A DNA stretch of 63,996 nt, the filler included, from Guillardia theta CCMP2712 (Eukaryota; Protista; Cryptophyta): the NCBI RefSeq assembly GCF_000315625.1. It is 8 parts of 8 records of this genome, joined end to end, with 100 filler letters (N's around TTAATTAATTAA, not from the genome) between each part and the next. Parts side by side here need not be neighbours in the genome. Positions count along the whole stretch, not along the records: positions 17,059 to 44,570 come from NW_005434653.1; 7 more parts are not named here. The stretch is one strand, 5' to 3'. Positions 1 through 63,996 of the stretch are shown here, one piece after another. The stretch's first letter is position 1. Every line of letters starts with the position of its first letter. The position numbers and the translations under genes were made by a program. The notes under the pieces were generated by a model that saw only the letters and a program-made list of their open reading frames with translations, did not search any database and was not told the origin of the DNA.

Positions 1-974
1 CGAATAATAAGATGTATTCAGAAGAGTGTCGTTGTTGACTTTGCGTCCATTTGTGTTTGAGATTGAGGCTTGGAAAAATGAAGCAATGCTTTATGGTCTA
101 CGATTCCTGGTGTGCTGAGTGCATGAAGCAAGTATTTTTTTTCCTCGAGTATACTTACAAAAAGAAGTATCAGAAGTTTATTGAGATAAGGAATAAAAAA
201 TATGATTGAAAACTTGGTTGCTCAATAGTGACAAGGATTGCATTCAAATCACAGAATTCAATAAAGACGAGAAATCTTGCATTGATCAAAGATTGATCAG
301 GAATATTCTCAAATGATGATTCTTGTGAATAGCAATCTAGGATGGTGGAGTCAAGATGACCAGACATAACCTGGCAAGATGAAAAAAATACGTCACATCG
401 CGTACTCACGGGCAGCGTGAAATTGAATACACGACAACCCAACATCTTAGAGACCTTATTCGCAACATGAGGATGTACAACGGGTGCTCCTGACCTCCGC
501 TCTACCCCCACCCCCCTCCCCGACTTTTACGCTACTGTCCCTACCCCACCCCCTCCCTTTCCTATCTCGGTCCCCCAAATCTCACCCCTCTCTTCTCCCA
601 CCGAAGACCAAGGCCCTACTCGGACCCCTCCGCTACCCCCTATTCCCTTCACCCCACCCCCCATCCCTTCCTCTCAAAAAAGATTAAAAAAACTCTAAAA
701 AAGAAATACAAAATCCTCTAAAAACGCTGCGTTTCAACGGGGGATTGCTGGGCCAGAAGGCATGCGAGCAGGGAGGGAGCAGCAGCAGCAGCACTAGACC
801 GTCTGCCCTCCCCTTCCATCCCCAACATCACTCCAGTCATCGCCTCGACTCTCTTCTCTCGCGCCTGCCCCCCTTCGCACGAGCAAGCTCAAGCCCCCTG
901 GAGCTCAGGTGAGGACTCGAGGACGAGGGGCCGTCCTGGCCCGGGGGTGGATCAGAGCCCGGAAGACTGAGGGG

Positions 975-1713
975 ATGAGCGAGCAACCCAAGACAAGAGA
1001 CTCCGTCACCGTCACCCCCAAGCGAGCAGGGGAAGGAGCAAGCGCCTACGACGTGCAGCTCGACCTCACCATCATCGAGCCTCTCTTCCACATGCGACAG
1101 AAGGACGCGGCCAAGTTCCTGGTGAGCGCGAGCGCGAGCTCGAGCAAGCTTGCTCGCATGCGCCTGACGACGCTGGCAGGGCATCTCGTTGACGACGCTC
1201 AAGCGAGCTTGTCGCCTCCTCGGGGTGCAGCGATGGCCGTACGCGCGGCTGCGCGACGAGAGGGCAGGGAACCAGGCGCTGCTCCTGGACCTGGAGGAGG
1301 AGGGAGATGAAGAGGAGGGCGGGGAGGAGGAGGAGGAGGAGGAGGAGGAGGAGGAGTGTTACAGCGAGCATGAGGCTGGCAGGGCGTCGTCGGTAGCTAC
1401 AGCAAGCAGCGGGCATGCGCGACGACCGCTGCACGAGCGAGCGATAGCGCCCGCGTCTGCTCGCCGGGGCCCGGCGAGCGTCTGGACGGCATCGCAGGGC
1501 AGCGGAGGAGCGGAGACGAGCAGCGCGGGGGTGACATCGTCAAGCAGCAGGACGACGCCGAGGATCGACGGGGAGGGGACGAGCAGCCCGCAGAGCCGGG
1601 GGGAGACACCAGGGTCGCACACAGAGTCAGCACCCGAGCCTTCCTCGCAAGCCATCGACGCGCACTGGCTGGAGTGGTACTTGTCGTGTGAGGACGAGGA
1701 CGGGCGGGAGTGA
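975..1713 (+). CDS. RWP-RK domain transcription factor (2 exons: 975-1121, 1180-1713)
   Basis: Removing GT-AG intron 1122-1179 (CTGAC branch) joins LFHMRQKDAAKFL to GISLTTLKRACRLLGVQRWPY, a textbook RWP-RK motif; acidic/Ser-rich tail ending IDAHWLEWYLS. Confidence 0.9.
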
Positions 1714-3177
1714 CGGGGAGCGGATGAGCATGTACATACATTGTGTATTGCACATGTAAATAAACATGGTAGGCTGATGAGATCATGTCGTCCAGTCCTG
1801 ACCACTCCTGCTCCTGCTCCTCCCTCCTCCGTCTCCGCCTGCGCAGGCAATGTCTTCGTCACCATCAGTCGTGTCGTCAGCTTCCTCCTTCTGTCTGACG
1901 TTTCTCCGACTGCCTCCCACTGACGCCTGCACTCTCTTGGCGTAGCAGCGGCCGGCTCCTCCTCCTCCTCCTCCCTCGTCCTCAGATGGCATGCAAGCAT
2001 GTCGTCAAGCACTCGCTGCCTCGGGCGACATGAGCTCCGACATGCCCGCCGAAGACCACAATACCCTCCTGTCAGCCCGCGTCCTCCTCGCTCGCTCCCC
2101 TTGCTTCGTCTCTGGCCCTGTATGTATGCTGATACCATGTCCGCACATGCCTCCCTCATCAGCCGCCAAGGGCTGGCCTGTGCCCCCTCCTCGTCCATGC
2201 TTCCCTTCGCACGGCTCGCCTTCTTCCTCGTCTCGCTCCGTCATGGCATATCTGCTTGCCCAGGCGATACACAGTGCTCGCATCCTGGCATCCCCTTGGT
2301 TCTCCTGCCTCTCGTCTCCCTCATCTACCGTCCACTCTACGCCTCCTCCTCCCTCCCCTCGCTCCCATCCCTCCCCTCCCCCCTCCCCTCCTCCCCCGTG
2401 CTCTGCCCCTGCCCGCCGACCTTCGCCTCCCGCCGCCTCCTCCCTGCGACCAACCTCCGTCGCCATGGCAGGAAGGCGACAGGAGTCTCGAGGGTGGGGT
2501 GGTGAGGGAGCCAAACAAGGGGGTGCATCCTCCCCCCTGCAAGCTCCTTGACGCTAGGCCGAGACCCCACCGGTGGTGGTCCCATGACCCTACCGGTGGT
2601 TGTCACATCCTTCACCCCGTGGTCTGAGAGCGCCGACCCCCCACCCCACCCCCCAAGACCTCCGCGGCCCCCATCCATGCGCCCCGTGCGATCAGGTGGA
2701 TTTCGTCACCCCTACCCCCTCTTGTGCCTTTTGCTACCCCTACCCCTCGTACGCCTCCTCCTTCCCTCCCCTTCTTCCCCCCCCCTCCCTATCATACTGA
2801 TCGTCCTCTCCCGTCATTTTCCGCTGTCGTTACCCCATTCCATGCTGATGCTGCTGATGCTTCATCGATTCACTGTGACATGGTGGTGTCTTATCTCATT
2901 TTCGTTCTGTTCCCTGTCTTCATTCGCTCCTTCTCACCAACGCTCACATTCTTGTTTCCCCCCTGCAATTTCGTTCTCTCCTGTGCTTCCCTACCCATTT
3001 TCAGGTCTTGCATGCCTAGAGCGAACAGCATGTGTTGACAGATGCAACTATTTCATTCAATCATACCACATGATACATCTACATACAGACTACGATCAAT
3101 ACGCTCCATTCCGATGGTGACTCTCTTGTCATCTCTCGTTTCTCCGAGGAACACAGAATTGATGAAACGCTGTATCC

Positions 3178-3250
3178 GAGCATGCATGCAGGCATGCATG
3201 CATGCATGCAGGCAGGCATGCAGGCATGCAGGCAGGCAGGCAGGCATGTG
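3178..3250. repeat. (GCAT)n/(GCAG)n tetranucleotide microsatellite
   Basis: Directly visible gcatgcatgcaggcatgc... run. Confidence 0.85.
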
Positions 3251-3454
3251 CAGGTTCAAGGTCGAGATGGAAGTATTTTGCATCCACGTGCAGTGCAATG
3301 ATGACTAAACCAGACACTTTACAAGTTGTACATTATTTTGAGCATGTTAGCGTATACAACAAGGAAGATATCACTCACTGACTTCTAGCTGGATATCCGT
3401 AAAAGCTTGTCAAACATGCCCAATGATTGTGCTCATGCCCAATTTCACAACAAA

Positions 3455-3932
3455 ACAAGCCCATGCAACATGATCATATCAACACACAAGCAGCATAATC
3501 ATATCAACACAAGCCCATGCAGCATGATCATATCAACACAAGCCCATGCAACATGATCATATCAACACAAGCCCATGCAACATGATCATATCAACACACA
3601 AGCAGCAGCCCATGCAACATGATCATATCAACACACAAGCAGCATGATCATATCAACACAAGCCCATGCAGCATGATCATATCAACACAAGCCCATGCAA
3701 CACAAGCCCATGCAACATGATCATATCAACACACAAGCAGCATAATCATATCAAGCAGAATACTCATATCAACACAAGCCCAATGCACATGATCATATTC
3801 CAAATGATCATATCAACACAAGCCCATGCAACATGATCATATCAACACACAAGCAGCAGCCCATGCAACATGATCATATCAACACACAAGCAGCATGATC
3901 ATATCAACACAAGCCCATGCAGCATGATCATA
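3455..3932. repeat. Minisatellite with ~29-bp unit TGATCATATCAACACAAGCCCATGCAACA and ~25-bp variant
   Basis: Many adjacent copies visible; the array runs into the scaffold end. Confidence 0.9.
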
Positions 3933-4032
3933 NNNNNNNNNNNNNNNNNNNNNNNNNNNNNNNNNNNNNNNNNNNNTTAATTAATTAANNNNNNNNNNNN
4001 NNNNNNNNNNNNNNNNNNNNNNNNNNNNNNNN
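3933..4032. other. Artificial scaffold-joining spacer (N44-TTAATTAATTAA-N44)
   Basis: Six-frame stop linker. Identical spacers at 16959-17058, 44571-44670, 48677-48776, 53419-53518, 57116-57215 and 60638-60737. Confidence 0.97.
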
Positions 4033-4117
4033 CCCCCCCCCCGCCCTTTCCCCCCACTCCTCCTCTTCTTTCTCCCTTCCTCCACCGCGTCTCGCACTAG
4101 AACAGAGCGCCAGCGTC

Positions 4118-6577
<2,460 letters not shown>

Positions 6578-6743
6578 AGTTAGGTGCTCAAAATCTTCTT
6601 GTAGTTATATTCAATCTCACTGCTATTGAGTTTCGAAAGTATATCCCGGCGACAGACAGAATTTGCATTTCCCTGGGGCCTCTGACACATTACGACTCAA
6701 AGTCTGAAGACACTTGATCTTTCCTCGATGGATTTTCATTCAT

Positions 6744-7989
6744 TTATCGCTGTCCGTGAAATGAATCCATCTTTGGAACTTGTCGAGTCTTTGACCATCG
6801 GGAACGTACCAAGACTAGATTGAAGTTATTCGTTGATGGAGCAAGCAGCCATTCAATCAAATACCTTCTTGTTGGAGTCCCATTTCGCTCCGGCAGCTTT
6901 GACTAGTTCTCTGTCCTGAGTTGATTTTCAATTCGAGAGATGAAGATTACAAACTTGCTACCCTATATGGGCACAGTAAATAGATACGCTGATTTGAACG
7001 TTTGCTGCATGATGCACTGTTGCAACTTGTGTTACCACTCATGAGAGTGCTACCGCTGTAGGTACTGTTGCAGCCTTCGGTACTGTCGCAGCTTTGAATA
7101 CTGTCGCTGCTTTGGATATTGTCGCTGCTTGGCAAGTAGTTGCTTTTCACTGGGATGCCGCTACTGCTTGATTTTTCAGTGCTTCTTGGAAGGATGCTCC
7201 TGGCAGGGATCTCACTGCCTCGTGGGTTGCTGTAGCTGTTACTTGTTTGCTCCGGTTTGCCGTTACTTGATATGCCGCTACCGCCTTGGACGTTGCTGCA
7301 GCAAGGGGGTTCTTCTTTACTCCACTCCATCTCGACGCTCAGCTTGAGAATGTCTTCTTCCTGAAGCACCATCCATTATACCATTTTCGTGTACATCACG
7401 TCCCTGAAAATTTCTCACCCTTGTCAGATCACAGGGAAGCGTTGGCTCGTTTCTTTCCGGGAAGAAAGAGCTCGTACACTCAGAATTCTCCGAGGGAGCC
7501 ATAGCTGAAGAGTCTCAGACCCACAATCAAACAAAACCACATGTGCGCGTACAGATGCGCATGCTCGCATTTGTAAATCTCTGTACCATGGCCTCACACC
7601 TACGAAAAGTGAGGTCGTGCACCGTCGCAATGATCATAAGACCTGGTCAGAGCTTGTTCGAATACTTCCTCATCCCATCTCGGAGGTAGCTTTGTGTCGC
7701 CCTGCGTGGTGAAACTGGGTGGCTTGTCGATAGTTCTCATCTCTTCCATCTTCGAGAATGATGTTGTTGGGAGACCGAGCTTTCCCAAGGCTCGAGGTTC
7801 TGGCGACTTGATGAGCTGAGTTTTCTGAAAGAGGGATTTCTGCACATGAAGGAGGTGGTTTGTCTTTGGGTACATCTTTGCTCCTATCTTCTCCGCAGAT
7901 ACCGAATGCACTCTCTCTCGTTCTTGCATGCGCTTGCTGTATTCGCCATGGGCGATGCCCATCAAGTGCTGAAAGTTCCCTCGCACCAT
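6744..7989 (-). CDS. Hypothetical protein with C-terminal DUF5710-like domain, multi-exon
   Basis: Spliced 3' exons give RIYLLCPYR|DRELVKAAGAKWDSNKK|SWYVPDGQRLDKFQRW, matching the recalled DUF5710 pattern (YL.vPy.ek..aK..GArWD...K.WYvP...l..F.rW). The start MVRGNF at 7989 is inferred. Confidence 0.65.
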
Positions 7990-8157
7990 CGTGCGAAAAG
8001 TTTGTGGAGTCAATTTGGCGCCAAACTACCGCAAGGTTGTCAAACTTTGGGGGTGGAAACTTTCACCTCTCAAACTTTATTCCAAAGTTTCATCTCAAAC
8101 TTCTGCTCAAACTTCGAATCTAAGAACTCTGAGGTGGACTTGCTCCGTGGCCCCACC

Positions 8158-10054
8158 ATGGTCTTGACCCCCATGTGCTCTCCTCTCCTCTCCTCCCCCC
8201 ATGCCCAGCAGGACGGCAACTCCTTCTCAACCTCCAACCCCTCCCCCTCCCTGCCACTGTCCCCTCTCTCCTCCTCTGACCAGTCACCCTGCACCTGTTC
8301 TGCCAGCAACGATCCCTGCATTGAGCATGGGATGCTTTCGCGTGTGGACTGTGGAGGCGGGCAGTTCCTGGAAATCCGCCATCGGTCTATTACAGTCGAG
8401 CCAGCGGACTCGAGACTCTTCAGGTAGGACGAGGTGGAAGTTGCGGAGATGGTGAGCGATCGCAGATGTATGGGAGCTGCTCTATGGCCGTCAAGCCTTG
8501 CATGCGTCAGGGAGATCTCGAGGAACGAAAGCATGAGGAAGGCTGCTGGTACCCGCATCCTCTCTCTCTTCATCAAGATATCTATGCTGCTCATGATTCA
8601 GTGTCCTCTACTCCATTCCCTTGCGACTACTGGTGTTGATGACCTCTCGAGGCCTCCCGTCCTTCCCTGTGTCCCATGGCTTTAGACACGTTTGGCTTGT
8701 GACTCCCTTCCTCAGTAGCAGGAGGCAGCCTCCTTGAGCTGGGATCAGGACATGGTCTGGGTGGCATAGCATCTTGCCTCCTCGGCTCCTGGACATCAGT
8801 AGTCCTCACCGACAAGGCATGGGGGCAGCAAGCGGAAGGATCGGAGTGAACGTGCCATGCGCAGGACGAGAGACTGTTGCGTCAGATCGAGCACAACTGC
8901 CGCCTGAACAGAGACAAGCTGAACCACTGCAAAGGTTACTTGCTGCTAGAGAAATTCATCTGAGATGAGAGCCGATGCAGACAATCTCTTCGTCGCTCAT
9001 CTCGTCTGGAAGCACGACGTTCACACCTGCCCTCCTCGCACCCGTCGGCTCACGTTCCTGCAGGAGGGGGTCAAGAGGCTGAGAGACTGCGGTCATCAGG
9101 AGGGGTTCGACGTGATACTAGCATCCGGGCACGATGTTGCACTTGCTGCCTCTGCTGCTGCTGATACTGGACTAGGTGCACTTACTCCAAGCCTGTCACG
9201 GATGCGCTACTGGATACTATCAAAGAGCTTCTTGCAAGGTAGGCCTGCAGTCCTGGCGCAGGGCGATACTGAGGGGGGCAGGGGGGGCAGGGGGAGGAGG
9301 GGAGGTTTTCCTTTCTCAGAAGGAAGCAACATGTCCAGAACATGTAGGATGCAGCAAGTGCTGACGGCATGTCCTGTCAGGGGTGGAGTTGCCGTTCTCA
9401 TACACGCGACCAAGAACGGGTGTCCGTTCTACTCGGTGACGTGCGCAGGTCCCTTGCATGCGACTGACAGTGTGGCGGTGAAGGGCTGGGGGATCAAAGA
9501 GATCAAGAGGAATCACAAACCTGCTGGGTTCTGGAAGGGGAGCAGAGGGTAAGGATCGTTGCTGTGTTGCTGCGTCCTCCTCCCCTTCAACACTCCGCTG
9601 TTGAAGGGGAGGAGATATGATTCCTGGCGGCGGATGTGATGGGCCAGTCTCTGTCGCTTTGGCCTTGTTGCTATTTGCTTACAAATTTCCACATGAGTAC
9701 CTTCTTGCTCCTCACCTGAGTACCATCACGACAGGACGGATCATCTCACTACTGAAGAGCTTGTAGAGCTCGCTGAGGCCTCGGGGTTCCGAGCTGACAT
9801 CCTGGTGCTGCAATGGTGTTGCAATAGTCGGTTTTGATAACAGTTCCCCAGGGAATGCACTCAGATCTCCTCGATCGAGGGATGGAAGAGATCGATATAT
9901 CTCATGTTAAGTCAACCTTACCAGGTACAATCTGTTTTGCATTCTATCAACATCTTTGTGGCAACAATAGCAAGAGTTTATGCTTGCTTTATGGTGTACC
10001 ATAACTGACTTTTACGGTGCAGGTATACAAGTGGTGGAATTACGGCACTTGTAA
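8158..10054 (+). CDS. METTL21/Methyltransf_16-family SAM-dependent protein methyltransferase, ~10 exons (not visible as one ORF)
   Basis: Spliced motifs in order: CMGAALWPSSL (intron 8424-8465), LLELGSGHGLGGIASCLLG..VVLTD (motif I), LLRQIEHNCRLN, VAHLVW, FDVILAS.CTY, LLDTIKELL, ELAEASGF, GIQVVELRHL*. Confidence 0.82.
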
Positions 10055-10247
10055 CACATTGATGTCTTTTATTCGCTGGTAGTGTACAAGATTCGTCCAA
10101 TAGTTTACAACAAACGCCTTCAAGCTCTCAGGGATGGGAATCCAGCCGATGCTACTTGACGCTGAGAGGCAACGAGGCCAGAGAGCCACTGCGGAACGAG
10201 TGAGCGAGGAAGTAAGGAACTTTCATGAGCGAGTCAGTACCTGAAGG

Positions 10248-11254
10248 TCAGTCTCGGACAAGAGACTCGGTCCAAGGGCAGGGTTCAGGTTGCAAGAGAA
10301 CTTGTTTGCCGGAGCAACAAAAGGAGAAGGCACAGCTGCCGGAGCTGGCGCAGCGGAGAAAGCCGAGGCTGAAGCATGCGCGGCGGGAAAATTGGGAGCG
10401 TGAGCAGGGGTGGCGGGAAAAGCAGGAGCAGGAGCAGGAGCAGGATTCTGACCATCTGGAGAAGCAAGTCAGAACATCTGCGTACAGCCAGAGCAGAAAA
10501 ACTCACTCATAGCTGAAGCCGCACATCCGAAGAGAAATTCTGACTCCGACTTGGAGAGGAAGTTGGAGAGAGAGTTGGCGAGGGAGCTGTTGAAGGCCGC
10601 GCCGAAGGGCTCGGCAGGCGGCATCACTGCACCGAAGTTGTACGGGGCTCGGGCCCCGAGGTCCAACGAGGGCTGAGCGAAGGAGACCTGGTTTGCCTTC
10701 ATGCTCAACGAGTGCAGGGAGGTAGCCGAGAGCTCCTTGAGAAAATCGCTGGACCCGGACATGCTCACTGAGGAAAAAGGAAGCTTGATGTCGATCTGTC
10801 CCAAGGAGATGCTGCTGGGAGTGTGTGCCCCGGATGGGGTAGACGAGCTGCTTCCTTCCTTCGACGCCTTGCTCCTTCGTCTCCTGGGTCCCTTGTGTGC
10901 ATACGGCCACTTGACGATGCCCAGGCGACGGCAGGCAGCTTTCATGGTAGTCTTGCTGATACCAATCTTGGCCGTTGCTGCATCCAGGCTCTCATGAAAG
11001 TGTTTGGACAAGAGCTCGTAAGAGATTATGACTGGGCCATTGCCGCTGCCTCCTCGCATCTTCTTACGAGGGTTGATAGCGATGCATTTCTTCGTCTTGG
11101 TCTCATCCCAGCTCTCCTGCATCTCGTCGGCGTTCTCAGTGGAGGCCTCAGCATGATCGCTCTCAGAGTCGGAGCCATCAGAGTCCCGCGCGCTTTGACT
11201 CTCACACTGCGAGACAGCCTGGTCCTCCTTCATTTCCTTTGGCTCTTCGAACAT
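10248..11254 (-). CDS. RWP-RK domain transcription factor (KWP variant)
   Basis: ISYELLSKHFHESLDAATAKIGISKTTMKAACRRLGIVKWPY; GT-AG intron ~10456-10506 leads to an Ala/Pro-rich tail; 3' end tentative. Confidence 0.85.
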
Positions 11255-12730
11255 GCTTGCCGGTGGAAAGGATCTTTGCGATGGAAGGTTACGGAGGAGG
11301 AGGAAGAGAGGAGTATGCAGCGGAAGAGGAAGCTACCAAGTACGCGGAAAGAATGAAGCTAGACACAGCGTGGAAGGGAGAGGATGGGAGGGGATAGGAG
11401 ATCTGAAGGAGTTTCTTCCGCAAGAAGGCGAAGGAAGTCGGGCACGTATCTAAAGCCCCCCGCTCTTACCTGAGGACGCACGATTCCAGGTTGATTTTTT
11501 TCAGGAGGGGTGGTACCTGTTTACAAGCCTACCTGATACCCTAGCCCTATACAATTGGAGGCTTCAATAGAAAATCTCCTTGTTCTGCTATGAAGGTTTT
11601 AACGTATATTGCAGAAGAAGTTTTTAGCTATGTGGGTAGGGGTGGCAAGGAAGTCGCGGGTCATGGATACCTCCATGACTACCGGTGTCTGAGAGAGCAT
11701 GATTATGGGTAGGGTGGTTCACGTGGACTCAAACTGCTATAAATAATTGTTGACGCAGTACACGTTGTCGAGTCATGCAGGCAGAACGTTCTCTACGAGA
11801 GTGAACTTTTCAGATTCAGAAGAGGGTCAAACTGGTACAAACCTAGAACTTTTCAAAGGAAAAATTCGAGTTTGGGTGTAAAAGTTCATGTTTTCAGATG
11901 GCGCCAACTTACAAGGAAGGCTTCGGGGTCCAAAGGCTCGGATCTTGAGATTCATCGGAGCTCCTTGCCGGGGTCCGGTAGCTCCCTCGTGACCAGTTGC
12001 ACCTTGTGATCTAGTAAAGACATAGCAATAAAACAGTTTTTGACCCTCCAGATTATAAAGGTCTGGATTTTAGCCAGGCAGACGGAGTGTAGTAAAGATG
12101 GAACAATGCGACACCCCCTGGATCTCATGCAATTGACCCTCCTTGTGACCGGGTAACGGATCGAGATCACGTTACCATAAGCAGACCCGTGACTTCAAAT
12201 ATATATTATTTACGGCTTCGAGACCAAGCGTTGCGTTATCGCTCATTTTTGAGAGGCTTCTTGATCCCGTGCTCCTCCGACTGGCGAACGGTCACGAGGG
12301 ATCAAATTTAAAAAGGTTTTGGAGATCCTGTTTAACTCTTCAAATATCAAGGAGACATTTCAACTTCACATTAAACGAATGATCCGCCCCAAGTGAACGA
12401 GTTGGCAGGAGGGGAGAGGAGGAAGGAGCAGGATAGTGTGAGTGAGTAAGAGAGTGAGTGCATGCAGAGAAGAGGAGTGGAGCAGAGACTGGAAAAGGAC
12501 GGGCAGGAGAGAGGCATGGCAACAGGGAAGTATGCATCGAGCTATGTTGTAATGTCTTGGCCACGGCCCAAAAGTAAAATGGGCAATGAAGAGAGTCTCA
12601 GGCATGGTGGAAAGGAATGTTTTGTTTGGGAGGTGGAGAGGAGAAAGAGGCAGATGCTTTCTATGTTGAAAGGTCTTCTCTCACAATCCGAGAAACTTGA
12701 ATGGCTCAAGATTACCCACCAGCCTCCTCG

Positions 12731-14067
12731 TTACACCTCCATCTTCCCATCTTCAGCATCGTAGAAACAAGATGAAGAGACTCTGACCGGATGGCGCATC
12801 CCCGCCACCTGCACCTCCCATCCTTCGTCCTCAATCTGCTCTCCTGCCTCCACCATTGCCAGCCCGACGGCTCCCCCCAGCGTGTGCCCGTAGCTTGCAG
12901 ATCGGATAGTTGCGACTGTGGTGCCTTTGTTGATCAAGGGCTCGCCGTGGTAGAGCATGACACTGGGATCGAGGACCAGCACGTGCAGCATCCTCCTCCG
13001 TCTCCCTTTCCTCTCCTCCTCCAGCAGCTTCTCCAGCACAGCGTTTCTTCCCAGGAAACCTCCAGGCTTGTCAAGGGCGCACCAGGACAAGAAGCCCGCC
13101 TCAAGGACTGAGTCCGTGTTGTCAAGTTCATGCCCGAGGGCTCGCCATCCCTTTTCCATCCTCAGGCTCGTCAGAGCCTTCACTCCAGCATGCGCGACCC
13201 CCAGCTGCCGTCCCTCCCGCACGATCGTGTCGTAGACTCTGATCGCCTCCCCGCTGGGAATGAGCAGCTCGTAGCCCAGCTCACCCGTCAGCGACGTCCT
13301 GCTGCAGAGCACGCGGACTTGCTCGATCTCGACCTCACGCACGGAGGAGGTCGGAAAGTTTGCAGCTTGAATGCTGGCGGCTCCGACCACGCGCTCCAGC
13401 AGCGCTCTTGCACGCGGCCCCTGGATGGCCAGCTGGGCATAGCGATCCGAGACGTCAAGGATGCTCACACGCTCGAGAGGATCCTTCTGCTGGCGCATCC
13501 AGCTCTCTGCGTGCCTGTGCAGGCCGTCTGGGACAAGTAAGATGAAGTCATCCGATGCGAGCTTGAGGAGCACGACGATCGCCTCCATCCCCCCCTCCTT
13601 GCTCAGCCACAAGGTCGAGATGGCCCTCCCTGCCTCCTCCTCTATCACCCTGGCAGTCGACAGCCTGCTCAGGAAGGAGCCAGCATGCTCCCCTTGGATA
13701 CGGAACTTTGACGTGTACGAGGTATCCATGATGACGACACGCTCCCTGCAAGCCTTGTGCTCTTCTCGCCATCGCCCGAACCACTCTGAAGACAAATGGC
13801 TGTCAAAATGACAACCCTGATACTCTTGCTCGCTCGCTCCCTACATCCTCCCTCCCTTCTTCTATCTCTGCACTCGAGTAGCCACTACTTCCCATTCCTC
13901 CTCACCATATCCTCCAGCTGACATACCTGGAAAGCCCCAGGTTGGCTCTCCGGCGACGGGGATTGAGCCAGGCTCACCAAACCAGTCTAGAAGCAGGATA
14001 GTGATCAGACTGTGTAGGAGCAGAACAAGAATGGATGCACGAGCACCAACAGAAGTGGGGGCAGGAT

Positions 14068-14143
<76 letters not shown>

Positions 14144-15875
14144 GGCAGGGGCAGGGGCAGGGGCAGGAGCAGGAGGAGTGGACTGTCGAGGGGGTGGACG
14201 AGGACAGTAAGAAAGATAGGACAGGATAGTGGTCACCTGGGCTCTCAACCCCGCTCATACTGCAGAAGTGAGCTCCCTGCTCCTGCATGCGAGCGTGCAA
14301 GGGAGAGTGGAGGAGGTTGCGGGCAGACTTGAACTGCTTGAAAGGGAAGTGGCACGCGTACACCATGCTCAGAGCCTCCTCTGCTCGGCGAGCAAGGAGA
14401 GAAGGCTCGCACAGGAGGGGGCTGAACCTGCTCGGACGGATCCCTGTAACATCTTCGTCGGGGCTGCCGCTGACAATCCACTGTGCGAGCAGGCGACCGA
14501 CACCCCCCCCTGTCAGGATTCCGATCGAGTTCATGCCAGCACCTACCCAGTAGTTGCTTAGCTCCGGGACAGGCCCAACACTGCAAGAGACAGGGATAAG
14601 AACATCTTTTTAAAAATCACATGATATTTCACCAAATTGTATCCCTCCCCTCCCCTCCCCTCCCCTCTTCCCTTCCTTTCCCTTCCCTTCCCGCTCACAT
14701 CTCTCTCCATTTTCCATGCCGCCCTTTCCACCATCGTTTCCCTCCCATCTTCATCTTTCCTGTCCCCCCTCTCCGCATCCTCATTTCACACATGACAAAA
14801 CTCACATCGGTGACATGTCGGGGGTGAAACTTTCCGGCCCGCAAAAGACTTTCTTGATCCCGACGTCCATGGCCTTGGGCACGCGCTCCATAGCCTTGCT
14901 CAGGAACGGAAAGATCCTCTCCTCATCCGCCTCGATCTCGCCAAACGCAAAGTCCTCGGGAATCCCGTGCTCCTTCCAGCTCGCCGCTCGCCCCTCAAAC
15001 AGCCCGATCATGAGCCCTGCTCCCTCCTTCCGTATGTAGGTGTACGACGCTGGGTCCTCGATCACCGGCCAGCTGCTCTGTACCTCCGGCATGGCGTCTG
15101 TGATGACGTAGTAGTGCTCTGCTGCTTGCAGCGGGATGCTCACCTCGCTCGCCGCTCCTACCTGCCGCGACCACATGCCGCAACAGTTCACCACATGCTC
15201 GCACCGGATCGTTCCCCGGGACGTGACGACGCCCTTCACTGCTCCCTCCTCCACTATCACCCGCGTCACTGCCGTGTCCTCGAAGATCTGTCCTCCTTGC
15301 ATCCGCGTCCCCTTGTTCAGTGCCATGGTCACGTCAACCGGGTTCACTCGTCCGTCCCCTGGGACGTAGAAGGCGCCAAGGACGTCGTCGACTCTGCACA
15401 GGGGAAACATCTTCTCGACGTCCCTCGCTCCGATCTCCTCCACTTCGACTCCGCACGTTCGATTGAAGTCTGCGATCCTCCTGAACTCTTCCAGGCGATG
15501 CCTGTCCGTCGCGAGCTCAATGAAGCCCACGGGGCTGAACCCCGTGCTCTGACCTGTCTCTTCCTCCAGTCGCCTGTACAGCTCTCGGCTGTACAGGCGG
15601 AAGGATGTTGAGGTCGAGGACATGGAGCCGAACGTTACCATCAAACCAGCCGCATGCCATGTCGTTCCGGAGGTCATCTTATTCCGCTCCACAACAACCG
15701 TGTCCCTCCAGCCCATCTTGGTTAGGTGGTATGCGACTGAGGACCCTATCACTCCTCCTCCGATCACCACGACACGAGCATGAGACGGCAGTTTCTTCAG
15801 TGAAGAGGAAGGGTCTTGCGAGCATGCTGTCGTGAAGCTGCGAAGCGCGCGTTGCCGGCACCTCAAACTTATCAT
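12731..15875 (-). CDS. Sarcosine/dimethylglycine dehydrogenase-like FAD-dependent oxidoreductase (DAO + GcvT domains), likely mitochondrial, 4 exons
   Basis: VVVIGGGVIG Rossmann motif, SGTTWHAAG, GPESFTPD, MNSIGILTGGGVG, GELGYEL, SLRMEKG, YGHTLGGAVGL; Arg-rich N-terminal presequence. Confidence 0.93.
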
Positions 15876-17058
15876 CTTTGGTAGATTCAGGTCCACAACT
15901 GTATCTGAGCAGCAGGGCAAGAGACGGCAGCTTTGCGTCAACACTCCTCTAAGGATCCAGCAGCAAGACTATCTTCCCGGCAGATCGGCTCCTTCTGCGC
16001 ATGCGATACCTTCCTCATCGCTCGCTCCGTACCATCCTCCTCGCATACTTGCAGCCATCCTTTCGCGCCACTCGGTCCCCTCATACAGCACTCACTGTGC
16101 TCCCGGGCCCGGTCGCCGGAACTTCGGAACTTGAAGCCGCGGCACTGCCGCAGTGCGGCACTGCGGCTCCCGGCCGCCTGGCCGGGCCGCGGGCCCCAGT
16201 GACTCAGCACTCCGAGTCCCGGACTCTCCTGACCCAGGACTTTCAGTGAGTGGCTCTCAGTTAAGTAAACTACAAGCTTCGGCAGTGTGGCAGACCCGGC
16301 CGGGCCGCTTGCCAATCCGCCGGCCGGGGTGGGCCACCGTACTAGGCTTAGTACGTGACTCTGACAGTGACGCGGCCGCGAGCCTCCAAGTCGGTCACCG
16401 GTGGCACCGGAGTGACTGTCGTCGCGGAGCATGGTCCAGTGACCGACACCAGAGAGAGATTTTACTCCACTTGCCAGTGCCCAGCAGGGCTGCCATCGAG
16501 TCTGCCAGGCTTCGCTACTAGTCTACCCGGATCGTCAAGTTACTGACAGCAAGTTGCCGGTAGCATCATGCTCAGGGCAGATCACCCAGTACGCGTACGC
16601 CGGATATCAGTAGACTGAGCTGTACTACTTCAACGGTACATGATGACGCCAATAGCACTTTGGACATCAGGCTTGACCACGTACTGTCCACATGACCGCC
16701 TGCCTGCCTAGCAGCCATGCTGTTGTCTTCCCTCACTCCCTCCCTCTTCCTGACTGAGTTCATCTCAGTTCACTTCTGGAATCCAGCGATGCTCTCTTTG
16801 TCGACCAGCCAGGTGGTGTCGACCGCCTGCGATTGAGACTTGAAAGTGAAAAGGAGGACGAAGAGGAAGGGATGCACGACATGAAGGAAGAGAGGGGGGA
16901 GGGAGAGGAGGGGGAAGGAGGAGCAGAGGGGGAAGGAGGAGCAGAGGGGGAAGGAGGANNNNNNNNNNNNNNNNNNNNNNNNNNNNNNNNNNNNNNNNNN
17001 NNTTAATTAATTAANNNNNNNNNNNNNNNNNNNNNNNNNNNNNNNNNNNNNNNNNNNN

Positions 17059-18068
17059 TTTGCTCGGCTCCATTGAGGCTGTTCTGCACGGCCTGCAGTT
17101 TGACGAGCTACAGTGACGCCTCCTTCTCAAATTCTCCTCCTCCTCCTCCTCCTCCTCCTCCTCCTCCTCTTCATCTCTCTTCCTCCTCCTCTTCATCTCT
17201 CCTCCTCCTCCTCTCCACCTTGACGTTTGACCCCCTCCAGGGCTGTCAACCAGTACCTCGGACCCCTCGTCTCCTTCAGCTTCCTCTTCATCTGCCTCTT
17301 CTTCATGCTTAACACCTTCCTTGCGGTCTGACCTCGCCGACAACCCGCTTTCTCCTGCTCACCTGCCTCCCCAGCTCATCATGAAGAGCTATCAGGAGGT
17401 GTCCAAGATCAAGGACGAAGACTCGCTGTCCAAGGAGTTTGCAAAGGTTCTCCTGCTTGCCGCGTCACTCGACTCCCTCACAGCCCGAGCTTTAGGGCAT
17501 CTTTCCGTTCTTGAACTCAATTTCTGCAAGGCTCAAGGGGCTAGCCAAGAAAAACAAAGTCAATGACGGTGAGGCTGGAGGCAGCACGGCCGAGCTAGTG
17601 ACAGCACGGCAGAAAACTCCAAGGATCCCAAGGACAGCACAGGGACGAAAGACAAGAAGCAAGCATGGCCGGAGAACGACGGGAAGGACCAGCAGGCACA
17701 ACAGTCGACCTTACCACCGTCAAACGCTTCCAAACCCTCCACGGCACAGGGGAAGCCTGACCCAAAGCTTCTGCTTACGAGACAGAGGACCATGTACCGA
17801 AGGTAGCAGGACGGCGCGCATGTCCCCGCGCGATGAGCTCACGATAATAATCAGGGAGGACGATCTGGTCGAAGTTCCTTTGGAGGCTCTACAGCAACTC
17901 ACTGTGTCCCTGAACGATCTCCAGGGGAAGGTAGCTGATCTCAGTCGTTCTTCTTCCTCTCTCGTCTCCTCCTCGTTCCTCCTCCTCGCTCATCTTCTCG
18001 ATCAGGTCAAGAGCCTTTCGGATCGTGTCAGGACCGCTGAATGTGCCTTTCTTGGGAAGAAGATCTGA
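17059..18068 (+). CDS. Hypothetical protein, 5'-truncated, short C-terminal coiled coil
   Basis: Exon-like segments flanked by AG/GT (LIMKSYQEVSKIKDEDSLSKEFAK; EVPLEALQQLTVSLNDLQGK|VKSLSDRVRTAECAFLGKKI*); no recognisable domain. Confidence 0.45.
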
Positions 18069-18983
18069 AGTCTGCAATGTGCCACTCTCCTGCTGCTGCT
18101 GCTGCTGCTCTTCCCTCCTCCCTCCTCCTTCTCCCACTCGTGTTCCTCCTCCTCTTCACTCGCCTCCCTTGTATGTCCTGTACGTAATGATTTTCGGCAT
18201 TTTCGCTTGGCGAACTCTTTTTGAAAAATATCTGTATATTAAAACTTGATTTCAACATTTCAAATTTTACCCCAATTGTTACCGGAGGGGCCATAAAACT
18301 AAGGCATGGCAGGAAGCGGATATTGAAGTGAACGAGAGGAGCGAGGACAAGGGAGGAGAGGAGAGAAGGTAGCAGGGAGAAGAGAGGATAAGACAGGACA
18401 GGACAGGAGAGGAGAAGAGAGGATAAGACAGGAGAGGTGAGGAGAGGAGAGGAGAGGAGAGAGGAAGGAGGAGAGGATTGAGCGAAGATGGAGGGAAGGG
18501 GGGGGGGGGTTGCGGTGACGGGTACGGAGGCGAGGGGCATACCNNNNNNNNNNNNNNNNNNNNNNNNNNNNNNNNNNNNNNNNNNNNNNNNNNNNNNNNN
18601 NNNNNNNNNNNNNNNNNNNNNNNNNNNNNNNNNNNNNNNNNNNNNNNNNNNNNNNNNNNNNNNNNNNNNNNNNNNNNNNNNNNNNNNNNNNNNNNNNNNN
18701 NNNNNNNNNNNNNNNNNNNNNNNNNNNNNNNNNNNNNNNNNNNNNNNNNNNNNNNNNNNNNNNNNNNNNNNNNNNNNNNNNNNNNNNNNNNNNNNNNNNN
18801 NNNNNNNNNNNNNNNNNNNNNNNNNNNNNNNNNNNNNNNNNNNNNNNNNNNNNNNNNNNNNNNNNNNNNNNNNNNNNNNNNNNNNNNNNNNNNNNNNNNN
18901 NNNNNNNNNNNNNNNNNNNNNNNNNNNNNNNNNNNNNNNNNNNNNNNNNNNNGCTCCTCCTCCTCCTCCTCCTCCTCCTTACA

Positions 18984-21610
<2,627 letters not shown>

Positions 21611-21729
21611 GCGAGAAACGATTATTTCTCGTTTTTGTTCATCTCGCTCGCTCTCGCTTATTTCTCCTTTTCCTCCCTCCTCCCCTCTTCTTCATTTCTC
21701 CTCTCCCGCCCTCCTCTCCTCCATGACAT

Positions 21730-24188
21730 GTGAACGCAGACTGGCAAGGAGATTTGAAATGTTCTCCTCCTGCTCTACTACCACATCCTCCCCTCTCCTA
21801 GTCGTTGCAATAGAAGAAAGAAGGATATCGGACTTTACGACTCTCCAGCTCGCCGCCCCCTCCTCCTTCTCTCAACCTCCTCCTCCCTTCTTCCTCTTCG
21901 GTCGCTTCTCTTCTGCATCCTCCTCTCGTACAGCACATCCTCGATCGTGTTGAGCATGTCGATACCTGCGGTCTCAGCCGTCACACGCCATCTCCTCTCA
22001 ACTCGCCATCATCTTCCTGCTCCACTTCCTCTCCCTGCTCCTGCTCCTGCCCGCCTCTCCCCTTCTCCTCCTCCTCTCCCCCGTCCTCTACCATCACATG
22101 CTTCTCCTTCATCCGCCTCCTCACTCACTCGCTTCATTCTGCTTCGCATCATCCGCATGCCCGAGACGATCTGAAAAGAAATCAGTCGCAGGGAGCGGAA
22201 GAAGACGCAGGTGAAGGTCTAGAAGAAGGGTGGGATGGAGGCAGCAGGAGAAAGCAAGGAAAGAGGGGGAAGAACAAGGCCTAAGACAGCGCAGGAATGG
22301 CGATGGTGGAAGTCAGGTGGCAATTTTGCATAGAACTCTGGAGGGGGAGAACAAGGAGTAGATCAAGGAGACTGTGGAGAAGGAGGAGGAGGATGAGGAA
22401 GAGGAGGAGGAGGAGGAGGAGGAGGAGGAGGAGGTGGTGGTGGTGGTGGTGGTGGTGGAGGAGGAGAAGGACCTGTCAGGATTTTCTCGAGTCTTTCGAG
22501 TCGATGCCTGTTAGATGCTCGCGGGTCCCTTTGATAATCTCTCACTGCTCGTTCCATGTCCATGAGCTGCAAATCCGATGTCAGAATCCATCCATCCTCC
22601 TCCTCCCTCTCCTCCCTCCTCCTCCTTCTCTGCACACCTGCAGGCCATGGCGCAGCTCTGACGCCTGTCTGCTGGACATGTCGGCTACTCTTCCCCAGCT
22701 CTTCTCCCCACTCAGCTCCTCTTCCTCCTTGCCAAACGCGCTTGCTTCTTCCGTCTCTGCCGTAGCTGCGCTCTCCCATCTCGAGGCCACGTTGCTGTGC
22801 TTTATCGCGTCCTCCTTCACTCTCCTGGCCTGTTCGAGCACATTCTGCACTTGCCTTGACTGAGCTGAGACTATCCTCCGCTCCTCCTCCTCTGCCTTCC
22901 TTCCCACCTGAACCGCACGCTGTTGCGACGCCTCAAGGCCAGAAAGCTTGTGAATCTCTTTGCTCTGAACTTTCGACAACACGGAACTTTTCTTCTCTTC
23001 CTCCTCATACGTCTTGATCTTCATCTTCGCGAGCTTCAGCCTCTCCTTCACTCGCTCCTCCGCCTGCTCTGCCAGCTTCAGGTTCAGCTCTGCAGCCTTC
23101 TCTTCCTCAGGCCCCACGTCGATGTCTTTCCTCAGCTGCTGCAGCCGCGTCTTCGCAGCATGCAGCTTGCTCTGGTACTCCAGCTTCCGGTACTTGTCCA
23201 CCTCCCCGAGCTTGTGTTGCAGAGCCGCTGCATGCAGCATGACCTGTCGTTGCTTCTTCTCGAACAGAACCTCCTCCTCCAGCACTTTGATCTGCCGCTT
23301 CATCGTCTTCATCTCGTCCAACAAGTCCACCTCCTTTTCTCGATTGCACTTCGATCCCTTCGCTCCTCCGCTTCCGTCCGAAGGCTTCTTGCATCCCATC
23401 TCGACAAGCTGTTTCTGGATCTTGTCGACCTGCCCCTGCAGCTTGAGGGCCTCTTCCTGCTTGTCCTTTGCTCTCTTGTCCGCCTTCGTCGCTCCTCGCT
23501 TCGCCTTCTCCTCCTCCTTCACCTCCTCCTCCTGCTTGCTCGAGAATCGATTCACAAGTTTGCTGAGATCAGCGAGAGCTCCTGTCTTCTTCGAAGCCCC
23601 CTCGTCCTCCTTGAGGTTTCTCTTCAGCTTTTCCACGTGCTGTTCCAGCTTCTTCACCGACCCCTTCATCACGCTCAGGGACGCTGACAATTCATTCGCC
23701 CCGTCCTGCTCGCTCCTCGCTTTCTTCTTCGCCCTCCTCTCCTCCGCCATGAGCGACTCCAGCCTGTCTTCATGCAGATTCACCACCTGGGATGTCGCCA
23801 GCAGCGATCTCTCCAGCCGATTGGCAACATTCTCGATCCTTCTCGCCTTCTCATCGTCCTCCTCCAGCGTCTCTGCCCGGTCACGAGCGATCTTGACCAA
23901 CTTCGCATGCAGCCTGTCGTCGTTGCCCTCAAGCAGCTTCTCCTCGTCAGCTTTCTTAGCGAAGTCTCTTGCTCGATGCAGCGCCTGGTTCATCATCAGC
24001 CTCGCATGATTGTATGTCTTCTCGTCGCTGTTCTGGTAGAGCTTCTGCAGCAGAGAGACGCTGCTCCGATGAGCGCGCCTGTGCGAGGATGTACGAAGAA
24101 CACTGAAGTGGAACAGAGCGAAAGAGAGGAAGATAACGAAGCAAACGAGGAAGGGAACGAAAGAGAGGCGAGGGCTCCGGGAGGTCAT
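21730..24188 (-). CDS. Signal-anchored long coiled-coil (E/K-rich) protein
   Basis: A >500-codon first exon with an N-terminal hydrophobic segment (FVPFLVCFVIFLSFALFHF) then heptad-rich sequence; further small exons downstream; 3' end approximate. Confidence 0.7.
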
Positions 24189-24526
24189 GGTAGTCAACTA
24201 GTAGTGCAGCAAACTGAGAGATCAGCTCAAGTTGAAGGTGATTCTCTTTGCCATGGCCCTGGAAGAAACCGTCAATGACGCGAAGAATTCTACAACTCAG
24301 ATCCAACAGTCCACTGATGACCTTTGATGTATCCCTTTCGCTAGTTCTTTCAATTCCTTCTCCATTCTACCCTAGGCATTCGTCGCGAAGTGATTTTTGT
24401 ACATGACTTCTGCCCTATCCTTCCCTACGCTCTAAGCTCTCCCTTTCCCTCTCCTCCTCTCCTGATCGCTTCGCTTTTCCTCTCTCCTTCTCTCTCCTCT
24501 CCTCCTCTCCCTCCCTCCCTCCCTCC

Positions 24527-24601
<75 letters not shown>

Positions 24602-24602
24602 G
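24527..24602. repeat. (CTGT)n microsatellite
   Basis: Directly visible perfect run. Confidence 0.95.
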
Positions 24603-26363
24603 CCTCTCTCTCATCGCTCCCTCGCTCCAAGCGCCTCCCTGTGCTGTACCAGCTCATTATGACTCACCCCAGCTCGCTGCCCCTCATCCCCTTCATCTTC
24701 ACCCGGGCCGGGCCCTGGGCCGGCCCGGGCCCGGCAACCGGAACCGTGCCCGGCGGCGGTGCCGCTCAGCTGCAACCGCCGGCCACGGCCGCGAGTCACC
24801 ACGACCGCGAGTCACCGTTCAACTAACGGCCGGGCGGCCTCAGGCTCAGGCATGCCAGTTCGGAAAGTTGACCTTCAATTGCCCCAGCGGCCCAGCCTCG
24901 GAGTCACTGAGGTGGCTTGACAGACTGAGAGAAAAGCCTGACAGCGAGAACCAACCCTCATGAGGAGTCCTGCCGACTGCTGTCCCGCCGGGAGTCCCCC
25001 GCATTCAACTAGTAACCGAGTCAGCCAATACCGGCCGGGCGTAGGGCAGTCGGATCGGACGTACCCTAGTACCTTCGCGCAAGACCGTCGTGGCATTCCC
25101 CCGCGCTAGTGATCGGACGGCCCGGTCAGACCGTACTCCGGCCGGGCGCCGCCCGGTCCGATCGCCGCCCGGACTCACTGGCCCGGTGCCATGCGGGCAG
25201 TGCGGCCCGTGACGGTGATCAGTGAGGCCGCCCGGGCCCCGGGCCGCGTGTGACAAGTCGTTACAAATCGCGTAACCGCCACCCACAGTAAAATCGCATC
25301 TGTGATTGGCGGGGCGTAGGGGGTGGTACATACCAGGGGGTGGTTTCATGGGGTAGGTAGTGCAACGGCTACTCAGTTGTCTGTACCCTCCCCCCCCCGC
25401 CCCTTTTGGAGTGACCCCTACTATGACATGAAAGTACCCGGTATTTGGGAATAGTTCTACCCACCCCCTGTGGTCCGAAAGACAACAACCGTGACCGCTG
25501 CTACTACCCCACGAAGACAAGTACCCCCGTCACATCTATTCGTTCTTTTTACTACCATCCATAGGCAGGGGTGCTGGCTGCCATCCCCATCTCACCACCC
25601 CTACAAACCGGAGCACATTCCCAAAGTACCCCATAAATTACATACTTTTACACCGGTACCTTTGGACCCTACCCGTATAATTGCGTGTATCTGCAATCCC
25701 TGAAGTACTAGTCACTTGCCATGCACGGTTGAATTCCCCGGAACCTCCTCGTCCACTCCCGCTTGTCGTTCTCCTCCTCCTCCCTCTCCCCATCCCTCTC
25801 CCTCTCCGTCTCCCTCTCCGTCTCCTCCTCCTCCTCCTCCTCCTCCTCCTCCTCCCTCTCCCTTTCCTACCCCTTATCCTTATCCCTCTCCCTCTCCCTC
25901 TCCCTCTCCCTCTCCCTCTCCCTCTCCCTCTCCCTCTCTCGCTCTCTCTCCTCTAATCTCATCCACCTTTACTCCACCTTCCGACCATCTTCATCGCCCC
26001 TCGGATGCTGAGTTTCTTTCACTGACAAACTTTCTGTCCAATTGCAGAGCCCTTGGCAGAGTATCACTTTGAAAATCTTTCCATCTCGTCATCTCGATAG
26101 CGATCTAGTTTGAATATGCAAGAGAGGTTGTGGAGATAGGAAGGATCCCCGTATCAGTTTGGATATCTCTCTTGGCATTTGACTCAAAGCATCACGAAGT
26201 TGCCTTCCTCTCATCCCGACGGCCTTATAGTATCTCGATCATAATCGTCCATCATTTTCCTTTGATCTTCAACCTCGACTGATTTTCAAACAAAGCTGCA
26301 ATCTCGCTCCTCTGTCCTCGGCTCTTGTTTGCTAGCGCCAGCTTCTTGGTTTCCTTGACGCTC

Positions 26364-27462
26364 ATGGCTCAACTCGGTAAGAAACCACAGGACGAAGCAA
26401 GCCATCGGCGTTCTCAAAGGTGGGTTCGACGGTTGTTGTTCCTGAGCTGATGATAGTTCTCCTCCACAGCGTAACGAGCTGCGTTGAAAGTGTTAAGGGC
26501 AGGAGCAAACGCACGGACGAAGCAAATGGCAAGAGCACTCAGCGCTTCGACTATCAACTCCTGCTGGTAAGCAAAGTGGAGAAAACCCGTGAGGAAGAAT
26601 CGCTTGTTTGTTGTCATCAGAGCACGAAAGAAGATATGAAGTTGTTGTTGTTTCTGTAGAAAGTTTGGCCATCCCTCCATGTCACCTTCTCGTGCTCCCA
26701 TCGCAGGTTGCAGCCAAGGAGGTCGACCCGCACTTGGCGTTCAACAAATACATCCTCCATGGCTACAGGCACAAGTTGACTCCGATGCAGTGCATCCTGT
26801 CCGTCTTTCAGATCCACAACGAGACAGGTAAATCGGCACTCGTCCATATCAAAGGGCTGACACTCTCCAGGGAACATCTGGACCCACATGCTGCCAATCG
26901 CTTTCTTTGTCAGCCACCTCGTTCTCCACGGTCCTTGGCAGCATGCCCCTCTCTTTTACCTGGCGGCGACCGTCCCTTGCGTCCTCTGCCTCACCTGCAG
27001 CTCCATCTATCACACCTTCATGCCTCTCTCGTCGGGTGAAAAGACGTATTCCACCTTGCTGTTCATCGACTACCTCAGGTGCCCCTCTCCTCGGCTGGCT
27101 CTCCACATGCTGACGGCCAGGGTCTCAGTGTTTTCAACGTGATGGTATGGCCTGAAGTTGTCTCGATCTACTGGAGCTTCTACTGCGATCCCAGCGTGAA
27201 GGTCCCTGCCGACCAACAGTGTTCTCCATGTTCTGACGCAACTTCAGCTCTTCATGTTCGTGGTTTACTTCTCCATCACCGTCCTCTGCCTCGGGCTTGC
27301 GCTGAGGTCACTCAGGAGCTGCCGATGGGGGCAGACGGTAGTGACACGTCATGCAGAGCGAGAACGGTCAAGGAAAGGCTCCTCCCCTTCGGCATTCAGT
27401 CCCTCGCTCGAGGGATCAGTTTGATTTTCCGAATGACCTTGGGCTATGCAAGGTGCGGTCAT

Positions 27463-27493
<31 letters not shown>

Positions 27494-27977
27494 CCCACTT
27501 CAATTATGCTCCTGCTTCTCATTTCCCCCTCACCTCGGACTGGTGTTCCCCTTTCTGTCCTTAACCTCGTGTTTCTCATTCCTCCTCCTGTTCTACTCTC
27601 TTCTTTGGTCCTGATGGAGCAATGAGCAGCAAGGAAGCGACTTTGCTCTACCTCGCGACAGAATTTCTCGGAATCGCCGGAGGAATGATCAATGCCATGC
27701 GTGCTCCGGAATCGATCTTCCCAGGTTGGCGCGGAACAAGAGGAAGAGAGATCTGACTCGAGATGTTCCAGGCATGTTCGACACTTGGCTGAACTCGCAC
27801 CAGGTAGTTGATGCATCGTTGGGCAGGGAGCCTAGTGACGAACATCTACAGATCATGCACATCTTGACTGCGATGGCTCAATTTTGTGTCTTCTACGCGT
27901 GCCAAACCGATTATGAGTACTGGCAGCGAACGAGCTGCCTGGATGTGAAGAGGTGGAAGGTGCTAGAATTCTTGTAA
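26364..27977 (+). CDS. PAQR / haemolysin-III family 7-TM protein (PAQR4-like), multi-exon
   Basis: FNKYILHGYR, SVFQIHNETG|NIWTH, SSIYHTF, LFIDY, RAPESIFP|GMFDTWLNSHQ|IMH: the three PAQR Zn-ligand motifs. Start tentative. Confidence 0.9.
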
Positions 27978-28705
27978 TCAGACTTAACCCCATGGCCGTG
28001 AGGATGTTTGGATCTAGTTAGTAATGTCTCATTAAGGTTCTTAACGCTCTATAGAGAGTGACTCGTTGTGTCCTCTTGTAATAAACTGAAAAAGATGTAA
28101 AGAAACGTTTTTCCCACCTCCTCGCTGACAGTAGCACATTCCTTCCCTTCTCCATCTGTCTCCTCTCCTTGCTTCCCTCTCCATCCAGCCCCCCCCCCCC
28201 TCACGATCCCTTCTTACCTCCATCGCTTCCTCCTCCATCTATTGTTCTGTCAAAGAATTTATTATTGCCAACCTTCATCCTTGCCCTGTTCTGACCCCCC
28301 CCCCCTCCCCCATGCTACCCAAGCCCCTCGCACTGTATCTTGGTCTCGCTTCCTTCCCCTCTCTCGCTCTCCTTCCACATTCTCTCTGCATCCCTCCATC
28401 GCCTCTTCCTCCCCGATTCCACTCCCGCTACCCTCTTCCCTCCCAACAATACATTCGGTCCTTTTCCATCCCAACTGCCTCCCCAGCCCCGCCCTCGCCC
28501 TCCCCTCCCCTCCCGACCGCGCGGCTTGTAGCCTCTGTTGCATGTCTCACGATCCATGAACATGCGAACTCATAGCAGCAACACGTGCAGCAGCACCTGA
28601 GCTGTGACTTGTGACTGGTAGTAACTTGAGCTTGCAGGAGGAGCGTCAGTTTACGTTGTCAAGAGCGATCTTGATAGAAGGAGAGGATGAAGTGAAGAAA
28701 GAGCG

Positions 28706-30240
28706 ATGAACTTGTCTACAGGTACAATACAACCCCAAGGTCAACCTTCCCTCACTTCTGACGCCTCCACCTCTCCAGCAGGAGCATGCCTTAGGTTCCT
28801 CCTCCTCCTCCTCCTCCTCTCCCCCGCCTTGAGTGTATACGTCGGCCCGGCCCTCAAGTCGCAATGGCAGGATCCATACAGAGGAAGAGACCACGTGTTT
28901 CACATGCAGCTGGAAGTCAGCGGGATCGAGTTAGACCACCTCCTCCTCTCCTCCAACTACACTCAGATGGACCTCTACGTCCTCTTCTACGTCCCTTCCA
29001 ACCCGCTCGCTAAGGTTCCGCCTCCCCTGCCACCATCTCTCACCTCTCTCATACGCCTCCTCAGACCCTCCTCCCCGTCTGGAAGCAAGTCTGGGAGCGC
29101 TTCGCTCCCATCCCGCGCGTCGACGTGGCTGTTGCCTTGCTGCCCTCCACCAGCTCTGAAAGCTGCTGCAGGTCCTCCAGGTCGATTGCAGCGGAGTGGG
29201 AGGAATATCGTGCAAGGACCGCAACGTGGTCGACATCCCTTCGATCCAGAGGTTCCCTGCAGGCTCGCCCCACGGGTTCTTCTACAGGGGCAGGTAAAGA
29301 GGGCAAACAGGGTCCCTCCTCCTTCATGCCCGGGCTGACCGGGGGACGTCAGTGTTGATCTCTTTGCGCTGGAGGAATGGATTATAGATGCCTCCAACCT
29401 TGAAAAAGTCACTCCCTGCTCCCTCCTCTCTCCTCCTCTCCACTCTCTCCTCCTCTCTCCACCTCTCTCCTCCTCTCTTTTCTCTTAGCCCTCTCCTCTC
29501 TCTCCTCTCCTCTCCTCTCCTCTCCTCTCCTCTCCTCTCCTCTCCTCTCCTCTGAGAACAGCCGGCAGGAGATGAAGCCTCGAGACGTCCAGCCAGTGTC
29601 TGGTTGCGTTGCCTTCCGACAGACGTCAGGGTGTGACCCGGAGGGAGGGCGCGAGCCTCACAAAGACAAGCCGTGCGACCACGAGGTGACGACGATGGCG
29701 GGGGCCATGCACGAGTCTCATCCTCCTCCTCCCCGGCAGATCCCCAGCGGCATGTCAGGATACTGCGAGTGCGGGGAAGGCGACCATAGGATGAAAGTCC
29801 GCTGCCGGCACCAGCCCTTCCGCTGCGATGAAGTATGTGTCAAGGTGCCGGGCTGCGTGGCATGGCGGCAGGTGGAGGAGGAAGAGGAAAAGGGAGGAGT
29901 GTGTTGACGGCAAGATCAGACTGGAAGTTGTGTACCCGATGGCCCCAGAGAGCCGCAGAATGACAAGCATTGCCGTCGCGCCCTCATGGCCGGGGTGTCT
30001 GGATACTGCGAATGCGAAGGAGGGAGGAAGGTTGCGTTGGTGAGAGAATAATACTGATCATGGGGATGATGATGTTGGGGATGAAGATGATGATAATAAT
30101 TATGGAGACTAATTATGGATAATGCTTTGTGATGGTGCGGTGCGTTTCCAATAAGTTCGTTTATTCTTCAGATGGCATGCTCTACAAGGACCATAGGAAC
30201 ATTCACTTGCGAAGAGAAGTGTAATGAACCGATTCAATGA
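28706..30240 (+). CDS. Secreted protein: signal peptide + redox-inactive thioredoxin-like domain + two Cys-rich CVxWRQT..CxPxGxREP repeats
   Basis: Spliced MNLSTAGACLRFLLLLLLLSPALS; YVLFYVPSNPLAK|..LLPVWKQV..|VLQVDC..SCKDRNVVDIPSIQRF; CVAFRQTSGCDPEGGREPHKDKPC..SGYCEC and CVAWRQ|TGSCVPDGPREPQNDKHC..SGYCEC..FTCEEKC. Confidence 0.75.
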
Positions 30241-30256
30241 ATGAGTCGAAGAGAAT

Positions 30257-31759
30257 TTATGAGGAGGCAGCGGGAGCTCCTCCGCTCGTGGCGGCTTGAG
30301 CGGCCTTCTCAGCCTCGATGCTCGACACAAAAGCATCCACCTCTTCATCGCTCCAGATCTTGAGAGGCTCGTTCATCCTCATGGTCGCGATCTCAATATT
30401 CCTTCCCCCGCTCTCAACCACCTCCAACAGCGCCTTCACCGCCAGCTTCTTGCACTCCTCGTCCGATGCGGCGAGCTCATCCGTATAATTCTTTTCCAGG
30501 TATTCGCGCACAGTTTTAGAATTCTTGCCAATGGCATTCGCTTTCCAAGCGTAGAAGGTCCCAGACGGTTCAGTTTGGTAGAGTGAGAGGCCATTTCGAT
30601 CGTATCCACAAATAAGAGTTGAGATCCCAAAAGGACGCATACCTCCGCTCTGCGTGTACTTCTGCTGAATTCCCGCTAGATAACGAGTGATGTACGCCAC
30701 TGAGACCGGATCTTCCATGGTGAGCTTGAAGCTCTGGCACTCCACCCTTGTGCGGTTCACCAGAACTCTTGCATCGGCAGTGAGTCCCGCGAAAGCCAAG
30801 CAGACATGGTCGTCCAATACATGGATCTTTCTTACAGTACGAGGTTCCTGCAGGTTTTGCCGAATCATGACAATTCATAGCAGATAAACCCAACCCACCT
30901 GAAGCTTCGCGGTGGATTTCTTCTCCACCCCAACTACAATAATGTTATCCCCTGTGAAACATTGTCAGACAACTGCGCATCACCCATCAAGATAACAGAC
31001 AATCATCGACTCACCCTTGACTGCCACGGCAGTCGTGCCTCGTCGCACAGCCTCGAGCGCATATTCAACCTGAACGATTCAGTCACGTCGGTTCAGCAGC
31101 ATCTTGTTAAAAGAAATGATGATTTTCTTGATGATGATATTGAACTCTTATAACGAGACCCGAACAAGAAAATTAAGTTGCACGCCATGAGCACTTGTGA
31201 AAAACACTGAACTATCCTCAGAAAACACTGGAATACCACCCGCACTGAGCTAAAATTCCATGTGTAATGAGGTGAAGTTTGAGAATCAGGATAGCAAGCA
31301 GTGAAGTTTGAGAATCAGGATGGCAAGCAATGATTATTGCTGATCACGCGAAACCAAATCAATCGGGGATTCTTCTTGTGTACGATTCAGCCAAGAAGAT
31401 TTTATGGAGACACAGCGAACAAGAAAGAACAGGCATTGTCCTCCTCATGTAGAATGGATACGGCCAACCACAACCATAAAATCCAACCTCCAACTTATGG
31501 CATACTTGATCCTTTCATCAATTTTGATCATACAAGCAACCTCAACGGTAACCTTCCATGCATCACTATTCCTCTCTTCCAGCTATCGCTTCCTTTTTCT
31601 TCCCTCTCCTCTCCCTATGTTACTTCATCATCTCTCAACTCTGTCACTTCACAGTCTCTCTGAATCTCTGTCAGTGCACTGCACGCTGATCGAATGTACC
31701 TGGAACAAGTGTCCATCGGGTGAGAACACCGTAATCGCGCGATCATAGCGGCTCGACAT
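30257..31759 (-). CDS. PSMA7: 20S proteasome subunit alpha type-7 (alpha4), 4 exons
   Basis: [20 protein letters not shown]|[19 protein letters not shown]|[17 protein letters not shown]|...[34 protein letters not shown]. Confidence 0.97.
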
Positions 31760-32272
31760 GGCGGGAGGACACCGTGTCCTCTCACGAGGCCCTCATCCCC
31801 ACGTCAACCCCTGCGTTGACTGAGACACCGAGCCTGCAGCCGAGCCTGCCTGGAGCCTGCCTCCTCAGCACGGTCACTGAGTGCGGGCCGGCCGCGCCCG
31901 GGGGGCCGGGCCGGTGGACGGTGAGTCCGTCAGACCGGGTCACATCCCCCGGCCGCGCCCGGGCGGCGGCCCGGCGCTGCCCATGACGGACCACCCACCC
32001 CATTCAACCCCCAAACATTATTGGGGTTGAATGGGGTGCCGCCGGCTCAGTGGTCAGTCCGATCGTTGCCACGGTCCGATCTGACGGACCGTCCGACGGT
32101 CACCCGGTACAGTACGGTACCGGCGTCTCAGTAGTCCTGGGCCGGGGGGTGCAGTAGCGGCAGGCCCTCCTGCTTCTAGGAGGGAGGGGTGGGGGCCGGG
32201 GGTAGAGCTTGGGAGTACCTACCGGTAGATGTCTTTCAATAGTGACTCTTCGGACGCGCCTCCTCATCCACC

Positions 32273-34057
32273 ATGCAGGCGAGGCAGCCGCTGCTTCCTT
32301 CGCGCAATGCCGCCCGCCGCCCTGGTGTCATGGCATTTGTTCCGGCTGCTCTTGCAGCGTGTGCTGCGCTCCTGCTCCTTGCGGTGTCTTTGACAGCCTT
32401 CAACGCAGAAAGTCAGCCCGACGAGAGGCTGCAGGAAAATCCCCCCACGTTGTACTATGTTCCTGTCAAGACCTCCAGGCCATGGAAGAAGCAGCAACAG
32501 CTCGTGTACTACTACCTACCTCAGTCTTCGCATGGGCTCAGCATGCTCAATGGCAGCGCAGCAGGCGGAAACTCCTCTGCCGGAGGTCAGAACTCAAGCA
32601 GCGCCAGCGGCGGCTCAAATGATTTCGTCTGCTCCGTCGCGAACATTAAGGCCCTGCACGCGGCAGTGCAGCCCAAGTGGGACGCCTGCAAGTCTAATCC
32701 CAACTACGAGGAGCCAAACAAGGGCGCGAAGAGAAGGTGGGCGATGCCTGGCAGGGTTGGCAGGTGACCTGCGTGCAGGTTGTTGGAGTGGGTCTGGGAA
32801 CCAAAGGCAGGCGAGAGAATGACAGCCAAACCGAGGTACTCTCCAGATCACTACAGACTTGCAATCAAGGCCGATAGGAGCAGGTATCGAGCCGATTGTG
32901 CGTTGAAGGAGCAAGACTGATGTTTTTCTGTAGGCGACATGCCGCAAAGCAATCCGATACCTCATCAGAACTTGGCAGGTACTCATGGTGAACACTTGTT
33001 TTAAGGTTGTTGAAATGCTATTACCAGCTACATTAGTTTGTTCTCAAGCTTGGCTGGCAACTCAAGCAACTCCTCTGCTTCGCAGGGCTCTGCTAACGCA
33101 GGCTCTGCAAGTATGTCATCTTGCGAGAAGAATGCACTCTCGGGAGCTTGCGAGAAGTTGGCCGCGTGCAAAGATCCTGTGTGCTTCAGCTATTACAACG
33201 AACCTGAGATCGAGCAGCTCTGTGGAATGTGCAGCATGGGAAGTCAAGCTTGGTTTGGTTGCTTCGCTGAAGACTCCAAGGTGACGTTGAAGTCCAGGAG
33301 GGTTGCAAACTGATTGTACGCCACCAGGTTTCTGTAGAGGGCAAGGGAAGTGTCGCGATCAATGAGATTCAGATCGGAGACATGGTTCTCTCTGCTGATG
33401 CCTCTGGAGCTCCCCAGCACTCTCGAGTCATCTTCAAGCATGACCACAAGGATGTCTCGTCTGTCATCAGCATCTCCTATGAAGACAGGACTCTTCGCCT
33501 CACGCCTACTCACTTGATCCCCAAGTATTCGGACAAGTGTGGAGACAGGTGGACGACTGGTTGAACTTGCAGATTTCTTCACTGACACTTGAGACAGTTT
33601 CTGCCATCTTGCCAAGAATGTTCCTGCCAGCTCAATCCAAGCTGGAGACAGGATCTACGTGCACTCTGGTGAAGGATTCCAGGCTAAGGCATGAATTACA
33701 GCATTGTTCTTCATTCCATGACGAACTTTTTTGCAGATTGTCTCTGCTGTCTCCAAGTCAGCTGCCAAAGTGAGGTACCTGCTCACGGAGAACGACAGGA
33801 TCGTAGTGGATGGAATTTTGGCCAGCGTTTTTTCCACGGCTGCGGAGAAGTTTGAGACGCTGCCGTTCCATCTGCTCGACCGATTCCTCCCAGGAGTGCT
33901 TCAGAGCAAAGCTGTCGCAGCAACCTTGGAAACTATTCTTGAGTCGCCAATCCTTCAAGGCTTCGAAACTATTGTGAACTCTCTCTCTACTTTGGCTGTT
34001 CCTCGCAACGCCAACAGCAACGCTCTATTGGCCGCTACTCCTTTTAAGTCCTTGTAG
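32273..34057 (+). CDS. Hog-domain (Hint + SRR-like) autoprocessing protein with Cys-rich ectodomain, paralogue 1
   Basis: WFG/CFAEDSK (Cys codon 33260-33262), IQIGDMVLS, RVIFKHDH, LRLTPTHLI, IQAGDRIYV, LLTENDRIVVDGILASVFS, LPFHLL; N-terminal signal anchor. Confidence 0.88.
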
Positions 34058-34250
34058 ATGTTCTTCTGCCTATTATTGCCATGACGACATGTATGGCAAA
34101 CGCGGACAAGTTTCAATCGTGTGGCAATAAACTTGGATAGATGACGGAGTCTTCGAAGTTGATCAGACACGAAGTTTAATACAGATGTGCTGAGTCATCC
34201 TCGTTCCTACTCTGAGGGGCTAACAAAGCTGAGAGACTTGCCTGAAGGAT

Positions 34251-36170
34251 TTACTGAGAGAGGTGGCTGACGTGAACGAGAGGGTTGCTCTTGGGGGCAG
34301 CCATAGAGGGCAAGTTAGCAACGGCGTTGAGGGCAAACTCGAAGTTTCTCAAAGCAGGAGATTCCAAGATGATCCTGAGGGAGGTAGCGACTGGGTCCCA
34401 CTGCAGCACGCCCTTGACCATCTTGTCGACAAGGCGGAATGGAAGAGTCTCAAGGGTCTTGGCGGCCGTTGAGTAGACAGAAGCCACAACCCCGTTGACA
34501 ACGATGCTGTCGTTCTCGGTGAGAACGTAGCGAACTAGTGAGATTCCTCTCGACACTGCCTGAACGGACTGATGACCAAAGTCAGGTTGCAAGACATGTG
34601 TCGATGTACATGTAGAACATACCACAACGTGGGATGCACGCTCCTTGGCAACGTAGATCTTGTCCCCAACCTTGACATTCTTTGCAGCAATGAGCTCGGC
34701 AGCATCACAGTACCTTGAGAGAGAGAGCAAGTCAGTGCACACAAGCCTCCAAGGCAACAACTGCTCACCTGTCACCGCAGGCCTCGGAGTGCATCGGAAC
34801 CATGTGCTCGGTGGTGAGCTCCATGGTGTCATGACCGTGAGAGATGCGGACGGTTGCGGAAACTTCCTTGTGATCGTGGACAAAGATGACACGGGACGAC
34901 ACGATCTTGCCCTCAGATGAAACCGACTGGACAGCATCTCCCACAGCCACCTCCTTCAGCAGCCTCGCGCTGCCGTCGGCCATGGACACGACAGAATCCT
35001 GAGCAAAGCAACCCCAGCCTGCAGCAGCCATGCCGCACATACCGCAAAGAGCCTCGATCTCAGGCTCGTTGTAGTAGCTGCTGCACACAGGGTTGGCACA
35101 GGAAGAGATCTTGGCACAGGCCTCGCCGACAGCCTGGATCTCGCACTCAGAGAGAGATGGTCCGCTAGGTGCCGCGGTAGCATTTGCGCTGGTGGCATTG
35201 TCGGCCGCAAGAGAAGGGAAGGAGCGGTGCAAAGCAGCAGCTCTAGTCTGAGTCTTGGCCCTCATAGCAATGACCTTGTGGTACATCCTACTTGAGCATG
35301 AGCAGTTGTTGCAGGAGTCTTCTCTCCCATCACTCACCTTCGCGCTCCCTCCTCCAGGTGCATTCTGTAGTAGCTAGGGCGATGTTGAGGCTTGACAGTC
35401 TTCTGCTCTCCTTCCTTGGGCTCCCACACCCACTCCAACAATCTGCGACTCTAGTCAATATTCTTATCCATCGAATAGACCATAAAAACCTCAGGATATC
35501 GATCTACAACTGAGACCATCCTGATCACAGCACAAGTTGCAAGAAAGATTACATGGCAAGAAGTTCAAACATATAATTGAACTCAAAACAATCCCAGCAA
35601 AAACAAAAACAACACGAGCAAAGATTAAGCGAAGACCCTAAGTCGAGCACGGCTAACCAGATGAAATTACCTTCGCTTGGCATCCTTGTTCGGAACAACG
35701 TAGTTGGGGTTACTCTTGCACTTGTCCCACTTCGGCTGAGCCTCAGCATGCAGAGCCATGATGTTCTGCACTGTGCATACGAAGCTGGGTGCAGCAGCAG
35801 CAGTGCTGTTGCCACTAGTGGCATTGTCCCCTGCAAGCATCTGCTGCGGCATGTAGTAGTAGACAACAGGCTGCTGCTGAACGGCCTTGGCAACACGAGA
35901 CTGAGCACCTCCTACAAACCTCGATCCTGCCGGGATAGCGTTGACGGGAACGTAGTAGAGGGTTGGCGCCTGTCCTCCCTGCGCCTGCATGGCCTGAGCC
36001 TGTGCTAACGAGATTCCCACACCTGAGGGTGGAGACCTGACTGCCGTGTACACCAGAAGGACTGCAAGGGAAGAAGCCAAGATGGCTGCTGCTGCTGGCA
36101 GGATTCTGTACGAAGTCTGTCGTGTCGATCCGCGCGCCATAAGCGGCAGCTGCTCCAGCGTCGCTGCCAT
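34251..36170 (-). CDS. Hog-domain (Hint + SRR-like) autoprocessing protein with Cys-rich ectodomain, paralogue 2
   Basis: GWG/CFAQDSVV (Cys codon 35008-35010), VAVGDAVQS, RVIFVHDH, MELTTEHMV, VKVGDKIYV, VLTENDSIVVNGVVASVYS, LPFRLV; collinear with paralogue 1. Confidence 0.88.
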
Positions 36171-37149
36171 GCCGTCGAAGAGCCGTTCGATCCCGGCGTC
36201 CCTTCGACTCACAGACCCCCACCCCTACTGGTATTGACCCACAGCAACTGTGTACCCCTCATCCCTAATATACACCCCTCCAATATCCTTAAATCAACTC
36301 TTCTTTCACCCCGTGCTTGATGAGCGACATAATATCCACCCCACCCTCTGGCTGCATCCAACCTCCAAGGGGAGGTGTCATGCATAAGGGTAGTAAGGGG
36401 GGGGTTGATTACGCATCCGAACAGGGGTGGCAGCCCCTCCAAGAGTGACGGCACTTCTTGTTTATCTAGAAAAGGTGGGTGGGGTCATGGAGCAATGAAA
36501 GCGATAGCGGAGAGAAGGGGGTAGTCTGAGAGAGAGATTGAGGGGTGGGTGGTGGTACGATCAAGGTCAATAATGACTGAGTAGTCACTGGAGTCTCCCC
36601 CGAGCCGCCGCAGTGAGCCGGGCCGGCGCCCGGCCCGGCCCGGCTGCCGCCCGTCTGGCAGAGTCTCAGTTATTCAAGTTAGACGGGCAGTAATCACGGA
36701 ATCATGAACTTCGGACCGTACTACTGTGACGGTAGTTAAAGATCAGTACGAGGACAATCAGGTAGTAGTACACGGTTGATCAATAGTACCGTAGTACTGA
36801 GCACATCCGATGACTGTGCCAGTCCCCCGGGTCTATCGTACACAAAACGGTACGGTATCATGGGCCGATCATTAGGCTGCGACGGTATCAGAATTGGTTT
36901 ACTTTGGACTCCATTATGCAAAAGATGACCGACCCCTTCCGCACTCCATCAAGAGAGAGAATGCTGAAGGCACCAAGGTGTCAGGCATTCGACACTTGAA
37001 GCATGAAAACGGGAAGGAAACTTACGCCATGGGAGGCAGAAATCTTTCCTGGCATGCTATTCTAAGTCTGCGTTCATCCAACGGGGCATGCACGTTACAG
37101 GTTTACAGAAGCGAGGCACGTTTCACCTCAATTTCTTCTTGAGTTGAGC

Positions 37150-38466
37150 GGATTGTCTGATCTGCTCAAGCAATCAGTCCTTGAGTACAAGCCAAAAAGC
37201 CTTGTCACAGGACTTGCTCCTTACCATGTTTATCGCCTCTTCTGCTGTTGTACCTTCTTCAATCTGGATCTCCATGTCGCTGACAATGATCATGGCGCCA
37301 AGAAGCAAGGGATCAATTTAAATCAGATTTCGAGTTCTCGCAATAGAACCTGCATTACCTGTATTTATTGTTATATTCAAAGTAAACCTGTCGTTGCAGA
37401 CAATGATCCATATCAGCGACTCGCTGCAGTGCTCAAGCAAGAGCTTGCCTTATTGTCGTTCTCATATCGAGATGCGAAGATCACTCGTATCTTAGCGGGA
37501 AATGAAGGTTCATTGCTTTCCTGGACATCAAATCACACCAGACTTCCACAGATCGAATGTATGAGTCTGAGAGACTTTCATAACTGTGCTTTACCGCTTC
37601 TCGCATGCTCGCTTGAATTGCTTGTTCCAAGAATCTTTGTTCTGCTCTCTCCCACGAAGACATCGCTTTGTTCTATGCAGAAGTCAACGAAAAATTGCCT
37701 TTTGAATGTGCGTCGAACAGACCTCCATTTCGCTTTCTTGCACTCCAGACGATCTATGACACGTGAACAAGACAAGCACGTTAGGGTTAAAGTAGGCTGC
37801 TGCAGATTGCCAGACCTCGACGATGTTATCTTCTTGCTGCCCTTGACTCCTTTCTTGATACCTTTGCTCATCCCTTCCCTTGTACTATTGCTGCTTGCTG
37901 TGTTGTCCATATCACCTTTTATCTCTTTGTCCAGGAACGAGGCCGAAGAATCTGTTGCAGTGTCAATGTGCGAATTTTCACTAAATTCCGAGCTGACTGC
38001 ACCCGCCCTCTGTCTGAACCGGCATTTCTGCCATGTCTCTGTCTACTTGGCTTACCTCTGCATGTCATTTGAATACTCTCGAAAACTACACTATCCTCAT
38101 GAAAGGGGAGGGGATACATTTTGCCTGATTTGGTCAGAGAAACAAGAGGAAAAGGGGGAGTGAGGAGGAGGCGGCACAGCATGTCAGACAGCAAGAAAAT
38201 GCCAACGGAACAATCAGGGTGTAGCGAAGGCCCTTTGTTCTCTCCCCATCAAACTTGCAACTTATCCTACCGGAATTCCCTACCAACCTTGCAATCGACC
38301 TGCTTTCCCGATAGTCCTGCCCTCTGCTCCTGATCCTCAAAATCCTCTTCATCTCGGTCCGCCTTGCTTATGTTCTTGCTTGCTGGAACATTCACTTGAT
38401 CTCAGTTTCCTTGGCTTTCCCAAGTTTCTTCCTCCCCGGCCTCTACCGACCTCGTTTCTTCACCAT
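37150..38466 (-). CDS. Hypothetical K/E-rich protein with a UIM-like motif, multi-exon (boundaries approximate)
   Basis: Minus-strand exon-like ORFs (EDFEDQEQ.., SKGIKKGVKGSKK.., EQRFLEQAIQASMRE); basic N-terminus MVKKRG. Confidence 0.4.
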
Positions 38467-39403
38467 GCTTCTCTCCGTCGAATGCTACAAATGCGCCTCA
38501 GAACCTGCTCAGACTCTGCCAGCACGGTTGGCTCGGCTCGGGCGGCGGGGCGCCCCGGTCCGACGGGGGCCCGGGCCCCCGGGGGTGCCAGAACGGGCCC
38601 GGTCGCCCTGCCGAACCGTTCGGAACGGTGACGTGACCGTACCGGCCCCGGGCAGCGGCGTCAGTGAACGTCGACCACCGTTACTCGGAGTCAGTCCGAT
38701 CATCGGATCACTGCCGTGACTTGACAGTGAACTTAACGTCACTGACGTGACTCTGTACGGTCGCCGATCGGACCGTGGACGGTACCCGGCCGTCCGATCC
38801 CTAGTCCGGCGGCCCGCGGCGCCGGGCGGACAGGCCGGGAGTCTGTGCCAACTCCGCGCGGCCGCGTCGCCGCCCCGGCGGCGCCGGCGAAAACTCGGCG
38901 GCGGCGCGGCCCGGGCCCGATGACGATCGGCGGCCCGGCAGCCTGCTGCCCCCGACACCGCCGATGATGTAGTATTCGACCTTTTACTCCGAGTCCGACA
39001 CTGTCAAAGTCCTACTACCCCCCCCCCCAGGGCCGGCGTGCCCGGCTGGAGTATCATGACTAGTCAAGTTACTCCCGGAGTCCGGCAGGGCCGGCGTGGG
39101 CCCTGGAGTACACTAGTCAAGTGAAGTCTCCTTTACTCAAAGTTAAGTGAAAAAGTTAAGAAGTCGTTTTAAATAGACCGTCTTACATGTGACCACGTAT
39201 ATCTTTTATAAAATACTTGAAACAGTCGGAGTACCTCGTGACCACTGTTCCCGCCCCCCTTCAAGTTAAAGGGAGCGTGATGCGAATTCCTCGGGAAGCA
39301 GGCTCTGACAGTACAGATGAAAGTTTCCCCTGCTCCCTCTCGTCCTCCATCTCGTCCCTTCTCTTGCACCCATTCTCCCCTCTCCCTCCCCATTTCTCCT
39401 CCC

Positions 39404-40861
39404 ACCGTCCCTCGCTCCAAGCAGCTCGCCGCACTCGCCACCTCTACCCGCCTCATCCTCCAGAAGGCAACTATCGTATCTGCCATAGGGGAGGAGCTGC
39501 AACTCTGAAGTTCCGGACCACAATCAGTGACGAGGAAGAGATCATGTGAAGAGTCAGGGTGGCAATGTACGAGAAGCTACACCAGGTTGAGTGTAAGAGT
39601 ATGATGATGCATGCTGGAATAATATTAGATGCATGTAGCTGTTGTATAGTATAAGTGCGAATAAATGAATGCTTATGGCACATGTTTTCCAGCACTTTCA
39701 AGGTAAAGGATGGGACAACGACAAAACTTCATAGGGCGTGGGCGACAAGCGCTGATTGTACCCATCAACATGCTCAAGCTGGACCTTCCAGTCTCATGCA
39801 AAGAGAGAACAGAGTAGGAGGGTTGCGATTAGTTTTGTTGGCCGCAAGTCAGAAGCAAAGTCAAGAGTCAGGGTGTCAGGAGAGGAAAGGGGTTACATCA
39901 AAGGCTGCAGCAAGCAGACAGGCAGGATCGTCGCAATGCGGACATCTCATGAGTAACTGCCCTCAGTATTGTATTGTCCTCTCGTCAGAAAGGTGCACTT
40001 GCAAACTCCGCTTGGAACAACAGCTGAATCTACGTGAATGGAGTGCCCCTGCCTGAGGGATTGTTCTGATCAGCGGCTCGCGGTGGCTCCTGCCCCTTTC
40101 AGTTTTTGTTCGAGGTGATGACGATGGCAGTGAGTGTAAACCTTGAAGCGGCAAACAAGTGATCGGTGCAAACAAATGATGGGACGATCTAAGTGAAGGT
40201 ATCTCCTCGTACTGATTTTAACTTAACTTTGAGTAAACATAGCATGGTGTGTCCACTGGCGCATCCCACCAGGACTCTGTCGGGACTGCAGTCGCAATCG
40301 ATTCAGTTTGGGGGGGAGCGTGTATCGAAAGCACGTCTTTTCCAAACACCACCGTTTGTTCCCTGTAGTAAAAAGCGATTGACTGGCATCCCAGAGCTCC
40401 GATCACGTGGGCTAATGGTTTTAACGAACCACTGCCCGCCCACCCTCCCTTCCACCCCTTTTCCCTGCGCACACCCTTTATCTTCCTCTGCACACACTAC
40501 AATCTGCCTCCTTCGTCCTTGTGCTTGCCTCTTCCATCCATTCCCGCTTATAAGTTCCCCATGCCCTCATCCCCTTGGCGCTGAATCCAACTGTCCCTTC
40601 CTCGCTTCCCAAAGCCTGGGATAAAACTATCCCAGAGTCCACCTACATCCCCTCCATGCAGCTTCCTCCTTCTCCTCCTTCTGTGTACCTCCGTGACCCT
40701 ATCCGCCCTAACTGCTCCTGCACCTCCATCCCGCCCCTCGCCCCTCTCCCTCCAACCGTCCCTCGCTCCAAGCAGCTCGCCGCACTCGCCGCCTCTACCC
40801 GCCTTATCCTGCAAAAGGCAACTATCGTATCTGCCATAGGGGAGGAGCTGCAACTCTGAAG
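39404..40861 (+). repeat. 107-bp direct repeat pair (39404-39510 and 40755-40861)
   Basis: Aligned by eye: 4 mismatches in 107 bp. Confidence 0.9.
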
Positions 40862-41449
40862 ATTTCAGTCTTACTGGGCCAGGACGGATCTCGAGTTTAG
40901 TCGATTGGGAGGAGGACGATCAGATCAATCTCTTTTAAGGATGTTTTGGTTCTCTGCATAAATAAAAGTGTGAGCAAACTTCAAAATGGCGGTGCCTCCA
41001 ATACGAATGTAACTTGGAAAAGGACCTGCGAGCTTACGGAATCGTTTTCTGCTCACCACAGTCGCCTACGCAAGCTCACCCTCAGCTGAGGACGAGCTAA
41101 CTAACCCAACTGAACTTCCGAAGTTCAGAAGCGCATGATAATCGGAGAAAGCATTACCAGCGTGATTGTATTTTGTAGTTGATTCATGCGGAGATGCTGA
41201 AAGTCGCTCAACATTATCGGAATCGATAGAGCCTGGCCCGGAGTCACTGACAGTGAGTACTAGCGCTGCCAGAGAGTACTATCAGTCCCTTTACTCACGG
41301 AATTCATCATCATCTGCAGGGCTGAATTCATGAATCAGGGGAATGATACCCACTTTGAAGCATTCACTATCAGCGGTGGCAGCGATCCAGGTATCAGCTA
41401 ACTACAGTCTTGGTAGAGGTCCTTCAGGACTTTTGTCTCTTTCTTGCTG

Positions 41450-43000
41450 TCGTCCATCTGTAATTGCAAATAGGCGGCGAACGCGTGACAACAAGGTTTA
41501 CCGTTTCTTTGCCAGAACGAGCATGGTCTACACCTTATCTTTGAAGTCTAACCAAGAATTCAGTTTATCGAGATGGAGAAGTTTGTTATCGGATGCTTCA
41601 CCCAATGTCAACAGCTGATGGATGACAGGGAGTCAACATGACGTACGTGGACTGAAATGTTCACCTGCTTCGATGGGCAAGACCTTGCCAGTGGGGAGAT
41701 AACCCTATATCATCATGGCCTTGCTCGAGAAGAAGCGACTGGAGAAGTGGCAATAATCCTACCCGAAACGTGAATACAGCGATAAACAATATCCACTCAT
41801 CTTACTTGACCGAGTATACGCAATCCGCACTGTTTGATCAAATGTAAAATGGATCCGTTGGCAAAAAAGGCTCCCATGAAAACACCTTGATGCTTGCCTA
41901 ATAGTGGAGGTGGCATGAATGATGCATACCTGTTTGGATTAGACTCACAATACTTGGTGGTCCACTGGGGTAAGATATTGAAAGAAGCCACATAGTCATC
42001 CCATGAACCATTTTCAACTTCAAGGCGAGCAATATAAATGTTATGATGCTAGTGCGTTTTTTGAACATCTTCTAAATGTCTTCGGCTGTCATCCGTCGAT
42101 GAACACTGCCTCCAATGTCCCTCCTGGAGCCCTCGGCTGTAATATTACGGAAAGGTTTGGAATCAATAGATAACTTCCCACAGAAGAGCGCAGTGTGCTA
42201 TGGTATAAGGTACTATCCTCCATATTGATGGTAAACTTATCCTTTTTGTCTTGCTTGCCCCTTTTTACGATAACTGTATACCTGAGAGAATGCAATGAGA
42301 TATAAAACCTCATGAAAGCGACAATAATGATGCTCACGGGCATGTAGAACAGGAGCAGCGCATGACATACCCTGTCATGCCCTAAACATTTTGGCAAGGT
42401 GTATTCTTGATTGGCTTGTTGTAATCCTTCAGGTTGACATGTTTAAGGAATCTTGTACATTCACGTCGTTTGGAGAATTGCATTCCACGCAACGTCATGA
42501 CATAGTCAGATGGAGTTTCCTTGTTGTCAGATTCTGAATTAGATGAGGAGGTACATTCGTCTCCACTAGTCCAGAAGCAGGAGGGCTCGCCCCCCATTGG
42601 TATGGTTTCGGAGTTGTGGCTTGAACTGTCATCTTCAGGCAAAGAACTGTCCGCACTGTGAGGAAGCAACGGATGTGAAGGGACAATCTCTGTGTGAGGA
42701 AGTGGAGATGATGACAATGAAGAGATCGGGGCATCGAAGATGAGGGTATAGAGTCGTTCAAAACTCTGGATCAATGACAATTGTTCAGGGGGGTTAATCC
42801 CGAAGCAACGAAATCCATGTTCAACAATGACAATGTACAATGTACGACACATTGGTAGGCAGTTCGAGCTCCAGCTGTTGTTGCACAGCACGGATCTTGG
42901 CACTCAGACTGAGCCTGACCTGTTTCGAGCCTTCCCCTGCCAGCATTCCCGCGCAGTTCAACGATCATCAGTAATGATTTACATTGTCTCCGTGTAACCG
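41450..43000 (-). mobile_element. Degenerate MULE/MuDR-like transposase remnant
   Basis: Intronless, lower-GC segment with stops and frameshifts; fragments GMQFSKRRECTRFLK (MuDR DNA-binding-domain-like), GSWDDYVASFNILPQWTTKYCESNP (cf. G..e.SY..LP.y...l...NP), FMGAFFANGS..CGLRILG, DEWILFI. Confidence 0.5.
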
Positions 43001-43016
43001 TAGCTGTCATAAATTC

Positions 43017-43578
43017 ATGTCCGATGTAACGGAACGGCTTCCGACAGCGATGGACTCCGAGACGCGAGACGCGAGACGATGGAGAGAGAGGGAGAGGGAG
43101 AGAGAGAAGGAGATGGGCGGGGGGGGGGGGGAGGAGGGCCGGGGGTGGAGGAGGAGGAGTGGGAGGAGAGGAGAGGAGAGGAGAGGAGAGGAGAGGAGAG
43201 GAGAGGAGAGGAGAGGAGAGGAGAGGAGAGGAGAGGAGAGGAGAAGAGAGGAGAGGAGAAGAGGAGCTGACTCGGACACTGTAACAGGGCTTGCGCTGGA
43301 CGGGACGGAGATCATGGGCATGACGCCGCTGGGAGCGGCAGCTCAGTCGAGGGCGCTTCAGATCGGGGATCTCATCGAGGAGGTGGATGGAGAGCGAGTC
43401 GACGATGACAACGTATTATTTTTCACCTTAAAGCAGCTACTGACACCCCAGCTGGCCCTTGAGCTGGAGCCTCACATGTCAACACCCCTGACGAAGTAGT
43501 ACCGGCAGATCCTGGACCGCCTACGGGGCTGCGACGTCGTGGGGTCACCGATCATGCTCACTGTAGGACTAGAAGAGA

Positions 43579-43662
<84 letters not shown>

Positions 43663-43903
43663 AGGGAGATGAGTTAGAGGAGGACGAGCACGAGGTCGAA
43701 GACGAGGAGGAGGAGCGAGTAGGGGTGAAGGAGGAGGCAGGTGATACGCATGCGGCGGTACGTGACGATTGATGGGCAGGTGAGAAGGCCGATGGACATG
43801 ACGGTCAGGTAAAGAGAAATTAGTCAAGTCCCGCGGGTTTATGCTGACAGCTGAGAAATTGGACAGAAGCGTCACGCTGGTCCGTCAGGCAGCGATCATG
43901 TGA
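43017..43903 (+). CDS. Small PDZ-domain protein (start uncertain)
   Basis: GLALDGTEIMGMTPLGAAAQSRALQIGDLIEEVDGERVDDDN|ILDRLRGCDVVGSPIMLT..|..SVTLVR. Confidence 0.7.
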
Positions 43904-44105
43904 AAGACTCAAGGTGGAGAGGCGGATGAACTTTCAGGGCAACAGGAGGAGGGAGAGAGCAGGAGCACGAGGAGAGGGAGGAGGTGAACGGGAGGAGGTC
44001 GAGGAGCGGGAGGAGAAGGAAGAGGGGGGAGGAAGAGGAGGGGAGAAGAATGAGGGGCGAGGAGACAGAGAAGGAGAACGCTCTTGAGAATTTCTCGGTG
44101 GTTCA

Positions 44106-44444
44106 TTAAGAGTCGAGATACCAGCTGCCTCCTCTTCGCTCCTGCGTCAAGGAAGCGGCTCCATTCCTCTCCTCTCCTCACTTGCCCTTGGAGACGACCC
44201 ACTCGGTGAGACCCTTCACGCCATAGCCCGTCGCTCCTCCCGCCTGCCACCAGAGCTGAGATCGAGTTCGGCTTCAGCTTGGGATGCGCTACCTTGTCAT
44301 TCCAGACGGGGCCTGCGATGTCAAGGTGGGACCACTTGGCCTCCTGCAGGGGATCACAGGTCAGCTGACGGGCAGCTGGAGTCGGAGGCTTGTCACCTTG
44401 ACAAACTCCTTGAGGAAGAGAGCAGCTGTGATCGACCCTCCACC
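44106..44444 (-). CDS. Leucyl aminopeptidase (peptidase M17), last exons only; 5' part cut by scaffold end
   Basis: GGGSITAALFLKEFVK|EAKWSHLDIAGPVWNDK|AGGATGYGVKGLT|DWYLDS*: the conserved M17 C-terminus. Confidence 0.9.
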
Positions 44445-44670
44445 CTGTGAAGACGTGAGGAGGAGGAAGAGGGGGGGGAGGGGGGAACGGTGGGGAGGGA
44501 GGGAGGGAGGACGGGCGGGGCCGGGCGGGCGGGCGGGGACGGAAGAAGGAAGGAGGGAGGAGGTAGGAGGNNNNNNNNNNNNNNNNNNNNNNNNNNNNNN
44601 NNNNNNNNNNNNNNTTAATTAATTAANNNNNNNNNNNNNNNNNNNNNNNNNNNNNNNNNNNNNNNNNNNN

Positions 44671-45545
44671 TCCCTCGCCCGCCTCGTGCAAGCATGTCCT
44701 TCCTCGATTGTCCGGCTGGGCCAGCAGCTCGCGGCCCCCTACCTTTCCCAGGTACTTCAGCGCCTCTACATGCCCTCCTGCGCTCGCTAAATTGGTACAA
44801 TGTCTTCCTTGTGGACCTGGTTGTGCCAGCAGCTCGCGGCCCCCTACCTTTCCCAGGTACTTCAGCGCCTCTACATGCCCTCCCTCGCTGAGTAAATGTG
44901 CACATGTCCAGCCCTGATTGTCCGGCTGGGCCAGCAGCTCGCGGCCCCCTACTTCCCCCAGGTACTTCAGCGCCTCTACATGCCCTGCACCGCAAGACAA
45001 GTGCGCGCATGTCCTTCCATCAATGTCCGGCTGGGCCAGCAGCTCGCGGCCCCCTACCTCCCCGAGGTACTTCAGCGCCTCTACATGCCCTCCTGCGCTT
45101 GCCAAATAACAACATGTCCAGCCTTCATGGTCCGGTAGCGCCAGCAGCTCGCGGCCCCCTACCTCCCCCAGGTACTTCAGCGCCTCTACATGCCCTCTCT
45201 CACTTGCCCAGTGCGCGCATGTCCTTCCTTGATTGTCCGGCTGGGCCAGCAGCTCGCGGCCCCCTACTTCCCCCAGGTACTTCAGCGCCTCTACATGCCC
45301 TCCCTCGCCCGCCAAGTGCGCGCATGTGAAGCCGTCCATGTCCGGCTGGGCCAGCAGCTCGCGGCCCCCTACCTCCCCCAGGTACTTCAGCGCCTCTACA
45401 TGCCCTTGCTTGATCGCCTCGTGCGCGCATGTGAAGCCGTCCATGTCCGGCTGGGCCAGCAGCTCGCGGCCCCCTACCTCCCCCAGGTACTTCAGCGCCT
45501 CTACATGCCCTCCTGCGCAAGCCAAGTGCGCGCATGTCCTTCCGT
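44671..45545 (-). repeat. Coding tandem repeat, 105-bp unit (ankyrin, 8 full + 1 partial)
   Basis: GHVEALKYLG(E/K)VGGRELLA is near-invariant at DNA level. Confidence 0.95.
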
Positions 45546-48500
45546 CTTTGTTTCTTGTCGACACATTGGCTCCATGCTTGACAAGCATTTGCATGCAAAG
45601 TTTGTATCCTTGTCTGGCTGCCACGTGCAATGGCGTGTCTCCGTTGCTCAAGGTCTCCGTCACTTTCCCTCCTGCCCGGCAGATCATCGGTATCAGGTCT
45701 GCCTGCCCCTGCCGCACTGCCGTGAAGATCGGAGACTCCAGCTCCGAGTCTTGTTCACCTCCCCAGATCCCTTGCATTTTGCAGAACTGCTCCGCCAGCC
45801 TCTGCCCGTCTTGATCGCCCGTATCGCTCAGTGCTCTGCGATGCAAGTCTGATATCTTCGTCATGTAGAGATCTTTCATCTTTTGTGCTGCAAGTGCCTC
45901 ACATTGAAAGTCTCCAGTACCGTCAAGCCAGAAGTTGATCTTGTTCATCGCCATCTCCTTCAGTCTCGTCGCTTCTCCCATGACCTGTACGTAGTTTTCA
46001 TCGACGTTGTACCAAGCTTCGCCCCGCTTCTTGTATCTCCTCACGATTTCTTTGATTTCTTCCACAATCGACGCACGCAGGTCGTGATGNNNNNNNNNNN
46101 NNNNNNNNNNNNNNNNNNNNNNNNNNNNNNNNNNNNNNNNNNNNNNNNNNNNNNNNNNNNNNNNNNNNNNNNNNNNNNNNNNNNNNNNNNNNNNNNNNNN
46201 NNNNNNNNNNNNNNNNNNNNNNNNNNNNNNNNNNNNNNNNNNNNNNNNNNNNNNNNNNNNNNNNNNNNNNNNNNNNNNNNNNNNNNNNNNNNNNNNNNNN
46301 NNNNNNNNNNNNNNNNNNNNNNNNNNNNNNNNNNNNNNNNNNNNNNNNNNNNNNNNNNNNNNNNNNNNNNNNNNNNNNNNNNNNNNNNNNNNNNNNNNNN
46401 NNNNNNNNNNNNNNNNNNNNNNNNNNNNNNNNNNNNNNNNNNNNNNNNNNNNNNNNNNNNNNNNNNNNNNNNNNNNNNNNNNNNNNNNNNNNNNNNNNNN
46501 NNNNNNNNNNNNNNNNNNNNNNNNNNNNNNNNNNNNNNNNNNNNNNNNNNNNNNNNNNNNNNNNNNNNNNNNNNNNNNNNNNNNNNNNNNNNNNNNNNNN
46601 NNNNNNNNNNNNNNNNNNNNNNNNNNNNNNNNNNNNNNNNNNNNNNNNNNNNNNNNNNNNNNNNNNNNNNNNNNNNNNNNNNNNNNNNNNNNNNNNNNNN
46701 NNNNNNNNNNNNNNNNNNNNNNNNNNNNNNNNNNNNNNNNNNNNNNNNNNNNNNNNNNNNNNNNNNNNNNNNNGTCTACACGTCTCTCATCCTCTACCTG
46801 TGTAGAGCAGCAGCGGGACGACTTCCTCCTTCCGCAGCCCTGCTTCCTTCACTCGCTCCTCCGCCATCAAGCCCTCCACGTCGCGGATGCGTCTGATCCC
46901 CTGCGAGAGCTGCCGCCGCATGCTCGGGTCTGTCACGGCCTCCCACTCGCGCTTGGGCGTCGTGACCTCGTTGTGGTTGGGCGGAGTGAACGGCTCCTCC
47001 GAGTCCTTCCTGTGGCAGTGCTCGTCCTCTAGCCCCTTCCACAGGTCTATGCTGGGCAGCCCGATGCGCTCGATGAGGCCCCCGTGAAACTCCTCCAGCC
47101 TCCCGAAGATAGCTTCCTCTCCTTCCTCTATCGAGAACTTCGCGTTCCCTCCCTCTGACCTCCCTCTTGACCTTCTCGCTGATGCTGCCGATCTTCCTGA
47201 AACTGCATCCGATGACGTCACCTGGACGGCTTCGAGCACGTTTGCGATGCGTCTACCGCACGCCTCCTTCGTCTCCCTCGCTAGCAGCCCTGACAAGGGA
47301 GACCTCGGGCTGCCCCCGCCGATCTGCTCTGCGACCCTCCGCAGCACGTCAGGCCGGGCGAGCATGTCCTGCTTGTACGCGAGCTCCCACTCCCTCGCGA
47401 TCGTCCTCATCGACACTACTGCATGTCTCAGCGAGACGCGCGAGGAGGTCGGCCGGCAGGTTGAGACCCAGGCAGAGCTCGCTCACTCGCCCGTGACCTG
47501 CCGTCATGTCCGAGTCTTGGGAGCGACTGAGGTACAAGACCTGGAGCGTGTCGCGCATGTCAGGAGGAAGCGTCCACCGACCTGAGTCTGACGATGACGA
47601 GTCCTCGCCTTGTTTCGCCTTGCCTGACTCGGGGATTGAAGCTTCTTCAAGCTCATGCAGCTGCTGTAAACCGACCTCAGAGTCCGCCTCAGCCTTGTCT
47701 GCTGGTCTGCTCTGAGCTTCTTGCGCGCGTTCGCATTGACTTGGGTTTCTCTCCTTCAGCTCGTCGGGTTGATCTCCCTGGTCTAGCGATAGCTTGACTA
47801 GTGCTTGCGCCTCCTCTCCCTCGATTTGTCTTCTTCTCTTCTTCCTCTGCTCGTCATGTAGCCTATCGGCCTCTCCTTCCTCTGGCTTTCGCTTCTCCTT
47901 CTCTTGTCTCTTGCTTGCTGTCAGGCCTGGCGTCAGAGTCGCCTGCTGCTTGTCGTGATCATCCCTTTCATGCCCATGCCCATGCCCATGCTCAATCCTT
48001 TCATGTGCTGACGTCATCATCACTTGCTCGCTGGCCTCCTCGTCTCGATGCTTCCTCCTCTCGTCTAGACTATCCGACCCCACCTGCCCTCATGCGTCAG
48101 ACCCTCATACCTCACGGCTACATGTACATCCGGCCCTACCCTAGAAGCCGAAGCCGCAGACGAGCCGCCGGTCGTCAGTCTTCTTGTCTTGTTGCTCTCG
48201 CCTGCGCATGGCTTAGACGATCGTAGTCTATCGCCTCTACCTTACCTCCCCCTTCCTTCACAAACGCCTCGAAGCTTCTATACCCTCCAGGCCTCTCGCA
48301 CTCCTCCAGCCCTCGGAAACCCTCTCTCAGCTCCTCGCTCCAGCCCTCCTCGCACTCCCTCCAGTCTGCCCTGTACCCGTCGCTCCTCACGACCCAGCCT
48401 GTGCTGCTTATCCACGTCCTCCAGCCCTCTAGCTCTTGTCTGTCGTTCTCTTGCTTGTTGTGATAGTATTGGAGTAGACAACAGTGCAAGAACACGCTGC

Positions 48501-48676
48501 TCAGCTTGGTCATCTTCAGCATCATGACGTAGCTTCTGACATGAACGGCTCTGTCCAGCACATAGAAGTAGAATAAGACCTCCTGACCACCTCCAGGCAT
48601 CATCTCTTCTCGAAGATGCTCTTCGATCTTGTCCATCCCCTCCTCCCATGATACCGACGGGTCCAAGCACCCATCG
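44671..48676 (-). CDS. Large multi-domain protein: probable ADP-ribosyltransferase (core hidden in N gap 46090-46773) + ankyrin repeat array; open at both ends
   Basis: FHGGLIERIGLP..EHC..DS..F..PN..TTPKREW..AGLRKEEVVPLLLYTG| just before the gap; a helical linker with AWYNVDENY after it; then 2 canonical ankyrins and >=8 near-identical 35-aa ankyrin units. Confidence 0.7.
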
Positions 48677-48776
48677 NNNNNNNNNNNNNNNNNNNNNNNN
48701 NNNNNNNNNNNNNNNNNNNNTTAATTAATTAANNNNNNNNNNNNNNNNNNNNNNNNNNNNNNNNNNNNNNNNNNNN

Positions 48777-51700
48777 AGTGTCATGCCAGCAGGCAGCAGG
48801 AGAGGGGAGGAGCATGCGGGTAGGGGTGACGGCAGGAGGGGGCGGGAGCGGAGGCACGGGGACGGAGGCGATCTCGGCAGACGGGGCGGGGGCGAGCGGG
48901 GTAAGGGAGGGCGGGAACAGGGNNNNNNNNNNNNNNNNNNNNNNNNNNNNNNNNNNNNNNNNNNNNNNNNNNNNNNNNNNNNNNNNNNNNNNNNNNNNNN
49001 NNNNNNNNNNNNNNNNNNNNNNNNNNNNNNNNNNNNNNNNNNNNNNNNNNNNNNNNNNNNNNNNNNNNNNNNNNNNNNNNNNNNNNNNNNNNNNNNNNNN
49101 NNNNNNNNNNNNNNNNNNNNNNNNNNNNNNNNNNNNNNNNNNNNNNNNNNNNNNNNNNNNNNNNNNNNNNNNNNNNNNNNNNNNNNNNNNNNNNNNNNNN
49201 NNNNNNNNNNNNNNNNNNNNNNNNNNNNNNNNNNNNNNNNNNNNNNNNNNNNNNNNNNNNNNNNNNNNNNNNNNNNNNNNNNNNNNNNNNNNNNNNNNNN
49301 NNNNNNNNNNNNNNNNNNNNNNNNNNNNNNNNNNNNNNNNNNNNNNNNNNNNNNNNNNNNNNNNNNNNNNNNNNNNNNNNNNNNNNNNNNAGGCGATCAC
49401 CTGGGACGGCACACACTTTAAGGGCGAGCGTCAACGCAGGCAGCACTGGCTCGGGGCTTGTGACTGTGACGGGACTAGGGCTTGGGACAGTGTCCCTGAC
49501 AGGGAGGGGACAGTCCGGGTCAACAGCCGCAGAGAGCACATCATGGATGTCGGAGAGTGCGGTAGCTTGCAGGCTGTCGGGAGGATCAGGCGAAAGCAAA
49601 TCGCTGGCGTTGACCGTGGGTGAGGCTGTAGCCACCATCACAGAAGCTTGGAGCTCAGGAGCTAGCCAGACGAGCTCGGTGCGTGTACACAACGGCGCAG
49701 GTACAGGGTCTGTGAGCATGACGGTACAAGGATCAGGGCTGTCTTCCGCGATGTCATCACCGCAAGGGAGGCTAGGCGTGTCCGCATGTACAAGCACTGA
49801 CTGGGAATCAGAGACCTCGATACGATGCAGGGGCACGGCGGGGGCGAGCAGAAGTCACCATGTCTCCTTGACATCCGTAGGGTCTGTCGGAAGCGTGACG
49901 GAGCAACTGTCGTGGGACGAGGGGGCGGTGAGCTCATGGCTGGGCAGATCAAACCAGGCAGCCACAGGGTCGGCACACGTCACTGTAGTCGGAGGACAGC
50001 TTGGGAGCTCAGACAGAAGCCCGACGGTGCGAGCAGGGCACAGCTCATGCGAGGGATCAGAGTGGCTATCAGACTCGGCCGTCATCTGTAGAGCAGGACA
50101 ATCAAGTGGCTCCAGCGCGCAGGTCACCTTGACAATACTGGAGACAGCCGCAAGCAGCACTGCCATGTACTCGACCGACCTCGCAACCATGAGCACAGCC
50201 GAGCCGGGCAACAGGGCCAGCACAGGGAGTGCAAGCGTCACCCTACACGGTGCAGGGCTTGGGAGCGGACCAGGCATCGTCGGTCGGCCGTATACAGGCA
50301 TCTGCTTGCTCAGCCACAGACTGGGTAGGAGAGACAAGCGTCGTATGCTTGGCATCAGCCAGCACGGGCTCGAGCCTCCGAGCATCGGTGACGACGGGAG
50401 GGCNNNNNNNNNNNNNNNNNNNNNNNNNNNNNNNNNNNNNNNNNNNNNNNNNNNNNNNNNNNNNNNNNNNNNNNNNNNNNNNNNNNNNNNNNNNNNNNNN
50501 NNNNNNNNNNNNNNNNNNNNNNNNNNNNNNNNNNNNNNNNNNNNNNNNNNNNNNNNNNNNNNNNNNNNNNNNNNNNNNNNNNNNNNNNNNNNNNNNNNNN
50601 NNNNNNNNNNNNNNNNNNNNNNNNNNNNNNNNNNNNNNNNNNNNNNNNNNNNNNNNNNNNNNNNNNNNNNNNNNNNNNNNNNNNNNNNNNNNNNNNNNNN
50701 NNNNNNNNNNNNNNNNNNNNNNNNNNNNNNNNNNNNNNNNNNCGGGCTGTCTCGGGAGTGACGGTGTACGGGGCAGGGCTGGGGAGGTACGAGGGGTCAG
50801 GTCAAGGGCGGGGCGGGGGCACGGGGAGCGAGAGCACGGCGTGGACGTCGGAGACGGCAGTGTCATGCCAGCAGGCAGCAGGAGAGGGGAGGAGCATGCG
50901 GGTAGGGGTGACGGCAGGAGGGGGCGGGAGCGGAGGCACGGGGACGNNNNNNNNNNNNNNNNNNNNNNNNNNNNNNNNNNNNNNNNNNNNNNNNNNNNNN
51001 NNNNNNNNNNNNNNNNNNNNNNNNNNNNNNNNNNNNNNNNNNNNNNNNNNNNNNNNNNNNNNNNNNNNNNNNNNNNNNNNNNNNNNCACGGGGAGCGAGA
51101 GCACGGCGTGGACGTCGGAGACGGGTGTGGTGTGTGTCGGGTCGTGGCGTGTGAGTGGTTTGGGAAGCGGTCAGATCGTGCTTACTATCACTAGTCTGGT
51201 CGGGACGGGATCGGACCTGGTGTCGTATGATCGTGCGGATGTTTCNNNNNNNNNNNNNNNNNNNNNNNNNNNNNNNNNNNNNNNNNNNNNNNNNNNNNNN
51301 NNNNNNNNNNNNNNNNNNNNNNNNNNNNNNNNNNNNNNNNNNNNNNNNNNNNNNNNNNNNNNNNNNNNNNNNNNNNNNNNNNNNNNNNNNNNNNNNNNNN
51401 NNNNNNNNNNNNNNNNNNNNNNNNNNNNNNNNNNNNNNNNNNNNNNNNNNNNNNNNNNNNNNNNNNNNNNNNNNNNNNNNNNNNNNNNNNNNNNNNNNNN
51501 NNNNNNNNNNNNNNNNNNNNNNNNNNNNNNNNNNNNNNNNNNNNNNNNNNNNNNNNNNNNNNNNNNNNNNNNNNNNNNNNNNNNNNNNNNNNNNNNNNNN
51601 NNNNNNNNNNNNGCAGAGAGCACATCATGGATGTCGGAGAGTGCGGTAGCTTGCAGGCTGTCGGGAGGATCAGGCGAAAGCAAATCGCTGGCGTTGACCG

Positions 51701-53418
51701 TGGGTGAGGCTGTAGCCACCATCACAGAAGCTTGGAGCTCAGGAGCTAGCCAGACGAGCTCGGTGCGTGTACACAACGGCGCAGGTACAGGATCTGTGAG
51801 CATGACGGTACAAGGGATCAGGGCTGTCTTCCGCGATGTCATCACCGCAAGGGAGGCTAGGCGTGTCCGCATGTACAAGCACTGACTGGGAATCAGAGAC
51901 CTCGATACGATGCAGGGGCACGGCGGGGGCGAGCAGAAGTCACCATGTCTCCTTGACATCCGTAGGGTCTGTCGGAAGCGTGACGGAGCAACTGTCGTGG
52001 GACGAGGGGGCGGTGAGCTCATGGCTGGGCAGATCAAACCAGGCAGCCACAGGGTCGGCACACGTCACTGTAGTCGGAGGACAGCTTGGGAGCTCAGACA
52101 GAAGCCCGACGGTGCGAGCAGGGCACAGCTCATGCGAGGGATCGGAGTGGCTATCAGACTCGGCCGTCATCTGTAGAGCAGGACAATCAAGGGGCTCCAG
52201 CGCACAGGTCACCTTGACAATACTGGAGACAGCCGCAAGCAGCACTGCCATGTACTCGACCGACCTCGCAACCATGAGCACAGCCGAGCCGGGCAACAGG
52301 GCCAGCACAGGGAGTGCAAGCGTCACCCTACACTGTGCAGGGCTTGGGAGCGGACAGGCATCGTCGGTCGGCCGTATACAGGCATCTGCTTGCTCAGCCA
52401 CAGACTGGGTAGGAGAGACAAGCGTCGTATGCTTGGCATCAGCCAGCACGGGCTCGAGCCTCCGAGCATCGGTGACGACGGGAGGGCAGGGAGGGTCCTT
52501 GACAGGGGCTGTATCGAGCGATAGGGTCACGCTGACGGCAGCAGAGAGGATGAATACAGCTGGATCAGGGTCGATGCAAGTGACGATCTGGGGATCGGGC
52601 CTGGGTCTGATGGACTTGTCATCCAGGGGTCGGGTAGGAGCCACCGGCATACCGGAGTCGACCTGGCAGTCAGAGACGGCAGTGACCTGCAGGGCTGCAT
52701 CGGCCAGCGGGGCTTCAGCAGGGGCTGTGGTGACAGTAGGGACAGGGGCAGCAGGGACGACGACGCAAGCATTATCCAACGATAGAGCGACGATAAGCAG
52801 CATCCGTAGAGCGAACAAGGCGGCGACGGGAAGCATACAAGTAACGATCCATGGTCNNNNNNNNNNNNNNNNNNNNNNNNNNNNNNNNNNNNNNNNNNNN
52901 NNNNNNNNNNNNNNNNNNNNNNNNNNNNNNNNNNNNNNNNNNNNNNNNNNNNNNNNNNNNNNNNNNNNNNNNNNNNNNNNNNNNNNNNNNNNNNNNNNNN
53001 NNNNNNNNNNNNNNNNNNNNNNNNNNNNNNNNNNNNNNNNNNNNNNNNNNNNNNNNNNNNNNNNNNNNNNNNNNNNNNNNNNNNNNNNNNNNNNNNNNNN
53101 NNNNNNNNNNNNNNNNNNNNNNNNNNNNNNNNNNNNNNNNNNNNNNNNNNNNNNNNNNNNNNNNNNNNNNNNNNNNNNNNNNNNNNNNNNNNNNNNNNNN
53201 NNNNNNNNNNNNNNNNNNNNNNNNNNNNNNNNNNNNNNNNNNNNNNNNNNNNNNNNNNNNNNNNNNNNNNNNNNNNNNNNNNNNNNNNNNNNNNNNNNNN
53301 NNNNNNNNNNNNNNNNNNNNNNNNNNNNNNNNNNNNNNNNNNNNNNNNAGCCCTCAGCTTATGTTACGGTTAGGTTGCTAGGCAAGGGATACGGGTTGTC
53401 AAGCCAGAGCTTGTCGGC
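48777..53418 (+). CDS. Fragment of a giant Ser/Thr/Gly-rich protein with ~95-aa IPT/TIG-like repeats
   Basis: Repeated N.A.TGS..VT..G.GLG...S...R.G.S.C..T.W.SET.V.C..G....V.VT.G..GS.T..SYD/SWD pattern; interrupted by N gaps. Confidence 0.7.
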
Positions 53419-53518
53419 NNNNNNNNNNNNNNNNNNNNNNNNNNNNNNNNNNNNNNNNNNNNTTAATTAATTAANNNNNNNNNNNNNNNNNNNNNNNNNN
53501 NNNNNNNNNNNNNNNNNN

Positions 53519-54607
53519 GGTAAGGAAAGGAAGATGAAAGAGGGTCGTGCGAAGGGGCGGAGAGAGGAAGGAGAGAGGAGTGGCAGAGGACGAGGGCACG
53601 CAATTCAGGAGAATGTACGGTTCGCAGAGTTGGGAGGAGGAGGAGGAGGATGGGAGGACACTGAGCAGGACAAGGACCAGGAGGATGATAAATAACGAGG
53701 AAGAGGAGCAGGAGCAGGAGGTCAGCGCGCGAGTTTCTACCTTCTTCCGCGAGGAGATGCCGCCAGCTGTCGTTCGTCTCCAGCTGGACAGGGACCTGGC
53801 AAGGACTCACTCTCCCTTCCCCAGCTGCAGTGACCCCGCAAACCTGGTAAGGGAAGGCAAACTGCTCCAACTCTCGCACCTCGGGCACACTGGGATAGCA
53901 CCAGAGCTGCTCGGGGATGCACGAGGCCACGCAGGAGGAGGAGGAAGTGGAGTCGCCACTGCTGAGCGCGTCTGCCCACATGGCATGCGCTGTATTGCCC
54001 GAGACGCCGTAGAGAACCAGGTGCTCGAGCAGCCGCTCGTTACCCATGTCCTCGTCGTACTCGGAGATGGCGTCTTGGAACGTGCTGGAGGAGATGCCGG
54101 AGAGGTTCCGTCCTACGAGACAGCCCTGGTCGCTCCTTCCGCACTCCTCGGTGAAGAGCTCCTGGGAGGCAGGAGCAAGGTGAAAACTCCCGTGCAGCTC
54201 TCCTCCCCTCTCGTCGTTCCCAGCCTGAGCCAGCGGAGGGGAGGAAGGGCGGAGGGGAGGGGAGAGGCAGAGGTTGGCCGGAGTAGCGTCGGAGGAGGAG
54301 ACCATGCTTCGCTTCCTGAGGGAGGGGTTGGCGGCTGCAAACAACTCCATCTGCCGCGAAGGGACTTCTGGGGTGATCTTTGCCCCTCGCTCCATGTGCT
54401 CGCATAGACTCTGCAGCGCACGATACCTGACAAGCAATCCAGTAAGACCGAGAAGAGCATGTTGCCTTGAACCCTTCCTATCTCCTTGCCCACCTTTCCT
54501 TCTCCAGCTCCTGTGCTTCCCATCGCCTTCTCTACCCATCTCTTCTCCACCTCCTGCATTCTCTTCCTTCTCTTTCTGCTTTTCCCTCTCCTGCACCGCT
54601 CTTGCAC

Positions 54608-54672
<65 letters not shown>

Positions 54673-55510
54673 ACCTTCGTCCTTCCTTGTCTCCACTTGG
54701 TTCTCGTTGTACCCCTCGTTTTCAACCCACCCTCCCCTCATCCTCAGCCATTCTCTTCATTTAGATCTGCTTCACTCCCTTCCCGCTGATCCCGCTCCCC
54801 TCTTCTCCTCACCTTCCTTTCCACATGTTCACCTCACCCATGAGGGCTGCGTTCTCGTCCATCAGTCGTCTGATCTCCTCGGTGCTGTCAGAGCTGCTGC
54901 CTGCGATGCGCCTGATCCCCAAAGAGTCGATCTGCTGCTTAGCAGTATGCGGCATTGCGCTCTCAAGCGCGCGAAAGGCTTTACCGACGGCCAACTTGAC
55001 GAACGACTGAGGGATCGCGATCTTGGACTTCTTGCTGTCAGAAGCATCCTTCTGCGTGAAGGACATGCTCAACTCTCAAACGACCCTCACGACCCTTCGC
55101 TGCCCATCGATAGTGATTCAATCTATGCACCCGGTACAGCAACACCAGCGGGCTAAGGCAAGCTTGCTTCTCGTCTCCTTGCTCACAGAGGCATGAAACA
55201 ATCGTCAACATACATCATGCTTGTCGTCTGCCGCACTTGTGACGTCGTCGGTCACAACTACATCACGCAACCTTCCACAAACGTCAGTTGACCTCTTGCA
55301 CCCCCTTCTTCTCCTCTCCTCATTTTCGTATGGATCTCTTGCTCGTGCCACGTCTGCACTCTTCATCCTTCTCATGCTAGAAGTCTCGTGCTGATGAAAA
55401 TCCTCCAGTCCCTCTACCTCCCCATGCTCATATTCTGCGCTACTACGGAATGGTCCCTTAATGATGCCATCCTCTTTCTCCTCTACATCCAGCTTCCTCC
55501 ACTGATCCAT
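53519..55510 (-). CDS. Probable uDENN/DENN-like protein, N-terminal part; 3'-truncated
   Basis: RLLEHLVLYGVS..CIPEQLWCYPSVPEVRELEQFAFPYQ resembles the uDENN pattern (lfe.F.vvG..P..l..yP..l..FcFP); upstream short coiled coil; start tentative. Confidence 0.5.
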
Positions 55511-56592
55511 CTGCTGCTCCCGCTCCCGCTCCTCCTCTTCCTCTGCTGCTTCTTCTCTCTCCCCCCTACCCCCAGCATTCCCTCCTCCTCTTCTCCTCCT
55601 CGTCCCCTTCACTCCGATACGCCGGCCTTCAGAGGAGCCATTTCGCCGCTGTATATAACTATTATTATTTATACATATAAAACAATAATCGAGGATTTTG
55701 TATTGCAGTGTTCTACAACATCATTATGTAATGGTACTACATTCCTCCACTTTATGTACCATTATAATACAAATAATGTTATGTATACCAGTGCTTTTTA
55801 TTCAAAGTTAAGTTAAAAATCATTACGAGGTTTTTATTAGTTACAAGTCACGGTACGGTCACCGGGTGTCGCCGAGGCTCCAAGTCCGGGCCGGCGGGCG
55901 GCGGCCCGGCGGCCCCCGGTCCGATCGTACGCTGCGGCTCAGCTGATCATCATCATGATGGGCCACCGCGGCAGCAGATTGTCGGCAGTGCCCGGACATT
56001 GACTGACGGTGATTAAAGGTACAAAAAGACTAGTTTAGGACAAACGAGAACCTATCATGAATACCGTACTGCCAAGTGCTGCCGCAGTGCCCCGTCTGTC
56101 ATCCGGACCGCCGCCTGAGTCGGGAACTTGTGTGCCGTGAGCGCCAATGTGACGGCACGGCCCGGAGTCTGTCGGAGCTGAGCGCCGGTAACCGTTCGGT
56201 TAAACCGTTGTCAGTGACACCGGGCCGCGTGACTGAGCCTCCGTTTAAAGGAGGGCCAGCCTGGCACCGACTAGTATTCCGACGGAAGCCTTGAAGGCTG
56301 ATTGAATCGGTGCGTTTGAGGCGAGCCTCAGGCTAAAGGTGAAACCGTGCCTCCTGAACCTGAAGTTTTTCAGCAGCTTGCGGCTGACCGTCGCTGAGAT
56401 CTAAACACCCCAGGCTAAAACTCTTTCAAGCCTGCGTCTCAACTCACACCTTTTCGCGCTCCCTTACAAGGACGGAGAGGGTCCAAGTCTCGTGACCCAT
56501 CTTAAAATCGTTTTAGCAGCAAATAAATTAGTCAACTACTACCATCGCCTCCCCTTGCCTCCCTTGCCTCTGCCCTCCTCCCGCCACTCCCC

Positions 56593-57115
56593 ATGGCCTC
56601 GCCCTCCTTTGATCTTCCTCCTTCCAGCATCCTCTCTCCTCTCCCTTCCCTCCCGACTGTTCGCATCGTCTATCCCCGACGCCCCCCCTCCCTCGCACCT
56701 GACCAAGCTCGCCGTCCCCTCTTCCAGCGCATCACCCGCGAGCGCATCTGCTCGCTCATGCACCTCAGCCAGCCCGAGGCAGCCCGGCAGCTGGTGAGTA
56801 GAGCCACGAGCGAGGTAGAGGACACAAGGAGGAAGAAGCAGAGAGCGGCTGCAGGGAGGCAAGGGGGCGGGGGAGGCAGCAGGGAGGCAGAGGTAGGGGA
56901 GCACAAGGACGGAGGGTCGTGCGAGGTCAGCGCTGACTGTGTTGCCTCAGGGCCTCTCCGTCTCCGCCCTCAAGAAGGCGTGCAAAGCCCTCGGCGCCGG
57001 CCGCTGGCCGTACCTGAGGAGAAACCCAGCCAAGCCCTTGGTCATCGAGGAGGAGTGGCTGGCGTGGTACATGTCGATGGGGCTGGAGGAGGATGGTGTC
57101 ACACCTCGAAGATTC
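56593..57115 (+). CDS. RWP-RK domain transcription factor (exons 56593-56793, 56951->57115), 3'-truncated
   Basis: ITRERICSLMHLSQPEAARQL|GLSVSALKKACKALGAGRWPY; GT-AG intron 56794-56950. Confidence 0.9.
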
Positions 57116-60100
57116 NNNNNNNNNNNNNNNNNNNNNNNNNNNNNNNNNNNNNNNNNNNNTTAATTAATTAANNNNNNNNNNNNNNNNNNNNNNNNNNNNN
57201 NNNNNNNNNNNNNNNGAGGGAGAGAGGGAGGGGAGGTTCGTGGTGGGTGTGCGGGGGGCAGGGGCAGACTGGGCGGGGACGGGGAGAGGGAGAGAAAAAG
57301 AGGTGGACGAGTGAGAGGTGGCGGGGAGGGATGGAAGTAAGAGGGTGAGTAGTTGGAGCAGGCAGCATGTGATCGACGACAGAAGAGAACAAAAGGAGGA
57401 AGAAGAAGAGGTGAAGAACATGAGGAGATTGATGGATTCACTCTACACGACCTCTCGTCCTCTTCACACCTGAAACTCTTGGATAGAGCTTGTCATCATG
57501 AGGCCTGATATCGGGACTGGGCTTGTCTGCACAAAGAGCACGTTCAGTGTTTTGAGCAGAGGAAGTCAGATCTGTTGCAGATTCTACGATTGCTATCGTA
57601 CACAAGTTGTCGTTCATCCCGTTCTACTAGGCTAGCGACTCGTCAGAATGCCTTCTGCTCTACCTTCCCTCCTCAGATTCGTTGTGCGAATACCTCCTGC
57701 TCGCTTGATACGACTGCTCTGCTCTGATCTTTTCTGGTCTCCCCTCCTCTTGCCCCCGCCCTCCACTCTTCAGCTACTGGCATCAAAACTGGATCTTTTC
57801 TCTACATACCTGATTCTCTGCCTTAACTCACTCCCTTCCTCTACCTTGCCTGCTACTCTATCCCCTCCTTACTCTCACCCTCACTCTCTCCCTCTTTCTG
57901 ACTTGCTGGAAAATCGCTCTGACTTACCTCTTCCTCTCCCTCTCCCTCCCCCTCCCCATCCTTGTTCTCGTCCCCTCACCCCTCGCCCTCTCCCTCTCCC
58001 TCTCCCTCTCCCTCCTCGTCCACGTCCTCCCCCTCTCTCTCTCTTCCTCTCCCTCTTCTTGCAACTTCTTCGCTCCTCTTCCTTACCTCCCTCATCATCA
58101 TCCCGTCGGGCGCCGGCATCTTTTGACTTCGTTCTACAAGTCTATTTTAGCGATCATGAAATTTGTACCTGATAAATGTGTCTTCAATTTCTCTGGTACA
58201 TAGCATGCTGTAATATATTTTTAATCTCATATAACTTGTACAAATTATTTGTAATGAGAGAAAAGGCATCGTGATACATTCACCCAAAAATCTGTACTCT
58301 CATAAACTTCAGTACAAAAACAGAGAAACTTTCAGGTAGTAATTTATAAATGTCCCCATCCTGGTACTTTTGTAGTTTTACAACGAGCTCAACTTGAAGT
58401 TTGTCCGAGGAGTTGCTTCCGAGGGAGAGGGGGGGGTGGTACCCACCACCCACCACCAACATTCCTCACTACCCACCTTATGGTACTGAGCATCACACAC
58501 CCTGTACGTCAAGTGACGGGGGTCCATAAGACAACCTACCCGTACCAGTACCTAATTATATGTCTAGATAGTGAGGGTGAAAGGTTCGAGGGGTAGGGTC
58601 TGTTGCTCGGACCCCCGACCCCCCAGTTCTGGGAGCCGATGTTCCGGCTAACAGCCTGGGTCAGTACCCCTAGTAACTTGCAGGCACCGTGCCAGTGAGA
58701 ACCCGAGTTGGGGGGGGTCCACTGGCTGCCGTAGTACAATATATGTCAGTAAAAAAAGTCATTGTGTACTAAATCGATTCAATCGGGTTCGCCGCCGAGT
58801 AGCCCGCCGGAAAATTTCTTTACTCAAAGTTAAGTTAAAAATCAGTACGAGGATTCAAGTCACCGTGGCCAAGTTTACTCATCTATGAGTACCGTCGGGC
58901 CCCCGCTGGAGCCGGTACAGTGCACCCCCCGATAATATTGAATGGCATTTGCGGCAAGGTACGGGCCCCCGCCAGCCGGCCCGACGGTCACCGTGCGGCT
59001 GCGCGGACTCGGCCCGGGGGCGGGACGTTGCCAGCAGCCTCGCCCCCGGGCCCCGGGCGGCCGCTGATGATCGCCCGGGACGATGCGCCCGCGGCCCGTT
59101 GACCATCGGACGGCGTGAGCCGCCGGCCCCGCGGCACCGCCGGGCCGGGTGACCCACCGGTGGCAGTGACCGGTCCGGGCTCATGCTGCCGCCCGGCCGC
59201 CCCCCGGGGGCCCGCGGCGAGCACTGGCGGCCGGGCACTCCCCGGCCCGTGCCAGTGTGCGGTCACCCGGGTCGGACCGTCACTGGCCGCACTTTGCCAG
59301 ACGGTTCAAGGCTGCCGGACCCGGGGGTAGATCGGATAGTATGAGGGGGGTGGGTGTGGTACTGAGAGCAGACGCCGGTACTACAAGCCCGGTGGCGGGG
59401 AGGGTCCTGTGCCTGATCTATTTCCGGCTGAGAAAGAAAGTCGCTATGGTGAGTTCGGGGTGTGTGTGTAGGTGCAAGATGGCATGGCGGGAGAGGATGA
59501 TAGAGAGGATGGTGGTAATGAGATAGAGAATGAACACAGACATGATGACATGTGAATTGTTGGATCATATATGATGTGTGGGGATGTTGTTTCCTCGAAG
59601 AACAAGTGTACTTTTGGCCCCAAGTTGTGAACAGGCTTCAAGTGAAAGAACACGAGAGTTCAAACGGTGGCCAACACGAGTTAACATTCAGACTTCTTAA
59701 TCTTGTGCTATATTATCATCTTCAACCAAAGGACGCGCAGGAGCTGCTCGTTTCCTGTTGAAGAGGATCAACACCAACAGGAGGCAGCAACTGCTTTCAC
59801 CCCCATGATGAGTGTTACTTTCATGTCCACTCGCTTGTTTCACGCTCGAAGAGCCATGTTGCCATGAGACTTTTTGCATGATAGGAACGTGGCTGTAGCA
59901 ACACAACACCATCTCTTGTACCTTCAGCTGACACTTGTGTACAGTTCCAGACCGTCGCGCAGTTTCAGGAGCTGTACTACTACCGTCCCTGGGCGTGAGT
60001 TTGCCTTGAGATACTCCTAACAAGCGTTGAAACGATTCCTTGCAGGAAAACTCAGAACGAGGGCTATGCTGATCATATGTACATGAGAAAGCTCTTCTGG

Positions 60101-60737
60101 GACCACTCCTTTGCTTACGACGATTCTTACTATCAGGTGTCTTTTGTTGCGGTGTGAAGATCAGTTGTTGATCGAGCCTTTCCAGGACCCTCCCGCACAC
60201 AAGCACCAGTCTGTCTCCTACAATGCCTATGCCGACAGAAAGGACTACCTCAAGATCTTGAATGCCTACGGGACAGGGTGCGCCTCCTCGCACTGCTATT
60301 AAGCAAACAGCAGAAAGGAAGACAGGTCCATGACAACCGGGCTTGCTATTTAGGGTTTTTTCCACTTTGAATGCATTCATGTGCAAAAACTCACACCATT
60401 GTTTTGAAATATGGCGCAAGTTCATAACTAGCATCATCTGTTGTTCGACTCTCTGCTCTCTCCCTGCAACCAACAGCATCCTCAGCACGTGTTACGTGTA
60501 TGCTCGCATCGACTGCAACCGTTTCCTCCTTTCTCAACCATGAAGCCCAGGGCATCGAAGCCCCTTCGCATAAGAGCACCTTGAAACGACAATCGTTGCT
60601 GGCCTGGTCATGTAATTGGATTCTTAAAGACTGCAACNNNNNNNNNNNNNNNNNNNNNNNNNNNNNNNNNNNNNNNNNNNNTTAATTAATTAANNNNNNN
60701 NNNNNNNNNNNNNNNNNNNNNNNNNNNNNNNNNNNNN

Positions 60738-63700
60738 TCAGACCTGATGAGACGTCTGCTCCAAGAATGCGAGAATGGACGATGAGCAAGCCTGATCTGA
60801 TGTTTAGACGATGACGAGACGAGGAGAGGAGAGGAGAGGAGAGGAGAGGAGAGGAGAGGAGAGGAGAGGAGAGGAGAGATAAAACAAGACAAGACAGGAT
60901 ATAAAACAACACATAACATGGCATGACAAGGCAAGACATGTCATATCCGTCCTCGACCTGCTTGTTGTATTGCATCATGGTCGTCAAGAGGTTTTCAGCT
61001 GTTGGTCTGATTCGCAGCCCCTCCTCGTTGAACTCTTGGTGCACAAACGTCTCTGCGTCGTCTAGGCAGCAGGTGTGAGCGAAAACTCTTGAGAGAAGAG
61101 ATGAACAACAACATGTGAAACTTGCAGTGCATGTAAGTTGTTGGATGCGCATTATGATGGAAATGTCAGAGGCAACGGCGCTGGGTTACAAGGGATGGAG
61201 ATGCAAACGATAATGTTGATGAAAGTGGGATGTACATCACAGAAGTGATCAGAAAGAGAAGACAACATCATGGAGGCATCAGTGATACTACAAGGCGGAG
61301 AAGGAAAACACCATGACTAGAAGGTCAGATCAAGATGAAGATGTTGATGAGAACCCGCAAGTATCATGTTCCCACCGGCCCACTCATGAAGGTCGACGGG
61401 TTGGAGAGGGAGGAGAGCGGAGATGGTGATGTCAGTCAGATGCTTGATCGCATCTCCAGACATGATGTTGTTCAGAAGCTCCGAAACCTTCAAATTCAGT
61501 CACTGACCACCATTTCCATCGCCATCGCCCATCGCCATCTCCCTCATCCTCTTCATCTCCATCTCCATCTCCTCGTCCTCGTCCTCGTCCTCGTCTTCCT
61601 CCGCCTCATCATCATCATCATCATCATCATCGTCATCTTCTTCTTCTATCTATTTACATCTCGCAACAAACCTCGCAACACAGCAGTTCTGAAATCACAC
61701 TTTCTACAGCTCAAACCCTGCTCAACAGCACAACACTGCAATACTCTGCGCAGAGAACCTCTTGCCCGCCTCTCAACCAACACAAGTCCAGCTACATATT
61801 GTTCACCTCTGTACATGTTGGAAGTGGCTTGGAGGACGACGATGTCTCCTGACCTGAATTCTTGTTCTTCCCGCCTGCAGAAGGCAAAAGGTCAGGCTGC
61901 AGTGGGGAGGAGGCTGAGTCGACCTGGGCGGTACTGAGGGCAAGAAAGAACGTTGATGATGAAGAGGATTGATCTGATGACGATCTCTTCCTGGTTTCCA
62001 AGAGAAGTCAGCAGAAGTTGGAGAAGTATGTGGGAGCAGAAGATGGAGAAGTATGTCGTTTGTAGAGACAGTGAGGAATGAATCAGGCAAAGTATGGAAA
62101 CGAGATGCAAAGGAGGAGGTTCAAAGAAGGATAATCTGATTCTGTTGTAGTTTGAATCGAGGATGCTGATTCTGCGATTTGGATATTGTTGTTGTGTGTG
62201 TTTGTTGTGTGTCTGTCTTGTGTTTCTTTTGTTATGATCTCCACCTGATGCACTTGAAAGCTGTGAGATGGGTTTGTGACAACTGCTTGCGCGTAATGCT
62301 CCAGCGTCTAAGACCACAATCAGAGAGAGGAGAGGAGAGGAGAGGAGAGGAGAGGAGAATACCTGAAGCGCTTGTGATAGGAAGGCGGGGAGAAATTTGG
62401 AGAAAGAGAGAGGGAGGGCATGATGAAGCTCGTTAATCTGATACAAGCCGATCATGTGAGAAACGAGAGACGCTGGTGATGATGAAGAGGAGGAGATGAG
62501 AAGAGGAGAGAGGACGGGAGGGCGAAAGAACGTGAAGCAAAGGTATTTGTACGAGGAAGAGGAGGAGGAGGAGGAGGAGGAGGAGGAGAAGGGGCAAGGA
62601 GAGAAGTAGAAGTAGAAGCAGGAGAACGAGGAAGAGGAGGACTGCAAGTAGGAAAGAGGAGGTGGGAGGGCGAGGCATGGGGGAGTGGGGGGGAAGGGCA
62701 GCAATTGGGGATGAGAAGAAAGCAGGGGACCAAGGATCACTATCCAAGTTAACTTGTGTGTGAGATGTTTAAGGTACTGACCAAGATGGCTGTCTTGACG
62801 GAGGTCTTAGATACGTGCTGATGTGCCTCGTTGTCTTCGTTGAAGGTCAAGAAGGTGCGAGCTTGGAGCGACTGAGAAGATCAAGAGGATCAAAAAGGCA
62901 GGAAGAAAGGAGGAGGGAGGAAGAGAAGAAGGAAGCGGGAGGAGGAGGAAGTGAAGAAGGAAGTGGGAGGAAGGGAGAAGGAGGAAGGGAAGAAGGAAGT
63001 GGGAGGAAGGGAGAAGGAGGAAGAGGAGGAGGAGGAGGAGGAAGAGAAGAAGGAAGGAAGAGGAGAGAGGAGGAGGGAAGAAGAGAAGGAGGAGGGAGGA
63101 GGGAGGCACTGGGAGGCAATTACAATAAGGTTGAACCCACCTGAAGCGAGAACTCTAGATAGCTCGTTATCTCTTCTGAGAGGTCCAATCTTGGGAACCC
63201 TGATAAAGTGCTAAATATCACCTTCTACCTCCTTTCCGTCCCTCTTCACTCCCGTTCTCCTTCTCCTACTCTTCCTGCAGCCTCCTCCACCTACTCCACC
63301 TCCTGCTCCTGCTGCTCCTGCTGCTCATCGTCGCTGAAGTCTAATCACCGTAGCAGAGCAGCCGGCGAGAGATCTTAGTTATGTACAACTCGACGAAAGC
63401 AGCTTCGGCGTTGTGATCCGCTGAACAAAGAATCAGTATGCGTGCACGCAAACAGGAAATAGAAATCGGACAATAAGAAACATGGAAACATGAAAGCAGC
63501 CTTTGAAACACTGAAATAAGAAAATCGTGTTTTGAAACATTGGAAAAAACATTAAGACAACAGATTCTTGAAGATTTTCAAGATCATTATCACGGCGTCG
63601 GACATCAAAGTCTGCAACCTATGGGGTGGGAAGTTTTGTAGAGACGGAAAAGAATAGAGAAGATTTCTGGCGAGACTTGCGCAAGATGCTTCCTAACAGG

Positions 63701-63740
63701 CCCAACAACCTTGGCGCTCAGCTCCTTGATGACCTGAAGG
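60738..63740 (-). CDS. Internal fragment of an unidentified many-exon gene
   Basis: A series of short AG..GT-bounded coding-like segments (e.g. DAETFVHQEFNEEGLRIRPTAENLLTTMMQYNKQVEDG; IFCSHILLQLLLTSLGNQEEIVIRSILFIINVL) between low-complexity introns. Confidence 0.45.
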
Positions 63741-63781
63741 TTGCAAATCGTTACACAACCAAACTCAACGAGGAGATATTG

Positions 63782-63996
63782 AGATGAAGATGGAGATGGA
63801 GATGGAGATGGAGATGAAGGAATGAAGGTGGAGATGGAGATGAAGATGAAGAAATGAAGATGAAGATGGAGATGAAGATGAAGAAATGAAGATGAAATTT
63901 GAAGATGAAATTTGAAGATGAAGATGAAGATGAAGATGAAGATGAAGATGAAGAGGAAGAGGAAGAGGGAGAGGGAGAGGGAGAGGGAGAAGAAGA
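63782..63996. repeat. (GATGAA/GATGGA)n hexamer microsatellite grading into polypurine
   Basis: Directly visible. Confidence 0.9.

Follow-up and report, generated by a model that had tools for sequence, protein, structure and literature searches.

Background

Hog proteins, which consist of a Hint domain and a C-terminal adduct-recognition region preceded by a secreted segment, are known from several groups of organisms. In protists, the N-termini of these proteins are unrelated to the Hedge domain of Hedgehog (Buerglin 2008, BMC Genomics 9:127; PMC2362128). The Warthog, Groundhog and Quahog proteins of nematodes, and the Hoglet proteins of choanoflagellates, likewise join a lineage-specific, secretory, non-Hedge cargo to a Hog domain via a Gly-Cys junction (PMC2362128). 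In Hedgehog itself, a 2025 study reported that Cys143 bears a branched thioester and is needed for autoprocessing in mammalian cells (PMC12054796), while a D303H swap has been reported to retain activity (PMC9163320).

Two Hog proteins have been described from the cryptophyte Guillardia theta (Buerglin 2008). The first, crGt Hog1, is a 412-residue partial sequence assembled from ESTs (PMC2362128, supplementary file 5), which matches, letter for letter, residues 88-499 of one of the genes analysed here, termed gene A. The second, crGt Hog2, with the same Hog classification, corresponds to a paralogue on contig C4. That work relied on partial ESTs, lacking the N-terminus and gene structure, and includes neither the second gene analysed here (gene B), nor the convergent arrangement of the pair, nor the finding that the upstream domain is conserved among cryptophytes. 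The UniProt entry for gene B (L1JJ41) names it a Hint domain-containing protein. The novelty implied by a preliminary description of the locus consequently fails: as protist Hog proteins with non-Hedge cargo, this gene included, were published in 2008, the pair does not represent a new kind of system.

Results

A convergent pair of Hog genes

The window, meaning the whole stretch of 63,996 nt (filler included) that was analysed, contains a locus of G. theta CCMP2712 nuclear DNA in which gene A, on the plus strand, and gene B, on the minus strand, converge. The tail-to-tail paralogues lie where the preliminary description had placed them, with every motif that it quoted, and both show the proposed layout: behind an N-terminal hydrophobic anchor lies an ectodomain that contains Cys and is rich in glycosylation sites, and a Gly-Cys junction then leads into a Hint domain with a helical tail. 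The two proteins are 45.7% identical over 451 aa, a level low enough to indicate that the duplication is old and that both copies have been retained; a recent tandem duplication is ruled out by this divergence and by each copy having its own orthologue in Hanusia phi (72.5% identity for gene A and 81-84% for gene B). Based on the Hint profile, the fold match and the catalytic residues described below, both genes encode Hog proteins with a non-Hedge cargo, as had been claimed. We estimate a probability of about 85% that both are members of the Hog family, here in a cryptophyte-specific form, with gene A being the published Hog1 and gene B its old paralogue.

Gene structures

The gene A coding sequence (32273-34057, plus strand) encodes 499 aa in seven exons, all backed by spliced RNA contigs, in place of the four large open reading frames of the preliminary gene model. 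The transcript spans 32257-34148 on the plus strand; its 5' limit is set by the longest RNA contig and its 3' limit by the poly(A) site, and contigs from runs X8 and X14 cover six joints. The poly(A) site itself lies at around 34145-34148, and raw reads of run X21 show poly(A) tails at positions 34144 and 34148. The six introns defined by the RNA contigs are 42-50 nt long, one being of the GC-AG type, and contig depths of 152, 872 and 7031 show this spliced, polyadenylated transcript to be abundant.

Exon 1 (32273-32736) contains the start codon, a hydrophobic anchor at aa 19-43 (about 32327-32401), the motifs PTLYYVP and LVYYYLP, three N-x-S/T sequons, Cys120, Cys139 and a KRR site. Exon 2 (32779-32883; 105 nt, beginning LLEWVWEPKAGER), joined by spliced RNA contigs, carries the motif LLEWVWEPK, which is kept in gene B and across the whole family. 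This exon was missed by the preliminary description; the conserved 'intron 1' sequence of both genes was considered as an intronic element and rejected, the RNA contigs showing it to be a real exon. Exon 3 (32934-32978), which is just 45 nt long and was also overlooked, is found both in spliced RNA contigs and in the published EST assembly. Exon 4 (33028-33280) comprises the N-glycosylation linker, a six-Cys module, the Gly282-Cys283 junction (33257-33262) and the first part of the Hint domain, while exon 5 (33328-33548) encodes Hint strands including H327-D328-H329 (33439-33447) and T348..H351 (33502-33513). Exon 6 (33598-33688) is followed by the GC-AG intron (33689-33736), and exon 7 (33737-34057) completes the Hint domain (ASVFST) and adds the helical tail opening with ETLPFHLL, together with the stop codon.

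Gene B has a coding sequence of five exons (36170-34251, minus strand) encoding 507 aa, to which the deposited protein XP_005835496.1 (GUITHDRAFT_136638) maps exactly. Exon 1 (35671-36170) includes the start codon, a hydrophobic anchor at aa 23-41 identified by hydropathy, the motifs PTLYYVP and VVYYYMP, Cys132, Cys151 and a KRR site; exon 2 (35338-35442, beginning LLEWVWEPKEGEQ) is the homologue of the small LLEWVWEPK exon of gene A. Exon 3 (34769-35287) contains the linker, the six-Cys module, the Gly294-Cys295 junction (35013-35008) and the N-terminal half of the Hint domain with H339-D340-H341 and T360..H363. Exon 4 (34623-34713) follows the deposited model, and exon 5 (34251-34559) completes the Hint domain (ASVYST) and carries a helical tail starting ETLPFRLV, up to the stop codon. 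Judged by the Hanusia phi orthologue, this last exon may truly begin at 34568.

The Hint domain and its catalytic residues

Whole-protein Pfam scans, structure predictions and database searches were run with the gene B protein and homologues, and they place the Hint match far outside chance. The gene B protein matches the Hint profile PF01079 with a score of 77.8 bits (E 1.1e-21; cut-off 29.7), in an alignment that reaches profile position 183 of 213, and four homologues score 48.7-81.2 bits; gene A was scanned exon by exon, its best piece having an E value of 0.02. A profile built from the family finds Hedgehog HhC chains at E values of 1.7e-16 to 4.5e-15, and human SHH at 1.1e-09. A structural model of the Hog half of gene B (residues 294-507; pLDDT 90.4, pTM 0.82) consists of a Hint beta core and three helices, and its best matches in the PDB are the Drosophila Hedgehog HhC structures 6TYY (TM by target 0.86, E 5e-11) and 1AT0 (TM 0.85, E 4e-10), on which it superposes with an rmsd of 2.1 A.

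The expected catalytic positions are largely present. The Gly-Cys junction reads WFG/CF in gene A (aa 280-284) and GWG/CF in gene B (aa 292-296), and the TxxH motif, LTPTH (347-351) and LTTEH (359-363) respectively, aligns to the TPAH of Hedgehog. When conservation was counted over 27 non-redundant relatives, the nucleophile C1, H72, H339 and H341 were found in all 27, and G-1 and T69 in 26 each. The motifs RVIFKHDH (gene A) and RVIFVHDH (gene B) were confirmed, with D328 and D340 aligning ungapped to Hedgehog D46/D303; position 340 is Asp in 19 of the relatives, Glu in seven and Ser in one. The middle residue of this H-[D/E]-H cluster aligns with D46/D303 of wild-type Drosophila Hedgehog and the equivalent Asp of human SHH, the placement of the general base being ambiguous by one residue in that HMMER pairs H339, not D340, with the D46H mutant 6TYY.

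As the preliminary description had noted, the Cys of the Hedgehog ASC motif is replaced by Val, ASV[FY]ST standing in place of ASCYA. Val is found at this position, that of Hedgehog Cys143, in 25 of the 27 relatives, with one instance each of Ile and Leu, and the same replacement has previously been noted for the G. theta sequences (Buerglin 2008, PMC2362128). Because the family lacks Cys143, its chemistry cannot be assumed to be identical to that of Hedgehog. Both proteins also lack an intein-type His-Asn terminus: after ASV[FY]ST, where the Hint core ends, come the helical tail and the stop codon.

The helical tail

The proposed similarity to the Hedgehog sterol-recognition region (SRR) concerns the start of the tail, where ETLPF[HR]L precedes predicted helices in both genes, and where the family profile aligns ETLPFRLL, in the first tail helix, with the FAPFRLAHALL motif of human SHH. 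In the remainder of the tail, no similarity to the Hedgehog SRR could be detected. The tail, around 70 residues long, equals the Hint core in conservation, with E442, P445, F446, G455 and P473 invariant, and the model places its three helices against the Hint domain with high confidence.

The cargo domain

The features associated with secretion are a single hydrophobic segment and four to six N-x-S/T sequons at conserved linker positions. With its 20-25 hydrophobic residues following basic residues, the hydrophobic segment probably acts as a type II signal anchor. In gene A, the segment is followed by LTA/F, resembling the motif at which the signal peptides of secondary-plastid proteins are cleaved; plastid targeting was rejected as a family feature, the motif being absent from gene B and the other relatives.

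The cargo was originally reported as unrecognised, and it continues to match no Pfam family and to have no relative in the PDB or the ESM Atlas. The N-terminal halves of the gene B protein and four homologues matched no Pfam family at E <= 0.1, including the HH_signal domain, and an exon-wise Pfam scan gave a sole cargo match, of one exon to Acanthaporin (E 0.09). Searching the ESM Atlas by features and structure produced no credible relative (best TM 0.34), and fold searches were similarly negative, with best values of E 1.2 for Foldseek against the PDB and TM 0.30 for the Atlas. VIA-align, run against 48,161 chains, had a best Z of 6.3, to generic helical repeats and under the helical noise level of the tool. 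As the cargo model is of moderate quality (pLDDT 67.7), these results do not prove the absence of a known fold. All named relatives are cryptophytes.

Discussion

A putative route to a modified surface protein

The arrangement of these proteins suggests a pathway in which the precursor would enter the ER via its N-terminal hydrophobic segment, with the ectodomain becoming N-glycosylated and forming disulfides. Cys283 in gene A, or Cys295 in gene B, would then attack the carbonyl of the preceding Gly in an N-to-S acyl shift, and the resulting thioester would be resolved by a hydroxyl nucleophile bound to the helical tail. The Hog domain of around 215 residues would thereby be released, and the Cys-rich cargo would end in a modified Gly. 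Cleavage and lipid attachment by the two proteins are putative, as is a signalling role in a unicellular alga. Since G. theta contains brassicasterol and stigmasterol (sterols of CCMP2712 are given in Table 5 of PMC5793051), the leading candidate for this nucleophile, as opposed to water or another adduct, may be a 3-beta-hydroxysterol, a tentative assignment to which we give somewhat less than even odds. With Cys143 absent, the linear thioester would have to react directly, bypassing the branched intermediate of animal Hedgehog. An N-terminal anchor that remained uncleaved would leave the product tethered at both ends, which would be unusual.

A more elaborate version of this pathway is speculative, and we consider it unlikely to be correct in full. 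According to this proposal, the cryptophyte Hog domain is a Hedgehog-type sterol or lipid transferase that dispenses with Cys143, uses the His-Asp/Glu-His cluster and attaches a phytosterol to the cargo, which would itself be a cryptophyte-specific, disulfide-rich, N-glycosylated helical domain. A kexin-like protease would cut the conserved site [KR]RR/LL[GE]WVWEP, so freeing a lipid-anchored surface glycopeptide of around 130 residues from the N-terminal membrane anchor.

Alternative explanations

Rather than attaching a lipid, the Hog domain might only cleave itself, with water or a non-lipid nucleophile resolving the thioester and the Hint domain acting as a maturation or release device. 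We regard this as rather unlikely. It would fit the replacement of Cys143 throughout the relatives and, to our knowledge, no non-Hedgehog Hog protein is known to acquire an adduct. Motif K of the Hedgehog SRR has also been reported not to be conserved in the G. theta sequences, and the C-terminal region has been termed an 'adduct recognition region' (Buerglin 2008, PMC2362128). However, plain hydrolysis has no need of a tail such as this one, which is under the same degree of conservation as the Hint core, retains its five invariant residues, packs on the Hint domain in a high-confidence model and opens with a helix alignable to the FAPFRL motif of SHH. The loss of Cys143 could be taken further, as a sign that the Hint domain is catalytically dead and persists as a binding or structural module within an intact precursor, but this is highly improbable: the nucleophilic Cys, the preceding Gly, the Thr and His of TxxH and the H-[DE]-H cluster are invariant or nearly so among relatives that are just 35-56% identical, a pattern that is a signature of selection on catalysis.

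A separate question is whether gene A alone is functional, with gene B being a silent or decaying duplicate. Sequence words from gene B had a share of 0.00 in nine presumed RNA contig sets, from five studies, all of which contain gene A, and in run X6 gene B was represented only by unspliced pieces at a depth of 4-6 that retain a 55-nt intron. Nevertheless, the gene B reading frame is intact, its introns are canonical GT-AG, all of its catalytic residues are present and its close orthologue appears in the Hanusia phi EukProt protein set, while the divergence of the two copies points to both having been kept since an old duplication; decay of gene B is consequently improbable. Both genes are best viewed as retained members of the Hog family.

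Comparison with known systems

The locus offers a practical entry to the question of whether non-animal Hog proteins are modified with lipids, as Hog1 is among the well-expressed genes of a culturable, genome-sequenced alga and its full gene model has now been verified. A natural active site combining the absence of Cys143 with an H-D-H cluster also bears on the current debate over the Hedgehog mechanism. Should the more elaborate, speculative pathway above prove correct, Hog1 would be an abundant protein anchored by a sterol at the surface of a unicellular alga, and sterylation would for the first time have been shown for a protein from outside the animals.

Of the known systems, Hedgehog HhC (1AT0, 6TYY, PF01079) shares with genes A and B the Hint fold, the Gly-Cys junction, TxxH, the acidic residue at D46/D303 and a helical tail opening with a PFRL motif. 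Unlike Hedgehog, the cryptophyte proteins have no Hedge (HH_signal) domain, have Val at the position of Cys143, place the acidic residue between two invariant His and contain an extra C-G-x-x-Y-C loop after TxxH. Inteins and bacterial intein-like (BIL) domains, such as BIL2 of Tetrahymena BUBL (6Y75), also have the Hint fold and are the next-best structural matches (TM 0.70-0.82); by contrast, genes A and B have neither the C-terminal His-Asn nor a downstream extein with Cys, Ser or Thr as its first, nucleophilic residue, and as each protein ends after the helical tail, splicing or ligation is impossible. The nematode Warthog, Groundhog and Quahog proteins, and choanoflagellate Hoglet, are alike in organisation, although their cargo is unrelated to that of cryptophytes; furthermore, nematodes have many cargo-only genes, whereas in five G. 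theta loci the cargo domain was seen exclusively alongside a Hog domain.

Gene models and transcription

Three-frame translations of both strands revealed two convergent, paralogous coding series, gene A (plus strand, CDS 32273-34057) and gene B (minus strand, CDS 36170-34251), in a eukaryotic region broken up by short introns, for which ORF lists yield only fragments. Comparing one gene with the other by local TBLASTN showed all blocks to be common to both, including a short block (LLEWVWEPK...) within the apparent first intron of each. Their stop codons are 193 nt apart.

RNA evidence came from four public runs aligned to 31800-36600. Gene A is transcribed and spliced: contigs from the presumed RNA runs X8 (1604 nt) and X14 (1549 nt), as well as from X6, align with six joints, corresponding to five GT..AG introns and one GC..AG intron (42, 50, 49, 47, 49 and 48 nt), at high contig depths (152, 872 and 7031). 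In run X21, raw RNA-Seq reads accumulate over the final exon and carry poly(A) tails at positions 34144 and 34148. The seven joined exons form an open CDS of 1500 nt and 499 codons; the model in the preliminary description lacked exon 2 (32779-32883) and exon 3 (32934-32978), both of which are present in the spliced contigs. In X6, another contig, 823 nt long at a mean depth of 766, is continuous over 33747-34569, running from the last exon of gene A past the poly(A) site into the last exon of gene B. Possible sources are read-through, convergent transcripts that overlap, or DNA carried in the library.

The deposited gene B protein (P0206; XP_005835496.1, 507 aa) maps to the minus strand with zero mismatches in five exons: 36170-35671, 35442-35338, 35287-34769, 34713-34623 and 34559-34251. 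The deposited model removes 63 nt (34622..34560) to give ...SHVV|AVSRG, while an alternative acceptor AG nine bases upstream, with the exon starting at 34568, would give ...SHVV|SVQAVSRG, in agreement with the Hanusia phi orthologue (...SHVVTVKAVSRA). X6 contig edges at 34569 (end) and 34623 (start) coincide with both borders of this 54-nt alternative intron and could reflect branching of the assembly graph at a splice site. For gene B, expression in Guillardia theta is unproven, as its sampled words were absent from nine presumed RNA contig sets of five studies, all containing gene A, and X6 holds only low-depth pieces (4-6) with a 55-nt intron retained. An uninterrupted reading frame, preserved catalytic residues and a conserved orthologue argue against decay.

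Elsewhere in the window, the ORF at 30257-30868 (minus strand) matches the Pfam Proteasome subunit family (PF00227, E 6.4e-48) and is an exon of an adjoining housekeeping gene unrelated to the Hog pair. Many purine/pyrimidine-strand microsatellites, including (CTC)n, (GAGGA)n, (CCT)n, (GGA)n, a perfect (TCTG)19, (CTCCCT)n and (GAGCAG)n, are the reason for the marked GC and AT skews seen locally in the composition profile; they lie at 17134-17213, 18353-18477, 19962-20121, 20704-20816, 22376-22471, 24527-24602, 25780-25951, 29419-29553, 43148-43263 and 43575-43665.

Prior record and distribution

Both Hog proteins are already on record, gene A in the literature and gene B in databases. When the gene B exon carrying the Cys-rich module and the N-terminal half of Hint was searched against 1.84 billion representative proteins, 200 were found at E <= 1e-3 and seven at E <= 1e-30; the 190 aa relative P0001 shares a 90% cluster with XP_005835496.1, hypothetical protein GUITHDRAFT_136638 of G. 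theta CCMP2712, whose UniProt entry (L1JJ41) is labelled 'Hint domain-containing protein'. The region with the two genes was placed at C21:322597-350220 of the assembly (87,145,349 bases, 669 contigs). Hog-like sequences were described from G. theta ESTs by Buerglin in 2008 (PMC2362128), and 'crGt Hog1' in supplementary file 5 of that paper, built from EG727196, EG725553, EG718685, EG725977 and EG721300, matches residues 88-499 of spliced gene A in every letter, the two small exons included. Gene A had thus been published as a Hog protein, and its model is independently confirmed. 'crGt Hog2' of the same file is a paralogue on contig C4.

Named relatives are confined to the cryptophytes G. theta, Hanusia phi (two proteins), Cryptomonas paramecium and Baffinella frigidus, the others being environmental or MMETSP sequences without a name. 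At least five loci occur in G. theta, namely genes A and B, GUITHDRAFT_138502 (C32:230000-234500), Hog2 (C4:379500-384000) and a divergent copy (C54:343500-348000), and the cargo, the half upstream of Gly|Cys, precedes the Hog domain in all five. The divergent copy has G-C-L-A rather than G-C-F-A, M-A-H rather than H-D-H and S-N-N-H rather than TxxH. Since genes A and B are only 45.7% identical and have separate Hanusia phi orthologues (72.5% identity for gene A, 81-84% for gene B), the convergent pair is an old duplication kept under selection.

The EukProt entry for the Hanusia phi orthologue of gene A (P0223) is lengthened in frame by VIPDVLECVELTSC and ARCSISRLLLV where gene A has introns 4 and 6, which suggests a transcript model retaining short introns. 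P0180 (NCBI MGB1591733.1), a 253-aa partial protein in the same 90% cluster as the relative P0004, is labelled 'MAG: Promethearchaeia archaeon' although it belongs to a family otherwise restricted to cryptophytes; most likely a contig from a cryptophyte was assigned to an Asgard archaeal MAG during binning. Many entries (P0013, P0016, P0021, P0022, P0030, P0033 and others) end a few residues past G-C-F-A, without Hint; because they read into the phase-0 intron corresponding to that after CFAEDSK in gene A (33281-33327), they were rejected as cargo-only paralogues and taken as truncated gene calls.

The cargo half

One cargo architecture is common to every full-length relative. An N-terminal hydrophobic segment of 19-25 residues, preceded by basic residues, has a Kyte-Doolittle 19-residue maximum of 2.2-2.7, and hydropathy found no second such segment in these proteins. 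There follow Tyr-rich motifs (P-x-Y-Y-V-P and P-V-V-Y-Y-Y-x-P), N-x-S/T sequon clusters, a block F-x-C-T-x-x-N-I-x-A-L...W-D-x-C-K...Y-x-x-P-N-x-x-A-[KR]-R-R-L-L-G-W-V-W-E-P, another sequon-rich linker and a six-Cys block (C-x8-C-x5-C-x4-C-x12-C-x2-C) running up to the Gly|Cys junction. Among 42 sequences, eight Cys show little or no variation. In the cargo model (pLDDT 67.7), a disordered, glycosylated linker is surrounded by four helices and a hairpin.

The cargo is an unclassified, lineage-specific domain, as no relative was found by Pfam, the ESM Atlas or Foldseek against the PDB (best E 1.2), and VIA-align, run exhaustively, gave no better than Z 6.3, under the noise level for helical models. 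Buerglin described such a state of affairs as the usual one among Hog proteins of protists (PMC2362128).

The Hog half and its proposed processing

The preliminary description was correct in what it observed and right in reading both genes as Hog proteins. Hint (PF01079) matches gene B residues 289-457 at 77.8 bits (E 1.1e-21, cut-off 29.7) and four homologues at 48.7-81.2 bits. In the PDB, only Hedgehog chains matched a profile built from 27 non-redundant Hog regions (6TYY, 1.7e-16; 6TD6, 2.7e-15; 1AT0, 4.5e-15), with human SHH at 1.1e-09. Residues 294-507 of gene B were modelled with AlphaFold (pLDDT 90.4, pTM 0.82) as a beta-rich core to about residue 140, then helices at 147-159, 167-177 and 180-193; Foldseek ranked 6TYY (TM by target 0.86) and 1AT0 (0.85) top, at 2.1 A rmsd, followed by BIL domains and inteins.

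Among the 27 relatives, the nucleophile Cys is invariant and its preceding Gly present in 26; TxxH has Thr in 26 and His in all. A family-specific loop after it, C-G-x-x-Y-C, keeps its Cys in 25/27 and 24/27. The H-x-H motif keeps its two His without exception, and its middle residue is D (19), E (7) or S (1). As previously proposed, this middle residue pairs, ungapped, with the general base D46/D303 of wild-type Drosophila Hh and human SHH; with a D46H mutant chain as target, HMMER moves one place and pairs H339. As a D303H swap is reported to keep structure and activity, with wider sterol tolerance (PMC9163320), either H339 or the middle residue could be the general base. Tail residues E442, P445, F446, G455 and P473 are invariant, and the likeness to the SRR that had been seen there holds for the first helix only (ETLPFRLL aligns with FAPFRLAHALL of SHH).

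Onto the observed gene structures, gene A expression, Hint fold and conserved catalytic set and tail, a route may be proposed in which the precursor would enter the ER via its N-terminal hydrophobic segment, undergo glycosylation and disulfide formation, and then an N-to-S acyl shift at Gly|Cys, the thioester being resolved by a nucleophile that the tail would position. Brassicasterol and stigmasterol are present in G. theta CCMP2712 (PMC5793051, Table 5), so that a 3-beta-hydroxysterol substrate is available, and sterol attachment by the Hog domain is tentatively given a probability of about 0.4. Resolution of the thioester by hydrolysis or with another adduct is somewhat less likely, and a Hint domain that does not process at all very improbable. 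A signalling role for the pair, as suggested in the preliminary description, is not supported; with Hog1 mRNA high and the alga unicellular, an abundant surface or secreted protein fits at least as well.

The modest additions made here are a verified seven-exon Hog1 model, the pairing of Hog1 with GUITHDRAFT_136638, a definition of the cryptophyte-wide cargo architecture, and an active-site pattern of H-[DE]-H without Cys143. The Val noticed earlier at this cysteine of the Hedgehog SCYA motif is found in 25 of the relatives (Ile and Leu in one each), a replacement also remarked on by Buerglin (PMC2362128). In mammalian cells Cys143 is reported to be needed and to carry a branched thioester (PMC12054796, 2025); self-processing, if present in the Hog relatives, goes without this step.
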